Shown here piece after piece: positions 1 to 64,000 of a DNA stretch of 64,000 nucleotides. This stretch comes from Candidatus Poribacteria bacterium (GTDB taxonomy: Bacteria > Poribacteria > WGA-4E > PCPOR2b). The stretch is taken from contig OZ242351.1 of the NCBI GenBank assembly GCA_965208675.1, forward strand, positions 1,824,001 through 1,888,000. Direction: 5' to 3'. The position numbers were made by a program, and so were the translations under genes. The first letter of the stretch is position 1, and every line of letters starts with the position of its first letter. The notes below the pieces were generated by a model. That model had not been told where the DNA came from, searched no databases, and worked only from the letters and a program-made list of their open reading frames with translations.

Positions 1-250
1 ATCGCTATTTTCAATCGTATGCCTCAAAAACTATCCGTTCAGTCGCTGGGAGTTGAACTTGCTACACATTCTAGCACAATACCGAAATCTAATCAACCAC
101 AAAACTCTCAGTTGCAAACCACCATGCAGTAACAAAGCTATCCTGACAAATCAACCGGCGATCCGTAATTGATTGGCGTCGGTTAAGCCGCGCCAAATCA
201 CCGTAAACACTCATACACAGCCCTTTAAATTTCGGTCTTTGCGCTGAACA

Positions 251-2092
251 TCACCGAACCACAGCGAATTTACCGCTCGATGAAATCTTCCCTCTCCCCG
301 ATAATATTGGCGCTTCAACGTGGTAGACATAAATCCCTGGGGCGATTAGCTCGCCTTCGTTATTTCGCCCATCCCAATGTTCAACCGGCCCCTCTTTGGC
401 GCGGTCAATCAACTTGACGAGGTTTCCGGTACTGTTGTAGATGCGGATTGTTGCGTGCCGCGTCAAGTTGTGAAATTCAATAGAGTTGGCATCCGCACTG
501 GGACGATACGGGTTCGGAACAACAATCACATTTTCCAAGTCTAATGGGGCAGCGGCGGAAACGCCTTCCGGAATTACGATGCTTGCCGAGGAGGAGAAGT
601 TACTTCGTCCATCGAATTCATTTGTCGCATTAATTGCGTAGAAATACCTTAATCCCGGATACACATCGACATCGACAAATCTAGTAGGTTCCGCGGGGAC
701 AGATGCTATCGGTGTCCATGGAGATTCTCCTGTGTGATTACGGTTGATAATATACCCCGCAATCGGCTCGGCAGATTGCTTCCATTCGAGTATGACGCGA
801 TTCCCGCTAAGCGTTGCTGTTAAGCCTTCCGGCGCGCCCGGCATGAGATTTGGAATGACACGAACTTCAGGTGAGTCAAATTCAAACGGCCGTCCATTTA
901 AATCAATAGGGCGAAGTTTATAAATGTGTTCCACCCCAAATTGATTGATTTCTGTATCATCTGACGAAATTCCGCTTACGGTTTTGAGTTGTTGAAAATT
1001 CTGTTCTTCGGCGGTTCGCCTCAAGAGCGCGTATCCGGCTACACTTGGGTTGATTGATGCCTCCCAATTTAACGCAACACCATCAGGGGTGACTTCTGCG
1101 CTTAGCCCCTGCGGCGCAAAACTGATGCGCCGCGCCGCATCAATGTTCTTTTGGAGATCTGCAAGATTTTCGCCTCCAACGAGTGCGAAGGTGACCGTAA
1201 CGAACTTTTTCGCTCGAATGTCGTATGGTCCTGCTGAGATTACCGACATGTAATCCCAAGCTGGAAACCCAAGCTCCTGTATATCCTGTCGGCTCGAGGC
1301 AAAAAAGGTGGGAGGCGCCAACAACACCGATCGGTTGGCATCAACGAAGATGGAGCTGAAAAGCTGACCGCTCGGGTCAAAAAATGGGACGATTTGTTGA
1401 ACGCTGAATTTACCGTCAAGCAGAGCCAAACCCATGTGCGCCGGATTGATTCCGTCTGTATCGTCCCCATCGTAAGTCAATAACGTCTGGCGGCTTTCGT
1501 CCCAATCCACCCAATCCAGGCTCAACTGTCCAGCGCCGAGGTCTGTTCCATCCACATCCCAATTTGTCATCATGGCGACGTAGATACCGCTGAGATTAAC
1601 GTTGCTGTCATTCGTAATAATGAGCTTAATCACTATGAAATCGTCTGCATTAGGAAACGCGTTCGTGCTCCAAGAATAACTCTGCTGATCGACTAAAATA
1701 TCGAGCGGGAAGTCCGGATTGCGTGACGAACTGTATTGAGAGGTCGCGATTTCCCTGCCATCCGCCTCTACGACCTTATTAATTGCGCCGGTTTGGGTGG
1801 TCGCCCATTCACCTAAAAGAAATCGGTCGGTGAACTCCCATACATTTGCAACGTTTCCGTTCAAATCGCCAACCCAGATTTCAGATTGAGCCTGCAAATA
1901 ATAAATATCCTCGGTTTTTGGAAATCTGAAATTCGGGGCAAGGCTCCCATCTCTAACTGCCCCCAATGAACCAAAGTCTGATACGGAAACCTGGACATTC
2001 CCTGATGTATGGGACAGAAACGCATCGGCGTGCGCATGCATCTGAATCGTCAACAACCAGACAAAACTCAACGCTATTTTTCGAATTTTCAT
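251..2092 (-). CDS. Secreted protein with fibronectin type III repeats and FlgD-Ig/T9SS-CTD-like C-terminal domain
   Basis: Signal peptide (MKIRKIALSFVWLLTIQMHAHA); two FN3-like units (APQGLSA..LNW..GY, APEGLTA..LEW..GYIINR..YFYAI); C-terminal VVPNPY..IRIYN..WDGRN..PGIYVY..GKFAVVR. Confidence 0.75.
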   Translation of the reverse strand: MKIRKIALSFVWLLTIQMHAHADAFLSHTSGNVQVSVSDFGSLGAVRDGSLAPNFRFPKTEDIYYLQAQSEIWVGDLNGNVANVWEFTDRFLLGEWATTQTGAINKVVEADGREIATSQYSSSRNPDFPLDILVDQQSYSWSTNAFPNADDFIVIKLIITNDSNVNLSGIYVAMMTNWDVDGTDLGAGQLSLDWVDWDESRQTLLTYDGDDTDGINPAHMGLALLDGKFSVQQIVPFFDPSGQLFSSIFVDANRSVLLAPPTFFASSRQDIQELGFPAWDYMSVISAGPYDIRAKKFVTVTFALVGGENLADLQKNIDAARRISFAPQGLSAEVTPDGVALNWEASINPSVAGYALLRRTAEEQNFQQLKTVSGISSDDTEINQFGVEHIYKLRPIDLNGRPFEFDSPEVRVIPNLMPGAPEGLTATLSGNRVILEWKQSAEPIAGYIINRNHTGESPWTPIASVPAEPTRFVDVDVYPGLRYFYAINATNEFDGRSNFSSSASIVIPEGVSAAAPLDLENVIVVPNPYRPSADANSIEFHNLTRHATIRIYNSTGNLVKLIDRAKEGPVEHWDGRNNEGELIAPGIYVYHVEAPILSGRGKISSSGKFAVVR

Positions 2093-2156
2093 ATCTCTCC
2101 CGGCTTATTCCAAAACAAAGCCGCACCTTCATCGCTCGGCAGCAGAAAACTAGCCT

Positions 2157-2185
2157 ATCATAGCAAAAGCCAAAATGCCTGTCAA
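2157..2185 (-). promoter_or_regulatory. sigma70-type promoter for 251..2092
   Basis: TTGACA-17 nt-TATGAT with extended TG on the minus strand. Confidence 0.6.
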
Positions 2186-2319
2186 GGTAAAGATTGCCAA
2201 CGGGCGGCTCGCAAAACAGGCCGTGCACACCGCCGGTCTGCCTCTTGGTCAGCCCTTCTTTCTTAAGTGCGGGGACCGCAAAATTGGCGATTGCGCAGGG
2301 AGGATGGAAACGCTGCATC

Positions 2320-2348
2320 TTGACATAACTTCTGGTTCGATGTATAAT
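2320..2348 (+). promoter_or_regulatory. Consensus sigma70 promoter upstream of the SDR gene
   Basis: TTGACA (2320-2325), 17 nt spacer, TATAAT (2343-2348). Confidence 0.75.
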
Positions 2349-2508
2349 TCCGATTCGAGGAGGATTCCGCAGATGGCGCAGAATGTGACCGGAATGTGTT
2401 TTCCTCCCGCCCAAATTTTGGAATGTATGTAGATTACTGGCATGGGTGCGCAGGAGGAGTGGGAAAGCCACGGTTCACACCTCTTCTGACGAACTAAGGG
2501 AGTAGCGA

Positions 2509-3333
2509 ATGAAAATAGACGGAATATCGGCGATTGTCACCGGCGGCAGCATGGGAATCGGTCGTGCAATTGCCGTCGAATTAGCCGGCCGCGGCGCACA
2601 GGTAGTTTGTACAGCGCGTAGCGAGGCGCGGCTCCGTGATACGGTTGACGCAATCAAGTCGGAGGGCGGGGTTGCGCTTGCCGTGCCAACTGATGTTACT
2701 GACACGAGTCAGGTGGAGCGGATGGCGGCGCAGACACTGAACGCTTTCGGCAAGATAGATGTGCTCATAAACAACGCCGCAGTTTTCCACGGCATCGGCG
2801 GATTGTGGGAGGTTGAACCTGACGCTTGGTTGGCGGATGTCAAGACGAAGTTGTTTGGCGGGTTTCTCTGCTGCCGCGCCGTGCTTCCCCACATGATGAA
2901 GCAAAACAGGGGAATCATCATGAATATGGCTGGCGGCGGGTACGACCAACCCAACGTAGGGGGGACGGGTTATGCGAGCGCCAGTGCCGGACTCATGCGG
3001 CTGACCGATACCTTGGCGTCAGAACTAGGCGATGCGAACAACATTCAGGTATACGGCCTGTGGCCTGGGTTCGTCCGTTCCGAAATGACTGAAATCTTGG
3101 CGACCGCCAAACAGGGGCAACGCTGGTTGCCGCACGTTAAAAAAGGGCTTTCTCTCGGTCAAGATCACGCGGCTGAAGATGTCGCTCTTGCTGTCGTGAA
3201 AATCATTGAGCACACCTGTTCCGCCTTGTCCGGCCGCATTGTCTCGTATGAAGAAGATTTTGAAAAAATTGTCGAACGTGCGGAGGCGATTCGGGAAAAA
3301 GACCTGTACCAACTGCGACTGCGCTCCGAGTAA
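2509..3333 (+). CDS. Short-chain dehydrogenase/reductase (atypical active site)
   Basis: TGGSMGIG Rossmann motif, DVTD, LINNA; YASAS in place of YxxxK; GGGAG RBS. Confidence 0.9.
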   Translation: MKIDGISAIVTGGSMGIGRAIAVELAGRGAQVVCTARSEARLRDTVDAIKSEGGVALAVPTDVTDTSQVERMAAQTLNAFGKIDVLINNAAVFHGIGGLWEVEPDAWLADVKTKLFGGFLCCRAVLPHMMKQNRGIIMNMAGGGYDQPNVGGTGYASASAGLMRLTDTLASELGDANNIQVYGLWPGFVRSEMTEILATAKQGQRWLPHVKKGLSLGQDHAAEDVALAVVKIIEHTCSALSGRIVSYEEDFEKIVERAEAIREKDLYQLRLRSE

Positions 3334-3479
3334 GGGAACAAGCATTAATTTTCAATTTCTTATCGTATGAATCCAGTCTCAATGCTATCGTATGTTTTCA
3401 ATTATTTTGCTCTCGTTAGTTTAGACGAAACCTTAAAAACTCTTGCTCTTTTTTTTCAATACTAAAATGAGGTGATTCA

Positions 3480-5891
3480 ATGACGCAAAGCCAGACAGAT
3501 GGTTCCCAAAGCGCGATCAATTCCGGGAATCGGTTGTTTCCGCCCCACCTGCTTCACGCCAGGTGGCACGAGTTTCAAGCTGAAGGGTATGCCGAACCCG
3601 TGACCGGCGTAATTTATCGGGGCAATCCCCGTCCGACGTGCGGCATGCCGCTGGGCGGTCTCGATACCGGTTGTATTGATATCGAACCCAACGGTATGCT
3701 GGGTTACAGTACAATTTTTAATCATTTGGTAAATCCCCGCCTGCTGCTAAACCTCCCCTTTTTGGGGTTGCATTGCGACGAAAAATCCTGGGTGCTGGTT
3801 TCGGATACACTGGGTAAGGACTATACACCGAAGGACAGCGAGTACGTAGCGACCTTCCCGCCAATCGACTACACCCCCCGATTCACCGATATTGAACTGG
3901 AGGGAGTGGAAACCGCTGATTCCATCGACTATTGGGGGCATTACCCAATTGTTGACATGGAATTCAACACGAGCGCCGCCGTGGAAGTTGGACTGCGTGC
4001 ATGGTCGCCTTTCATCCCCGGTGATACAGCGATTTCCATGGCGCCCGGCGCAGTATTTGAACTCACGGTGCGGAATCCTGGAAACGCGGGAAAAAATGGC
4101 ACGCTCGCCTTCAGTTTCCCCGGTTTTGAACTATCCGACGAAGAGAACTCCAAAGACTCAGTCCGCCGCGAAGCGCTGAAAGGCGAGTTGAACGGCTTGC
4201 ATGTTAACAGCGGTGCAAAGGACGATGCCTGGGAGATGGCGTATGTTTTGGCAGCAATTGATGATGCAGTTCGCTGCGGCGGACCGCTGAATACAGAAGG
4301 CGCCGCATGGGCAAAAATTGCCGACCAGCTTCCCAATGCCGGAGCGGGTGAAACCGGCGCGTCTCTGGCGTTCGATTTTAATCTCGATGCAGGCGAATCC
4401 AAAACCTACCGCTTCGTCCTTGCGTGGCACGCGCCGCACTGGAGAGCAGGAGGAGCGCCGTCGCATACGAATTCGAACCTGCTCACGCACATGTATGCCA
4501 AACACCACCCGGACGCAAAATCCACAGCAAATCTGTTAGCAAGCGACCCTGACTCGCTGCTAAAAAGAGTTATCTCTTGGCAAGAAGTCATCTACCAAGA
4601 CCCTGCGATTCCAGGCTGGCTTGCAGATTCGTTGATTAACAACCTTTACTTGATTCCCGAATGCAGCATCTGGGGTCAAGCCAAAGCGCCGATTGGCGAC
4701 TGGTGCGATTCCGACGACGGCGTTTTCGGATTAAACGAATGTCCACGAGGCTGTCCGCAAATTGAGTGCCTTCCCTGCAGTTTTTACGGGAATATACCGT
4801 TGGTCTACTTCTTCCCCGAAGCCGCCTTATCGACCTTACGCGGACAGAAGGCATACCAATACGAGGACGGACGGCCGCCCTGGATATTTGGCGGCGTCAC
4901 CGCCATTGAGGAAGGAAACCGGCCGCCGTATGAACTAAGCAAACCCGATGTCGGCTACCAGACCGTACTGAACGGAGCATGCTACATTATTATGGCGGAC
5001 CGGATTTGGCGCGCCTCCGGAGATGATGGTATGCTCGAGGAATTCTGGGATTCCCTTAAGCGTTGCAACGATTTCTCAATGAATTTGCGGCCAGCCTACG
5101 GACTGTCGCAGGTCATTTCAATGCCTACCCCCGGTACCGACTCACACGGCCTGGGGGACACGGAATGGTTTGAAGCGCCCGAACCCGGCTGGAAAGGGTA
5201 TGTGACTCATGCCGGCGCCGTTCGGCTAGCTCAAGTGCAAATCATGTACCGTATGGCGGAGGCAATGAACGATCATGAATATCTCAAGAAGTGCGGCGAT
5301 TGGATTGAAGCTGGGGAAGCGGCGCTAGAAGAGCACCTCTGGGCAGGCGAGTATTATCTGAACTTCAATGAGCCGGAAACCGGTCAGAAGTCCGATTTAA
5401 TCTTCGGCTATCAGCTTGACGGCCAGTGGATTACGGACTGGCACGGGGTACCCGGTGCGTTTCCCAAGGATCGGGTGGATCAAACGCTTGAGACGCTCCG
5501 GAAATATAACTGTGCGCTCAGCCAGTCAGGCGCGCTAAACTACGCGAGTGCAGATGGGCAGCTTGCCAATGTGGGCGGTTATGGGACTTACAGCTATTTC
5601 CCGCCGGAATTATACATGCTTGCCATGACCTACATGTACGGCGGGCAGCAAGATTTTGGTCTGGAACTGCTTCACAAATGTATGAACAACATCATCTGTC
5701 GATGGGGTTATACTTGGGATATGCCGAACACGGTACGCGGCGATGCCGACACCGGGCAAATGGCGTTTGGCGCCGATTACTATCAGAATATGATGCTCTG
5801 GGGTGCGCCGGCGGCGATTGCAGGGTCAGATCTCACGGGACCGTGTCAGTCCGGCGGGCTCGTGGACCGCGTCATCCAAGCTGGCAAGTAA
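3480..5891 (+). CDS. Glycoside hydrolase family 116 protein
   Basis: GMPLGGLDTG N-terminal motif, YWGHYP, RAWSPFIPGD, QLDGQW, C-terminal alpha/alpha barrel pattern; GAGGTG RBS. Confidence 0.8.
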   Translation: MTQSQTDGSQSAINSGNRLFPPHLLHARWHEFQAEGYAEPVTGVIYRGNPRPTCGMPLGGLDTGCIDIEPNGMLGYSTIFNHLVNPRLLLNLPFLGLHCDEKSWVLVSDTLGKDYTPKDSEYVATFPPIDYTPRFTDIELEGVETADSIDYWGHYPIVDMEFNTSAAVEVGLRAWSPFIPGDTAISMAPGAVFELTVRNPGNAGKNGTLAFSFPGFELSDEENSKDSVRREALKGELNGLHVNSGAKDDAWEMAYVLAAIDDAVRCGGPLNTEGAAWAKIADQLPNAGAGETGASLAFDFNLDAGESKTYRFVLAWHAPHWRAGGAPSHTNSNLLTHMYAKHHPDAKSTANLLASDPDSLLKRVISWQEVIYQDPAIPGWLADSLINNLYLIPECSIWGQAKAPIGDWCDSDDGVFGLNECPRGCPQIECLPCSFYGNIPLVYFFPEAALSTLRGQKAYQYEDGRPPWIFGGVTAIEEGNRPPYELSKPDVGYQTVLNGACYIIMADRIWRASGDDGMLEEFWDSLKRCNDFSMNLRPAYGLSQVISMPTPGTDSHGLGDTEWFEAPEPGWKGYVTHAGAVRLAQVQIMYRMAEAMNDHEYLKKCGDWIEAGEAALEEHLWAGEYYLNFNEPETGQKSDLIFGYQLDGQWITDWHGVPGAFPKDRVDQTLETLRKYNCALSQSGALNYASADGQLANVGGYGTYSYFPPELYMLAMTYMYGGQQDFGLELLHKCMNNIICRWGYTWDMPNTVRGDADTGQMAFGADYYQNMMLWGAPAAIAGSDLTGPCQSGGLVDRVIQAGK

Positions 5892-5990
5892 TGTCTGCAA
5901 CGGGCGAGAATTTCTACATCGACACTTGACCGTGAACGATGTTCCATAAGATCAGGCGCCCTAACCCTTCACTGTTACACATGAAAACGA

Positions 5991-6023
5991 AAAACCCTCG
6001 ACGTTACTCATGTCGAGGGTTTT
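5991..6023. terminator. Probable bidirectional intrinsic terminator
   Basis: 12-bp perfect stem AAAACCCTCGAC/GTCGAGGGTTTT, 9-nt loop, between convergent genes. Confidence 0.7.
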
Positions 6024-6090
6024 CATGTTCAAGGCCTGTTACGACATCCGTATTAAACGTTTCCCGTTATTAGATTGTATCGTTATCGCA

Positions 6091-6318
6091 CTAAGTTATG
6101 TTTTTGCGATAGTCTTTCTCGGTCTGGTTCAATTTCCATAATTTCTTTTGATATTTTTCGATCTCCTGCTCAATCTGCTCAATGTGTTCACGGACTCCTA
6201 ATGAATAAAATTCAAAATCCTCTGGCCGGGGATGCTGCCCCCGCAATTCTAAGTATACCTGACGGAATTCCTTTAATCTTTGCTGCGATATTTTAAGTTG
6301 GTGTTCATTTTCAATCAT
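6091..6318 (-). CDS. Small helical hypothetical protein resembling the N-terminal half of XRE-HTH antitoxin-like proteins
   Basis: MIENEHQLKISQQRLKEF...IEQIEQEIEKY resembles the MIxNExQY...L..EI.EY pattern; start moved to ATG 6318. Confidence 0.5.
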   Translation of the reverse strand: MIENEHQLKISQQRLKEFRQVYLELRGQHPRPEDFEFYSLGVREHIEQIEQEIEKYQKKLWKLNQTEKDYRKNIT

Positions 6319-6338
6319 AAAATCCGTTACAAGTCCTC

Positions 6339-6373
6339 GTAGGTTGGGTTTAGCGTACCTGCGTAATTCTACC
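6339..6373 (+). repeat. GTAG-type REP-like palindrome (degenerate)
   Basis: GTAGGTTGGGTTTAGCG...GCGTAATTCTACC, similar to the 7605-7639 copy. Confidence 0.45.
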
Positions 6374-6661
6374 ATCAGAAACTTAGATCGTACCACCGCT
6401 TTGCATCAAAAATATCATAACGATACGCGGTTGTCAATGAATGTTACATAATTTTTGATTTTGGAATAAGACGATTCAACTGCGAGTTCATCATAAACTT
6501 TGTGCATGTGTTTTCGGTATGATTAGGGAGACATGTCATACTAAGCTAGTCCCTTGTATTTCGCTGTTACGGTACAATACCGTGAAGTCGACTGGTGTGA
6601 TTGTGAGTCTAGGCATCGTCTTTCGGTTGAGATTATCTGACATAAAGATTCAGAACACAAA

Positions 6662-7570
6662 ATGAATCAGTCAAGCGTCGAAAAACTAAACACACACAAT
6701 CGAGACGCGGCGCTGTCCTTGATAAACGATGCTTACGCCACTGTGCGCGGATTTCAGCCGTTCACGATAGCTGATATAATCTCGCTCGCGCAGACGGGTT
6801 TATTCGCTCTTGGTTATATGAATGGTAAGCCGGTCAGTTTCGCATGCGGTTCTATGGCAGAGGAAGGTGAGGCAAAAATTCACTGGGTGGGCGTCCCCGA
6901 AGATTACCGGGGCGAATGCCACAGCCTTCCGCCGATGCAGGCATGCATCAATTTCCTAAGAGATAAAGGCGCAAAGCGGATTGGGGTGGAAAACTGGTTG
7001 GATGCCCCTTACCGCCAGATGTTGAGCCATTTTGATCACGAGGGGATTAAAGTTGAACATGTGCATTCTACCCTTCGGCTTGACATGGGGGACTATGCGC
7101 CGCAGCCGCCCCTGATTAAGGCGGGGTATAACCTGCGAACTTTTCGAGACGGCGATGAGCAAACTTGGGCGGAAATCCGAAATGCGGCGTTTGACGATTC
7201 ATCGAAAGCGGACGAGTTTTGGTCACAAACCTTCTTGGGTGTCAACAAGAAAACAGACTTTGACCCGCAGGGGTTTTTCTTCGCTGAAACGGGAGGAGAA
7301 CCTGTCGGCATGAGCGCAGGCATCGTGCTGCATGATCGAAAAAAGATTGGCGGAACGCTCCCCGGCGGGATTGGTTGGACAGGCGTCCATAATAACCACA
7401 GAGGTATCGGGCTCGGTAGGGCTTTGGTAGTTAGTTCCCTAAATTATCTGCACGGCCGCGGCGTCGCTGTAACGGAAGTTGGCACCGAGTTTTATCGAAC
7501 TGCAGCGGTGAATCTATACGAAAGTCTCGGTTTTCGTATTTACATTGCATGGTTTACTATTGTGTGTTAA
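6662..7570 (+). CDS. Tandem GNAT-family N-acetyltransferase (MshD-like architecture)
   Basis: Two GNAT units: WVGVPEDYRG and WTGVHNNHRGIGLGRAL...AVNLYESLGF. Confidence 0.85.
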   Translation: MNQSSVEKLNTHNRDAALSLINDAYATVRGFQPFTIADIISLAQTGLFALGYMNGKPVSFACGSMAEEGEAKIHWVGVPEDYRGECHSLPPMQACINFLRDKGAKRIGVENWLDAPYRQMLSHFDHEGIKVEHVHSTLRLDMGDYAPQPPLIKAGYNLRTFRDGDEQTWAEIRNAAFDDSSKADEFWSQTFLGVNKKTDFDPQGFFFAETGGEPVGMSAGIVLHDRKKIGGTLPGGIGWTGVHNNHRGIGLGRALVVSSLNYLHGRGVAVTEVGTEFYRTAAVNLYESLGFRIYIAWFTIVC

Positions 7571-7604
7571 CAGGTGTAGTCCCTGTACAAGTCGGTCTGT
7601 CGTC

Positions 7605-7639
7605 GTAGGTTGGATTACGCAAAACGCTTTAAGCCAACC
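7605..7639 (+). repeat. GTAG-type REP-like palindrome
   Basis: Starts GTAGGTTGGATTA and ends TAAGCCAACC; lies between convergent genes. Confidence 0.55.
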
Positions 7640-7659
7640 CGCCTAAGCTAAGAGAACAA

Positions 7660-10600
7660 CTACTTCACGATGACCATCCGCTTCACCGAGACATAGTCGC
7701 CGGCCCGAAGTTGATAGAAATACAGTCCGCTCGCAACCCGCTCTCCAGCCTCGGATCTCCCGTCCCAAAACGCCGCACGCTGCCTATCAATGTAATAACC
7801 CGCCCTCTGATGTCCCAATCTCAATTGGCGAACTATTGCGCCGTCGAAGTCATAAATTGAAATTTCTACCGATGCATCGGACGCCAATTGATAAGGGATC
7901 CACGTTTCCGGATTGAACGGATTCGGGTAGTTAGGCAAGAGTTTGGTTTCCACGGCGGCACTTTGGCGTTGTGTCAACCATGCGCGCAGAAGATTCCGCG
8001 CGGTTATTGCCGCTGGCGCTGGATTGGTCAGCGCTTCCAATTCGGCGAGTGCGTGCTGAATCGCAGCAATCCCGCCTTCCGGCAGCAGTTCTGGCTGTCG
8101 AATGTTTGGAAGGTTAGAAAGGACGCCGTGCATCTTGCTCGGCGCAGACGGCGCCGTTGTGTTTTCGCCGAGCCGTTCGCTGATTTGAATTAGGTCATCG
8201 ACATTAACGGTACCATCCCTGTTGACATCGGCAGCGGGGTTTTCGGGAGGCGTCTGCCCGTATTGCATACCGGCAATAACCAAGTCAGCGACATCAATGA
8301 CACCGTCCAAATTGACATCTTCAGGATTGGCCGAATCCTGAGGTACCGTTTGTGTCCGTTCTATGAAGTCGGAGTATGACATCGCGCATCGAAAACCGCC
8401 GAGATGTATGCGAAAATCCGGGGTGCTGACGTGGTTGTCACGATGGGCGCATCGGGTCACGTGTCTTTTATTCATCCAACATGCCCCGCGGAACGCGCGG
8501 TGTATCCCGATCGCTGGCCCCTGTGGGTTATTCCACTCCGTTAGCGAAGAATAATAGGCGTGATTATACCAATCTGAAACCGATTCCCAGACATTGCCGA
8601 CCATATCGAGCGCCCCGTACGGACTTGCGCCGTCGGGGAAACTTCCGACAGGCGTGGTTGTCCGGGGCCCAAGTTCCAAGGAATTCAAGCGTGTGGGGTC
8701 CCATTCATTCCCCCAAGGGAATATCCGGGCGTCCGTGCCCCTTGAGGCTTTTTCCCATTCGGCTTCTGTCGGCAATCGTTTCCCCGCCCATTTTGTGTAT
8801 GCGACTGCATCATTGTAGCTCACTTGGACTACCGGGTGATTCATCTTATCCTTAATCGTGCTTCCGTGCCCAAGCGGCGCCCTCCAGTTTGCGCCCTGGA
8901 TTTGAGGCCAAACGTTGCCGCCCTCCCATACAAATCCCCAGTTTTCCCTTTCAGCGTCGGTGATGTAACCCGTCGCATTCACAAATTTTTCAAACTGTGC
9001 GTTCGTCACCTCATATTTGTCGATGTAAAACGCGTCCAAAAATACCGTATGCTGCGGCTGTTCATGCTTGAAAAGCTCTCGGAGTGCGGGATTACGCCGC
9101 GTAATCTCATCAAGCTGCGAGTCACTGGTACCCATGATAAACTCGCCTTCGGGCACGAGCACCATGGTTGAATCGTCCTTCTGGTGGGTGATTTCAGTCA
9201 GCGGACCTTCGTGAATAACAGTGTCAAGTGCGGGAAGATGCATAGATGCTCCCGTTCCGCTGTAGAACGGAATCTCTGCATTAACCGGACCGTTGTTAAA
9301 GTTTGCGACTATCAAACGATCAGATTCCTCGGTCACCAATTTTACCGCTTTGACGAGACTATCGCTCGTAACTAACCACTGAAGTTTGCTCACCATGCTT
9401 CGTGTCACATCCCTGTCTCCGCTGATAAAGAGATAACTGCCTTCTCGAACAATATCGCCTTGTTCGTATTCCCCCGCCCCGAAATGTGGTTGCGACGTCG
9501 GGACATAGTCGATCCGTTCAGTAATCTGTCCGTTCCAAATGTTTCTCCTTCCCGGTCGAATCCTAAATGCGCCATCGTTGCGCACGTTGATGATGCCTAG
9601 TTTATCATCGATATTGATCCACGCGGAATCAATTGTGATATCCTCGCCGGGGCTGCTCCCAGCCGACAAAAATACTGCGTCACCTGCAGAATATATTTGC
9701 CTCTGGTTATCGTTGAAGATGCCGTTCGGCAAATGGTAAGTCAAACCGGCTTGTGCGGACACTGCAATTGCCTCTCGCGCAACTAGATATTCCATCATTA
9801 ACGCGGTTCCGTCTTCGGGCATCGCCGTAAAACTTATGTAGTGGTCTAAACCGTCTGTGTTGTCCCGCCTCCCCTCTCTTAACTGCCCCGTTGCGACGAA
9901 GCCACCTTCAATGAAGCGCTCATTATGGTGCATGAGCGTAGGGGGCGTGTCCGTATCTTTAATGAATACATTTCCGATGAAATTTCCCTTAGCCCATTCC
10001 ACCATGTTGTCGTCTCCAGGCACGAAGAGAGCCATCGGATAGTGTCCGGACAGATGCTGCCAACTGAATGACACAAACAGGTTTTCTGTGCGTGTGAAGA
10101 GATACTGGCAAAATTCGCTGTGAAAGCTGCCTTCCAGCTTTTTCTGAAAAGTATATACGTTTTCGGCGCCTATTGACGGCGAGAATTGGTGAAGTAGGTA
10201 AGCTAACCCCATATTTGCGTAGCTGTCCGTTTCGTAGATAAGGGGCCATCCTTGACGTTGATTTGCGAACCGCGCCCCGAAAATACTTCCGCCGCTGTTC
10301 TGTTGCTGCTCCCAAGCGAGCGCGCGAAAGCGGAGTTGTTCGATGAGGCGTGCGTCGGAGTCGCCGAGTTCATTTTCCAACATTACTAAGGCAGGAATGA
10401 TAAAGTAAGGCCCGTAGACGTGCCGCCCCCAATCCTTGCCCTGAAAATAGGCAAAACGTCCGGAAAAAAGATGTGTGCGCTTTAGCGTATCCCAAACATC
10501 GGTGAGATGATGAAAAAGAGTTTGAGGCACTGGCTGTCCGTTGCTAACAAACGCGTAGTATGCCCAAGCGAGCGAGTGCAACGGAACTGCAATATAGTCA

Positions 10601-11481
10601 AACTGGTAGGCGCCGTGTCCTTCCAGCGTGAAATCCGGATGCGCGTTTGTCGTATTTACCCATTCATTAACCGGTTTTCCATCGACTACGGTGGTGTCGT
10701 TGGAATCCGCCTCAACCGAAAAGGTGTTCATGAACAACTCTTGCGCTTTCGATAGCCACCTTTCTGCATTGGGGTGGTTTGGATACAAGCTGGTTGCCCA
10801 AGCGAGTACCTCAGCGTTCAAGGCGTTGAGTTCAGCTTGGGTGTCTTCATATTCACGGGAAAACACCCGGTTTCCTAACTGGAAGTCCGCTTCATGAACA
10901 ACAACGCGCCGAATGGCATCAGTTTCCTCTTGGGTTAACTCATCCCAAATCAGGCGCGCCCCAGCCACAGCTTTAGAAATAACCCATGGCGACAACCACT
11001 GATGCGGCTGCGCCCCCCACTTTTCGCCGTCCGTACAGACGATGCCGCCGGTGACATGGGTCGCCGTAAAGTATCGAAGCGCCGCCCGCACACGATTCAA
11101 AAGCGTCTCTCGACTGATTTGCGGTGCAGTACGATTTCCTCCCGTTTCCGCCGCCAAAAGGCCGTATACGAAGATAAAATTAGCCAGTACGCGCATCTGA
11201 TTGTGGTCATGTACGCCGTTGCTGAAATATCCGAACTGGGAATCGCCCTGATAGCCGCTATGCCATTCTGATTCTGCGTAGGTCGGAAACCGTTCTAGAA
11301 ATGCAATGTAATCCGCATGATTGGGAAAGTCTGCACTTGGGTAAAAATGCTGAATTGGCGGGATAGCCCAAAGATTGAAAGGAGAGCCAAGTAGAGATGC
11401 TAGTAGAACAACTAAGATGGTAGGTAGTTTAGCATGAGACGATTTACAGCAGGTGGTGCCGGTTCTCTTCAAGGATTGCAT
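7660..11481 (-). CDS. Secreted multidomain protein: lyase-like alpha/beta N-terminal region + FGE-sulfatase (SUMF1-like) domain + dockerin/EF-hand-like repeats + FlgD-Ig sorting domain
   Basis: Signal peptide; MVLVPEGEFIMG..HPVVQVSYNDA..RLPTEAEWEKA..DMVGNVWE (FGE fold); DVNLDGVIDVADL and DVNRDGTVNVDDL; LLPNYPNPFNPETWIPYQL C-terminal domain; GGAG RBS before ATG 11481. Confidence 0.8.
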   Translation of the reverse strand: MQSLKRTGTTCCKSSHAKLPTILVVLLASLLGSPFNLWAIPPIQHFYPSADFPNHADYIAFLERFPTYAESEWHSGYQGDSQFGYFSNGVHDHNQMRVLANFIFVYGLLAAETGGNRTAPQISRETLLNRVRAALRYFTATHVTGGIVCTDGEKWGAQPHQWLSPWVISKAVAGARLIWDELTQEETDAIRRVVVHEADFQLGNRVFSREYEDTQAELNALNAEVLAWATSLYPNHPNAERWLSKAQELFMNTFSVEADSNDTTVVDGKPVNEWVNTTNAHPDFTLEGHGAYQFDYIAVPLHSLAWAYYAFVSNGQPVPQTLFHHLTDVWDTLKRTHLFSGRFAYFQGKDWGRHVYGPYFIIPALVMLENELGDSDARLIEQLRFRALAWEQQQNSGGSIFGARFANQRQGWPLIYETDSYANMGLAYLLHQFSPSIGAENVYTFQKKLEGSFHSEFCQYLFTRTENLFVSFSWQHLSGHYPMALFVPGDDNMVEWAKGNFIGNVFIKDTDTPPTLMHHNERFIEGGFVATGQLREGRRDNTDGLDHYISFTAMPEDGTALMMEYLVAREAIAVSAQAGLTYHLPNGIFNDNQRQIYSAGDAVFLSAGSSPGEDITIDSAWINIDDKLGIINVRNDGAFRIRPGRRNIWNGQITERIDYVPTSQPHFGAGEYEQGDIVREGSYLFISGDRDVTRSMVSKLQWLVTSDSLVKAVKLVTEESDRLIVANFNNGPVNAEIPFYSGTGASMHLPALDTVIHEGPLTEITHQKDDSTMVLVPEGEFIMGTSDSQLDEITRRNPALRELFKHEQPQHTVFLDAFYIDKYEVTNAQFEKFVNATGYITDAERENWGFVWEGGNVWPQIQGANWRAPLGHGSTIKDKMNHPVVQVSYNDAVAYTKWAGKRLPTEAEWEKASRGTDARIFPWGNEWDPTRLNSLELGPRTTTPVGSFPDGASPYGALDMVGNVWESVSDWYNHAYYSSLTEWNNPQGPAIGIHRAFRGACWMNKRHVTRCAHRDNHVSTPDFRIHLGGFRCAMSYSDFIERTQTVPQDSANPEDVNLDGVIDVADLVIAGMQYGQTPPENPAADVNRDGTVNVDDLIQISERLGENTTAPSAPSKMHGVLSNLPNIRQPELLPEGGIAAIQHALAELEALTNPAPAAITARNLLRAWLTQRQSAAVETKLLPNYPNPFNPETWIPYQLASDASVEISIYDFDGAIVRQLRLGHQRAGYYIDRQRAAFWDGRSEAGERVASGLYFYQLRAGDYVSVKRMVIVK

Positions 11482-11654
11482 CAAGTGCTCCAAGATTTTA
11501 TGCGCTATTCGGATTATTTTTGCATATAAGCCCAGTAAAGTCAAGAATGGAATTCGGCTCTGTAGATTTGCGCAGCGTAATCATGGACGATATTACTTAA
11601 TAGTGATCGTGCACTCATAGGATTTGCCGCAATTCCCGATTCGCCAATCCCAAC

Positions 11655-11684
11655 TTGCCAAGCTAAACGCCTTCATGCTATAAT
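11655..11684 (+). promoter_or_regulatory. sigma70-type promoter for argH-pyrF-pyrE
   Basis: TTGCCA-18 nt-TATAAT with extended TG. Confidence 0.55.
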
Positions 11685-11782
11685 ACTTTGCGCATTTTTC
11701 GCCAAGAAATTTTAGCCGGAATAGACCAAACTAAAATGCGTGCGCCGAATAAAGTCATTGATGGCTCCGCCATATCGGAAGA

Positions 11783-13297
11783 ATGAAAAGTTCGAATAAA
11801 CTGTGGGGCGGGCGGTTCCGCTCAGACCTCGCCGCTAAAACCGAAGACTTTACGCAATCAATTGAAGTTGATTCTCGCTTAGTTGCGCACGACATCTGGG
11901 GGAGCCAAGCCCATGCAATCATGCTGGCGTATCAGGGCATCATATCTGATGTAGACCTTCAACATATCTTAACCGGGTTGCACAAAGCCGAAACAGATTT
12001 CCGCAAAGGGACGTTCCGCCTCGAACCTGAAAAGGAAGATGTCCACTTGAACGTAGAGGGGTACCTTATCAGTCAAACTGGACCCGAATTTGGCGGAAAA
12101 CTGCATACGGCGCGCTCCCGGAATGATCAGATACTTGCCGATGCCCGCCTATACATTCGGGAGCAGCTCCTCCAGTGCCAAGGCGGTTTGTCTCGTCTAT
12201 GCCGCCGATTCTTAGCAGTTGCAAAAGCGCACCCCGATACAGTGATGCCGGGCTACACCCATACGCAGCATGCCCAGCCAATCAGCCTCGGTTTTTGGGC
12301 AACCGCCTACGTCAGCATGTTTCTGCGCGATTGCAAACGCTTGAACACAGCTTATGAAATCGTGAATGTTAATCCGCTCGGCGCATGTGCGCTAGCCGGT
12401 ACGTCTTTCCCAATCGATCGCTGCTTGACAGCGGAGTTACTCGGTTTTGATTCCGTGCAGGAACACGCTCTGGATGTCATCAGCTCCCGCGATTTCATCG
12501 CCGAGCCGCTCTGTGCTTTGGCGGTGCTAATGGCAAACCTCTCTCGATTCAGCGAGGAACTTGTATATTGGACATCTTACGAATTCGGCATGGCTGTGCT
12601 AAATGATGCTTATGCGTCCGGCAGCTCGATTATGCCTCAGAAAAAAAACCCTGACCTCGCCGAACTCATACGCGGGCGCACCGGCCGCATCTACGGTGCG
12701 CTTATGGATCACCTGACTAACCTCAAGGGGTTGCCGATGGGTTATAACCGCGACCTGCAAGAAGACAAACCGCCGTTGTGGGATGCCTTTGACATCGTCC
12801 AATCTTGCTTGGGAATACTGCCTGACATTCTGAACACGCTTGATTACCAAACAGACCGAATGGAAGCGTTGGCAAACGCCAACTTTGCAACTGCGACAGA
12901 ACTGGCAAATTATCTTGTTCGTGAATGCGGCATTGCGTTTCGCGAGTGCCACGAAATTGTTGGCGGCGTCGTTGGCGATCTGGTGAAGATGGACAAGCCT
13001 TTTCAAGACTGGGAGGAAACCCAAAGACTGTTGCAACAACGAGGCGTCACACTGTCGATTCCAAAACTCCAAGCTATTCTCGATCCAAAGCGCGCTCTTC
13101 GTAATTACCAGAGCCTTGGGAGCACATCGCCCGATGAAGTCAAGCGGATGACCGGTGAATTTGAGGAAAAGTTGGACGAAATTGACGCGCAGATTGAAAC
13201 TCGGCAAGCTGCGATTCAGGCGGTGCACGAACGCACCCGCCAAATCGTCGAACGGGTGCTGGCAGGCGAACCGATTGGGGAGGTCTTGCCCGAATAA
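11783..13297 (+). CDS. argH: Argininosuccinate lyase
   Basis: KLWGGRF, HTARSRNDQ, PGYTHTQHAQP, SGSSIMPQKKNPD, YNRDLQEDK. Confidence 0.97.
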   Translation: MKSSNKLWGGRFRSDLAAKTEDFTQSIEVDSRLVAHDIWGSQAHAIMLAYQGIISDVDLQHILTGLHKAETDFRKGTFRLEPEKEDVHLNVEGYLISQTGPEFGGKLHTARSRNDQILADARLYIREQLLQCQGGLSRLCRRFLAVAKAHPDTVMPGYTHTQHAQPISLGFWATAYVSMFLRDCKRLNTAYEIVNVNPLGACALAGTSFPIDRCLTAELLGFDSVQEHALDVISSRDFIAEPLCALAVLMANLSRFSEELVYWTSYEFGMAVLNDAYASGSSIMPQKKNPDLAELIRGRTGRIYGALMDHLTNLKGLPMGYNRDLQEDKPPLWDAFDIVQSCLGILPDILNTLDYQTDRMEALANANFATATELANYLVRECGIAFRECHEIVGGVVGDLVKMDKPFQDWEETQRLLQQRGVTLSIPKLQAILDPKRALRNYQSLGSTSPDEVKRMTGEFEEKLDEIDAQIETRQAAIQAVHERTRQIVERVLAGEPIGEVLPE

Positions 13298-13354
13298 CGA
13301 ATCGACATTCCCGGGCGAGGTGAACGCCTTTCAAACACTAACGCAAATCAATTG

Positions 13355-14092
13355 ATGAAACCGGATATTCCTGAAAATAGACTCATCGTCCCGTTAGATG
13401 TCGATAGTTTGGCGGATGCGAATCGAATTGCCGCACAGCTATTCGATCGTGTGAAAACGTTCAAGGTTGGCAAACAACTTTTCACGGCTGCCGGTCCCGC
13501 TGCTGTCAAGAGATTGATTGAGGAGAAAAAGGCGGTTTTTTTAGACCTTAAATTCCACGACATCCCCAACACCGTTGCGGGGGCAGTTGCATCGGCAACA
13601 AAAATTGGCGCGGAGATGATTAACATGCACGCTTCAGGCGGGTTTCAAATGATGCGCGCCGCAAGGGAAACCGCCGAAAGAACAGCATCGGAACTGGATA
13701 TTCCTCCTCCGACGCTCTTGGGGGTGACTATCCTCACGAGCGTTGATGAGGCAACTTTCCAGTGCGACTTTGGAACGAATCGCAGGCTGAAGGATCAGGT
13801 CGCTTATCTCGCGGAAATCTCTCAATCCGCCGGCTTGCATGGCGTGGTTGCCTCGCCGTTAGAAATTAGACGGGTTCGCGAGGTTTGCGGCGGCGATTTT
13901 GTCATTGTTACGCCCGGTATTCGCCCAAAATGGGCACGGCGCGGAGATCAGCGGCGCATCATGACGCCCGTAGAAGCCATTGCGGAGGGCGCGAACTATA
14001 TCGTTGTTGGGCGCCCAATTACTGCGTCCAATCGACCACTTGAGGCAGCAAACGCAATTATTGGTGAAATTAAGCAGGCTGAAGAAGGATGA
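13355..14092 (+). CDS. pyrF: Orotidine-5'-phosphate decarboxylase
   Basis: FLDLKFHDIPNTV, VTPGIRP, DQRRIMTP, YIVVGRPI. Confidence 0.97.
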   Translation: MKPDIPENRLIVPLDVDSLADANRIAAQLFDRVKTFKVGKQLFTAAGPAAVKRLIEEKKAVFLDLKFHDIPNTVAGAVASATKIGAEMINMHASGGFQMMRAARETAERTASELDIPPPTLLGVTILTSVDEATFQCDFGTNRRLKDQVAYLAEISQSAGLHGVVASPLEIRRVREVCGGDFVIVTPGIRPKWARRGDQRRIMTPVEAIAEGANYIVVGRPITASNRPLEAANAIIGEIKQAEEG

Positions 14093-14213
14093 AAGAGACG
14101 TGGATGTGAGATTCCCTTCCGTCTAATCTAATCATAATCCTCCACGCCTTTCGTCAATCGGAGGTAAAGTCCGGGAATACGTGCCTTATTCAGCTCAATT
14201 ACACTGGACAACT

Positions 14214-14774
14214 ATGCTCAATCAAGACCAAGTTTTAGAAATCTTTCAATTTTCGGGTGCATTACTAGCCGGGCATTTCCAACTTAGATCTGGACTGCAT
14301 AGCGATCGTTTTTTACAAACTGCCGTTGTCCTGCAACATCCGGCGTATACTTCAGCAATTGGCACCGAGATTGCGGAGCGAGTAAGGGCGTACAGCGCTA
14401 ATATTGTGATCGGTCCCGCAATCGGCGGGGTGATTTTGGCGTACGACGTGGCGCGGGTATTGGGTGCCCGCGCCATGTTCGGCGAGAAGAACGGCGATCA
14501 GATGACGCTTCGGCCGGGGTTTAATATTGAACCCCGCGATCGGATTGTCGTCGTAGATGATGTTCTGACAACGGGCGGGTCGGTGTTCAAATTAGTAAAT
14601 CTTTGCCGCCGATACGGCGCGCAGGTCGTCGTGACAGCATTTATCGTTGACCGCAGCACAACGCCAATTGACTTTGGCGTTCCGACAATTTCCCTCGCGG
14701 CAATCGATATTGCCACATATGCGTCCGATGAATGCCCTATGTGCCGGCAAGGCATTCCCCTAGTTGAACCCTAA
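14214..14774 (+). CDS. pyrE: Orotate phosphoribosyltransferase
   Basis: GHFQLRSGLHS, VVVDDVLTTGGS PRPP motif, adjacent to pyrF. Confidence 0.93.
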   Translation: MLNQDQVLEIFQFSGALLAGHFQLRSGLHSDRFLQTAVVLQHPAYTSAIGTEIAERVRAYSANIVIGPAIGGVILAYDVARVLGARAMFGEKNGDQMTLRPGFNIEPRDRIVVVDDVLTTGGSVFKLVNLCRRYGAQVVVTAFIVDRSTTPIDFGVPTISLAAIDIATYASDECPMCRQGIPLVEP

Positions 14775-14785
14775 TTCCGGGAATG

Positions 14786-14805
14786 ACCCCGCTGCACGGG
14801 GTTTT
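14786..14805 (+). terminator. Intrinsic terminator after pyrE
   Basis: ACCCCG-CTGCA-CGGGGT followed by TTT. Confidence 0.5.
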
Positions 14806-14891
14806 GTGGAAAGGTGCAATAACAGTATGAAGAAACGATTTCACCGCGGCCGCTATATCTTTGACATTAGCAATGCACGCAAATCCAAAAC

Positions 14892-16685
14892 ATGAAGCAG
14901 AGAATACGAAACTTTTGTATTTTGGGGCACATAGATCACGGGAAAAGTACTCTGAGTGATCGCCTTTTGGAATACACCGGTACCTTGACGCAGCGCCAGA
15001 TGCGGGATCAGGTGCTCGATTTGATGGACCTGGAACGCGAACGCGGGATTACGATTAAGGCAACGGTTGTCAGACTGGAGTATCGCGCCGCAGATGGCGA
15101 AGTTTACGAACTAAATCTGATTGATACTCCCGGTCACGTGGATTTTACCTACGAGGTCTCAAGGAGTTTAGCCGCGTGCGACGGCGCACTCTTGATTGTC
15201 GATGCCGCCCAAGGGGTTGAAGCTCAGACCTTGGCAAATGCATATCTTGCTATAGATCAAAACCTTGAAATTGTGCCCGTTATCAACAAAATCGATCTTC
15301 CGATTGCACGGCCCGATGCCGTGAAACGTGAGATTGAGGAAATCATCGGGCTGCCCGCTGAAGATGCAATTTTAGTCAGCGCAAAACAGGGTGTTGGGAC
15401 ACACGAGGTATTGGAGGCAATCGTTAGTCACATTCCGCCGCCCCAAGGAGATACTAATGCGCCCTTAAAGGCGTTGGTGATAGACTCGCTATACGATAGC
15501 TACCGGGGTGTTGTTATGTATGTCCGCGTCTTTGACGGCACGGTCAAGACGGGGGACGGCATTCGGTTGATGGCGACCGGAAAATCTTACGAAGTTGAAG
15601 AAGTCGGCGTATTTCTGCCAACTATGGAACCGGTTAGTCAGCTCTCGACCGGCTCCGTCGGTTATGTAATCGCTTCAGTTCGGGAGATTGCGGATGCAAA
15701 GATTGGGGATACAATCACCCATCAGGACAGAGCGGCGCCGAAAGCGTTGCCCGGCTATCGTGAACTCAACCCCCTAGTGTTTTGCGGGCTTTATCCGGCG
15801 GATGCCGGTGAATTTGTCCAGCTCCGGGAAGCGCTGGAAAAGCTAAGGCTAAACGATGCATCATTCACTTTTGAGCCCGAAAGTTCCGTTGCGCTCGGCT
15901 TTGGTTTTCGATGCGGTTTCTTGGGGCTGTTGCACATGGAGATTATCCAGGAACGCCTCGAACGCGAATTTGATTTGTCTCTTATCCGCACTTCCCCCAG
16001 CGTCCGCTATCATGTCTTCCAAACGAATGGAAAACGCCTTGTGGTCGATAACCCCGCCCAAATGCCGCCTCCGGACAAAATTGACCACATTGATGAACCG
16101 CACATCACTGCCGACATTATCGTTTGGAAGGACTATATCGGATCAGTAATGGATTTGTGCCAGAAACGGCGAGGACGTTTTATTCAAATGAATCAGCTCG
16201 ATCAATCCCGCGTACAGGTGATTTACGATCTGCCGTTAGGCGAGATTCTCATTGATTTCTACGATAAACTTAAATCTGCAACGCGCGGCTACGGTTCGCT
16301 AGAATATGACATCGGCGAATATCAGCCTGCGGATTTGGTGAAATTGGAAATTCTGCTCCACGGTAAAGCGGTCGATGCCCTATCGACAATCCTTCATCGT
16401 GACATGGCATACGCCCGTGGCAGAGCTTTGGTCGAGAAGTTGCATGAGTTGATTCCGCGCCAGATGTTTGAGGCGCCAATTCAAGCGGCAATTGGCAACC
16501 GAGTGATTGCGCGAGAAACCATTCGTGCTCTACGCAAAAATGTCACTGCTAAGCTCTATGGCGGCGATGTGACGCGCAAGCGTAAGTTATTGGAACGGCA
16601 GAAGGAAGGCAAAAAACGCATGAAACAGGTTGGCAGTGTCGAAGTGCCTCAAGAAGCGTTCATGGCGATTCTTTCAATTGAGTAG
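14892..16685 (+). CDS. lepA: Elongation factor 4 (LepA)
   Basis: [57 protein letters not shown]. Confidence 0.98.
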
Positions 16686-16869
16686 TAAAGAAGCGGAGAG
16701 GAATGCTAGCACGCCGCTGAATCAGTTTAGAATGGAAACGTGCAGGCCTGAGAGATTTAAGTTTCTCCCGCAATTCTCACGGTTCACATTCCGCATCTTT
16801 CATAAACGCCGGTTTCTTGTATTAATTTTTTTTGCACTGATATTGCTTATTATTGGAGGAATTTTATTG

Positions 16870-17709
16870 ATGAATACAGATACAAAAGACACAAAGGAAA
16901 ACCTTTCGCGATGGCAGCGATTCCAGCAGACCGTGGTAAGAGAGTATCTTCAGGTCATCATCGTTGCCTTCGTTCTGGTTTTTGGGTTTATTCGCCCCTT
17001 TGTCGTCGAAGCATTCAAAATCCCATCGGGTTCCATGGAGGACACTCTGCTCGTTGGCGATCATCTCCTCGTCTGTAAGTTCATCTACGGAATAAAAATT
17101 CCATGTACAGAGATGGAGTTCCTTAACTTCCATAAACCGGCGCGGGGAGATGTTTTCGTTTTTATCCCGCCCCACGAGCGGACAAAGAATTTCATCAAGC
17201 GAATTGTTGCTGTTGAAGGCGATGAGGTTGAAACGAAGGGAGATCAGCTCTACGTCAATGGGCGGGCAATTGACGATGCAAATTACACCAAGCACGTTCC
17301 ATTTCCCGCGCAGGACTTTCCACCCTTCAATGCAAACGGAGTGAAAAGCGGTATGCTATCTATGGATAAGTTTCCATCCTTCAGCGCCCAAGAAGAATTT
17401 GACAGCGCCTTTTCAGATTACAAGCTGTCACGCAACCAGTTCCACATGAAATTTCCGATAGGTAAACCGTATGTCGTCCCGAAAGGGTACGTTTTTGCGA
17501 TGGGAGACAATCGGAACCAGAGCCAAGATAGCCGCACCTGGGGACCTGTGTCGGTGAAGGACATAAAAGGACAGGCATTCATGGTCTTCTGGTCACACGA
17601 AATTAGGAGCCGCGCAAAGCCTTGGGAGGTCTGGAAGATTTTCGGAGACGTCAGATTCGGCAGAATCGGTAAATTAATCCGGTCGGAATTTGATGGCAGT
17701 GAAGAGTAA
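16870..17709 (+). CDS. lepB: Signal peptidase I, copy 1 (alternative upstream start 16732)
   Basis: IPSGSMEDTL (Ser), FIKRIVA (Lys), GDNRNQSQDSR; follows lepA; GGAGG RBS. Confidence 0.92.
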   Translation: MNTDTKDTKENLSRWQRFQQTVVREYLQVIIVAFVLVFGFIRPFVVEAFKIPSGSMEDTLLVGDHLLVCKFIYGIKIPCTEMEFLNFHKPARGDVFVFIPPHERTKNFIKRIVAVEGDEVETKGDQLYVNGRAIDDANYTKHVPFPAQDFPPFNANGVKSGMLSMDKFPSFSAQEEFDSAFSDYKLSRNQFHMKFPIGKPYVVPKGYVFAMGDNRNQSQDSRTWGPVSVKDIKGQAFMVFWSHEIRSRAKPWEVWKIFGDVRFGRIGKLIRSEFDGSEE

Positions 17710-17867
17710 GGAGCGAACACGAGCAAGCAATGGAAGCGCGGAGACGTGAGAGGCTAAAGCTCGTCCTTCAATTCTCACGGTTTACATTCCGCTTCTTTCA
17801 TAAACGCCGGTTTCTTGTATTAATTTTTTTTGCACTGATATTGCTTATTATTGGAGGAATTTTATTG

Positions 17868-18707
17868 ATGAATACAGATACAAACGACACAAAGGAAAAC
17901 CTTTCGCGATGGCAGCGATTCCAGCAGACCGTGGTATGGGAGTATCTACAAGTCATCATTGTCGCTTTCGTTCTCGTTTTTGGGTTTATTCGCCCCTTTG
18001 TTGTCGAAGCATTCAAAATCCCTTCGGGTTCAATGGAGAACACACTGCTTGTCGGCGATCGTATCCTCGTCTGCAAGTTCATCTACGGAATTAAAGTCCC
18101 CGGTACGGACATTGAACTCCTTAACTTTCATAAACCGGCGCGGGGAGATGTCTTTGTCTTTATTCCGCCCCACGAGCGCGCAAAGAATTTCATCAAGCGC
18201 ATTGTCGCTGTCGAAGGTGATGAGATTGAAACCAGGGGTGATAGGCTTTACGTCAACGGCCGCGCAATCGACGATAGCAGTTACACCAAGCACGTTCCGT
18301 TTCCCACGCCCGACTTTCCACCGTTCCACGCAAAAGGGGTGAGAAGCGGTATGCTATCCGTGGATAAATTTCCAACCTTCGACGCCCAAGAAGATTTTGA
18401 AGGTTTATTTTCAGACTACAAGCTTTCACCGAATCAGTTCCGCCTGAAATTTCCAATGGGCAAACCGTTTAAAGTCCCGAAGGGTTATGTCTTTGCGATG
18501 GGTGACAATCGAGATCAGAGTCAAGATAGCCGTACGTGGGGACCGGTTTCTGTAAGGGACATCAAGGGCCAGGCGTTCTTGGTCTACTGGTCGCACGATA
18601 GCAGAAATCGTACAAAGCCTTGGCAGATTTGGAAGATTATCGGAGATATACGATTTAGCAGAATCGGCAAATTAATTCGGTCGGAATTCGAAGCGAGCAA
18701 AGAGTGA
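17868..18707 (+). CDS. lepB: Signal peptidase I, copy 2 (alternative upstream start 17730)
   Basis: IPSGSMENTL, FIKRIVA, GDNRDQSQDSR; tandem paralog at 998-nt offset. Confidence 0.92.
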   Translation: MNTDTNDTKENLSRWQRFQQTVVWEYLQVIIVAFVLVFGFIRPFVVEAFKIPSGSMENTLLVGDRILVCKFIYGIKVPGTDIELLNFHKPARGDVFVFIPPHERAKNFIKRIVAVEGDEIETRGDRLYVNGRAIDDSSYTKHVPFPTPDFPPFHAKGVRSGMLSVDKFPTFDAQEDFEGLFSDYKLSPNQFRLKFPMGKPFKVPKGYVFAMGDNRDQSQDSRTWGPVSVRDIKGQAFLVYWSHDSRNRTKPWQIWKIIGDIRFSRIGKLIRSEFEASKE

Positions 18708-18799
18708 CGCGTGAAGACTAAAGTAGTTGGATTCAAGAGTTTTACGGCATTTCATGTTCAATTCAGCTCCGTTTCGTTCAAATTGGAGGCAAACTCCCA

Positions 18800-19897
18800 T
18801 TGTCCGTTGCAGTCTGTCTAGAACGTGTTGTTAAAGCCTTCGATACCACCGTCGCTGTAAACGATGTCAGCCTTGAGATTCGGGAAGGCGAGCTGTTTTT
18901 TCTGCTGGGACCGTCAGGCTGCGGCAAGACAACCTGTTTGCGGGTTATCGCCGGATTCTATGAACCTGACGTTGGAGAATTGCGGTTCGGCGATCGGGTC
19001 ATGAATAGAGTGCCGCCTCATAAGCGAAACACCGGGATGGTATTTCAAAACTATGCGCTTTGGCCGCACATGAATGTTTATGAAAATGTTGAATACGGTT
19101 TGACAATCCGTAAGGTCGATAAGGAAGCCCGCAAGGATAAGGTGGCGGAGGTGCTTGATGTCGTACGTATGCCGGAGTATGCCGACCGCCCCGTCAATAA
19201 ACTCTCTGGCGGACAGCAACAGCGGATTGCCTTGGCGCGTGCGTTGGTGGTTGAGCCAGACGTGTTGCTGCTGGATGAGCCGCTCAGCAACCTCGATGCA
19301 AAACTTCGCCTTGAGATGCGGCACGAAATTAAGCGGATACATTCACAAGCGAACATTACGGCAATCTACGTCACGCACGATCAGCACGAAGCCCTCTCCC
19401 TGGCCGATCGGATGGCAATCATGAATGACGGGGCAATCGTACAAATTGGCGCGCCGCGCGAGGTCTATCGCGCGCCTGCAAACGCTTTTGTCGCTAGCTT
19501 CATTGGCGAGACGAATTTCATTGAAGGCCGGATTAGCGCACTGTTGAACGGAGCCGCCGAAATTGAAACGGCGGTGGGGATTCTTCACACGACAACAATC
19601 TATCACGAATTTGCCAACGGGGAAAACGTGACCTGTTCTATCCGTCCCGAATCCATCCATATCCACGATGAAATGCCGTCGGGTGTTCCGAATGGTCTGA
19701 GCGCAAAGGTCGTTGAGGCAACCTATCTCGGCCGTATTGAGGAATACCAGCTTGCGCTCAACGGCAAATTTAAAGCCAAGGCAAGTCTTTACAATCCTGG
19801 GCGGCAAGGCAAGGCGGTCGGCGAGACAATCCATTGTTGCATCCATCCGGAAGATGTAATCCCGCTGCCGGTAGACGAACGGTTAAGCGATACTTAA
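18800..19897 (+). CDS. ABC transporter ATP-binding protein (PotA/FbpC-like, TOBE domain)
   Basis: GPSGCGKTT, LSGGQQQRIALARAL, LLLDEPLSNLD, YVTHDQ; GGAGG + TTG start. Confidence 0.92.
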   Translation: MSVAVCLERVVKAFDTTVAVNDVSLEIREGELFFLLGPSGCGKTTCLRVIAGFYEPDVGELRFGDRVMNRVPPHKRNTGMVFQNYALWPHMNVYENVEYGLTIRKVDKEARKDKVAEVLDVVRMPEYADRPVNKLSGGQQQRIALARALVVEPDVLLLDEPLSNLDAKLRLEMRHEIKRIHSQANITAIYVTHDQHEALSLADRMAIMNDGAIVQIGAPREVYRAPANAFVASFIGETNFIEGRISALLNGAAEIETAVGILHTTTIYHEFANGENVTCSIRPESIHIHDEMPSGVPNGLSAKVVEATYLGRIEEYQLALNGKFKAKASLYNPGRQGKAVGETIHCCIHPEDVIPLPVDERLSDT

Positions 19898-20006
19898 CCA
19901 TGGATCTGCGAAATTCCAGAAACCGTTAGACTTTGCAATCGCCAACTTGCATACAGAAACTCGCAATGCTTTACTCCCGCTCACTAGCAGAGCAGAATGC
20001 AACTTG

Positions 20007-20041
20007 AAACCGAGATTTTTCTTGAGGACTCGGTTTATTTT
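20007..20041 (+). terminator. Hairpin/terminator or short palindromic repeat
   Basis: AAACCGAG...CTCGGTTT followed by a T-rich run. Confidence 0.4.
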
Positions 20042-20138
20042 ACGGAGCGGCGTACGCAAACCACTTCTTTATGACCGTCGACTTGCATTTCCATGCCCTA
20101 ATTGATACCAGGCGATTGTATACTTCGGGCAAGATTAT

Positions 20139-20168
20139 TTGACACGTTGCTCAAGTACAAGTTATAAT
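20139..20168 (+). promoter_or_regulatory. sigma70-type promoter
   Basis: TTGACA-18 nt-TATAAT. Confidence 0.6.
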
Positions 20169-20190
20169 TCCATTGGGCGGCAATAACAAA

Positions 20191-20448
20191 ATGGACCAAT
20201 CAACGCTACAAACAATTGGGATATTCTTATCGCCGAGTCTGCTGTTGTTTATTGCATTAATCATCAACAAACGTATTGATGATTTGAGGGAAGATATAAA
20301 AGGATTTCGATCGGAGATAAACAACAATATAAAAGACCTTCGATCGGAGATGAAAATGGAACACGCCGCACTCTCTAACAAAGTTGATTCACTGAGTCAG
20401 GATTTTACCAAGCACCTAATCGAATTGCATGGAAAACAAGAAAGTTAG
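20191..20448 (+). CDS. Small membrane-anchored coiled-coil protein
   Basis: One N-terminal hydrophobic helix then heptad repeats (IDDLREDIKGFRSEINNNIKDLRSEMK). Confidence 0.65.
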   Translation: MDQSTLQTIGIFLSPSLLLFIALIINKRIDDLREDIKGFRSEINNNIKDLRSEMKMEHAALSNKVDSLSQDFTKHLIELHGKQES

Positions 20449-20871
20449 ATAAGCACTTCCCATACGAACACATCAACGAAATTTTCGTTTTTTCTGCACT
20501 CATTAAATTTTCCCCGTGCCCGATTGCGAAAATTCGCAGACTACCTCACGCCCGCAAATACCAATTCATTTTCTAGCCCTTCGCTACGCATTGAATAATT
20601 TAGGATGGATGACTGCCGCGTCATGTGTAGTCGAACTCTTGATTATATAGCGATCCCCTTTTTCTGGCAAACTCCGTCCCAAAGCGTTTTACTTCAAGAG
20701 CAAATTCCTAGAGTGTGAACGCCCATCGCACACGCACACTAGCGAGGAGCAATATCCCCCAGAACCTGCTGTAAGACCGCCAAATCTCCCGGGCGCCATA
20801 CCTAATACGCCTAGCAAAAACCACGGACTTTCACCAATGTCTTGCACCACGCCCCCAAGGAGGTTGAGGAG

Positions 20872-21162
20872 ATGAATTATAGAGACATTATTACCATCGA
20901 ACCGGGCAAACGCAGCGGGGAACCGTGCATCCGCGGAATGCGCATCACCGTGTATGATGTTCTTGAATATCTTGCAGCTGCAATGACGAACGCGCAAATT
21001 CTCTGCGAATTTCCCGAACTGGCTGAAACAGACATCCGCGCTTGTCTGGCGTATGCCGCTGACCGAGAAAAATCGCAGATGGTTGTTTACACACATGAAA
21101 CTGCTATTCGATCAGAACCTGTCGGCCCAGTTAGCGACTCGGCTGGCGAATCTGTATCCTGA
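20872..21162 (+). CDS. DUF433 family antitoxin (possibly C-terminally extended)
   Basis: ITIEPGKRSGEPCIRGMRITVYDVL...DIRACLAYAA; GAGGAG RBS. Confidence 0.88.
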   Translation: MNYRDIITIEPGKRSGEPCIRGMRITVYDVLEYLAAAMTNAQILCEFPELAETDIRACLAYAADREKSQMVVYTHETAIRSEPVGPVSDSAGESVS

Positions 21163-21250
21163 TTCCACCCACGTTAAAACCGTTGGGTTAACTACGGCCT
21201 CAGATACGGTATTAGCAATGTTGTCGGTACCACGATCGTTTGCGAAGTAA
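21095..21250 (+). pseudogene. Truncated DUF5615 PIN-like toxin
   Basis: MKLLFDQNLS...HVKTVGL..ASD; similarity ends after about 39 codons; typical partner of DUF433. Confidence 0.75.
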
Positions 21251-21422
21251 CCAGAAATTCCTGATTGCGAAGATGTGGATTTCGGCATTAGTATTTCGTT
21301 CTTAATGCTAGATCTCGTGGTAAGTATTCTGAGGTCGTATCATAGACGTGAAATTCATCAGTGATAAGCGTTAATCCATTAGGCGTGATAGTATTTTGAA
21401 ACAATTTATTGAAAGGGGACAT
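21211..21422 (-). mobile_element. Decayed IS1595-family (ISXO2-like) transposase fragment
   Basis: Manual minus-strand translation gives LITDEFHVY and, after a frameshift, EIHIFAIRNFWLLRKRSWYRQH, matching the TDE..Y and HTNTIEGFWSLLKR.WYG.H motifs. Confidence 0.6.
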
Positions 21423-21463
21423 CAAACTTGAATGCTAGTGGAGTGTGGTATTCCGCTGAAACT

Positions 21464-22465
21464 TCAACGAAGTACCGCCTTAAATAGTTGTCCTATGGCA
21501 CGGTAGTGCGATAAATCAACAGTAGAAACTCCTGTTAGATTCGATTGGAAACGGACCCTGCTAACAGCGGAAGGTACATCAGGCCGGACGGAAGGGATGG
21601 CTGATGTTGCATAAAATGCGAGCGACTCATTCCCCAATTTAGGGTCATATCGTGATTCAGATGCTCCGCGCCAATTGCTGCCGAGGGTAAGTGCAATGAT
21701 TGAGTCAACATGCAAGAGTGAATTGAGTTGATTTCCAAGACGATTTTGTATTTTTCCTCTCAAATCAACTATGGATTCTCCAGCTTGTGATTGCTCAACT
21801 AGCATAGAACTTACCAGAGCAATTACGCCTTTTGATGGGTGCAATTGCTCAAGCGAAAAATGGTGACATCTTAGGTCTCCAGAAAAACTCTTAACTTCGA
21901 CTCGCTGATTGTCCATCGCGAAATCGTACCGGTCTTCTATCATTGTGTGCCATGCATCTATAAGAACTGAAGGGCGAGACGAACGCGAGATTAAAAACAG
22001 TTCGGCCCACAGACCACGAACCGACTTACGAGGTGGCTCTGTCATGGCTTGAAATAACTCGATCAATCGGTTCATGGTATGGACCACATTAGAATGGGTA
22101 GGGCGATTGTCGAGTGATGTGATGATGGCGGAGGCGACCCTCAGAAAGTAACTATACAACGTCGTGTCCTCTTTTGTACAATGGACGACCGTGAACTGCT
22201 TTTCTTCAGTTGACCCATTTTGAAGAGAAACTCGACACTTTTGGTCATGAAGGACCGTAAGATGTTCGAGGACAATCGGAGCAGGTTGCTTTTGGCCGGG
22301 ATCATCAACAACCGAGATTAGGAGTATTGGTCTCCCTTGATAATCCTTAGCGAGCCGATGCTGCTCATATTCAGGTATTGGGAGCGCCGAAAATTGATTG
22401 GCGTTGTGGACTGTAGTAGTTGATCCTAGTGATTGAAAAATGTCGGTTAGATTAATCATTGCCAA
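21464..22465 (-). CDS. PD-(D/E)XK motif protein (DUF4420-like nuclease)
   Basis: GLWAELF...W...DF....VEVKS...HHFSLEQL; directly downstream of the Z1 gene. Confidence 0.82.
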   Translation of the reverse strand: MAMINLTDIFQSLGSTTTVHNANQFSALPIPEYEQHRLAKDYQGRPILLISVVDDPGQKQPAPIVLEHLTVLHDQKCRVSLQNGSTEEKQFTVVHCTKEDTTLYSYFLRVASAIITSLDNRPTHSNVVHTMNRLIELFQAMTEPPRKSVRGLWAELFLISRSSRPSVLIDAWHTMIEDRYDFAMDNQRVEVKSFSGDLRCHHFSLEQLHPSKGVIALVSSMLVEQSQAGESIVDLRGKIQNRLGNQLNSLLHVDSIIALTLGSNWRGASESRYDPKLGNESLAFYATSAIPSVRPDVPSAVSRVRFQSNLTGVSTVDLSHYRAIGQLFKAVLR

Positions 22466-22473
22466 CTGTCAAA

Positions 22474-24696
22474 CTAAATTTCACCTTGGTCCTGCACAAG
22501 CCAATCGTGCGATATATATTTCGGAAGCCAGACTGCTATGGCTGGTACATTTACAATAACGTCCCCGTTTTCTCGTATGACTTCAAGATTGTGAATTTGT
22601 ACAGTCGTATAGTTACTCTTGATTCTTCGGTCGCCCGGATAAATTACTGGCCCTGTTTTTGGATTTTTCCCTTGAAAAAGCGTTGGAATCTCGTCCTTTT
22701 CTAAGGTTCTCTTACGTGAAACCCCCTTGCTCATATAGTAAATTGTACACAACTCATTAGGATGAGAATCAAGATAAGCACCAATTTGAAGACGTAAGCC
22801 CGTAAATCTCTGCGAGTCAACAGACCGCCCGACTCTAAACGGCACAAGTAACTGTTCGTAAACACATTTGAGATTACTGTCCGACACATGATGTATCTGC
22901 GATTCCGTGCGATCCGGACTCCCGTTATCTTCTTGAAACGACAGCGTTCCTAAGAAATTATTGACAATACCGCGATTGGCATCAATTGCCTCCATTGACG
23001 TGTGTGGCGCTTTAGGCGTGTACCACTGATTGCCCAAATTACCCCGAATGTAATCCAAGCCGAGCACATTGTCACGGGTCGGTTTAAGCCTTCTATCAAG
23101 GAAAAATGCTCGTCGCCACACATCAAGAGGTTTGCCGGTTGCATCGTGCGCAATTAGACTCTCCCTAACATCCTCCTCATGAATCACGTAGTCGCGATAA
23201 GCCGCTCGAACGCGGTCTTCCAAAAAAACCCGACAATATCCAAGGTAAGGAAGCTTATAACCGAAAAACCTCGCTCGCTGTTGGATCGTATCGGCGTTAC
23301 CTATCCCAGCCCCTCTCGGCATGTATGTGACCGTTATTCCCTCCACAGTAAAACCTCTGTCCATTGCTTGTCCGCCCACCAGAATGTGCGAATATTGTCG
23401 TTCCCATGGAATGCTTGGTGTTCTACCACTCGTTGAGTTCACTTCGTGCAATTCTGTTTTACGAATAGCGTGGAGAAGACGTGATGAGAGTGATTCAAAG
23501 GCTGGGAGCGATGTCACGGTTTGCTGAAGGATTCGATAACTATGCGCAAATTCCTCAAGAAGATCTAAACGATCTGATGAATCTGATTTGGGATCGAGTA
23601 TCTCCTGCCAGTGATTCTTTACTTGCTCAACCCAATAGTAATACTGTTTGTGTCCAATCGTCTTATGTGACGGATGTACCATCATCGATCGATTGCCCTT
23701 ACTGTTATCCAAAATCATCCCCGCGGCAACACCTAAAAAGAAAATCCGCATCGCGTGAAGCAGACTCTCAGGCGGGGCGCTGAGCGGCTGGCTTTTTGTT
23801 GGTATTTCGTTTTCAGGAATTGTGCAAATCAGGCGGTTGGTATCATCTTTAAAAAATACTTTCCCTCCGGTATAATTTGCACCTGGCGTAAGAACCTTTA
23901 CAAACTTCGGAGACAACACATCAATTAAGTTTATGAGCAGTGGCGCTTGCGGCGTTGCTGTGTATTGCAGAAATGTGTGATAGGGCAGGTATTCTTTGAG
24001 AGATAGGATGCGTTGATAAGTGGTACTCGTGTCGCCTTTTTTTACCTTCGTATTGAGACTTGCTTGGTCGGCCTCATCATCTATAATTAACGCCGGCACG
24101 TTTAAAGTTTCGATGTCGGAGAGGATATCAGCCAAGGCTTTCAAATGTTGGTGATGTTTCATGATTGTGATAAGCACCGTTTGACAATCCTGTTTGCGAA
24201 CTGTTGGGTCCTGCCAGTCGTCTAACACGTTCTTAATCCTTATGCAATCACCTTCATCGAATTCAGAACTTTTGAAATGCTGCCACCGGCGATCTGACTT
24301 TGTAAGCAAACTGAGGTCTTCCTCGAGTCTGTTTGTCGATTGGCTTAGCAAATTTAATGATGTGCCTGCAATCACGATGACCATCTGGTATCCATTATCT
24401 CTGGCTAGAGCAGCAACGGTTGTGAATGACATAGTCTTGCCACTCTGTACATATCCCACAGCCAATCCCGTCTCTTGTCTAGCCGATGCGGTAGGGGGAA
24501 CACATTTCGACAACACCGCGACGGCTTCATCTTTTATATTTTCGCACTCTGTCGAATTGATGCCAGATTCCTTAAATTGATTTAGTAACTTAATGGTCAC
24601 ATCACCAACAATGGGTTGCCAAATGCTATCGTTGTTGCACTGCGTAGGTGAAATGATTTCAACGATCTCTTGTAGCAAAGTTTCTTGGCGATTCAC
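22474..24696 (-). CDS. SF2 helicase-like ATPase with Z1 domain
   Basis: GYVQSGKT (Walker A), IIDDEADQAS (Walker B), YTATPQA, SMMVHPS, RGFTVEGITVTY, QRARFFGY. Confidence 0.88.
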   Translation of the reverse strand: MNRQETLLQEIVEIISPTQCNNDSIWQPIVGDVTIKLLNQFKESGINSTECENIKDEAVAVLSKCVPPTASARQETGLAVGYVQSGKTMSFTTVAALARDNGYQMVIVIAGTSLNLLSQSTNRLEEDLSLLTKSDRRWQHFKSSEFDEGDCIRIKNVLDDWQDPTVRKQDCQTVLITIMKHHQHLKALADILSDIETLNVPALIIDDEADQASLNTKVKKGDTSTTYQRILSLKEYLPYHTFLQYTATPQAPLLINLIDVLSPKFVKVLTPGANYTGGKVFFKDDTNRLICTIPENEIPTKSQPLSAPPESLLHAMRIFFLGVAAGMILDNSKGNRSMMVHPSHKTIGHKQYYYWVEQVKNHWQEILDPKSDSSDRLDLLEEFAHSYRILQQTVTSLPAFESLSSRLLHAIRKTELHEVNSTSGRTPSIPWERQYSHILVGGQAMDRGFTVEGITVTYMPRGAGIGNADTIQQRARFFGYKLPYLGYCRVFLEDRVRAAYRDYVIHEEDVRESLIAHDATGKPLDVWRRAFFLDRRLKPTRDNVLGLDYIRGNLGNQWYTPKAPHTSMEAIDANRGIVNNFLGTLSFQEDNGSPDRTESQIHHVSDSNLKCVYEQLLVPFRVGRSVDSQRFTGLRLQIGAYLDSHPNELCTIYYMSKGVSRKRTLEKDEIPTLFQGKNPKTGPVIYPGDRRIKSNYTTVQIHNLEVIRENGDVIVNVPAIAVWLPKYISHDWLVQDQGEI

Positions 24697-24716
24697 AGTA
24701 GTAAGTCCTAAGACAA

Positions 24717-26252
24717 TTAAGGTTTTGATAAAGCGTCTCGAAGAAGTTTGTTTATATTCCGTATGAACGTTTTAGTTTTTCGTACGCCACTATCGCGCGC
24801 CGTGATTTCAGCGAGGGCGATTGCAATTGCCATTCGTTGGAGAGGTTCGATTTGGGATGTGTCGGTACCACCATACCGTAGCATAAATGGATGAGCAAGC
24901 GACATTCGAATTTTGACTCGTCGAAGGTTCCCATCCCACGGGTCGTCACTAACATCCAGCCAATCACCTACTGCCGGATCATTTGACAACTCTATTGAGA
25001 TTTCCCATAATCTGCCGTCGATTTCCACTGGTACGGTTTTATTGGCAACTGATACTTTTGCCTTGGGTAAATTGTGAGGTAGTGGTGTATTCTCCGTTCC
25101 TTCCTCAAGTTGTTTCTCAACAACTGGGGGCACGTCATTCTTTACTGTTTTAGACGTACGATGCGTTGAATTCTCAGCGCCCTTTTTCAAGTCTTGAGTT
25201 TTTGACCTTACACGATATCCTTCTGCTTGACTGAGTAATGCAATAGGTTTTTTTTCAAGTTCTTCCTTCAGGAGTTCTAAGAATGGACCTTCGTTTTCAT
25301 CCCACTGAAATCCATCCTTGGTGTGGCTGACATTGAATCCGTCAAGATGAAGTTCTCCAAAAAGCCGTTGGTAAGTGTAACTATTCGGCGACCCAAAAGG
25401 CCGATAACCCTCATCTGCACTCCCCTGAATCAATCGTTTTCTACGAAACAACGCAAATCCAGCTCTTGACGTACTTGCTTTCTCGCGTAGAGCCGCAAAC
25501 CCGCGTGCGCGTAATCCTGTTCCGAAGTCGAAGTCAATCTCTTTTCTCCACAATCGCGGTGCTTCCGATTGGATTTTGTGGAACGGTGCACGCAATATTT
25601 CCGGATTTGAGTACGACAAACCTTCTCCGCGGAAGTGAAGTTCTAGCAATTCCTCTCTGATGAACACCCGGTAGATACTTGCCAAATGATCCTGGATTTT
25701 GGAGATGGTTCTCCCTTGAGGGGGCCTGTGAAGGTTCGACAGTATAACTTCGGTGAAATGTGTGCTAGGTTCAATCGGCCTCGTTTCAATGATTAATTCC
25801 TCTAAGTTATCTTCTACGATTTTAGCAATGTCAAAGTGAACTGTTCTTTCCACCGATTCACCAAGTGCTGTCGTCCGTACGGCCCAGTTTGGTGAAAACC
25901 AACACGCAGCACTTTTCATTCCCATCCCAAATTCGGATAATCCGCTTGTGTCAGACGGTATGTCCGCGGGACGGAAAGCGCGGGGGTAGTCTGATTCGCG
26001 AATGCCCGCTGCGTTATCACGCACAGTTAAATACCCATCCTCGGCGGGATCTAGTTCAATTTCGACTTTTAGCCGCGTTTTGTCTCCATCCCACCGTTTG
26101 ATTTCCTCCCCGTTATCAAGAAAACTTTGAAGGGAATTATCGACAAATTCTGCAATTGCGAACCAAGGCCTATAGTTGAGGCGACTGAGGACAGATAAGA
26201 TGCCAACGCCGGGACGGATATGAATCTTTTCCCGTTTATTCATGATGCTCAA
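24717..26252 (-). CDS. MORC/MutL-type GHKL ATPase
   Basis: AIAEFVDNS, VRDNAAGI, GLSEFGMGMKSA; TTGA overlap with the methyltransferase stop. Confidence 0.85.
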   Translation of the reverse strand: MSIMNKREKIHIRPGVGILSVLSRLNYRPWFAIAEFVDNSLQSFLDNGEEIKRWDGDKTRLKVEIELDPAEDGYLTVRDNAAGIRESDYPRAFRPADIPSDTSGLSEFGMGMKSAACWFSPNWAVRTTALGESVERTVHFDIAKIVEDNLEELIIETRPIEPSTHFTEVILSNLHRPPQGRTISKIQDHLASIYRVFIREELLELHFRGEGLSYSNPEILRAPFHKIQSEAPRLWRKEIDFDFGTGLRARGFAALREKASTSRAGFALFRRKRLIQGSADEGYRPFGSPNSYTYQRLFGELHLDGFNVSHTKDGFQWDENEGPFLELLKEELEKKPIALLSQAEGYRVRSKTQDLKKGAENSTHRTSKTVKNDVPPVVEKQLEEGTENTPLPHNLPKAKVSVANKTVPVEIDGRLWEISIELSNDPAVGDWLDVSDDPWDGNLRRVKIRMSLAHPFMLRYGGTDTSQIEPLQRMAIAIALAEITARDSGVRKTKTFIRNINKLLRDALSKP

Positions 26253-27661
26253 TCTTGGTATTCACAAGAAGATCTAAATTCGCTCGCTACAACACTCGGA
26301 AGCACAATCGGGGAGAAAGTACCCGATGTTTCTCTCGCCGGCAACTCGACCAAACTTGTCGAGGTCTGGGTTTGCTGAAGGCAATCTTCAGAATGGTAAG
26401 TAAGCGCTTTGACAATTTCTTTAACCAGTTCTACATTCACCGCATTTCCTAAAGCTGTGAATGCGCGGGTTTGGGCTTTAGGTAACACTAAATTTTTGTC
26501 AATGCTCTGCAAACGAGCACATTCTCGTGGTGTCATGTACCGTTTTTGCCAACCGACAATTGGAACTTGCGTGTTTGACATCGCCACGAGTGAAGGCGCA
26601 GTCGTCCGTTTTTTGACCCGGACGCCTGAAGGCCTAAGTTGAATTAAAAGTTTCCATATGTCCCGTTCTTCATCTTGACAGTTCCACTCAAATTTTTGGT
26701 AACTCTGAGGAAAAGTTTTAATCTTTTGCATCCAGCCATCAATCCAACTCTTATGGTCCTGATAAAGTTTGCGGTTCTTTTGTATGAATCGGATTTTCCA
26801 CGTCGGGAATTGCTTCTGTTTCCTTCGCGCATAAGAAGGTAGATTGAGCCACACATTTTCATCGGATAATCCTGTTAGCGGCGTGGCGTGGTTCCCTAGA
26901 CATCCAAGTTCACGCAATTTGTCTGCTCCTAACACATGTGGTGTTGTTTTATCAAAAGGATAGTTTGCCCCAAATTCCATTGACCAGATTGGGAAAGATG
27001 GAAGTGGAGTATTTTCCGGAAACCGCTCAATGAATTCTTGCCAAACATGCAAGCATTCCTGAACAAGATTGGGCAATTTCTGATAGCTGGGTGGATCTGT
27101 GTCAAGTATCTTTCTAATATCCGGCTTTTCAATTTCACGCGGCGGTATAGGGAGACAAGCATCAACAGAGCGACTCCCAACAATGAACATCCGTCGGCGA
27201 ATCTGCGGAATTCCAAATTGATGAGGAGATAAACATGCCTCGTTAATTTGATAACTCGCTCCAAGAAGATCTTTTTTGACTTTTTGCCATGTACGTCCGC
27301 CATCATGCCGTTTGAGATGCGGGACATTTTCCAGAATAAAGTAGTTTGGCTTTTTCGCGCGGAGGATCTTTATAACATAGTCAAACAAGTCGCCCTTATC
27401 TGGACATTCAAATCCTCTCCGATGGCCTGCTTGAGAAAAAGGTTGACACGGGAATCCAGCGCATAGAATATCATGGCTGGGAATGTTTGCACTGTCAATT
27501 TTTTTGATATCGCCGTGTGGTTTGAACCCAAAATTTCGCGCGTAAAGTGCGTTGAGTTGCGGCTCAATTTCACACGCAAAAACGCACTGATGGCCGAGTT
27601 CCCTAAGTGCCAAATGGAAACCCCCAAGACCTGCGAAGAGATCTATGAATTTTAAACCCAT
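26249..27661 (-). CDS. dcm: DNA (cytosine-5)-methyltransferase
   Basis: FIDLFAGLGG, GFPCQPFS, LENV, PQIRRRMFIVG, TPRECARLQ, GNAV. Confidence 0.93.
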   Translation of the reverse strand: MGLKFIDLFAGLGGFHLALRELGHQCVFACEIEPQLNALYARNFGFKPHGDIKKIDSANIPSHDILCAGFPCQPFSQAGHRRGFECPDKGDLFDYVIKILRAKKPNYFILENVPHLKRHDGGRTWQKVKKDLLGASYQINEACLSPHQFGIPQIRRRMFIVGSRSVDACLPIPPREIEKPDIRKILDTDPPSYQKLPNLVQECLHVWQEFIERFPENTPLPSFPIWSMEFGANYPFDKTTPHVLGADKLRELGCLGNHATPLTGLSDENVWLNLPSYARRKQKQFPTWKIRFIQKNRKLYQDHKSWIDGWMQKIKTFPQSYQKFEWNCQDEERDIWKLLIQLRPSGVRVKKRTTAPSLVAMSNTQVPIVGWQKRYMTPRECARLQSIDKNLVLPKAQTRAFTALGNAVNVELVKEIVKALTYHSEDCLQQTQTSTSLVELPARETSGTFSPIVLPSVVASEFRSSCEYQD

Positions 27662-27682
27662 CGTATTTTCAACGTTTGTCCT

Positions 27683-28621
27683 TTAGTTGCGTGGTAATTT
27701 TTCGATTCTAGGCATTGCCCATTTGATGATTCGATCTTTCAATGACGATGATTCCCATTGTTCACGATATCTCGCTGCCGCTAGTAGTCTATGCCGGTCT
27801 AGCAACAATCCTTCTACTAGAACGCAATGGTCCCTAAAATTATCGTCGCTGAGGGCGAACGGAATCGCCAAACCCTTTTGAGGCGGAACCACGAAATCAA
27901 TCAACTTTCGCCACAGACCGATGCTCGGTTGCTGTATCTTCTTGACCCAGTCTCGCCCACTTGCGCACTGCATGAGATATACCGGAAAACCTCCTCGATG
28001 GTCCGAAAACGGACGGTAAAGCAAGAGGTCAAGACCGCCGTCTTTACGTCTTGTATTTGCCCGAGTGCGATTGTCATGTCTGGCGTCTTCGCCAAGCCAG
28101 TCGGCGGTTTGATTCACAATCTCTTGAAATCCCGTTGGATTCACGGGCGACCAACCAGTTCGTCTTACTTGCCAATCTGAAAACTGCTCTCTGAGGGATT
28201 CTTGTGTTACTAACTCGAACAGTTCTCCCTGTTCGTTGCGATCTCTACCAGTTACGCAATCCCACCAGTTTCTATAGCATTGGGATAACGACAGCAATAC
28301 GCAAAAACTGTGAGCGGGCATTGTCTGCCATGAATTAATCCGCTTTACTTCTGGATAGGTAACAGTGAACGGCATTTTAGGTCGAACATATTCAACCCTA
28401 CGCGTGAGTTCGGTCCAAGCGTGAACAAGAATTTCTTCAGCGAAGTCACGTCCATCATAGATATTTTCATTGATTAACACATCAACAACATCCATCACGG
28501 AGAAGTCGTCCTCACTTTCGTCGAACAGGATGCTAGCTTCTATCCAATCGCACAATATTTCAAGTTTGATATTGTGACGATTGACTGACCTGGCCATGCC
28601 ACTATCTGGAAGAGCAAGCAT
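27683..28621 (-). CDS. Restriction endonuclease-like protein (Mrr-type PD-(D/E)XK variant)
   Basis: GELFE...KDGGLDLL...LMQCASG pattern; TAATG coupling to the upstream gene. Confidence 0.55.
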   Translation of the reverse strand: MLALPDSGMARSVNRHNIKLEILCDWIEASILFDESEDDFSVMDVVDVLINENIYDGRDFAEEILVHAWTELTRRVEYVRPKMPFTVTYPEVKRINSWQTMPAHSFCVLLSLSQCYRNWWDCVTGRDRNEQGELFELVTQESLREQFSDWQVRRTGWSPVNPTGFQEIVNQTADWLGEDARHDNRTRANTRRKDGGLDLLLYRPFSDHRGGFPVYLMQCASGRDWVKKIQQPSIGLWRKLIDFVVPPQKGLAIPFALSDDNFRDHCVLVEGLLLDRHRLLAAARYREQWESSSLKDRIIKWAMPRIEKLPRN

Positions 28622-29736
28622 TAGTTTTCCTTCTCACCCTGTTGGATTTCTTTGTGAACGCCAGGGAAGACATCCAGCAACTGGTAAACATCAATTCCCA
28701 ATCTATTTATCGCTTGCTGAATATCTTCAGAATCCTTATGATGATGGACGCGGCTCAGTGCTAATTGCACATTGTTTGCCGCCTCGTTGATGAGTTGCGC
28801 AATTTGGGATTCATCACCACCTGCTAACTGAAACGCGTAGTCAAAGTTCGGTTTCCTGTTTTCTTGGAGATACTGAACAGCCTTAGGGCTCTCAAGAATC
28901 CTCCCGAAATCATCAACCCGTCGCGAATCGGTGAAGATTGGAGGCTTCTCACTTGTGCCAAATAACCACTGCGCAAAGTAGCTGAGCGCTTCCAAGTGAG
29001 TTCTGGGTACCGGTGCCATGGTCACTTTTGGATCTGCAAAAATGTCTATATTAAGATACTGCTGCACGCCATGCGTCCGAAGCGAAAGATACATAACGCT
29101 AAATCTTCCTTCAGTCTTCAGATTCGTGAAGTCCTCTAAGGTGTCCTCCATTTGCAAGATTAACCGGTGAGAAATATAGTGTTGTCGAACAGTTGGGGTC
29201 TTGCTTCCAATTTTTCGCATCACATCTTCATAAGTCATGTTTCCTTCATCAATCAAATTTGCGATGAATTGTGCTTTCTGTGCCGGCTGCCATTGTTTGA
29301 TACCTGTAACATGACGAAACCCCAGAAAAGACTCAATGTCCTGTCGAGAATCAACCTGTAGATACGGAATCTCATTGAAAAGGCTTACGGATACTGTTCG
29401 ATTTTGGACAAGCAACATCCATTTTTTTGATGTCTCTTCTCGATTTACAGCCCGACGAAGCAATATTAGGGCCGCAAGGCGCCGATTTCCTTCGACAACA
29501 ACTAGTCGGTTTTCTCCATATAATTCTTCTTCGGTAACCAATAACGCTTCATGTGTCCAAAAACCGCTTTCCAAATATGACACAGCGAGTTCATCAAGCA
29601 CCCATGTGCGCATTATATCAAGGATTTCGTCTTGCGAGAGAGATGTGCTATCTTGATGTCGGCCAAGTCGCGGGTTCTTTGTATCAAGATAAAGGTCATC
29701 CAACGTGGCGTATTGAAGTCTTTCGCAAATTCCCAT
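28621..29736 (-). CDS. ParB/Srx-like N-terminal domain protein
   Basis: LYLDTKNPRL...VVVEGNRRLAAL...GFRHVTGIKQW followed by an HTH-like segment. Confidence 0.7.
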   Translation of the reverse strand: MGICERLQYATLDDLYLDTKNPRLGRHQDSTSLSQDEILDIMRTWVLDELAVSYLESGFWTHEALLVTEEELYGENRLVVVEGNRRLAALILLRRAVNREETSKKWMLLVQNRTVSVSLFNEIPYLQVDSRQDIESFLGFRHVTGIKQWQPAQKAQFIANLIDEGNMTYEDVMRKIGSKTPTVRQHYISHRLILQMEDTLEDFTNLKTEGRFSVMYLSLRTHGVQQYLNIDIFADPKVTMAPVPRTHLEALSYFAQWLFGTSEKPPIFTDSRRVDDFGRILESPKAVQYLQENRKPNFDYAFQLAGGDESQIAQLINEAANNVQLALSRVHHHKDSEDIQQAINRLGIDVYQLLDVFPGVHKEIQQGEKEN

Positions 29737-29832
29737 GTTTCACCTTCGCTTCTTACAGGTTTCGCATTCTTCGGTTTCACTGAAAAAAGAACACCTCGCG
29801 GCACCTTAAACTGAAAGCATTTGACGTGGAAC

Positions 29833-29861
29833 ATTTTACCATGATAGGCCTTTCTTGTCAA
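29833..29861 (-). promoter_or_regulatory. sigma70-type promoter of the putative defence operon
   Basis: TTGACA-17 nt-TAAAAT with extended TG, overlapping a palindrome at 29855-29875. Confidence 0.65.
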
Positions 29862-30038
29862 CGCGCGTTGGACAATCAGAAAGAGATTTTCGTCACTAAA
29901 TTATTGATTAGGGTGTGTGCCTGGCACGTTTTCAATATTGACTCCTATCCAGCATTTTATCTAGATAAAAGGTACCCGCTCCGCAATTTTTCATTCATTG
30001 ACAAGAACTTGGACTCTTCAAATGAGAATAACCCTCTC

Positions 30039-30260
30039 TCACCTACGCCCCCAAACGAACCTAACCACCACGCCGATGAGAATCAAGCAGACGACCAGTC
30101 CAATCAAGCCGAGTATGAAACCCAAAATGTTGAACATCCAGTGTCCGGCAGAAGAATGGCTAACTTCCCACAACAGCCATAACGAGCCGTATCCCACGAC
30201 AAGGACGAATCCCGCGGCAATCAAACTGGCTAACAGTTTGAGAAGGCAACCGAGATTCAT
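30039..30260 (-). CDS. Small two-TM membrane protein
   Basis: Two hydrophobic helices, GGAGG RBS. Confidence 0.55.
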   Translation of the reverse strand: MNLGCLLKLLASLIAAGFVLVVGYGSLWLLWEVSHSSAGHWMFNILGFILGLIGLVVCLILIGVVVRFVWGRR

Positions 30261-30317
30261 ACCAACCCTCCATTTAGCTAAACCAATCCCTAGGTAACGA
30301 GTTTGAACGTCATTTTT

Positions 30318-31214
30318 TCACGAAGTTCTGATGAAAAACGGCTGTGTCCACGCCATGCGTCCGCCAGCGCCGTAGCATTCGGCGCGGATATACCCCAACC
30401 GCGCGGCATCGTCCGGGCTTTCCGGTAGTGTGAATGTAGCTTCAGGGGCATCGACTGTGGAACGGATGACGCCGGCGTTACTGATGAAACGGATTCGCTG
30501 CGCATCTTCAGTAGCTACATGCACCGTTTTACCTTCCGCACCGACGCGGGTGACTGTGACACCAGTAGAGCCGTAGAAACTGCCGGCTTTGAGCGCTGAT
30601 GTTATGCCTTCAACTGTACAGTCTTCTGTTTGTACCATGTTCCAAGCGAGTTCAACGTCGACCGGGAGATGTGAATCGTCGTGCGCAAACCCCCAGATTT
30701 CCAGTCCCGTTGTCAGCAAGCGATCCCACCGATCTGTCGCTAACGCGACGCCGGGCAGGCGTTCAATGACGCCGTTGTAGATTTCGATGCCGTGGTAGCG
30801 ATTGAGGGATTCCATCTGTTCCTGTGGAAAATGATTAAAGTGCGCTTCAAAGTTCGGGTGGTTCAGCACACTCACGCCGCCCTGTTTGTTGATTTCGTCG
30901 ATAACCCACTGTCGATTCGGGTGCGGCTCAATCCAGGCTTCCGCGTTGACCTGCAAAATATGGGGACCTCGCGCCGTCACTTCAACCGCCGGGATGAGCG
31001 TCATGGAGGTCTCTTTCTGATAGCCATCGAGTTTAACCAACACGTCGTGATCCGAGATAGCCAAGAAATCGTAACCCCGGCTATCGTAGTCGGCAATTAC
31101 CGCTTCGGGCGGAAGAGAGCCGTCGCTGCGGGTTGTATGGGTATGCAGGTTGCCGCGGAACCAGTTTGAAGCCCCTGTGTAGCTGCTCTTTAGCTGGATA
31201 CCGTTATTTGACAT
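30318..31214 (-). CDS. PHP-domain (CehA/McbA-like) metallohydrolase
   Basis: GNLHTHTTRSDG, AISDHD, LNHP, HDDSH, AWTQP; AAGGAG RBS before ATG 31214. Confidence 0.85.
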   Translation of the reverse strand: MSNNGIQLKSSYTGASNWFRGNLHTHTTRSDGSLPPEAVIADYDSRGYDFLAISDHDVLVKLDGYQKETSMTLIPAVEVTARGPHILQVNAEAWIEPHPNRQWVIDEINKQGGVSVLNHPNFEAHFNHFPQEQMESLNRYHGIEIYNGVIERLPGVALATDRWDRLLTTGLEIWGFAHDDSHLPVDVELAWNMVQTEDCTVEGITSALKAGSFYGSTGVTVTRVGAEGKTVHVATEDAQRIRFISNAGVIRSTVDAPEATFTLPESPDDAARLGYIRAECYGAGGRMAWTQPFFIRTS

Positions 31215-31310
31215 TTTTGACTCCTTCTTCGCAAGATATACAGACATGTCCGCGATTAGTTCAAACAAACCTTCTAAACTTACTGGCCACTGGCTGCTGC
31301 CTCTGCGGTT

Positions 31311-32537
31311 TCAATCTAAGGAAGCGTAATATTCAACGATGACTTGCCACGCCTTCTCGCTCATGAATCCGTCGGGCGGGGATTCGCCGCTACGCGCGTA
31401 TTCACGCATCTGCGAACCTGAAACGAAAAGAAAATCCGGGGCGCGGTCGGGTTCAAAAAAGCCCATACTGCCCGCGGCTTTGTCATAAGCCGCGACGCGG
31501 AACGGGACGATTTTCAGGCGTTCTAGTCCAACCGCGGTTTGTAACGCCTTCACGCCGTGCCAAGGATCATATAACGGGGCAGACTTGCCGCCGGAGTCGA
31601 GCCGCTCCGGATGCGGCATGCCTGCCGGGTCCCGCCCGACGATGTAGTAATCCGCGCCAGCGTTCATCCGCGCCTTCGCATGCCACTGCACCTCGGTTGG
31701 ACCGGCGTAAAGCATCGGGCTAGGAAAAATCGAGACGACTGTCGTGTCCGCATCCAGTACACCGTCTTCGAGAACTGCGTCGTGTTGGCGCATCCGCACC
31801 GGCAACGGCACATCATCGGCTTTTGTCCAACCGCCCAGTGGATGGAGCAGGAGCATCGGGTTTTGATATCCCTGTTTTTTTAGCTCGTCCCGGGTCTCGT
31901 TCATCAACAGCGCATGACCGTTGTGAATGGGGTTGCGCAGTTGAAACGCATAGACGACATCAGCGCCGCGCCGTTTGAATTCTGCGCGAAGTTCCGCAGG
32001 ACTCAAGCGGTATTGATCCAGACCATCGTTGTAGGTGATTCGATCCGACACTTCGAGCTCCCCGCCGACAAGGTAATCCCCCATCGCATTGATTCTCTCG
32101 ATACTCGGGTGAGCTGGGTGGGTTAAACCGAATGTCCGTGCTGCCCGCTCCTCTTTTGCGTGCCGGTAAAATTCTGGATCGCGTAAGATTGCAACGGCAT
32201 GTCCTTCGGTGTTAACGAGCGCCACTGCTTTCTCATTTTTCAAACGGTTATAATTGTCGGTAGAAACGTCGAACGTAATCGGAATGGACATATTCACACG
32301 CGTACCGTCGTGCTGGCGTAGGCAGTTAAAATGAAGCGTCTGCAAAAATTCATCTTCCCGCATAAACCCGCGAAGCGGGCTCGCCCATCCTTCGCTGAGG
32401 ACATGTATCCACTGGACATCATAATCGGTAACCGGAAGTTTTGGAAGGTCTGTTGCTTCGGCACGTTTTTTTACCCGTTGATTGTCGGGTACGATTAAGT
32501 CTACTAGAGCACCGCCGTCTGGTGCAATTAAGGACAT
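31311..32537 (-). CDS. sat: Sulfate adenylyltransferase (ATP sulfurylase), plant/animal-type sequence
   Basis: AFQLRNPIHNGH, LLHPLGGWTKADDVP, YAGPTEVQWHA, IVGRDPAG; GAGGAG RBS. Confidence 0.93.
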   Translation of the reverse strand: MSLIAPDGGALVDLIVPDNQRVKKRAEATDLPKLPVTDYDVQWIHVLSEGWASPLRGFMREDEFLQTLHFNCLRQHDGTRVNMSIPITFDVSTDNYNRLKNEKAVALVNTEGHAVAILRDPEFYRHAKEERAARTFGLTHPAHPSIERINAMGDYLVGGELEVSDRITYNDGLDQYRLSPAELRAEFKRRGADVVYAFQLRNPIHNGHALLMNETRDELKKQGYQNPMLLLHPLGGWTKADDVPLPVRMRQHDAVLEDGVLDADTTVVSIFPSPMLYAGPTEVQWHAKARMNAGADYYIVGRDPAGMPHPERLDSGGKSAPLYDPWHGVKALQTAVGLERLKIVPFRVAAYDKAAGSMGFFEPDRAPDFLFVSGSQMREYARSGESPPDGFMSEKAWQVIVEYYASLD

Positions 32538-32593
32538 ATTTTCTCCTCATAATGAGTAAATTTTGGCATGGTAATCAGGTACAATTTGGGACG

Positions 32594-32623
32594 ATTATAT
32601 CACAATTGCGAGATTGAAGTCGA
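32594..32623 (-). promoter_or_regulatory. Putative promoter for sat
   Basis: TCGACT-18 nt-TATAAT with extended TG. Confidence 0.45.
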
Positions 32624-32638
32624 GGCTATTAAATTGTG

Positions 32639-32667
32639 TTGACATAAATCGCAGATCCGCATAAAAT
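32639..32667 (+). promoter_or_regulatory. sigma70-type promoter for the isomerase/ADH/PhyH genes
   Basis: TTGACA-17 nt-TAAAAT. Confidence 0.6.
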
Positions 32668-32732
32668 TAGAGATCGTAAATCGTTCCGGCATCTATAGGA
32701 GACACCGGTGTAATCGGAGGAGAAAAATTCAC

Positions 32733-33608
32733 ATGAAGGGACTAAGTTGTAATTCAGGGCTTTTGTGCAAATACAGCACAGAAGAGGCGATTAACATACT
32801 CGCAGAACACGGCTATCAAGGTATCGACATAAGTCTTGAAATTGCGCCGCCGTTTTTGCCTATGCCGCCGCCCCACATGAGTCCGGATGACAATGCGAGC
32901 ACAAGAAGGCGGGTGCGCCAAGCTGCGGAACAAGCCGGAATCACAATCGTTGCGTTGAACGCCCACAATAACCTGATTCATTCTGTGCCCGAGACTAGAC
33001 AGGCGAATTTAGAGTTCGTTAAGGGCGCGCTGCAACTCGCGTCTGACCTTGAAGTCCAATGTGTGGTTGCCGGCTCCGGAATGAAAGAATTCTACGGATG
33101 GGAAAGCCGATACTGGGAATGGATGGTAGTTGCCTTGCGGGAATTAGTTTCGGAAGCAGACCGTTTGGGAATTTCGCTGGCTGTTGAAGCGGGCGGACTG
33201 CCCGGTATCCTCGTGCACAACTTGATTCGTATGCAACGCCTGCTTGAATACGAGGGCTTAGAGTCGTTGGGCGTGCTGTTCGATCCGAGCCACTACTATA
33301 TCAGAGGAGACGACGTACCCGAAGCCTTCAAGGCGCTGAGCCGCCGCGTAGCACACGTACACGCCAAGGATGCCAAAGGATATGTCGAAGACTACGCATT
33401 CCCGCCGCTCGGGGTGGGCGACATTGATTTCGAGGCATTGGTCTCGGCGATAGTGGAGTGTAACTACACAGGTTACATTTCGATTGAGTATGAGGCGTTT
33501 GCATGGGGCTATGAAATGGAGCCTACACAAGTACTTTCCGAGGGCAAGACTCTATTAGACGGCATTATTTCCGCGGCTGCGAGACAACCGAATCAGCAAT
33601 CACGCTAG
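32733..33608 (+). CDS. Sugar phosphate isomerase/epimerase (xylose isomerase-like TIM barrel)
   Basis: LAVE, FDPSH, HVHAKD, GVGDIDF, YISIEYE. Confidence 0.87.
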   Translation: MKGLSCNSGLLCKYSTEEAINILAEHGYQGIDISLEIAPPFLPMPPPHMSPDDNASTRRRVRQAAEQAGITIVALNAHNNLIHSVPETRQANLEFVKGALQLASDLEVQCVVAGSGMKEFYGWESRYWEWMVVALRELVSEADRLGISLAVEAGGLPGILVHNLIRMQRLLEYEGLESLGVLFDPSHYYIRGDDVPEAFKALSRRVAHVHAKDAKGYVEDYAFPPLGVGDIDFEALVSAIVECNYTGYISIEYEAFAWGYEMEPTQVLSEGKTLLDGIISAAARQPNQQSR

Positions 33609-33673
33609 AATTTCAGAGAAACTAACCCGCTAACCCGTCATGAATTCAAGATGAAGACTAGGGGGAATTTATC

Positions 33674-34717
33674 ATGCTAGCCGCCGTTCTGAGAGAATTA
33701 AGCAAGCCCTTGCGCATCGAGGAGGTGGAAACGCCGTCGCCCGATCCGGACGAGGTTTTGGTGCAAGTTATGGCATGCGGCACGGATGCTACCGATCTAA
33801 AGATGATTGATGGATTCGGTTACGCACCCGATTTGCCGTTCATCACGGGCCATGAAATTGCCGGCGTCGTCTCTGAATTTGGCAACCAAGTAACCGATTT
33901 CAAACCCGGTGACCGGGTCGTCGCCCACAATTTCTTTACATGCGGCAAGTGCTTGCTCTGCCGCACAAACCGTGAGCAGTTGTGTATCGACATGTCCGGT
34001 GTCATGGGTGCTAGGATAAAACACGGCGGCCACGCAGAATACGTCCTTGTCCCCGCTCGGCAGCTTGTTTCCGTCCCGGACGGTGTGCCTTGGCCTGATG
34101 CTGCCGTGTGCTGCGACGCCGGCATCACGGCATTTCACGCCGTGGATAGAGCGGAGGTAAGCCTAGGCGAAACTGTGGTCGTTATCGGAGTCGGCGGCGT
34201 GGGGTCTGTCGTTACCCAACTGGCAAGGGCGGCTGGCGCATATGTCATCGCCGTTGACCGATTGGCGGTAAAGGTGGCACGCGGCCTCGAAATGGGAGCT
34301 GATGTCGCGCTCAATGCCAGCGAGACGGATGTCGAAACAGAAGTCCGCGAACTCACGGATGGGCTCGGTGCGGACTGCGTGATTGATGTCGTCGGCAACA
34401 GAGAGACACTGACGTATGGGGTCAACACGTTGCGCCACGGCGGGCGATTGCTGGTTATAGGCTATACGCCGGAACTATACGAACTCAGTGGCAGACAACT
34501 TGCCCAGAACGAGTTGATGCTTATCGGTTCACGGTGCGGTCGGCTTCAGGATTTGGCGAGTGCTGTTCGGTTGGTTGCGGAAGGAAAAATAAAATCCATC
34601 GTCACCGATTTGTATCCATTGGAAAAAATCAATGATGCGTTGGATGACTTACGCGCGAGCAAAGTGTTGGGGCGGGCTGTCTTACTCACACCCGCTGGTA
34701 GGAAGGCAATGGAATAG
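33674..34717 (+). CDS. Zinc-binding alcohol dehydrogenase family protein
   Basis: GHEIAG, structural CGKCLLC..C, GVGGVG. Confidence 0.9.
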   Translation: MLAAVLRELSKPLRIEEVETPSPDPDEVLVQVMACGTDATDLKMIDGFGYAPDLPFITGHEIAGVVSEFGNQVTDFKPGDRVVAHNFFTCGKCLLCRTNREQLCIDMSGVMGARIKHGGHAEYVLVPARQLVSVPDGVPWPDAAVCCDAGITAFHAVDRAEVSLGETVVVIGVGGVGSVVTQLARAAGAYVIAVDRLAVKVARGLEMGADVALNASETDVETEVRELTDGLGADCVIDVVGNRETLTYGVNTLRHGGRLLVIGYTPELYELSGRQLAQNELMLIGSRCGRLQDLASAVRLVAEGKIKSIVTDLYPLEKINDALDDLRASKVLGRAVLLTPAGRKAME

Positions 34718-34782
34718 GTGTAAACGATGCGGGAGACTCATGTTTGCTTCGTCGAACTTAAACCTTCGCTGAGGTGATTGTG

Positions 34783-35619
34783 ATGGATGGAACACGCATT
34801 GATGACCGCGACTGGTCTGCTTTGACATTGGGCGAACAGATTCGACAGATAGAAGTCGAAGGATATCTACAGTTGCCAAACCTGTTGACTTCCAAACAAA
34901 TTGCTCGGCTCAAGGCAGAAACGGCAAAGTTGGAAACCAGCGCAGTGGATTACAGCGTGCACCAGCGGGGGCGCTCAAACGTTCAGTTTCTCGGCGGAGC
35001 GATAACCGAACTCGCCGCCCATCCGGCAACCCTATCCTTTTTGCGGAGGCTACTCGGTGATGAAGTAATTCTCATGAGCTATGGTTACGCCCGTTCGGAA
35101 CCCGGGCATCCGGGCATCAGCCTCCACACAGACGGACAACCCTATGGATCCCAGATTTTTGGATATGAGGGGAGTGTCCCTGTCATGGTGCGGGTGTTGT
35201 ATTACCTCGACAATCTTACGCCTGAAATTTCCCCGTTCCGCGTTGTTCCCCGCTCCCATCTATGTATGCATGCCGACGCAAACCCCTACAAACGCTATGA
35301 ATCCCATCCCGAAGAGGTCATGGTGCCAGCTAAAGCGGGTTCTGCGGTATTGATTAACCACCGAGTTTTCCACGGCAATTACCCCAACACCGGCGACCTT
35401 CCGCGGGAGATGTTGGCCATTGCCTATCGGCCTGCTTGGGCAAGCCCAATTAAGGATGTACCACCTTGGGATGAAGCCGGTTTAACCAAACTGCCCGATT
35501 CGCTACGCCCTCTTTACGCCGACCGGAATACCCGTCATTGGGACTTTCATGGAGGCAATAAACCCACAAATATGGCGTCCGAAGCGCCCGGGATGAACCC
35601 GAGCCGATGGATCGACTGA
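34783..35619 (+). CDS. Phytanoyl-CoA dioxygenase (PhyH) family Fe/2OG enzyme
   Basis: EVEGYL, LHTDG (HxD), VPRSH, VFHG..PN..R. Confidence 0.85.
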   Translation: MDGTRIDDRDWSALTLGEQIRQIEVEGYLQLPNLLTSKQIARLKAETAKLETSAVDYSVHQRGRSNVQFLGGAITELAAHPATLSFLRRLLGDEVILMSYGYARSEPGHPGISLHTDGQPYGSQIFGYEGSVPVMVRVLYYLDNLTPEISPFRVVPRSHLCMHADANPYKRYESHPEEVMVPAKAGSAVLINHRVFHGNYPNTGDLPREMLAIAYRPAWASPIKDVPPWDEAGLTKLPDSLRPLYADRNTRHWDFHGGNKPTNMASEAPGMNPSRWID

Positions 35620-35653
35620 TGGTTTGGTTAATTCCGCCGCACTTTATATCACG

Positions 35654-36283
35654 ATGAACAACACTTGCGCAAATTCATCGCGCGCATCGACCGCAAAGCG
35701 ATCTTTTGACATTATGTTTTCGGTATTGGGCCTTCTCGCCGCATTTCCCCTTTTTCTAATGATTGCGTTTGCTATCAAGCTCGATTCAAAGGGCCCAGTG
35801 TTCTTTAAACACCAGCGAATCGGATTGAATGGCATTCCTTTCCTGATGTACAAGTTTCGCACAATGGTGGCGAGCGCCGCAAACATTGGACCCGGCATCA
35901 CCTATCACGAGGACACCCGAATCACCGCGCTCGGACAACTCTTGCGTAAAACGAAGCTAGACGAGTTGCCTCAAATGATAAATGTCTGGAGAGGGGAAAT
36001 GAGTTTTGTCGGGCCTCGCCCTGAAGTGCCCAACTATGTTAAACACTATTCCTCAGAGCAAGAACAGGTACTGGCGGCAAAACCTGGTATCACTGGTCCT
36101 TCGCAGATTGAGTGGCGGGACGAAGCTTCATATATCCGAGATGTGGAAAATATTGACGAAGTATATATTCAACAGATTATGCCCAAAAAACTTGTTCTCG
36201 ACCTTGAATACGTCAAATCGCCGATATCGCTCATGAAGGATGTACAATATATTCTCACAACCGTCAGAACGCTTCTAAGTTAG
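35654..36283 (+). CDS. Bacterial sugar transferase (priming phosphoglycosyltransferase)
   Basis: KRSFD, KFRTM, LRKTKLDELPQ, GEMSFVGPRPE, KPGITG. Confidence 0.92.
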   Translation: MNNTCANSSRASTAKRSFDIMFSVLGLLAAFPLFLMIAFAIKLDSKGPVFFKHQRIGLNGIPFLMYKFRTMVASAANIGPGITYHEDTRITALGQLLRKTKLDELPQMINVWRGEMSFVGPRPEVPNYVKHYSSEQEQVLAAKPGITGPSQIEWRDEASYIRDVENIDEVYIQQIMPKKLVLDLEYVKSPISLMKDVQYILTTVRTLLS

Positions 36284-36423
36284 ATGTCTCTCGGACACCA
36301 AATCTGCCATGCCTGAATTCGGCGGATACGTGTGACGGCGTTGACGCTGAATCGCCGTGAGCCGTGCTCTTCCAAACCGTTTTGCTGCCCGCAATTCAAG
36401 CCGTGCACGTACGGTTAAATTGG

Positions 36424-37140
36424 CTAAATCTCTCTGCCTTCCCAGTCTCGTTGGACTGCCCGAAGATCTTCTGTTCTATCAATCCACCAAAATTTTTCAT
36501 TTTCGTCCATCCGGTAACCGTATAGATTCTGGCCTGATTTTAATAGTTTGGGAAAGAGATGACGCCCAAAATCATAGTTTTGGTTTTCCGGGATGTGTTT
36601 TAAGATGTCGGGCTCTAACACGTACACGCCGGCGTTAACCCAATGGCTAAAGACCTGGTCAGGGGACGGTTTTTCCAAAAACCGCAGGATTCGGCAATCC
36701 TCATCATAGTCAACAATTCCGACTTGAGAAACCTCCTCGCGCCAATGCAGCGCTATTGTGGCAATCCCCCCTTTTGCGTTGTGAAAGTCAACAAGTTGCG
36801 GCAAGTTGAGATGGCAGAGATTGTCGCCGTACCAGAGGATGAAAGTTTCGTCAAAAAAATCGGGGATTACCTTCAACGCGCCCGCCGTGCCCAGAAGCGA
36901 TTCTTCATAAGAGTAACGGATGTTTACACCCCACTTCGCGCCGTCTCCAAAATAGTCCATAATGACATCCGGACAGTAGTGGAGATTAATTGCGATATCC
37001 TTGATTCCGTATGCCATTAGGTTTTCAACGTTATGCTCCAAGATGGGTTTCCCACCAATTCGCACCATCGGTTTAGGTATTCTGTCAGTGTAGGGTCTAA
37101 GCCGAGTACCCTGACCCGCGGCTAACAGCATCGCCCTCAT
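36424..37140 (-). CDS. Sugar-phosphate nucleotidyltransferase (mannose-1-P guanylyltransferase/HddC-like)
   Basis: LAAGQGTRLRP..PKPM, LGTAGAL, FLEKP, VNAGVY. Confidence 0.85.
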   Translation of the reverse strand: MRAMLLAAGQGTRLRPYTDRIPKPMVRIGGKPILEHNVENLMAYGIKDIAINLHYCPDVIMDYFGDGAKWGVNIRYSYEESLLGTAGALKVIPDFFDETFILWYGDNLCHLNLPQLVDFHNAKGGIATIALHWREEVSQVGIVDYDEDCRILRFLEKPSPDQVFSHWVNAGVYVLEPDILKHIPENQNYDFGRHLFPKLLKSGQNLYGYRMDENEKFWWIDRTEDLRAVQRDWEGREI

Positions 37141-37254
37141 TCAATACCCTCAATCTTGTATGTCAATAGAGTTGGTCATCTCGCCGGTTCACACCCATTC
37201 AACCATCGCGGTTTTCGTCCGCATAAACGTACTTCGGTACATCGTCTCCGCTTT

Positions 37255-37983
37255 TCACTCTTGTATTTTGTTTTGGCATTGATTGAGCATCTGGTTTGCG
37301 ATAAACAAGGATTCAAAAGTGCCTGCGTCAGTCCAATCGCCTTCAAGAATATCGTACTTGAGTTCAGACCGCTTTATATATTCGTTGTTCACATCGGTGA
37401 TTTCGAGTTCACCCCTTTTCGAGGGACGCTGGTTTTCAATATAGTTAAATACTTGCTCATCGTACATATAGTATCCGATGACGGCGAAATTGGTTTTGGG
37501 TTTGCCGGGTTTTTCTTCGATTTCAACTATTTTTTCTTCATCTAGCGCGGCGATCCCGTATCGTGTCGGTTCACCAACCTCTTTTAACAAGACTCTCGCT
37601 CCACTTTTCTGCCTACTGAAATTCTCTATGTAAGGTCTTATCGATTTAACAGCGATATTGTCGCCAAGCACAACCACGATTCTTTCACCCTTGGCAAAAT
37701 TCTCCGCGAGCAGAAGGGCGTGGGCAATCCCTCCAGATTTCTCCTGCACCTTGTAACTGAAATCGACGCCAAATTCGTTGCCGCCTCCGAGCAGATTGAC
37801 AACGTCTCCCATGTGTTCGGTACTGGTTACAACCAAGATTTCTGTGATGCCTGCCGAAACAAGTTGCTTAATCGGATTAAGAATCATCGGCTCCCTACCC
37901 ACAGGAAGGAGATGCTTGTTTGTAACCTTTGTTAAAGGATAAAGACGAACGCCCTTACCGCCCGCCAAAATGACACCTTTCAT
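37255..37983 (-). CDS. Glucose-1-phosphate thymidylyltransferase (short form, RfbA/SpsI-like)
   Basis: GVILAGGKGVRLYPLT, LGDN, EEKP, SKRGELEITD, WTDAGT. Confidence 0.85.
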   Translation of the reverse strand: MKGVILAGGKGVRLYPLTKVTNKHLLPVGREPMILNPIKQLVSAGITEILVVTSTEHMGDVVNLLGGGNEFGVDFSYKVQEKSGGIAHALLLAENFAKGERIVVVLGDNIAVKSIRPYIENFSRQKSGARVLLKEVGEPTRYGIAALDEEKIVEIEEKPGKPKTNFAVIGYYMYDEQVFNYIENQRPSKRGELEITDVNNEYIKRSELKYDILEGDWTDAGTFESLFIANQMLNQCQNKIQE

Positions 37984-38056
37984 TTCAAATACGTCCTATC
38001 GTACCCATTCATTGTGAACCTTGGGCGCGCTGCCATTTGTAAAGCCATTTGTATTC

Positions 38057-38079
38057 GTAGGGGCGAGGTTTCCTCGCCC
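38057..38079 (+). repeat. GTAG-type REP palindrome
   Basis: GTAG-GGGCGAGG-TTT-CCTCGCCC, perfect 8-bp stem. Confidence 0.7.
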
Positions 38080-38234
38080 ATTGACCAAGCTAGTTGGAAA
38101 ATTCCAACCTTGTAGGTTGAACGATTACATATGTTGGTTCAAATTCATATCTCGACGCTGAAACGCTAACTCTGGAAAAATTGCCCCCCCAGAAGCAAAT
38201 ATCAACAGAACCTATTGCTCGGAACATAAAATAA

Positions 38235-38807
38235 TCACCCAGTTTCATCCATTGCAAGATTAGCATCAATGAAATTGCACATGATGTGGCCGATGACAAG
38301 GTGCGCTTCCTGAATGTGCGCGGTAGTGTTGGAAGGTACAGAGATACATAAATCCACTATGCCTTTCAAAATTCCCCCGCCACTTCCCGTCAACCCAACG
38401 GTGAATATGCCTACTTCTCTAGCTTTTCGCATCGCATGAAGGACATTCGCACTGCGGCCCGAAGTCGATAGCCCAATTAGGAGATCGCCCGGCCGCCCCA
38501 AGGCTTCAACCTGACGTTCGTACACCCGTTCATAACCGTAGTCGTTTGAAATCGCGGTTAGCGCGGATGTATCCACAGTTAAAGCGATTGCAGGATACCC
38601 GCTTCGTTCTTTAACGAAGCGGCCGACAATCTCGGCTGCCAAATGTTGGCATTCGGCGGCACTGCCGCCGTTGCCGCAAAAGAAGATGGTGCGGCTGGCC
38701 TTCAACGTTTCAACCGCCTTTTCGCCCAATTGCTGAATGGGAACTGAATACTCGCTATTCAGCCGCTGTATCACACCAATATGTTCTTGGAGAATTTCAT
38801 CTATCAT
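38235..38807 (-). CDS. gmhA: D-sedoheptulose 7-phosphate isomerase
   Basis: CGNGGSAAECQH, NDYGY, STSGRS, HIQEAH. Confidence 0.95.
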   Translation of the reverse strand: MIDEILQEHIGVIQRLNSEYSVPIQQLGEKAVETLKASRTIFFCGNGGSAAECQHLAAEIVGRFVKERSGYPAIALTVDTSALTAISNDYGYERVYERQVEALGRPGDLLIGLSTSGRSANVLHAMRKAREVGIFTVGLTGSGGGILKGIVDLCISVPSNTTAHIQEAHLVIGHIMCNFIDANLAMDETG

Positions 38808-39049
38808 GCAATGTTCTATAGACGGTATTGTTCAAGAGGATGATTTACCTACGTTGCTGCATTCACCGGAGAATCGTCCCCTTTGCCAAGGAGGAACTAG
38901 AGGGGGTCGGGTAAATTGCACTCCTGCCAAATCCAACAGCTCGTCTGAATTAAATTATCGAAGCCACCTGAGACATAGCCGCCGATTTCAATCACGTTTT
39001 TACCGCATACACCGTTTTATTTAAACTATTCAAAATATCAAAGCCGACG

Positions 39050-39787
39050 TTAATTCCTGGTACTGGGCATGGAATCGAAGCCAAGCAGCCGTTTTAATCT
39101 CGGTGCGGCGCGATTCAGCACCGTGTCGGATGCAAGTTTTGCGTGGTCCTGCTGCGGTTTCATGAACACTCGACAGAAAAAACCGAGCAGTGCAACCCGA
39201 TCGCGATCTGTGCAATTCGCGGAGGATCCGTGCCAAGCAGAACCATTGACAATCAAAACCGAACCTTTCGGGCCGGGTATTTGTACTTCATCGTCATACT
39301 CGACGCCGGGCTCCGGCATCGCTTCAAGCCGGCGGTGGCTGCCGGGGACGCAACTGGTCGCGCCGTTCTCAAGTGTAAAATCGTCGAGAAACCAGACGCT
39401 GTTGGCAACGATGGGGAAGCTCGGACGAGGCGTAGGCATAGCACTCAATGGGTAGTCGATATGGAGACCGCCATCCGGAGCTCCGGGACCGATAACGTTG
39501 ACCGAAAAAGAACTAAGTGTACAGTCTTCACCGATTAGATACTCGATTGGCGCGAGAATGCGCGGATGCTGAATCGCCTTTTCAAACAATTCTCCTTTGT
39601 TGACCAAGTTCCAGACCCGCTGGGCGCAGTCTTCAAAATACATAAAGCCGCATCCAGCTTCTCGCTCCTTTGCAGCAAGAGAAATTGACAGACTTCGTAA
39701 TTGATCAGCCTCGTCATTCGTGATGACATTCTTCAGAAGGACATAGCCGTGTTCATCAAGTTGCGATTTCTCAGAATCTGCCAGCAT
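39050..39787 (-). CDS. PhyH family Fe/2OG dioxygenase
   Basis: LHIDYP (HxD), NGATSCVPGSH, WHG..AN..R. Confidence 0.88.
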   Translation of the reverse strand: MLADSEKSQLDEHGYVLLKNVITNDEADQLRSLSISLAAKEREAGCGFMYFEDCAQRVWNLVNKGELFEKAIQHPRILAPIEYLIGEDCTLSSFSVNVIGPGAPDGGLHIDYPLSAMPTPRPSFPIVANSVWFLDDFTLENGATSCVPGSHRRLEAMPEPGVEYDDEVQIPGPKGSVLIVNGSAWHGSSANCTDRDRVALLGFFCRVFMKPQQDHAKLASDTVLNRAAPRLKRLLGFDSMPSTRN

Positions 39788-39898
39788 TCAATCTCGCTCC
39801 AATAATTTAGATTTTTACCACTGCGTGGTTTCAAACGCCCATGCAATTTGCATATTGACTTTCTTGAGGTTCGATTTCCTGTTATGCTAAATTTCCTT

Positions 39899-40705
39899 TC
39901 AGGGACTGTTATCGGTATTGACCGGACCTTCATCATTGTTGACAAACCGATCCATCGTGTTTTGCGTAAATGGGGAGGTTCGGAAGTCGGCGATCCACGG
40001 TTCACGAAAGTAAGCCTGTTTCTCCCTTGGCAGCCCCACTAACACTTCGCGCGGGACGGTGAGGCGGTGCCAATTTGTTGCAAGGTGGGAATAAGCGTTG
40101 AACACAGCGATACGCGGCGTATCCCGCTGCCAAGGGGGACCAGCGTGACATAGGCTTTCGGTGAAAATAACCGCGCTGCCGGCTGGACACTCGAAACTCC
40201 TCAAAAACTCGCTGCGCTGCCCCGGCTCCAACGACATATGATCCGGATGCATCGGGAAATTTGCCTTATGGCTGCCAATGATGAAATGCGTGGCTCCATC
40301 TTCTTTGCCGATATCCGTCAGTTCGAAAACCACCCGCACCATCCCGGCGTGAATACGCCCATCCTTGACACGATACCCAAAAATAGGATCGGCTTGTATC
40401 GGTCCTCCGCCGTGAAGCGGTCCGGGCGACTCGCCTTTATTGCGCCAGATACAGAAGCTGCTTTCAATCCGAACATCAGGTCCGATGACCTCGTGAATCA
40501 CGTCAATGACTTTCGGATGGTCAATCAGCAGGCTGGAGGGGCCTCCCGGTACGGCTCGATGTGCGGGAGGCAGCGATTCAGGGTCATGTTTGATACGGTC
40601 AATCTGGTCAACGATTGCGTCAATTTCATGCGGAGCCAGAATTGCCGGGCGTATTAAAAAACCGGCTAGGTCAAACCGAAAACGTTCTTCATCGGTCATC
40701 GCCAT
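39899..40705 (-). CDS. PhyH family Fe/2OG enzyme with LHGGG motif
   Basis: FDLAGFL, LHGGG, IGSHKANF, FTESLCHAG, R; GAGGA RBS before ATG 40705. Confidence 0.8.
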   Translation of the reverse strand: MAMTDEERFRFDLAGFLIRPAILAPHEIDAIVDQIDRIKHDPESLPPAHRAVPGGPSSLLIDHPKVIDVIHEVIGPDVRIESSFCIWRNKGESPGPLHGGGPIQADPIFGYRVKDGRIHAGMVRVVFELTDIGKEDGATHFIIGSHKANFPMHPDHMSLEPGQRSEFLRSFECPAGSAVIFTESLCHAGPPWQRDTPRIAVFNAYSHLATNWHRLTVPREVLVGLPREKQAYFREPWIADFRTSPFTQNTMDRFVNNDEGPVNTDNSP

Positions 40706-40852
40706 CGTTCTATCCTCTATTTTTTTAGGCTGTGAGATATGGTATCCGGACCAATTCGCATCGTGAATCTTTTTCTGCACTGCCCTCGTATTGCAGGACA
40801 TGAGTACGGCAACGCGATGCATGGGGCTCCCGCCTATTTTTCAAACAGGCTC

Positions 40853-41782
40853 TTATGCGCCGCTGTGCTTGTCCAGAATTTCAGCGATGCGTTCACAACC
40901 GAAGTGTTGTGCCCATTGCATCGGCGTTGCCTTAAATTTGGGATCGCGGATGGTTACATCAGCGCCGTGCTCTAGAAGAAAGTTTACGGTACCTAACCGC
41001 CGAGACTCTACATCTATCGGATCCGCGGTTGCGCCGAAATTGCCATTGGTTGCCAGCCGATGCAGGATAGTCCACTTACCTTCTCCTAAGTCTGGTACCA
41101 TAGCGTTCACGTCCACGCCCTGTTGAATGAGGTGTTCCGCAACCTCCAGCCGATTATTTAAACATGCGTACAAGAGCGCTTGACTCAGGATATTTTCGGG
41201 TGTACGCTCACACCTATAGACAGTGCCATTGCTCCGTTTCCACTCATGTCCGTATGGATCGGCAAGCACGCCTGCTCCCGGTTTCAGGCTGCCATCCGCT
41301 TTGAAGTAACTCTTGACCCTGTCCAAATCGCCGATACCGGCGGCAAATCGTAAGTCAATATTTGCACGCCATTCCACGAGTAACTCCGAAACCGTTGTGG
41401 ATCCGAAGAATAGCGTATATGCCATCGGTATACCGTCGTTGTCCGTGCCGTTGACTGACGCACCACTCTCAAGCAGCGCGCGCACAACGTGCGGCGCATT
41501 GTAGCTGACGGCGGCGGCGAGCGGATAACCATCAAAGAAGTCAACATCGGCACCGGCATTCAACAGTGCTTTGGTCATCGCATAATCGTTTGTTCCCGCT
41601 GGGATTTTCCCCTCAAAAACTGCCGCCGCGACGTGTACAAGTAATATCGGCTCATTTAACCAGTTCGGATCTGCAATCGGTGTATTCTGGCTGAGCACCG
41701 CTTTTACACGTTCGATATCATTGTCTTCAATTGCTTTGATTATCTCACGCACCAAAGGATTAAGATGTTGGTCGTTTTCCAC
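40853..41782 (-). CDS. Ankyrin repeat protein
   Basis: Repeated LLxxGADV units, TILHRLA, TPMQWA. Confidence 0.85.
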   Translation of the reverse strand: MENDQHLNPLVREIIKAIEDNDIERVKAVLSQNTPIADPNWLNEPILLVHVAAAVFEGKIPAGTNDYAMTKALLNAGADVDFFDGYPLAAAVSYNAPHVVRALLESGASVNGTDNDGIPMAYTLFFGSTTVSELLVEWRANIDLRFAAGIGDLDRVKSYFKADGSLKPGAGVLADPYGHEWKRSNGTVYRCERTPENILSQALLYACLNNRLEVAEHLIQQGVDVNAMVPDLGEGKWTILHRLATNGNFGATADPIDVESRRLGTVNFLLEHGADVTIRDPKFKATPMQWAQHFGCERIAEILDKHSGA

Positions 41783-41973
41783 GATCCGCTCTCCGAGCAG
41801 CGTATGCAGGCTTCGCGTTGAATCCTTACGGCTTTTCGTGCTGTACCGTTACTAGATTCAGTAATTCACCAATCCCTAATTGTGAGCATCGGTTGATACA
41901 AAACAGCAAGATTCCCAGTCGCTCGGCAGTCCGTTCAAAAACTAAAACCTTGTGCAACCTGGCGAACGTCACT

Positions 41974-42780
41974 CTACCGCGCGGTATCCCATGCCTCATA
42001 CCATTCCGTAACGGCATCAAGATTGGCGGCATCGCGATACAATAGTCGCGACCGTACAGAGATTTGTTCCCCGGAACTCACATTTTCGCCAATTAGCGAG
42101 AATGCTTGCCCGTTCGGGAATATGTCGACCGAAATTGCGGGGCATCTCATCAGCTCGATCATTTGAATCAGAGCGAATTTGGTTCTTTCACTCCTATTAA
42201 CTATCACCGGCAGCGTATACTTCCGTCCGTCATCGTTGGCACAGCGGCCGTAATCTTGAAGCCAATCCCACCGCCCATCCTGCATAAGCACGGATGCCTC
42301 ATCATCGCGCGTAAAAAAGAGTTGTTCATTCGGTTGAAAATGTGGTCGAATCCACTCCTGGCCGACATTAAGCAAGGAAGCGTACTGCTCATCGAAGTAG
42401 GAAGAGACGACTGCTTCAAAACCCCCGCAGCCGCGAGAAAACTTAAAATCGAAAGTCACATCAATACAGTCATCGGCTTGGAAATCGTAGGTCAACACCG
42501 TACGGATGTTCCACGCGTCCATCTCGTCGAAGTCTACAGACAGCGCACCTTCATCAACTTCATAGTACGATTCAACGCTGGGGATAAAATGTCTCAACCT
42601 CCCGCTACTTGAAAGGTAGAGTTCAAGGTTGATAGCGCACATTCCGGGGCGAGTGATTGGCGTGCCGTTTTCCTCAAGGATAAGTCCATTACAGCCGCCG
42701 TGCGGATGTATGATTCCGTTCAGCGTCCTCAATTGAAATCCGTAGCCGCCATTTTCGTTTAATTTCAAAACCGGCATCAA
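41974..42780 (-). CDS. Hypothetical protein (beta-rich)
   Basis: 268-aa ORF co-oriented with its neighbours, GGGAG RBS; no motif recognised. Confidence 0.6.
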   Translation of the reverse strand: MMPVLKLNENGGYGFQLRTLNGIIHPHGGCNGLILEENGTPITRPGMCAINLELYLSSSGRLRHFIPSVESYYEVDEGALSVDFDEMDAWNIRTVLTYDFQADDCIDVTFDFKFSRGCGGFEAVVSSYFDEQYASLLNVGQEWIRPHFQPNEQLFFTRDDEASVLMQDGRWDWLQDYGRCANDDGRKYTLPVIVNRSERTKFALIQMIELMRCPAISVDIFPNGQAFSLIGENVSSGEQISVRSRLLYRDAANLDAVTEWYEAWDTAR

Positions 42781-42852
42781 TCAACTCCCTGATATTTAGA
42801 AACACAAATGCGTTACAAGCATTGAATCATCGATGGCTTTTCATTTCAGATT

Positions 42853-43341
42853 TCACAACTCACGAATTTCTGCTTCCAGTGTATCAAGTTCCACAATTGC
42901 TGCGGTACACCTGCCGGTTGTCCAACCGCCGGTCTCACCGGGGTTGAGAAGGAGTGAACTTTCTCTCCGAACATCAATCTCATGGGTGTGTCCATAGATG
43001 ACGATGTCGTAACTACCGCATTGCGCGATGGGTTCGGCAAGTTCGGGGTAGTGGGTCGCTGCTATCGTGCGCCCGCCGATTTCAACGATGGCGAGATTAG
43101 GATGAACCTCCCCGATAGCTTTAAATTGCTTGGCAATGCCAATACGCTCCCCGTCGTTATTGCCGAAGACGCCGACGACACGGCATTTCAGATTATGCAT
43201 CGCTGCTACGGCAAAAGGGGCAACAGAATCTCCGGCGTGAATTACTAACGAAACCCCTTCATCGTTGAATAACTCCACAGCCTTATCAATCATGGGTATA
43301 TTGTCGTGGCTATCGGAAAGTACGCCGATTTTCATCGTCAT
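42853..43341 (-). CDS. Metallophosphoesterase (YfcE/MJ0936 family)
   Basis: SDSHDN, HAGD, GNND, GHTH, NPG. Confidence 0.92.
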   Translation of the reverse strand: MTMKIGVLSDSHDNIPMIDKAVELFNDEGVSLVIHAGDSVAPFAVAAMHNLKCRVVGVFGNNDGERIGIAKQFKAIGEVHPNLAIVEIGGRTIAATHYPELAEPIAQCGSYDIVIYGHTHEIDVRRESSLLLNPGETGGWTTGRCTAAIVELDTLEAEIREL

Positions 43342-43428
43342 CTCCAGAATTTCGCGCGGATTATGGCTCAGACATCAATTAATCGGGTTTCCGCGTTTTA
43401 TTGCAAATCGGTTGTGCGGTCATTGCCG

Positions 43429-44217
43429 TTATGTCCAAGCCCCTTTCGCCATCAGACCGCCGTCCACACATACGTACTCCCCCGTCATGAAAGAAGCCTT
43501 GCCGCTGGCGAGGAACAGCACAGCATGGGCGATATCCTCGGGTTGTCCAATGCGCCCTATAGGGTGCGCCGTTGCAATCTCCTCTCTCAATACCTCCTCG
43601 TCGCCCTCAATGATTTCCAGCGATTCCGCAACCAACGGCGTGTCAATTGTACCGGGGTTAACTGCTAGTACCCGAATGTTGTCTTCGGCATACTCCAGGG
43701 CTAACTGGCGGGTCAGAGACAGGATACCGCCCTTGCTAGCTGCGTAAGCCGGCACTCCCTTCATGGATTGTAGCCCCTGGACGCTGGCGGTGTTGACGAT
43801 TACTCCGCCGCAGCGTTTTTTCATTTCCGGCACACATGCCTTCGTCATCAAGAAAAAACTTTTGAGGTTCACATTGATGATACGGTCCCACAACGCCTCG
43901 GGTAGTTCATGGGCTGGTAAATAGCTGCTTGCCGGCTGGATACCAACGTTGTTGCAAAGAATGTCTACGCCGCCCCATGCCGACACCGTTGCTTCGACCA
44001 GCGCCTCACATTCGCAGCTTTGCGATACGTCAGTTTGCCGGAAGCGGATGGTGCCTGCAAGCGCCTGGCATGCGGCGGAGAGTTCGGCACCCGCACTTTC
44101 GTCGACGTCAGCACACATCACTTGGGCGCCTTCCTCGGCAAAAGCCAGGCAAATACCTCGTCCGATGCCCTTGGCGCCGCCTGTGACAATTACCGCCTTA
44201 TCCTTAAAATCTGACAT
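43429..44217 (-). CDS. Short-chain dehydrogenase/reductase
   Basis: TGGAKGIG, NNVG, YAASK, PGTIDT, VDGG. Confidence 0.93.
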   Translation of the reverse strand: MSDFKDKAVIVTGGAKGIGRGICLAFAEEGAQVMCADVDESAGAELSAACQALAGTIRFRQTDVSQSCECEALVEATVSAWGGVDILCNNVGIQPASSYLPAHELPEALWDRIINVNLKSFFLMTKACVPEMKKRCGGVIVNTASVQGLQSMKGVPAYAASKGGILSLTRQLALEYAEDNIRVLAVNPGTIDTPLVAESLEIIEGDEEVLREEIATAHPIGRIGQPEDIAHAVLFLASGKASFMTGEYVCVDGGLMAKGAWT

Positions 44218-44299
44218 TATCTAAATTCCATCTGCAGGTAAAAAGGCAATGCTCATGCAAATTTTTGGAATCAGCCCGTAGCCACCACCCAAAAGAGAA

Positions 44300-45472
44300 T
44301 TATGGTGAAAACTCAGCAACGACAACTGTAACATCATCGTCAAACGCTTGTTCCCCGCGATAGTCCTTAAGCTCTTCATATACGCGGGTAATCATTTCGC
44401 TAGGCGCCAGGGCGGCGTATTTGTATAGAAAACACTCCAATGCATCGCCGCCAAATATCTGTTCGTGCTGGTTTTGGGTTTCGATGACGCCATCAGAATA
44501 CAGAAACAGACGGTCACCGTGCTCCCATTTCACCGTCATCTCCTCTGGGCGTTGATGGAGAAGGGTTCCCAAGGGAAGCGAGTCAATTTCCAGTGTTGTC
44601 CACCTGCGCTCGCCGCACCGGTACAAATAAGGGTACGGGTGACCGGCGTTGGTCAAAGTAAATGTACCGTCCGCGGGGTTAAGTATCATGTAGGAAAACG
44701 TCATCAGTAGACGGGTGTGGCGGTAGTTTCGAACAACTTTGTTTAAAGCAACGTGAACCGAATCAGGCGACGCGTCCCGCTCCGCCTGAAAGTGCAAGGC
44801 GCTGCTGACGATTGCAACTAACAGGCTGGAATGAAACCCGTGCCCGGCAACATCACCAATTGCGACGCTGACGCGTCCATCGGGCAATGGGAAATAGTCA
44901 TAATAATCGCCGCCAACAATCGCAGCCGGTTGGCTTCTTCCGGTGAGGTGAACCCAATCCAGCGTCAGGTTGCCGCTGGGCAGCATCGCAGCCTGAATTT
45001 CATGTGCACGTTGGAGGTTATATTGGAGTTGTTCTTGTGCGTGGAGGATGGCGGCGCGCTGTTGCGTATCGTTCCGAATCTTCTGAACTAGCAGCCGGAG
45101 TAACGCACTCACAATCTGCGGTGAGGTCGTCAAGGCACGATGGAAATCCTCTCGGTAGAGCTTTAGAAGTACGGCATCGGTTATCGCCTCAACCGTGGCG
45201 CTGCGTGGAGAATCGTCTAACAACGCTAATTCGCCCACATAATCGCCTGGATCTCTCGTCCCGATTAGTACGCTGCCCGAATGAATCTCAAGCTTACCTT
45301 CTAAAATTAAGTAAAGGCCGTCTCCAGGGTCTCCCGCGTTAAAAAGAGCCGTTCCCGCGGACAACCGAACCTCCTCCATCTTGTCCCAGATGGAGGAGAG
45401 TATTTCGCTCGGCGCATGGGCGAACAACTCCATCGCCTTTAAGGTGTCCAGAGATTCCTTCGATTGCAACAC
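44300..45472 (-). CDS. cNMP-binding domain + SpoIIE/PP2C phosphatase fusion
   Basis: GELALLDDSPRSATV; GGDYYD, DVAGHG, LYSDGVIE, DDVT. Confidence 0.88.
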   Translation of the reverse strand: MLQSKESLDTLKAMELFAHAPSEILSSIWDKMEEVRLSAGTALFNAGDPGDGLYLILEGKLEIHSGSVLIGTRDPGDYVGELALLDDSPRSATVEAITDAVLLKLYREDFHRALTTSPQIVSALLRLLVQKIRNDTQQRAAILHAQEQLQYNLQRAHEIQAAMLPSGNLTLDWVHLTGRSQPAAIVGGDYYDYFPLPDGRVSVAIGDVAGHGFHSSLLVAIVSSALHFQAERDASPDSVHVALNKVVRNYRHTRLLMTFSYMILNPADGTFTLTNAGHPYPYLYRCGERRWTTLEIDSLPLGTLLHQRPEEMTVKWEHGDRLFLYSDGVIETQNQHEQIFGGDALECFLYKYAALAPSEMITRVYEELKDYRGEQAFDDDVTVVVAEFSP

Positions 45473-45502
45473 GGTGTTCCCCCCGCTGTCCTTGTGAATA
45501 AA

Positions 45503-45531
45503 ATTTTATCAACTAGCCGAACACGTGTCAA
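45503..45531 (-). promoter_or_regulatory. sigma70-type promoter for the cNMP-PP2C gene
   Basis: TTGACA-17 nt-TAAAAT with extended TG. Confidence 0.6.
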
Positions 45532-45727
45532 TAAGAAACACCCCGATTGCCAGCACGCAAACTTTCGCGATTCATATTGGAAGTAGAGATTTTTTCATAG
45601 TGAGTTGTATGCGGGATAACACCGAAAATGATGGGAAATCGAGCCTTGGAGAGAACCTCAAATTTGCGGGTGGCGGGCAAACGTTGTTGACAAGCGAACT
45701 CTATGCGTATTGTCCGATAAGGGCAAC

Positions 45728-46099
45728 TCAACGTCCGTGAATCCGCTGGCGGTAGAGCAAATCCATCAACTTCTTGACATCGTCGTTATCTGGCTCTAAA
45801 CGCATCACCTCTTCGCCTTCAGCGATTGCTGCATCAAGGTTGCCTACATTGTAATATGCCCATCCGAGGGCGGCGTGGATAACGGCAGAATACGGATTTA
45901 AGCGGAGCGCATGTCTGTACTGTTCGATTGCCTTGTGAAATTGTTTCTCCTTAAGATGAATGTTGCCCTGTTCAAAGAATCGGTTGCCGTATCCCGTTGT
46001 CATCGGTTCGTTCGCTTGTTGTGATTGGTATGCATTACTGCATCCAGCCAGCATAAAAGCGCAAACCAAAACCGCAGTAGTATACCGCATTTCTTTCAT
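45728..46099 (-). CDS. TPR-repeat lipoprotein
   Basis: Lipobox LAGC; TPR pattern AIEQYRHALRLNP..ALGWAYY; GGGGAG RBS. Confidence 0.78.
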   Translation of the reverse strand: MKEMRYTTAVLVCAFMLAGCSNAYQSQQANEPMTTGYGNRFFEQGNIHLKEKQFHKAIEQYRHALRLNPYSAVIHAALGWAYYNVGNLDAAIAEGEEVMRLEPDNDDVKKLMDLLYRQRIHGR

Positions 46100-46520
46100 A
46101 TGGCTCCCCGCGCCAATACACAGAATTTTCACAAACCTTACCGCAGAGAACCTAGCAATCACAAGGAATTTACGTTCGCTCGTTTAATGCTGACTGGAAG
46201 TCTACAGTAGTCCCAAACCTACCACACCCGGTGTAATGCGTCCCTACAGCTGTCAATGCTAGCACCCGTGCGTCAACATGACTAGGCGCGTGAAACACCC
46301 AAGCAAAAGTATACACTAGGAACTCAGCGTTTAATGGACGCACTAACAGTAAAGCGTTGAAAGAGAAATGAAAGCGCTTTCAAGCTAATCTCAGTGTAGG
46401 GAGCGCTTTACACGTAACGATTGCGATCTAAAACGAAACATTGCGAAAAGATTAGGTTCTGTTGACATTTTGAGGCTACTGATTCGGCAAACGTTGTCAC
46501 CATTGGATAATCTGATATAA

Positions 46521-46575
46521 GTAGCGCAAACTGTTAGTTTGCGGGCTCAAATCACAATCTAACAGATTGTGTTAC
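46521..46575. repeat. Inverted REP doublet (REPIN-like)
   Basis: GTAG-CGCAAACT-GTT-AGTTTGCG ... CACAATCT-AAC-AGATTGTG-TTAC. Confidence 0.65.
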
Positions 46576-46654
46576 AAAAGATTCCTTTGTACTTGATAGG
46601 GACTGCCGTTTAACCGTTCAATTCAACCTACGGGATGCCAAATGTCAACACGCC

Positions 46655-47272
46655 CTAGTATACGTCCGACCCCTGAAGCGGGAGCGGTACGGCCCAAACA
46701 TCACGATATCGCACCTCATCACCGTGGTACTGCAGCAATAGCGGGCCGGGTTCTAAAATATCTTCGTCGACTGCCCCTGCCGAGGTGCTCGGGATATGGA
46801 CGTTGTTCTGAATTACCAAACCGTTTTGCAACACAGTTACTCGGGCAGCCTCTATCTGATTGCTCGAGCCATCGACGCGCGGCGCTCGGAAGAATACATC
46901 GTACGTTTGCCACTGAAGCGGCGGTTTGCATGCATTCACTAATGAAGCGTGTTCGTTATAAACTGCACCGCAGTCGCCCATGCCGGGTACTTCAATGCCG
47001 TAAGAATCCAACACCTGAATTTCGTATCGGCCTTGCAGGAATACCCCGCTGTTTCCCTTCGCTTGGCCAGTCGCGTCCGGCATATCGGGAGTCATAAACT
47101 GCAGGTGCAGCATGAAGTCCGTAAACTTTTCCTCGGTTAGAATATCGGCGTCACAGGTGGTCATCGCACCGTCTGCGATCGCCCAGGTCGCTGGCGAACC
47201 ATCGCGTTGCGTCCAATTGTCAACGTCTTGGCCGTTAAAAAGAACAACTGCTGAATCTGGCGCTTGTAGCAT
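46655..47272 (-). CDS. DUF1080 (3-keto-disaccharide hydrolase-like) protein
   Basis: LFNG, GNSGVF..YEIQVLDS, WQTYDV, LQYHG..VRYRDVW. Confidence 0.88.
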   Translation of the reverse strand: MLQAPDSAVVLFNGQDVDNWTQRDGSPATWAIADGAMTTCDADILTEEKFTDFMLHLQFMTPDMPDATGQAKGNSGVFLQGRYEIQVLDSYGIEVPGMGDCGAVYNEHASLVNACKPPLQWQTYDVFFRAPRVDGSSNQIEAARVTVLQNGLVIQNNVHIPSTSAGAVDEDILEPGPLLLQYHGDEVRYRDVWAVPLPLQGSDVY

Positions 47273-47414
47273 TGTCGCGTTCCTTTCTTGATTAGAGGTT
47301 TATCAGTTTTGAACCATGTATTCCCAACGCTGACCCGCAAATGAGGTGGGCTTCAAGAATGTCTCCTGAATAATCGACGCCCCAATCCAATACTCATTTA
47401 TCGCTGCATTGAAA

Positions 47415-48128
47415 TCATGGGGTATCCACGGATTTCGTTTGTTGCAACACTTGGTGATTAAGAATCCGCTGCCGGTCTACAGATCGCAGGAAGGGTTCTG
47501 CTTTGTGCACGAAATCCTCCAGGGTTTGTTCTATTGTTAAGTTCGTTGTATCTATCGTTATTTTCGCATCAAATAGCGAATTCTTGTAATGTTCTTCAAA
47601 TCGATCCAGCACAATCTCTACATCACTCTCTTTTATCGGGCAATTCGGCTGTGGATTCTGGCGCATACGCTCACGGACGACTTCCGGAGACGCCTTCACG
47701 AGCGTCAAGAGCATTTCCGGTACCAGCGCTTTTACCTCATGTTCAACAAACTGCGCAAGCCACTGGTGACCCGGTTCCCACGATGATTTAAAGTCGCCGT
47801 AATATAGCGGGCCATACACAGCATCGGCGTAATACCAGTTAACCAGAAAGAAATCGTCGCCTCGAAGAAGGTGCGGCTGTAGATGGTAAAGGATTTGGAA
47901 ACGCTGAAATTTCTCAACCAGCGAGGGAACCGTTTTGAGTAGTTCGATGATAGCCTCATTCTCCGCTTGGCTATCGGGTCCTTGGCCGACGTTTGGCAAC
48001 ACGAAGTGGTCGTGCCAATACGGATATGCGATAGGTCCCATCATTTCCTCGTGCCATCTTGTGATGCCCTGGGCAAGCGTCGTCTTGCCTGTATATTCAC
48101 ACCCGATGATGAGAATTTGCATTTGCAA
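47415..48128 (-). CDS. P-loop nucleoside/nucleotide kinase-like protein
   Basis: IIGCEYTGKTT, LVKASPEVVRERM, IDTT. Confidence 0.65.
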   Translation of the reverse strand: MQMQILIIGCEYTGKTTLAQGITRWHEEMMGPIAYPYWHDHFVLPNVGQGPDSQAENEAIIELLKTVPSLVEKFQRFQILYHLQPHLLRGDDFFLVNWYYADAVYGPLYYGDFKSSWEPGHQWLAQFVEHEVKALVPEMLLTLVKASPEVVRERMRQNPQPNCPIKESDVEIVLDRFEEHYKNSLFDAKITIDTTNLTIEQTLEDFVHKAEPFLRSVDRQRILNHQVLQQTKSVDTP

Positions 48129-48314
48129 TCTCCTTATCCTGATTTAGGGTTACTATACCTCGCCACAAGATTATTTGTCTCTTCAGGGTTTAGTGAGAAA
48201 ATGGAATTAAATTAGAACTTGACACGGTTGGAGCGTTCTCCGTTTCGCGGCATTTTCGATCAAAACCCTCTCCAATTCAAGACCTAAACTCAATTCTGAC
48301 TTCGTCAAATCATA

Positions 48315-50771
48315 TCAGACGTTCTCAACGTCGTTTTGACGCTTTCCGGCGGCTTGGATAATACGGTCAACCAACCCGTTCGACGCGCAGAATGCAGAAA
48401 TGTCCTTGCCCTCCATAGCCGCCGGCAACGCCCAAAGCATCAAGTTCTGAACATAGTGCGCGCCAAACAACCGGTCGCCGTTATCGCCGCGTACGAGATT
48501 CGGCAGGTTCCAGGTAGACAGCGTGTTGATGGTAAGATTATGAATACACCGGCGCGCCAGTTCCAGGCCAAAATCCTTATCCCCCTCGTACATGTAAGTC
48601 ATCGCAAGCATGAACAGCTCGGGCGTGAAATAGGCAGTTGGACCATATCCCAAACCCTGGGAAAGACTTCCGTCTGGACGAGAGAAATTCAATGCGCCAT
48701 AGGGGGTCAACGCCGCGCAAGTGTTTTTGATTGTCTCCAGAGTTTCCTTGACTCGGTCGGATCGAAAAACGCCCGGCAACCCGTGGAATCTTGCCATCCA
48801 CTGCCCGTCAAGTTGATACCCAAATACATCATCTGATTTTCGGCCGGTTTTGGGCTCATTGTAGCTCAAGTAATATGTCCCTGCCCACATCTTGTCTTCC
48901 ATCGATTGACTCCCCTGCTCCAGCCAATCCTTACATTGCCGGGCAAACTCCTCATCGCCCACCTGCTCTGCCAGCCGTTGCGACATTCTCAAATTCGCGA
49001 GGTGGATGCCTCCCACGTGCGATGTCATCCCAAACCATAATACCGCTTCAAACCATTCGAGGTGGTGTCCCGGCGGCTGATTAGGTCCGTACGGATCCAA
49101 ATTTCCACTCGGTACACTGATGATACCGTCGGCGCCGTCCTCTGGCCTGAGGTTCATCGTGTAGATTGTATTTTTCTTAATGGATGGGTAGAACTCTGCA
49201 AGGATTTCCCGGTCGCCCGTGCGAAGCAGGTATCGGTCAACTAAATCAACGTAGCAAGGGCCATTGGTGGTCGTCTGATAGCCCGGTGTTGGCATCGCAA
49301 ACTCGGCGCCCATCGTCGGCTCGTAGCCGCCAATAGCAGCGCCCACAACGCCGCCAAATATCCACGGCGCTGCGCCATTCGCAAACTGGTAGGCTTTGTA
49401 GCCGCGCAGCGTTGAAAGGGCGAGATCGGGGAAAAAGAAAACGAGAGGCGCATTGGCGTAAAAGGTGTCCGGGATGGGCTCAACGGCTGGATTCTCGGTG
49501 ATTCCATCAATCAGCCCAAACAGCCCTTCCTCCGGGTGACACCACGGTCCAATCGGTGGGCGCGCCGCTGCCCACAGGCCGTTGATAGCAAATAAGTGAA
49601 GTATGTTTACCAGCGAATCTTGGAGCCAAATCGGGAGGTTCGCCTCCGTATAGATAACCTCCTGCCACGCTAGGACGCGCCGCAAAAGAGAGTCGTGTTC
49701 GCGGCTTAGAAACTGTGCCGCATCAAGGGCACTCTTGTATCGGGTAGTGTACATGTGGGTGAATGTGTGCGGGCCTTCTCCTATCCACATGGGCGCATAC
49801 CATGCAAGCACAAACCGTACGACTTTTCCCTCTCCCGGCGACAGTTGGTAGCCGACGGAAATCGACCCGCTAAAGTCCGTTTCACCGGGTTCGGGAAGTT
49901 CAGAGCCAATTTTCGCCCAAGCTTTACCGCTGCTCATAGACGGGCTCCGAATCGCCAGTCCACCGCCGGTTTCGATTTCCGCCTCTCCAACTACACCGAG
50001 TGCGTAGCCGATTTCTGGAACCTTTTCCGATGTAACAACCAACCCGGTAAATTCTCCGTGTACGGTTTGCCGCTCCGCCTTCACCGGTTCCGGCGCAAGT
50101 GAAATCCACGTATGGCCGTACGGCATCGGCGCTTTTTCACGCGGGCTGTGCGCTTCAATCTGGGCTTCAGCCTGGGTCGGTCCGGGAAAACTGAAAGCCA
50201 ATCGCCCTTCCTGCGCCGTGTCCGTCACATTGCGGAGATGTACTTCAAACACGATTCCGGGAGTGTTGGTGGTGCCAGAGTCTCCGGGGAGAAACGGCGC
50301 CCAGGCGCGCAGTCCAACATTGACAGGCGATCCCGGCATCTCGTATTCCAGGTCCGCTACCGGATAATGGCCCCAATAATGAATTTCGCGCGGCGTCTGG
50401 ATGCCAAACCACATGTAACCGCCGTACGCTTCCCGCGGATCGCTGAGCAACCAAACCTGTTCGCCTACCGTCATACCAAGAAACGGCAGCGCCAGCGGAC
50501 CGCCTTCAGGACAGATGGAGTTGAAAATCGTGCAGTATCCGAAGGTTGCATCAGTGTTCAAATCGAGTCGCCCTGTGTCAATCCCGCCTAAAGGCATTCC
50601 GTTCTCGATTCGCTGTTTGCGTCTGTATATCACACCGCATGCAGGTTCGCTAAATCCGTCCGCCGGGAATTGCGACCATTCAAGCACCGGTGCATCTGTA
50701 GAAAAAAGCCTCCGGTTATTCAAATGTCCGGAATCTCCTTCGTGCAAACCTGTTATTGCAGTCGTGCTCAC
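48315..50771 (-). CDS. Glycoside hydrolase family 116 protein (paralog of 3480..5891)
   Basis: GMPLGGIDTG, YWGHYP, RAWAPFLPGD, FGYQLDGQW. Confidence 0.8.
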   Translation of the reverse strand: MSTTAITGLHEGDSGHLNNRRLFSTDAPVLEWSQFPADGFSEPACGVIYRRKQRIENGMPLGGIDTGRLDLNTDATFGYCTIFNSICPEGGPLALPFLGMTVGEQVWLLSDPREAYGGYMWFGIQTPREIHYWGHYPVADLEYEMPGSPVNVGLRAWAPFLPGDSGTTNTPGIVFEVHLRNVTDTAQEGRLAFSFPGPTQAEAQIEAHSPREKAPMPYGHTWISLAPEPVKAERQTVHGEFTGLVVTSEKVPEIGYALGVVGEAEIETGGGLAIRSPSMSSGKAWAKIGSELPEPGETDFSGSISVGYQLSPGEGKVVRFVLAWYAPMWIGEGPHTFTHMYTTRYKSALDAAQFLSREHDSLLRRVLAWQEVIYTEANLPIWLQDSLVNILHLFAINGLWAAARPPIGPWCHPEEGLFGLIDGITENPAVEPIPDTFYANAPLVFFFPDLALSTLRGYKAYQFANGAAPWIFGGVVGAAIGGYEPTMGAEFAMPTPGYQTTTNGPCYVDLVDRYLLRTGDREILAEFYPSIKKNTIYTMNLRPEDGADGIISVPSGNLDPYGPNQPPGHHLEWFEAVLWFGMTSHVGGIHLANLRMSQRLAEQVGDEEFARQCKDWLEQGSQSMEDKMWAGTYYLSYNEPKTGRKSDDVFGYQLDGQWMARFHGLPGVFRSDRVKETLETIKNTCAALTPYGALNFSRPDGSLSQGLGYGPTAYFTPELFMLAMTYMYEGDKDFGLELARRCIHNLTINTLSTWNLPNLVRGDNGDRLFGAHYVQNLMLWALPAAMEGKDISAFCASNGLVDRIIQAAGKRQNDVENV

Positions 50772-50999
50772 TTAATGCTCTCCTTTTGTTGCATGGAATT
50801 TTCACGAGGATCGAGAAGAATCCAAATGCTTTATTCCGATTTCACTCGGTTTCAAGGATATATTCAGTTCCACTCACATTTACACATGTTTCGGTAGGTA
50901 GGGATTCAAATCGCATCGACCCACAGGATAAATACAGGTTCGGTTAAGAAACCGAATCCGCCGCAGTGTACAAATAAACATTTGTTTTACTACAGCCGC

Positions 51000-52049
51000 C
51001 TAGGCTGGTAATTTTTCTAGTTCTAATTCTATGTCGTATTGCTCACTGTACTCCAGGAGCTTGCTCCAAACGGTCTCCGGTAATTCGATCCCAACGCGCA
51101 ACTGTTCCTGTTCAACCCTCCGTTCCAAGTCTCCGGGGACAAGTACTTCCGAAAACCCGGGCGCTGGCGGCGTGGACCGCATACCCTCAAGAAAAGCGCT
51201 GGCATTCTGCCGATAATCCTCAAGAGGCTGAAAGGCGCTCACATCAATCGCCTGAAAAAGCGTCCCGCCGATGCCGCCTGATTCGCGGTTGAAGGAACCC
51301 GCAAGCGCCCCGAGAAGACATGTCATTAAAGAGATCGCATATCCCTTGATTCCGCCAAAAACTAGAAGTCTTCCGCCTTCAATGTAATCATCAGGCTCAA
51401 CGCTTGGCTGTCCGTGCTTATCCACAATACATCCGGGCGGGAGTTTCATTCCCTTCATTTTGTAGACGTGGACTTTTGAATTCGCAAACACTGTTGTTGC
51501 GAAATCTGATATGAAAGGCTTGCCGTCGGCACTCGGAACGCCAAGCGCCACCGGGTTTGTGCTCAGACGGTTAGCAATCACTCCATGCTCGGTCATTTCG
51601 CCGGGCCCCGGCGCACCCCACCCCTCGGTCACTATGCCGATAAACCCTTCCGACGCAGCTTGTTCAACGTATTCGCCCAATCTACCAATATGATTCATGT
51701 TTACGAAGCTGACCGCTCCTATCCCGGTAGAACGTGCCTTCTGCATGGCGAGATTCATACTCCATTGTGCGGAATAGTGCCCCCAGCCTTTGCGTGCATC
51801 CACAAATGCCGTACTCGGGGTTTGCTGGAGAATCTGCGGTACATTGCTAGGAAATAAACCCTCGTGCTCTATGGAATGCATGTAATGCCTAATTAGGAAC
51901 ACACCGTGAGAAGTATGGCCTTTGAGGTCGGCGTTCACAAGAATTCTTGACACCGATTCCGCTATGTTGGGAGGGGTTCCAACAGTCTCACAAAGCTGGG
52001 CGATGAAGGTCTTAAGCTTATTGGCTTGTATCCGGCGACTGGTTTGCAT
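51000..52049 (-). CDS. Ldh_2 family (malate/L-lactate/sulfolactate-type) oxidoreductase
   Basis: ADLKGHTSHG, HIGRLG, STNP, GGIKGY, VLVPG. Confidence 0.88.
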   Translation of the reverse strand: MQTSRRIQANKLKTFIAQLCETVGTPPNIAESVSRILVNADLKGHTSHGVFLIRHYMHSIEHEGLFPSNVPQILQQTPSTAFVDARKGWGHYSAQWSMNLAMQKARSTGIGAVSFVNMNHIGRLGEYVEQAASEGFIGIVTEGWGAPGPGEMTEHGVIANRLSTNPVALGVPSADGKPFISDFATTVFANSKVHVYKMKGMKLPPGCIVDKHGQPSVEPDDYIEGGRLLVFGGIKGYAISLMTCLLGALAGSFNRESGGIGGTLFQAIDVSAFQPLEDYRQNASAFLEGMRSTPPAPGFSEVLVPGDLERRVEQEQLRVGIELPETVWSKLLEYSEQYDIELELEKLPA

Positions 52050-52143
52050 GCCTCTCCTCCAGAGTATTTACCATCCACGGCTGAGGTGTAGCATTAATAT
52101 TTTAAACCCAGAGATAGCTGAAGATGAATCAATAATCATGTAC

Positions 52144-53418
52144 TTACCCGTTGATTTGCATTAGGACAGATTCAAGCCGGTCGACTTGTTCTTTCCGCAG
52201 CCGGTTATACACCCGCTCAGAGATTTCGCGCGCTTCGTACAACGCATCCAACCGCGTAATTATCTCAAGCCGGGCAACGCGCGTGCGCTCAAGGTCGGCA
52301 GCGTCTAACTTTCCCAGCCAACTTGCATCGGGTAATCCTTGAGGTTTCTGAGTATCGTCAGCAGCATTCAGTGTAGGACGCCGCATTTTGAAGATTGCCG
52401 CTACCAAAAAACCACCTGCAAGGGCGGCTGAGATTGCAATCAGCGCAATCAACGTTGGATTTGACGGATTCCGGTTCATCGCCTTGAAGCGCAAATCTGC
52501 TATTTGCCCGGTTGTTAATGGCTTTGCGGGATCCGTCGCATAAATAGTGTAAATCTGCTCGTGAACTTGCTCCCTGCGCCCCGCACCCAAAATTCTCGAT
52601 TGTGATGCCAGCGGGGTTCCTTCCGCAACAAAAACGTAGACCTCATCCGTATCAAATGTCAATTTCCGAGATAGGTCTAACCCCGAGTCGATGTGTGCGA
52701 CATAAGAAAATCCAACCTGTGAATTCCCCGGCTCCAATGGCTGATTAGCAACCAACCGAGTCGTCTGGGCAGTCGTATCCTGCTTGAAACTCGAATCTAT
52801 CCGTAGTGCTTCGTACCCCTTCGGCAGATTAAAATACAGACCCGTCGGTTGATTGTCAAGATCGAATCGGAACGCTGCCTTGCTCGTGTTTTCGACGCCA
52901 ATAATCTCCATCACCGAAACGGCTTGATGTTGAGCATGATCTGCCGGAGGCGGGGTAATGACAATTGTATGCTGCCGAATCTTCACCATCGAAGGGTCGT
53001 CGGTAAAACCTCCAATGTCAATATTTACCTTGACTTTAGGCACCCACTCCGACAGAACAATGTCTTTCTCGACATATTCCTCCCCGTCGTACGTGGTCGA
53101 AACCACGTAGTGTACGTCGAAAGCAGTCGAAAGATTATCAAAGGCAAAAGCCCCGCTGTTGTCTGTTGTCGTGTCGCGCTGCTGGACATCCTTGCTGTCC
53201 TGGTGAATTCGTAAAATTACTAACTGTTGAGACAGTGGTTTATCTTTCCCCCTATCTATGACACGCCCTTCGATTTTGCCTGCGTCGTTTTGTCCAACCG
53301 CGGGAGACAGAACCATTGAAACCGCGAATAATAAAAACAAAACCTTGGAAATGAATCGCAAAAAGCGCACGTTGCGCGCTATACCAATTACACGTTTGTC
53401 GTGCATATTTTTTATCAA
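52144..53418 (-). CDS. Ccm-cluster exported protein (prealbumin/carboxypeptidase-regulatory-like fold, C-terminal TM and helical tail)
   Basis: Signal peptide, GKIEGRV..TTDNSGAFAF, TM LIALIAISAALAGGFLVAAIF; last gene of the ccm run. Confidence 0.65.
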   Translation of the reverse strand: MIKNMHDKRVIGIARNVRFLRFISKVLFLLFAVSMVLSPAVGQNDAGKIEGRVIDRGKDKPLSQQLVILRIHQDSKDVQQRDTTTDNSGAFAFDNLSTAFDVHYVVSTTYDGEEYVEKDIVLSEWVPKVKVNIDIGGFTDDPSMVKIRQHTIVITPPPADHAQHQAVSVMEIIGVENTSKAAFRFDLDNQPTGLYFNLPKGYEALRIDSSFKQDTTAQTTRLVANQPLEPGNSQVGFSYVAHIDSGLDLSRKLTFDTDEVYVFVAEGTPLASQSRILGAGRREQVHEQIYTIYATDPAKPLTTGQIADLRFKAMNRNPSNPTLIALIAISAALAGGFLVAAIFKMRRPTLNAADDTQKPQGLPDASWLGKLDAADLERTRVARLEIITRLDALYEAREISERVYNRLRKEQVDRLESVLMQING

Positions 53419-53753
53419 CCCCGTGATTGCTTCTCTTGTTTGTATCTCTCGATTTCTTCTTCCACCGACACCGTGTTAGTCGTATCAATCTGTGTCATAA
53501 CCGCTGCTGTTTCTTGAAGCAGTTGCGCTCGTAGGGTTTGATAATCCGCCTGCGATAACTTGCCCGTTTCGTAATCTTCCTCAAGGTCTAAAAGCGCTGA
53601 ATAGCCGCGCTCACGCTCAAGGACAAGCGTTTGCATACGTGCCTCCGCAGGTTCAATTTCTGGCGAAATGCGGGGTTGGGACCAAAGCGGGAGACCCAGA
53701 TAGACCAAAAGGGGAATTCCAAGCAACAAAATCCATAAAAACACAAAAAACAT
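53415..53753 (-). CDS. CcmI-like cytochrome c biogenesis protein (N-terminal part)
   Basis: TM + YSALLDLEEDYETGKLSQADYQTLR pattern; GGGAG RBS. Confidence 0.6.
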   Translation of the reverse strand: MFFVFLWILLLGIPLLVYLGLPLWSQPRISPEIEPAEARMQTLVLERERGYSALLDLEEDYETGKLSQADYQTLRAQLLQETAAVMTQIDTTNTVSVEEEIERYKQEKQSRG

Positions 53754-53781
53754 GATTACTCCCGGCATATAATGCCCGACG

Positions 53782-54288
53782 CTACCTTTGTTGTTTGTAT
53801 CGTTCCAATTCTTCCTCAATTTCAGCGTATCGACTTGCTGAATTGGACATCTGCTGCTCGGTCGAAGCGGTCGAATCCGCTAATGTCGTGCTGCGCTTCG
53901 ATCTAAGCACCAAAAAGATAATCACACCGAGCAAAACAATGATAACCGCCGGCATCGCATATGCGACGATATTAAATCCCTTGGCAGGCATCAGAGCCGA
54001 GAACTGCGTTCCGTACATTTCAAGATAGTCAGTCCGAATCTGTTGAACCGTACCGCCGGCGGCGAGGTGACTGCGAAAATCTGTTTCAATCTGTTGAGCA
54101 GTGCCGCAGACGCAATTCCTTATCGTCTCTCGCACGCAGCCGCAGTGACAGTACACGCTTGTCATCAATTCTTCTAGGTTTGATTCGAGCGATGGTTCGC
54201 TTGCGGACAACTGTTCTTGAGCAGCCGCTGCTGAAATTAAGCAGCCAAACGACATTAAAATCAAGAGAACGGTGCTGCGGATTTTCAT
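53782..54288 (-). CDS. ccmH: Cytochrome c biogenesis protein CcmH/NrfF-like
   Basis: Signal peptide, YCHCGC...C.C, YG...P..GFN..AY..P TM; follows ccmF. Confidence 0.75.
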   Translation of the reverse strand: MKIRSTVLLILMSFGCLISAAAAQEQLSASEPSLESNLEELMTSVYCHCGCVRETIRNCVCGTAQQIETDFRSHLAAGGTVQQIRTDYLEMYGTQFSALMPAKGFNIVAYAMPAVIIVLLGVIIFLVLRSKRSTTLADSTASTEQQMSNSASRYAEIEEELERYKQQR

Positions 54289-54289
54289 T

Positions 54290-56305
54290 TTACACATTGC
54301 CTTTTGCGTGCTTCTCGCACATTGCGACTAAACCGCCAATCATCATGACGGCAACACCAAGCCAGACTACATTGACAAGCGGATTATGGTAAACTTGGAC
54401 AGAAACGATGCCTCCCGACTCCAAATGGGCAGGAACGTTTTCAGGAAGGGGCCCTAACGCAATATAAAGGTCGTTCAATCCGAAATGACGAATCGAAGAT
54501 TCGATCGTATCTTGGTCGCCCTGCTCGGCTTTGTGATAAAATCCGCGTGCCGGCCGCATCGTTCCCATCGGCTTACCGTCTTTTTCAACCGCGAATACTA
54601 CGCCGCCGAGCGAGAAATTCGGGTGCTCCTCCTGAAACGCACTTTCCACCGTGAGATTGAATTTCCCTATCTCCATTGATTCCCCACGTTGCAGCCCCTT
54701 CGATTCCAACAAATAATAACCCTTAGACCCCAGAATTCCAATGTATACAATCACGATTCCGATATGGACAATGTATCCACCGTACCGGCGTTTGTTACGT
54801 TTAACCAGTCGGATTAGCCCATCAACGAAACCGGTTTCTTGACGTTTGGCACGCAATTTAGCGCCGCGGTAGAATTCGTCAGAGATAGCCGCGAGGACAA
54901 ATACACCGGCAAAAACGCATAGCACAGAGTAGACTGCTGAAGTGTGCCCTTTCAAAGCCAGATACACCAATGAAAGCACGGCTCCGACTATACCGAATAC
55001 AATCGGTTTCGCAAACATCCGCCTGAAGTTGCTTGGCGTCAACTTTTTCCAGGAAGTGATAGGGCCAATCCCCGTCAACAACAAAAGTAGCAGTCCGGGA
55101 ATGATGACTACCTGATTGAAGAACGACTCGGGCACGGCAACTTTCTCACCGGTAACGCCTTCTGTGATAATTGGCCACAGCGTTCCCCAGAGTATTATCA
55201 GTGTCAATCCCACAAGCATCCAATTATTGAGAAGGAATGCGCTTTCACGGGAAAGCAGGGATTCGAGTCGATTGGGGCTTTTCAGGTCGTTCCAACGGTA
55301 CGCAAGAAGCGCAATCACACCTAGAGTGGAAAGACCAATGAATATCAGAAAATAGTGTCCGATGTCGGACTGTGCAAACGCATGCACAGAAGAGACGATT
55401 CCGCTGCGGGTGATGAACGTTCCCAACAGTGTAAACTCAAACGCCAGCGTAATCAAGATGATATTCCAGAGTTTGAGCATATTCCGCTTTTCTTGAATCA
55501 TCACCGAATGCAGATAGGCGGTCCCAAGCAGCCACGGCATGAACGAGGCATTTTCGACCGGATCCCACGCCCAATAGCCGCCCCACCCGAGTTCGCGATA
55601 CGCCCAATTCCCGCCGAGCGTAATGCCGAGCGTCAACACAAGCCAGGATGCCATCATCCACCGCCGAGATCTGACTATCCACTCGCTGCCTGTCTTGCCT
55701 GCGGCTAGTGCGCCAATCGCAAAGGAGAAGGGTACGGTCAGGCTGACGAAGCCGACGTATAGGGATGGCGGATGAAATACCATACTCGGCGTTTGCAGGA
55801 GCGGATTCATCCCATTGCCGTCCGGGGCGATTCCATCGTTTGGAAAACGCTCTAGTGGATTATAGACGCCCTCAATTAAGCCTGTTACGAGAATGATAAA
55901 AAAGAGCTGCACTATTGAAATAGGGATGAGGGCATAGTCCGCCAAATGATCTGTCGCACGTTGGCTTGTCCATATAACCAAGGCACCAAAAAGCGTCACC
56001 AGCCAAAGCCAAAACAGGAGAGAGCCGGACATCCGTCCCCACAACGCAGTGACCTTGTACATCAGGGGTTGGTCGTAGCTGGAGACCTCGACGACATATC
56101 TCATCGAAAAATCGTCCGTAACAAAACCGTAGATTAGCGCACCAGTCGCAAGCGTTATTAAAGCGAACGTGCCAACGACGCCGTTGCGTCCGCTGACGAC
56201 CGCATTGTAGCTTTTGCGGCGCAGTCCCATCCACAGCATCACCATCGCCCACAGACACGAAAAAACTGAAAGCCATATTGCTGCTTGTCCCAATTCTGCC
56301 ATCAT
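54290..56305 (-). CDS. ccmF: Heme lyase CcmF/NrfE
   Basis: WAYRELGWGGYWAWDPVENASFMPW, HPP, GTFITRSG..SVHAF. Confidence 0.96.
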   Translation of the reverse strand: MMAELGQAAIWLSVFSCLWAMVMLWMGLRRKSYNAVVSGRNGVVGTFALITLATGALIYGFVTDDFSMRYVVEVSSYDQPLMYKVTALWGRMSGSLLFWLWLVTLFGALVIWTSQRATDHLADYALIPISIVQLFFIILVTGLIEGVYNPLERFPNDGIAPDGNGMNPLLQTPSMVFHPPSLYVGFVSLTVPFSFAIGALAAGKTGSEWIVRSRRWMMASWLVLTLGITLGGNWAYRELGWGGYWAWDPVENASFMPWLLGTAYLHSVMIQEKRNMLKLWNIILITLAFEFTLLGTFITRSGIVSSVHAFAQSDIGHYFLIFIGLSTLGVIALLAYRWNDLKSPNRLESLLSRESAFLLNNWMLVGLTLIILWGTLWPIITEGVTGEKVAVPESFFNQVVIIPGLLLLLLTGIGPITSWKKLTPSNFRRMFAKPIVFGIVGAVLSLVYLALKGHTSAVYSVLCVFAGVFVLAAISDEFYRGAKLRAKRQETGFVDGLIRLVKRNKRRYGGYIVHIGIVIVYIGILGSKGYYLLESKGLQRGESMEIGKFNLTVESAFQEEHPNFSLGGVVFAVEKDGKPMGTMRPARGFYHKAEQGDQDTIESSIRHFGLNDLYIALGPLPENVPAHLESGGIVSVQVYHNPLVNVVWLGVAVMMIGGLVAMCEKHAKGNV

Positions 56306-56325
56306 AAGACTATTCCTGAGTATGC

Positions 56326-56772
56326 CTAATATTCGCCTTCACTTGCCTTGCTAGCTTGCGCAGTAACTCCTTCAACTGCTTCGTATTTCGACGCACACTT
56401 CGTTTGGAGTTTGGTGGCAATGATAAGATTTTCCGCCGCCTTATACTCCCCCTGAACAAAAACGTTCCCACCATCTTTGAAATTATCCGGTTTGATTCTA
56501 TTAGCATACAGGACATTTACTTCCGCTTTGCTTTCACGATCCCGCACGGCAAAGGTAAGCTGAAACTTCGTTGGATCCCATTCGGTTGTGCCCTCAGAAA
56601 TCAGCCCGTCGACTTGGATGCCCTTATTGTCAACTTCTTGTGCGTGCGCTACGAGCCCATCGGGTGTGAAGTGCCGCATGCTGGTGTTCTTTACGCCGGC
56701 AACAACCAAGAACACCAGCGCACAAGCGATGATCGCGCTCGCACAAATTACCTTAATTCTTCTTCTATTCAC
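56326..56772 (-). CDS. ccmE: Heme chaperone CcmE (CxxxY type)
   Basis: N-terminal TM, PDNFK, TKCASKY. Confidence 0.9.
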   Translation of the reverse strand: MNRRRIKVICASAIIACALVFLVVAGVKNTSMRHFTPDGLVAHAQEVDNKGIQVDGLISEGTTEWDPTKFQLTFAVRDRESKAEVNVLYANRIKPDNFKDGGNVFVQGEYKAAENLIIATKLQTKCASKYEAVEGVTAQASKASEGEY

Positions 56773-58310
56773 GATTTGCTCTCCTTTCCCGCGTAAAATA
56801 TGGCTATCTCTTCTGCTAAATTCTCAATAGTCGTTTCGTTTGCAACTACATCCACCGTTAACCCGCTTCGTTGGACCGCTGATGCTGTTGATGGACCGAT
56901 TACCGCGGTGTGGACATTTGCAAGTAACGCCGCCGGCGAATGCTGATTAAACATATCCAGAAAGTTTGTAATAGCCGATGCGCTTGTAAACGTCACCATG
57001 TCAATCCTCCCGTTGAGCAGGTCAGCTTCGATTTCCCCACTTCGTTCCATGCCGGCTTTAACGGTATCGTAGATTGGAATAACATCAACAATCGCCCCCC
57101 GCTCGCGCAATCCGTCCGGAAGCTCATGAGAGGCGATTCTTGCACGAGGCACCAAGATTTTTTGTGCTGTGACCGGCTCCAACTCAGCAGCAATTGCCGC
57201 GCTATGAGATCGAGATGGCACAAAATCTGTACAAATCCCAATCCTGTCCAACGCTTCGACCGTTTTCTGACCAACTGCACAAATTCGTGCGTCTCCAAAC
57301 GACCGGGAATCGCCTCCCGATTTTCGTAAATTGCAGTAGAAAATCTCAACCGCGTTGACGCTCGTGAAGATTATCCAGTTGTATCCGGCGAGTCCACCGA
57401 TTGCCGCATCAAATGCCGCATTGTTGTTGATTGGCTGAATCTCGATTGTGGGAAACTGAACTGTTTGTGCGCCGTAGGATTCCAATTTTTCTGCCAATTC
57501 GCTGATTTGCGCACGCGCGCGAGTCACAACAATCGTTCGCCCAAAAAGTGGTTTTCGATCATACCAACGCAGATCATTGCGGAGCGTGTTCACCTCACCC
57601 ACAACAATCGCCGCCGGCGAGCGGAAACCAACCGATTCCGCCTTTAGTGCAATATTCGCTAGTGTTCCCTCAAGGGTTTCTTGCTGCGGCGTTGTGCCCC
57701 AATGAATCAAGGCGATAGGGGTTTCCGGATTACGGCCGTAATTGATGAGTCGTTCTGTTATTTGGCGTAAATGTCCGATGCCCATGAGGACAACAAGCGT
57801 ATCGACCGCCGTTGAAAGCTGTTCCCAACGAACGGGCGAATCTGACCCCAATGCAGCTGAATGTCCTGTCACGATGGCAACCGAAGATGCATATTCTCGG
57901 TGTGTCACCGGGATGCCAGCGTACGCCGGCGCAGCGATAGCCGAGCTAATACCGGGCACAATTTCAAATTCAATCCCCGCATCTGCGAGTATTAAGGCTT
58001 CCTCCCCACCCCGTCCAAAGACAAACGGATCGCCGCCTTTTAGCCGCACGACCGTCTTTCCTGCCATCGCGTGCTGAACCATCAGGCTATTAATATCAGA
58101 CTGTTGCCTCGCCTGCTCGCCCGCCATTTTTCCGCCATAAATCTTCTTGGCGAGAGGCGAAGCGTGCTCAAGTAATTTGACGTTGACGAGGAGGTCATAG
58201 ATTACGACATCTGCCCGTTGGAGGCATTCAACCCCTTTGAGCGTGATTAGTCTCGGATCGCCCGGCCCCGCTCCAACGAGGTAGACTTTCCCACATTTAG
58301 CGGACATCAT
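56769..58310 (-). CDS. cobA: Uroporphyrinogen-III C-methyltransferase/uroporphyrinogen-III synthase fusion (CobA-HemD)
   Basis: VGAGPGDP, RLKGGDPFVFGRGGEE; PLFGRTIVVTRA, FTSVNAV, FTSAS. Confidence 0.93.
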   Translation of the reverse strand: MMSAKCGKVYLVGAGPGDPRLITLKGVECLQRADVVIYDLLVNVKLLEHASPLAKKIYGGKMAGEQARQQSDINSLMVQHAMAGKTVVRLKGGDPFVFGRGGEEALILADAGIEFEIVPGISSAIAAPAYAGIPVTHREYASSVAIVTGHSAALGSDSPVRWEQLSTAVDTLVVLMGIGHLRQITERLINYGRNPETPIALIHWGTTPQQETLEGTLANIALKAESVGFRSPAAIVVGEVNTLRNDLRWYDRKPLFGRTIVVTRARAQISELAEKLESYGAQTVQFPTIEIQPINNNAAFDAAIGGLAGYNWIIFTSVNAVEIFYCNLRKSGGDSRSFGDARICAVGQKTVEALDRIGICTDFVPSRSHSAAIAAELEPVTAQKILVPRARIASHELPDGLRERGAIVDVIPIYDTVKAGMERSGEIEADLLNGRIDMVTFTSASAITNFLDMFNQHSPAALLANVHTAVIGPSTASAVQRSGLTVDVVANETTIENLAEEIAIFYAGKESKS

Positions 58311-58330
58311 GCATGTGTTACTTTCACCTT

Positions 58331-59263
58331 TTACCTTAGAAGTTTGCCCGCGCCGCCATCAATCAGTCTGCTTACGAGGTTGGAAGCCATTTCATCGGCA
58401 CACGCGGGGCTGCCTGAAAACCGCTCAAGCATGCGGTGCTTTCCATCCGGGCTGCAAACCGCAGCCATTATATGAAGCGTATTGCCCTTCAGCTCTGAAT
58501 ACGCGCCAATCGGGACTTGACAGCCACCGCCCAATCCCCCTAACACAGCCCTTTCCGCGAACACCTCGGTTTCGCTTTGACTATCGTTGATTGCGGCCAA
58601 CAACACTTTTATCTCATGGTCATCTTCGCGCGCTTCTATACCCAAGGCGCCCTGTCCGGGGGCGGGGACCATCCGGCTACTCTCAAAATACTCCGTAATT
58701 ATTTCCTCGCCAATCAGCCGTTTAATTCCCGCCGCAGCAAGGATAACTCCATCAAGCTCAGTTTCGTGTAATTTGCGGAGGCGCGTATCAAGATTTCCTC
58801 GAACATTTACAACCTGTAAATCAGGGCGTAAGTGCAAAAGCTGGGATTTTCGGCGCGGACTCGTCGTACCAATTTTTGCTCCTTTTGGGAGTTGATTGAG
58901 GCCTAGTCCGGATTGTGTAACTAGCACATCGCGCGGATCTTCGCGTGCAGGAATTGCGGCGATACAAAGCCCGCCCGGTAATTCTGTAGGCAGGTCTTTC
59001 ATGCTGTGGACAGCGAGGTCGATTCCGCCATCCAAAAGTGCAATCTCAATCTCCTTTGTAAACACCCCTTTGCCAAGCCCGGCAAGAGAAGATTCTCTAA
59101 TTTTGTCCCCAGTCGTTTGGATAATTTGAAGTGTTACCCCGATGTCGGGGAATTGTCGGTTTAGCTGCTTCTTAACATACTCCGCCTGCCAGAGCGCAAG
59201 CTGACTGCCGCGTGTGCCAATGGTGATGGTTTGTCTCATTAGCTGCATCCGTCCGTGTTTCAA
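58331..59263 (-). CDS. hemC: Hydroxymethylbilane synthase
   Basis: IGTRGSQLALWQA, AVHSMKDLP, RGNLDTRL, GGGCQVP. Confidence 0.97.
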   Translation of the reverse strand: MKHGRMQLMRQTITIGTRGSQLALWQAEYVKKQLNRQFPDIGVTLQIIQTTGDKIRESSLAGLGKGVFTKEIEIALLDGGIDLAVHSMKDLPTELPGGLCIAAIPAREDPRDVLVTQSGLGLNQLPKGAKIGTTSPRRKSQLLHLRPDLQVVNVRGNLDTRLRKLHETELDGVILAAAGIKRLIGEEIITEYFESSRMVPAPGQGALGIEAREDDHEIKVLLAAINDSQSETEVFAERAVLGGLGGGCQVPIGAYSELKGNTLHIMAAVCSPDGKHRMLERFSGSPACADEMASNLVSRLIDGGAGKLLR

Positions 59264-60576
59264 ACATCCGTTTCACCAGTGTGCTCCAACCCAAACAGCA
59301 CCTGCAATGCGCGAACATACGGGACATTATCTTCATTGATGTTGTCCGCTATCTCAAGAGAATCAGAATCCATAGCAACCTGCCTCAAATGCGTCGTTGG
59401 TTGATGCAGTAACTTTTTAGTAATGGATTGAATCATGGATTCAACGATTTTCTGCTGCTGGGGTGATAGCTCCGCCTTGTCCAAACAGATGTCCAATTCT
59501 CTTGAGGCAATACCCTGAAATTTCTGGTATAAAGCCTTTATAATCGGGTTTACATCAAGTGCCTGCAACTCTAAGTAAAACTTTAGAGCTTCTGCTTCGA
59601 CAATTTGTGCCGCAATTTCCGCTTCCTGCCCCCGCTCTTTGAGGTTTGAAGCGACCACAGCTTCAAGATCGTCGATGTTGTACAGAAACGCATTTTCCAC
59701 CGCTCCCACTCGCGGGTCAATATCCCGAGGCACCGCTATGTCGATTAGAAACATGTAGCGGTGTTTCCGCTTTCTCATAATTTCCACAAGCGATTTGCGG
59801 TGGATTAAGTGATGCGAGGCGTTGGTAGAAGTAATCACAATGTCGGCGTCAACGAGGAAGTTCAAATTTGCATCATAGGTTAATGGGGTACCGCTGAATT
59901 TTTCAGCGATTTCCACGGCGTGCTCGAACGTTCTGTTCGCAACGATTACTTTCGACACGCCATTCTCCACGAGGTGTTTCGCCGTGAGTTCGCTCATTTC
60001 ACCCGCACCGATAATCACAACCGTTTTGTCTTCGAGGCTCTGGAAGATTTTCTTGGCGAGTTGAACCGCTACAAAACTGATTGAAACCGCACCGGCGCCT
60101 ATGTCGGTTTCCGTACGAACTCGTTTCCCGACGCGAATCGCTTTTGTGAATAAGCGCTTAAGAACATCACCGCTTGCACCAGCCGAAAGAGAATCGTCAT
60201 ACGCCGCCTTTACCTGTCCGAGAATTTGCGGCTCGCCAACAACCATGGAATCCAGGCTGGTTACAACGTTAAACAGATGCCGAACGGCATCAAGGTTTTG
60301 GTAATTGTATGTGAATTGCGCGAGTTGACGCCGATCAACCTGATGGTAATCCGATAGAAAATCGAAAAGCAAGGTACAGCCATCTTTGCTGTTAGCCGCA
60401 GCATAGATTTCGACCCGGTTGCATGTCGAGAGGATAACGGCCTCTTTAATCCGGCGATTATCCTTCAATAATCGGAACGCTTCCACATATTGATCTTCGG
60501 AAAATGACACCCGTTCTCGGCAATCGAGCGGGGCAGTATGGTGGCTGGTACCGACAACAAATATCTGGTTCATCAT
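59260..60576 (-). CDS. hemA: Glutamyl-tRNA reductase
   Basis: LSTCNRVEIY, LDSMVVGEPQILGQVK, GAGEM, DIAVPRDI. Confidence 0.97.
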   Translation of the reverse strand: MMNQIFVVGTSHHTAPLDCRERVSFSEDQYVEAFRLLKDNRRIKEAVILSTCNRVEIYAAANSKDGCTLLFDFLSDYHQVDRRQLAQFTYNYQNLDAVRHLFNVVTSLDSMVVGEPQILGQVKAAYDDSLSAGASGDVLKRLFTKAIRVGKRVRTETDIGAGAVSISFVAVQLAKKIFQSLEDKTVVIIGAGEMSELTAKHLVENGVSKVIVANRTFEHAVEIAEKFSGTPLTYDANLNFLVDADIVITSTNASHHLIHRKSLVEIMRKRKHRYMFLIDIAVPRDIDPRVGAVENAFLYNIDDLEAVVASNLKERGQEAEIAAQIVEAEALKFYLELQALDVNPIIKALYQKFQGIASRELDICLDKAELSPQQQKIVESMIQSITKKLLHQPTTHLRQVAMDSDSLEIADNINEDNVPYVRALQVLFGLEHTGETDV

Positions 60577-61416
60577 TTAGAATGCGTGCATACTAGGTAA
60601 AAACAGATTAACGCCGACATAAGTAAACAGCACGGCGGCAAAACCGACGATAGCGGAATAAGCGGTTTTGCGCCCATACCAACCGAATACTTGGCGAATG
60701 CTGAGTTGCAAAACATAGATAAGCCATGTTGCGATGGTGAAGATAACTTTTGGGTCAACCCATTTCCACGTGACCTCTGGGACATTTCGCGTCCAAAACA
60801 CTCCGATAATGATTCCAATGGTCATTAGAACCACACCGGCGACGACGCACTTATGGCCAATCCGATCCGACCTCCCAAGCGCGGGCAAAAGGTTATAAAG
60901 GAGCGTGTGCTTCTTTTCCCGTATCCGCTTTTCTTCAATTAAATACATTAGCCCAAATCCAAATGCCGCGACAAACGCCGCATAAGCTAGAAAGATGAAG
61001 GATGAATGGGTGATGAGCCAGTAATTTTGCAGTGCAGGGGAGATTGCTGCGTTCCCCTTCGGTAGGGTATAAGCGATTAGGTTTGCAATGAAGGCAGCAG
61101 GAACAACGAAACTCCCGACAGTGCGCAGACGAGTCAGGTGAGCAATACACAAATAAATCAATATAATTGCCCATGCGAAAAATGAGGCTGAATCATACCA
61201 GTACGCCATCGGGAACTCCCCTTGGCGCAGCCAGCGTAAAACCAAATAAAACGAGTGCAACGCGAACCCCCCGATTGTTACCCAATAAGCGAGTCGATCA
61301 ATTTTTCGATCGCCGGTAGTGAGGAATATCGCGTGAAAAATACTTGCTGCCAAGTATATCAGTAGCGTCAGTAAAAATAGAAAGTCCATGAGACGTAAAG
61401 CGAAACATGAATGCAC
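60577..61416 (-). CDS. Cytochrome c assembly family membrane protein (HemX/CcsA-like)
   Basis: Multiple TM helices, WLITH, degenerate W-rich WKWVDPK, C-terminal SMHAF; next to hemA. Confidence 0.8.
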   Translation of the reverse strand: MHSCFALRLMDFLFLLTLLIYLAASIFHAIFLTTGDRKIDRLAYWVTIGGFALHSFYLVLRWLRQGEFPMAYWYDSASFFAWAIILIYLCIAHLTRLRTVGSFVVPAAFIANLIAYTLPKGNAAISPALQNYWLITHSSFIFLAYAAFVAAFGFGLMYLIEEKRIREKKHTLLYNLLPALGRSDRIGHKCVVAGVVLMTIGIIIGVFWTRNVPEVTWKWVDPKVIFTIATWLIYVLQLSIRQVFGWYGRKTAYSAIVGFAAVLFTYVGVNLFLPSMHAF

Positions 61417-61464
61417 CCGAAAACCAAATCGAGGCAGGGTGCGGTTACACAGAGTTAGCTAACG

Positions 61465-62682
61465 TTAGTTTATGTTTCGATCCCCAAATTGACGAAGAAT
61501 GTGTTGGCGTACCCTCTCGCTCTGACCTTGACGAACGAGGTTAAACGCGCATTCCGCCGAGCAACTAGGGTTTTCAAAGCGTAAACAGCATTTCATTCCT
61601 TCGTTCGGTTCCCAGTCTAGGAGTGGAACTTGATCGATGAGGTTCTCGAAAAATGCTTGTCGATCTTGCTGCGTTGGAACAGATTCCATCACAAAGGGAC
61701 GCAATGCACCGAGAAAATCAATGAACGCGCCGTACCCATTATTCTCGAATTGAATTGCCAGTTCCGCCTGTAGATGCTTGGCTGTGCCCTGTTCCTTTTC
61801 GGTTGGTGTTTTTGCGGAAATACCGATTATCAAATTCCCGTCTACTACCAGAATTGGGGTGATAAACGTCCCCAGCTCTGGGGTATTGACGTATTCAAAC
61901 AACTGAATCCCATTGAGAGCGTCTGTCGACCCATTCCCTGTTCGTGCGGCGAAAACGGTGTCATCACAGCTCGATTCTATATTGTCGAAGTAGACTAGAA
62001 ATGCCTCCGATATGCGATTCACATCCTCGTGCGCGGCGTCAATCTGTTCAACAAATGCGCCGCACTGCCTCAATAGATGCACGCGCCGTCCAATTTCCTC
62101 GCTCATGCCATTGGGGTTGCCGATGATATTACACCGACGACTCTCAACCAAAAAATAGACCGGATACGGATGGCCGCAGTCCTCGCGAGAAAGTGTGAAT
62201 TTCGCGTCGACCGGTGTTGTGTAAAGAGTCTCGGTTTCGAACTTTGTTTCGAGAAATTCTCGGATGCGCCTAGAAATCGCCGGACTTTTCCCGCTTGTGG
62301 AGATACTAACCGTCAGATCGCCGCGCGTCACAACAGACGCCGCCGCAAAGGTGCATTCAGGGATTACATCAACGACGTTAACCAAATTAATGCCATGTTC
62401 CTCGTGGGCATCATGAAATACCCGTGTGTTGATTTCAGGGGAATCCGTTGCGGCGCAAACTAGGAACATACCTTCCGAATCGCCCGGTTGAAATTGGCGT
62501 TGGCGCCATTGGATCCAATCTGCTTGTGCAAGTTGGTTGAGCGTCGTCGTCGTATCGGGGCTAATCAGCGTCACCAGCCCGCCGCAACGCAGAAGGGAGA
62601 TGACTTTTCGCTCGGCGACGATTCCTCCTCCGAAAACGAGGCATTTTCGATCCTGGAGGTTCAAATGTGCAGGGTAGAACAT
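61465..62682 (-). CDS. Precorrin-2 dehydrogenase/sirohydrochlorin ferrochelatase (SirC/Met8-like) with internal duplication
   Basis: YP..LNL..CLVFGGGIVAERK, NVVD, ISTSGKSPA; degenerate second copy follows. Confidence 0.85.
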   Translation of the reverse strand: MFYPAHLNLQDRKCLVFGGGIVAERKVISLLRCGGLVTLISPDTTTTLNQLAQADWIQWRQRQFQPGDSEGMFLVCAATDSPEINTRVFHDAHEEHGINLVNVVDVIPECTFAAASVVTRGDLTVSISTSGKSPAISRRIREFLETKFETETLYTTPVDAKFTLSREDCGHPYPVYFLVESRRCNIIGNPNGMSEEIGRRVHLLRQCGAFVEQIDAAHEDVNRISEAFLVYFDNIESSCDDTVFAARTGNGSTDALNGIQLFEYVNTPELGTFITPILVVDGNLIIGISAKTPTEKEQGTAKHLQAELAIQFENNGYGAFIDFLGALRPFVMESVPTQQDRQAFFENLIDQVPLLDWEPNEGMKCCLRFENPSCSAECAFNLVRQGQSERVRQHILRQFGDRNIN

Positions 62683-62740
62683 AGAGATTGTATTTAAACC
62701 GACAGTCAGCTAGGGCGCCTAGAACCCTTCCGCGAAGCCA

Positions 62741-63727
62741 TCACCGATCTCTGGATACCACATAATCTGCGAGTTGTTCAATCGCGGTCTTGGCGGGCGT
62801 GTCTGGCAACCCAACCAAAGCCGCTTTTGCACGATCCGCATATTCTTGGGCAATCTGGAGGCAATACTCCTGCACCCGATACCGCCGAAGCAGTTTCGTA
62901 ATCCAATCTATTGCCCAATCCTCGTCGGTTTCCGTGCTAAAGACTCGTTCTAACGTGCCCTTTTCATCCGAAGTACAGACGCCGCGTGTATAGATGATTG
63001 GAAACGTCAACTTGCCTTCGCGCAAATCGTTGAAGGATTCCTTGCCCAGCTTTGTTTCATCGGATACAAGATCGAGAAGATCATCAATAATCTGGAAGGC
63101 GGTGCCAATTGATTCACCGTAATCTGTGAATGCTTGTATGGTCTCCGAATCATCTGTGCCAAGCATCGCTCCCATTTCACACGAAGCAGTGATTAGCTTC
63201 CCGGTTTTCAGTCCAATAATCTTCAGATAATCATCCTGCGCAACATTGAAATCCCCGTTTTTGTACGCGTGAATGACTTCCCCCTCACACATGGCTTGAG
63301 TTGTGTCTGAGAGTATCCGCATCGCCGAATCATCGGCGCGTCGAGCGACAAGCATTGAAAGCACTCGCGCATGAAGGTAGTCCCCCACAAGCACTGCAAC
63401 CTTATTCCCCCACTTGGAATGCAACGTTTCATGGCCCCGCCGAATCGGGGCTTCATCGAGGACATCGTCATGAACGAGCGAAGCGACGTGAATCAGCTCA
63501 GTAACGGCAGCAAGCGTGTGTGCATCCTCGCCTTCATATCCGCACGCTTTTGCAGAAAGTACCAGTAGAATTGGGCGAAGCCGTTTGCCGCCGCCTTCGA
63601 TTACATGCTGAACGGCAAGATCGACAAAATCATAATGGCTCGTCGTTTTTTCGAGAAGCTTACTTTCGATTGCATCTAAATCGGCAGCAATAAACTGGCA
63701 AATCTCACTGAGGTTCGTTGTTGACAT
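62741..63727 (-). CDS. Polyprenyl diphosphate synthase (IspB/HepT-like)
   Basis: GGKRLRP, LVHDDVLD, KTG, FQIIDDLLD, DLREGKLT. Confidence 0.93.
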   Translation of the reverse strand: MSTTNLSEICQFIAADLDAIESKLLEKTTSHYDFVDLAVQHVIEGGGKRLRPILLVLSAKACGYEGEDAHTLAAVTELIHVASLVHDDVLDEAPIRRGHETLHSKWGNKVAVLVGDYLHARVLSMLVARRADDSAMRILSDTTQAMCEGEVIHAYKNGDFNVAQDDYLKIIGLKTGKLITASCEMGAMLGTDDSETIQAFTDYGESIGTAFQIIDDLLDLVSDETKLGKESFNDLREGKLTFPIIYTRGVCTSDEKGTLERVFSTETDEDWAIDWITKLLRRYRVQEYCLQIAQEYADRAKAALVGLPDTPAKTAIEQLADYVVSRDR

Positions 63728-63850
63728 CAATCTTCATCCGTGAGAATAAGTATTATCTTTCGTGGAAATCACAATCGAACGTCGTATCTTATACGAACTT
63801 TGAAATATCAGACGATTTCTGTTTTACCCATCTCTCTTCGTTGCCGCACC

Positions 63851-64000
63851 TTAAATTCGCGACAACACTTCATCCGCGGCGCGCACGGTGCGTTCAATGT
63901 CGCTTTGAGAGTGCGAGAGCGAAATAAAACCTGCTTCAAATTGAGAGGGTGCGATGTACACACCCCGTTCAAGCAGTCCCCTAAAATAGGCGCCAAATCG
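63851..64000 (-). CDS. hemL: Glutamate-1-semialdehyde 2,1-aminomutase, C-terminal fragment (runs off window)
   Basis: Manual translation [39 protein letters not shown]...*; heme operon context. Confidence 0.88.

Follow-up and report, generated by a model that had tools for sequence, protein, structure and literature searches.

A plant/animal-type ATP sulfurylase gene resident in a closed Poribacteria chromosome

How did a sponge-associated bacterium come to carry, for sulfate activation, the version of ATP sulfurylase (ATPS) that is typical of plants, algae, and animals, in place of the usual bacterial one? The isoform otherwise occurs in streptophytes, glaucophytes, red algae, animals (as the C-terminal domain of PAPS synthase), and several protist groups. 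In Patron, Durnford and Kopriva 2008, the plant/metazoan isoform clade held eukaryotes only (PMC2275785), and Prioretti et al. 2014 state that the trajectory of the plant/animal isoform "remains to be elucidated" (PMC4220642). Here the host is a closed chromosome of Candidatus Poribacteria, from which we analyzed a stretch of 64,000 nucleotides (the window). An earlier note on the window had assigned one of its genes, sat, to the plant/animal type, had offered eukaryote-to-bacterium transfer or a bacterial sister lineage as its origin, and had suggested checking its flanks, distribution, and phylogeny. A full-text literature search, with subscription-only papers outside its coverage, found no earlier description of a plant/animal-type ATPS in any bacterium, Poribacteria included. 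The origin of the isoform can now be examined on a concrete test set, a coherent bacterial clade that would reflect a rare and ancient passage of a core metabolic enzyme from eukaryotes to bacteria, or else be a missing bacterial sister group.

We found that the sat ORF is intact and free of introns (Table 1) and that both domains of its product are full length: PUA_2 (PF14306, residues 4-165, E 1.4e-46) and ATP-sulfurylase (PF01747, residues 174-403, E 3.5e-65). Pfam found no APS-kinase domain or N-terminal extension in the whole 408 residues, in agreement with the earlier note, which had seen neither APS kinase nor a transit peptide; the architecture is not that of a bifunctional PAPS synthase. 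The protein scored above the cut-off of the equivalog-domain model TIGR00339 (373.3 bits vs 322.95) and below that of NF003166, the model for ordinary bacterial Sat of the PRK04149 type (218 bits vs 387). A phmmer search of PDB sequences matched soybean ATPS (4maf) with an E value of 1.2e-166 over query residues 3-407, a likeness to the plant enzyme far beyond chance, and the sulfurylase domains of human PAPSS1/2 (1x6v, 2qjf, 7fh3) with E values of 1e-148 to 1e-152 (PAPSS2 1e-152, PAPSS1 1e-150); no Sat structure from bacteria, archaea, or fungi did better than 3.5e-43. Identity to solved structures is about 60-65%.

Table 1 Features of the sat locus, with positions in the window
Feature	Position	Strand	Basis and remarks
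sat, unfused ATP sulfurylase (sulfate adenylyltransferase), plant/PAPSS-type isoform, 408 aa, ATG start	31311..32537	(-)	ORF, Pfam, TIGR00339, and PDB matches; tree
GAGGAG, Shine-Dalgarno-like	32543..32548	(-)	5 nt upstream of sat ATG; read from sequence
Sigma-70-like promoter match, TCGACT-18-TATAAT with TG extension	32594..32623	(-)	10/12 matches; weak evidence only
PHP-superfamily metallohydrolase (CehA/McbA family)	30318..31268	(-)	42 bp downstream of sat, same strand; NF038032 110.5 bits vs cut-off 80

The catalytic roles of the Q.RNP, H..H, and GRD motifs are known for ATP sulfurylases. In an alignment of 23 bacterial sequences, Q199-L-R-N-P203, H205-N-G-H208, and G301-R-D303 do not vary and line up with their counterparts in the soybean and human enzymes, and QLRNP, HNGH, and GRDPAG as a whole show no variation. 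We take the two histidines of HNGH to be H425 and H428 of human PAPSS1. Mutation of H425/H428 is reported to abolish the ATPS activity of the human enzyme (PMC11697783). These sequence features suggest that Sat is a working assimilatory ATP sulfurylase, which would convert ATP and sulfate to APS and PPi. As to expression signals, the GAGGAG ribosome-binding site that had been reported is where it should be, while the reported promoter was borne out only as a -35/-10 match, since promoter-like sites in the region are no more numerous than chance would give (3 found vs 2.8 expected in shuffles).

We considered whether sat truly lies in the bacterial chromosome, rather than having been placed there by an assembly chimera or eukaryotic contamination. 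The host genome is a closed single contig of 4,892,038 bp (4.89 Mb; 96.4% complete), and three other complete chromosomes of the same genus carry orthologs in the same synteny, with flanks 82-98% identical. In addition, near-identical DNA was found in all four runs examined (from four independent studies, labelled sponge metagenome), whose contigs bridge both junctions of the gene (sat/PHP junction: X5 rec 10, X6 rec 18, X8 rec 29; sat/upstream-gene junction: X8 rec 31, X6 rec 21, X5 recs 12-13). Because these contigs come from four independent runs, the locus is not chimeric. The bacterial ribosome-binding site and the lack of introns also argue against contamination, as does composition: among 1393 long ORFs, sat ranks at the 91st percentile in GC content (0.547) and at the 77th in codon usage, so that it is compositionally ameliorated and typical of its host. 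Nothing in the assembly, synteny, bridging contigs, or composition spoke for a chimera or contamination; the closed contig, the same-genus synteny, and the bridging contigs refute it, and we leave it practically no probability.

Sat is the only sulfate-activating enzyme that we found in the host chromosome, and the assimilation pathway is complete. No CysN of a heterodimeric CysDN enzyme reached the cut-off in the host genome (best 95 bits vs 336). Sat would feed a separate APS kinase, CysC (206 aa), encoded about 670 kb away and unlinked to sat, followed by a CysH-type reductase, sulfite reductase, and CysK. The CysH gene, whose product has the Fe-S cysteine motifs CC...CXXC...ECGLH, adjoins cysK and is one of two PAPS_reduct-family matches in the host genome, the other being weaker (41.5 bits); a NIR_SIR sulfite reductase is also present. 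The separate APS kinase distinguishes the host from animals, in which this domain is fused N-terminally to the sulfurylase, although human PAPS synthases 1 and 2 (1x6v, 2qjf, 7fh3) are of the same isoform and share the catalytic motifs across the whole domain.

All the motifs that the earlier note had listed are in the translation (LIAPDGG, WIHVLSEGWASPLRGFMREDEFLQTLHFN, NDGLDQYRL, QLRNPIHNGH, GGWTK, YAGPTEVQWHAKAR, GRDPAGMPHP, PFRVAAYDK, and PPDGFM), and the two contrasts it had drawn with ordinary Sat hold. Across the 69 rows aligned for the tree, GRDPAG occurs in all 54 plant/animal-type rows save one (GRDAAG, Planctomycetota), whereas the outgroup rows, six ordinary Poribacteria Sats among them, have GRDHAG. 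Similarly, in a condensed alignment showing 14 of these rows, QLRNP.HNGH is found in 12 of 13 plant/animal-type rows, the exception being a fused form (P0126, QTRNPTHAGH), and the one ordinary row checked for QTRNP.H..H (O_Pori_G013) reads QTRNPMHRAH. Soybean and other streptophyte ATPS align with the bacterial Sat end to end, have the same unfused PUA-like and catalytic domains, and are 59-70% identical to it; QLRNP.HNGH, GRDPAG, and PFRVAAYDK are common to soybean ATPS and Sat. In contrast, the streptophyte proteins have 50-150 extra N-terminal residues (a plastid transit peptide), read GFMCPGGW where Sat reads GFMSEKAW, and lack a 6-residue insert that follows GRDPAGMPHP in Sat; sat, moreover, is preceded by a Shine-Dalgarno site and lies in a bacterial chromosome. 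The prokaryote-encoded, intron-free enzymes of the PAPSS type permit direct comparison with the plant and human enzymes.

The nearest eukaryotic relatives are the ATPS of the glaucophytes Cyanoptyche gloeocystis, Gloeochaete wittrockiana, and Cyanophora paradoxa, which are likewise unfused and are 64-67% identical to Sat and up to 73% identical to other members of the bacterial clade, but carry about 80-90 additional residues at the N terminus and do not have the bacterial insert. The mixture of plant-like and animal-like motifs remarked on in the earlier note is present, and it arises because the nearest eukaryotes are glaucophytes: GGWTK and GFMG.KAW are also in both glaucophytes of the condensed alignment, and GMKHP is in all three, so that the GGWTK, GMKHP-type, and GFMG.KAW states are common to glaucophytes and the bacterial clade. 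GMPHP is confined to animals and to three of the tree's four genus-g1-type rows, and GMKHP is the reading in most of the remaining bacterial members. Of the 20 bacterial rows, 14, which represent three phyla, carry the 6-residue insert behind GRDPAGMxHP, and all 22 named eukaryote rows that lie outside the fused-form group are without it; at the same site the named Amorphochlora row and unnamed fused forms have different inserts of other lengths.

To describe how widespread the isoform is, we scanned 185,579 prokaryotic species genomes with a pattern and recovered 13 distinct plant/animal-type loci, labelled Poribacteria (10), Latescibacterota (1), Planctomycetota (1), and "uncultured bacterium" (1). 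The isoform is therefore rare in prokaryotes. Among the 176 Poribacteria genomes, the plant type was found in 12 and an ordinary Sat-like match, at about 30% identity, in 157; the remaining 7 gave no match, and no genome gave two, showing that the two types are mutually exclusive in distribution. The ordinary Poribacteria Sat (about 396 aa, NF003166/PRK04149-type) belongs to the same superfamily, shares the reaction, length, and chromosomal slots of the plant type, and is the sole Sat-like match in its genome, but is only 24-29% identical to this Sat.

The sharing of slots was seen at two different chromosomal positions, each of which holds either Sat isoform between homologous flanks. In slot A (sat followed by the PHP-like gene), g1 and f4 genomes hold the plant type whereas G009 holds the ordinary one, and the PHP-like genes share 72% identity. 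In slot B (sat, then a Zn-ADH gene of 407 aa, then a LarA homolog), comparison of G005 with G032, G026, and G040 showed flanks 62-75% identical around Sats that are 28% identical. Poribacteria offer a clean natural experiment, in which close genomes carry one or the other isoform in the same slot, never both, and which allows one to ask what functional difference (for example in APS/PAPS inhibition, kinetics, or stability) lies behind the replacement among lineages that are sponge-associated or pelagic. Since the plant type is a minority state here, against 157 ordinary Sats in the same slots, the Poribacteria themselves probably acquired the plant-type sat.

For phylogenetic placement we used a tree of 69 rows (LG+C20 PMSF), in which 54 rows are of the plant/animal type, 20 of them bacterial, and ordinary Sats form the outgroup. 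Eukaryote sampling was limited, with no sponge, cnidarian, choanoflagellate, haptophyte, or cryptophyte named in the tree. In the 50%-identity representative search, a single representative stood for plants and the bacterial clade alike, and many fragments were among the results. Of the 150 proteins listed, 27 entered the first set; P0132, P0142, P0182, P0187, P0248, and P0251, which matched only in part or in several stretches, were removed ahead of tree building. Fused forms with PF01583 were P0125, P0126, P0128, P0131, P0134, P0139, and P0141, with PF00719 also in P0126, P0128, P0134, and P0141. Of note, a Cocos nucifera "hypothetical protein" (P0007), which at 781 bits scored above all plants, was considered as a possible bacterial contaminant or link and rejected, since it proved to be a gene model for plant ATPS that has two catalytic domains, shares 79-85% identity with streptophytes, and is without the bacterial insert.

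A long branch (about 3.3 substitutions per site, 100/100 support) parts the plant/animal-type clade from ordinary Sats, including those of other Poribacteria. Sat is therefore a member of the plant/metazoan (PAPSS-type) isoform, as the earlier note had claimed, and is not nested in an ordinary bacterial Sat clade. Inside the 54-row clade, the maximum-likelihood tree places 19 bacteria as sister to glaucophytes with weak support (63/59), and support for bacterial monophyly is 76/91. Holding all 20 bacterial rows together, a constraint chosen after the tree had been seen, raised the log-likelihood by 1.19 over that of the free tree (AU p 0.52), and thus the bacterial copies can be united in a single clade; the 6-residue insert likewise speaks for one bacterial origin. 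Branching order in the gene tree agrees with taxonomic rank (g1 with g3, then f4, then the Dive96 type), which, together with the composition of sat, points to an old event.

Which way the gene moved is less readily decided by the tree. When all eukaryotic and unnamed ingroup rows were constrained to one clade with the bacteria outside, the log-likelihood was only 4.64 worse and the constraint was not rejected (AU p 0.424); together with the weak backbone, this means that the tree does not establish nesting or direction. The root is likewise unreliable, because the very long outgroup branch attaches to long-branched fused protist forms. Both origins offered by the earlier note survive these tests (AU p 0.42), which single out neither. 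The bacterial clade could accordingly be an old prokaryotic lineage, sister to or source of the eukaryotic plant/animal ATPS, from which an early eukaryote received the gene and of which the present carriers are relics. Besides the likelihood test, the capacity of the bacterial sequences to form one clade with its own insert is as expected of a sister group, and minimum identities of 56-63% within that clade make its internal divergence as deep as that between eukaryotic supergroups. Its members come from three phyla and, judged by record titles, from marine, deep-water, and groundwater sources, and Patron et al. 2008 could name no prokaryotic relative of the isoform (PMC2275785). We nevertheless consider such an old lineage unlikely, if worth serious attention, given how few loci the scan recovered, the minority of Poribacteria that have the plant type, and the maximum-likelihood position of the bacteria beside glaucophytes, not at the base. 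By identity, too, the bacteria fall within the Archaeplastida cluster and not outside all eukaryotes: mean identity is 66% between bacteria and glaucophytes, the same as between glaucophytes and streptophytes, and 57% between bacteria and animals. The narrower proposal that the Poribacteria, Latescibacterota, and Planctomycetota enzymes survive from a prokaryotic lineage that gave early eukaryotes their plant/animal ATPS is slightly more doubtful still. If true, an isoform hitherto taken to be confined to eukaryotes would gain its missing bacterial root, and the unfused form of plants, glaucophytes, and red algae would be ancestral and not a secondary split of the PAPS synthase fusion.

The distribution favors ancient eukaryote-to-bacterium transfer, a direction that we infer. 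Most likely, an unfused gene of an Archaeplastida-like (glaucophyte-like) eukaryote would have passed into bacteria in one ancient event, giving rise to the small clade now seen in some Poribacteria, one Latescibacterota MAG, and one Planctomycetota MAG; in Poribacteria it would then have been long resident, taking over the chromosomal positions of the ordinary bacterial Sat. Overall, we judge it rather probable that sat is a working gene with this history of a single ancient transfer from eukaryotes, long residence, and displacement. There is precedent for movement of ATPS from eukaryotes into marine bacteria in the eukaryote-to-cyanobacterium transfer of chlorophyte/plastid-type ATPS proposed by Patron et al. 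2008 (PMC2275785), although that case concerned the other ATPS isoform and the recipients were marine cyanobacteria.

A eukaryotic donor closer at hand would be the sponge host, whose PAPS synthase gene the symbiont might have captured with subsequent loss of the APS-kinase domain. The recovery of near-identical DNA from all four runs labelled sponge metagenome fits such a capture, as does the GMPHP motif common to animals and genus g1. However, holding 19 bacteria and 9 animals together cost 24.3 log-likelihood units (AU p 0.082, which disfavors the grouping but does not formally reject it, in a tree with no sponge sequence), and the bacteria are on average less similar to animals than to glaucophytes. 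Moreover, no animal protein was among the best 120 matches (all at least 567 bits), in a search whose lengths of 224-714 aa include PAPSS, and clade members are found in MAGs with deep-water and groundwater titles. We therefore regard capture from the sponge as very improbable.

Finally, the PHP-like gene keeps a conserved place downstream of Sat regardless of isoform: its orthologs (62-95% identity) come directly after sat of the plant type in g1 and f4 genomes, and directly after the ordinary Sat in G009. The minus strand showed no terminator-like site separating sat from the PHP-like gene, and their arrangement suggests that they are co-transcribed. A role for the hydrolase as a pAp (3',5'-bisphosphate nucleotide) phosphatase was set aside as speculation (NF041577, N-terminal match of 36 bits vs cut-off 400). 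Its Pfam PHP score is below the cut-off (23.3 vs 26.4), and a PDB sequence search gave short N-terminal matches only, to 2anu (E 7e-7) and 7ug9 (E 6e-5).

We conclude that an ATP sulfurylase of the plant/animal type, a eukaryote-type core metabolic enzyme, resides in bacterial chromosomes, and we regard the case as well supported. Across all PDB chains, the sat protein matched soybean ATP sulfurylase best (4maf, end-to-end alignment, E 1.2e-166). Human PAPSS2 and PAPSS1 came next, their sulfurylase domains scoring E 6e-152 to 1.5e-148, while bacterial, archaeal and fungal Sat structures reached E 3.5e-43 at best. The protein passed TIGR00339 (373 bits versus a cut-off of 323) and failed NF003166, the model of the ordinary bacterial subfamily (218 versus 387). 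Pfam returned a PUA-like domain (residues 4-165), an ATP-sulfurylase domain (174-403), and nothing else, in agreement with the earlier note, which had reported no APS-kinase domain and whose quoted motifs were all found in the translation. The contrast that it drew between GRDHAG and the plant/animal motif was borne out in our alignment: GRDHAG stood in 15 of 15 outgroup rows, six ordinary Poribacteria Sats among them, and GRDPAG in the plant/animal-type rows, bar one GRDAAG. In a condensed alignment (14 of the 69 rows), QLRNP.HNGH occurred in 12 of 13 plant/animal-type rows, the exception being the fused form P0126 (QTRNPTHAGH), and the single ordinary Sat carried QTRNP.H..H. Q.RNP, HNGH, and GRD were invariant across the bacterial clade of the plant-type enzyme. 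Of the expression signals claimed for sat, the GAGGAG ribosome-binding site was confirmed; a promoter match exists, but such matches are no commoner around sat than in shuffled DNA (3 promoter-like sites versus 2.8).

Coordinates of sat, its start signals, linked genes, junction-bridging contigs, and pathway genes
Feature	Sequence	Position	Remarks
sat ORF	window	31311-32537	minus strand; intact, 408 codons, ATG start
GAGGAG	window	5 nt before sat ATG	from sequence reading
TG-extended -10 promoter match	window	32623-32594	scan match at chance level
PHP-like gene beside Sat	window	30318-31268	minus strand
PHP-like gene beside Sat	L041	3325-4233	
PHP-like gene beside Sat	L042	5902-6771	
PHP-like gene beside Sat	L015	7294-8181	
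sat-flanking genes	L023	4561-5586 and 7250-8689	
Dehydrogenase + LarA pair	L014	7319-10098	
Dehydrogenase + LarA pair	L029	3060-5902	
Dehydrogenase + LarA pair	L032	2855-5682	
PHP/sat junction bridge	X5 record 10	30954-31438	
PHP/sat junction bridge	X6 record 18	30865-31508	
PHP/sat junction bridge	X8 record 29	31125-31317	
sat/upstream junction bridge	X8 record 31	31592-33266	
sat/upstream junction bridge	X6 record 21	31933-33108	
APS kinase	chromosome	~1.188 Mb	206 aa
CysH-type reductase	chromosome	elsewhere; adjoins CysK	252 aa; CC...CXXC and ECGLH motifs
Sulfite-reductase-type ORF	chromosome	elsewhere	819 aa; two NIR_SIR domains

Chimerism, which the earlier note had raised, and contamination are ruled out for the following reasons: The genome is a single contig of 4,892,038 bp (96.4% complete, 1.14% contaminated), of which the window is positions 1,824,001-1,888,000. 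In three same-genus relatives the neighbors of sat are those of the window at 82-98% identity (the PHP-like gene downstream; upstream, genes for a xylose-isomerase-like TIM barrel protein, a Zn-ADH, and a PhyH-family member), and sat orthologs with 85-96% identity are present in same-genus database entries that bear the title "MAG: Candidatus Poribacteria bacterium ... chromosome: 1". Four runs, each from a different study and each labeled sponge metagenome, supplied Logan contigs that reach ≥90% likeness in 29 of the 30 bins between 29800 and 34200 of the window and bridge both junctions of sat. Finally, the composition of sat is inside the host range: among the genome's 1393 long ORFs, its GC (0.547) lies at the 91st percentile, its GC3 (0.581) at the 80th, and its codon usage at the 77th. 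Thus, sat is no recent arrival in the genome.

To the left of sat, all four runs yielded contigs that no longer follow the window beyond ~30037, and the depth in bin 29800-29946 is zero. The stretch at 26249-30037 is low in GC (0.43-0.46 versus 0.49 for the genome) and contains a C5 cytosine DNA methylase (PF00145, 26249-27661) and two ORFs (312 and 371 aa) for which a Pfam search gave no match; tblastn of all three against the same-genus loci L011-L013 found none either. It looks like a strain-specific island, possibly with a restriction-modification or defense role.

A search of 5.8 billion proteins, with PAPSS lengths inside the searched range, returned as its top 22 matches (one plant gene model aside) metagenomic proteins of 401-419 aa and 66-97% identity, in part encoded on contigs as long as 5.9 Mb, followed by the glaucophytes Cyanoptyche (67%), Gloeochaete, and Cyanophora (both 64%) and by land plants (62-65%). 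No animal protein was among the best 120 matches; capture of sat from the sponge host is very improbable, and no sponge sequence occurred among those 120 (the 69-row tree contained none). P0007, a 595-aa Cocos nucifera gene model with two tandem catalytic domains, was rejected as a relative of the bacterial clade because each domain shares 79-85% identity with plant ATPS; the doubling reflects either tandem duplication or an artifact of gene modeling. We also scanned one genome per species for 185,579 prokaryotic species with a pattern built on a pair of conserved peptides, which may let divergent members escape; of 130 pattern matches, 14 encoded a relative, and these reduce to 13 different loci: 10 in Poribacteria MAGs and one each in a Latescibacterota MAG (69%), a Planctomycetota MAG (58%), and an "uncultured bacterium". 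The distribution check proposed in the earlier note showed the plant type to be a minority state in Poribacteria, present in 12 of 176 genomes searched (E 1e-188 or better; genus g1 4/4, g3 1/1, family f4 6/7, family f9 1/1). A further 157 matched with an ordinary Sat-like protein alone (~28-35% identity in most), seven (completeness 61-96%) had none, and no genome had two; in the window's genome no second Sat-like gene was found.

For the phylogeny, 69 of 75 assembled rows were used (P0132, P0142, P0182, P0187, P0248, and P0251, partial or multi-stretch, were dropped), cut to the sulfurylase region by an HMM of the bacterial clade (404 columns), and analyzed under LG+C20+F+G4 by PMSF with ultrafast bootstrap and SH-aLRT. 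Rather than nesting within ordinary bacterial Sats, the 54 plant/animal-type rows formed a clade (100/100) ~3.3 substitutions per site away from them. Within it streptophytes (100/99), glaucophytes (99/99), animals (91/78), and APS-kinase/pyrophosphatase-fused protist forms (99/94) were recovered, and the backbone was unresolved. In the ML topology, 19 Poribacteria/Latescibacterota rows grouped together (76/91), with glaucophytes as their sister group (63/59), and the Planctomycetota row, on a long branch, fell elsewhere. Constraining all 20 bacterial rows to one clade gave lnL 1.19 above the free tree (AU p 0.52), and uniting bacteria with animals cost 24.3 (p 0.082). A 6-residue insert, ERL[DN]..G after GRDPAGMxHP, supports a single bacterial origin: it is shared by 14 of 20 bacterial rows (Poribacteria g1, g3, and Dive96 types, the Latescibacterota group, and the Planctomycetota MAG), missing from the six rows of a nested f4 subclade, and found in none of the named streptophytes, glaucophytes, red alga, or animals of the alignment. 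Mean identities (bacteria-glaucophyte 66%, maximum 73%; glaucophyte-streptophyte 66%; bacteria-streptophyte 63%; bacteria-animal 57%) agree with the ML placement. The bacterial subtree, in which g1+g3 (100/96) are joined successively by f4 (100/99), the Dive96 type (86/95), and the Latescibacterota group, mirrors taxonomic rank, which suggests long residence rather than recent shuffling.

Two further proteins appeared in the tree. P0048 (409 aa, from a 2.1-kb JGI metagenome contig), an unfused ATPS without N-terminal extension or bacterial insert, is sister to Cyanidioschyzon merolae (100/100) and may be algal or stem from a separate, second acquisition by prokaryotes. P0138 (929 aa, 19-kb contig) joins a Major Facilitator Superfamily transporter (31-375) to a plant/animal-type sulfurylase (494-883), an architecture that could couple sulfate uptake to activation, and falls with the protist fused forms.

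The earlier note had left two readings, transfer from eukaryote to bacterium or a bacterial sister lineage, and we retain both. The tree alone is compatible with either direction, and we favor, with moderate confidence, an ancient eukaryote-to-bacterium transfer for the following reasons: Eukaryotes have the isoform broadly, and the scan of 185,579 prokaryotic species genomes found it in only 13. The sequences from bacteria are one clade with a derived insert. ML position, identity, and unfused architecture put bacteria with Archaeplastida, nearest glaucophytes, and not outside all eukaryotes. Finally, the plant type is the minority state in Poribacteria. That the bacterial clade is instead an old sister or donor lineage of the eukaryotic isoform we consider rather unlikely, although the internal depth of the clade equals that of eukaryotic supergroups and the AU test leaves eukaryote monophyly standing (eukaryotic plus unnamed ingroup rows as one clade, bacteria outside: lnL 4.64 below, p 0.42). 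In Patron, Durnford, and Kopriva (2008; PMC2275785), the clade holding this isoform contains eukaryotes only, and a eukaryote-to-cyanobacterium transfer is proposed for another ATPS isoform; according to Prioretti et al. (2014; PMC4220642), the ATPS trajectory still awaits elucidation. Among the matches listed by full-text searches of openly available articles, none was found to report a plant/PAPSS-type ATPS from Poribacteria or any other bacterial group. The case extends a known kind of enzyme to new taxa and bears on the evolution of sulfate assimilation and on sponge-symbiont genomics.

Either Sat isoform occupies two chromosomal slots, A and B, in Poribacteria. Slot B runs from sat to a Zn-dependent dehydrogenase (407 aa) and then a LarA-family isomerase (520 aa); it contains the plant type in G005 (genus g3) and the ordinary type in two genomes of family f3, G032 and G026, and in G040 of family f2, with dehydrogenases 62-75%, LarA homologs 73-74%, and Sats 28-29% identical. 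In slot A, the gene after sat encodes a CehA/McbA-type metallohydrolase of the PHP superfamily; the plant type is found in g1 (window, L011-L013) and family f4 (G027, G030, L015, L016; hydrolase 62-63% identical) and the ordinary type in G009 (genus g7; Sat 26%, hydrolase 72% identical). Because the isoforms share slots and never co-occur, one must have displaced the other, in either order, at the same positions at least two times. Displacement could have proceeded by homologous recombination in the conserved flanks or, alternatively, through a tandem intermediate and reciprocal loss. The dehydrogenase (407-411 aa) and LarA-family gene (514-535 aa; NPN-dependent hydroxyacid isomerase, NF052592-like) form a conserved pair that, in several families of Poribacteria, comes immediately downstream of Sat; we know of no functional link between this pair and sulfate activation.

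By homology, the sat enzyme would convert ATP and sulfate to APS and PPi. A profile search of the window's genome for CysN gave nothing above the cut-off. APS kinase, CysH, CysK, and the NIR_SIR ORF are present; therefore, APS can enter reduction and cysteine synthesis, and PAPS can be made for sulfation. The PHP-like hydrolase, with one to three matches per Poribacteria genome, lies directly downstream of Sat with either isoform; in the window it is 42 bp from sat on the same strand and may be co-transcribed with it. At L023, a locus of a Dive96-type Poribacteria MAG, the gene immediately 3' of the plant-type sat encodes a type I phosphodiesterase/nucleotide pyrophosphatase (PF01663), and an FGE-sulfatase (sulfatase-modifying factor-like) gene lies upstream. 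Our guess is that such Sat-linked hydrolases would pull or tidy sulfate activation by clearing PPi, pAp, or APS, a role that would parallel the pyrophosphatase-fused protist ATPS described by Patron et al. (2008; PMC2275785) and seen among the architectures examined here.
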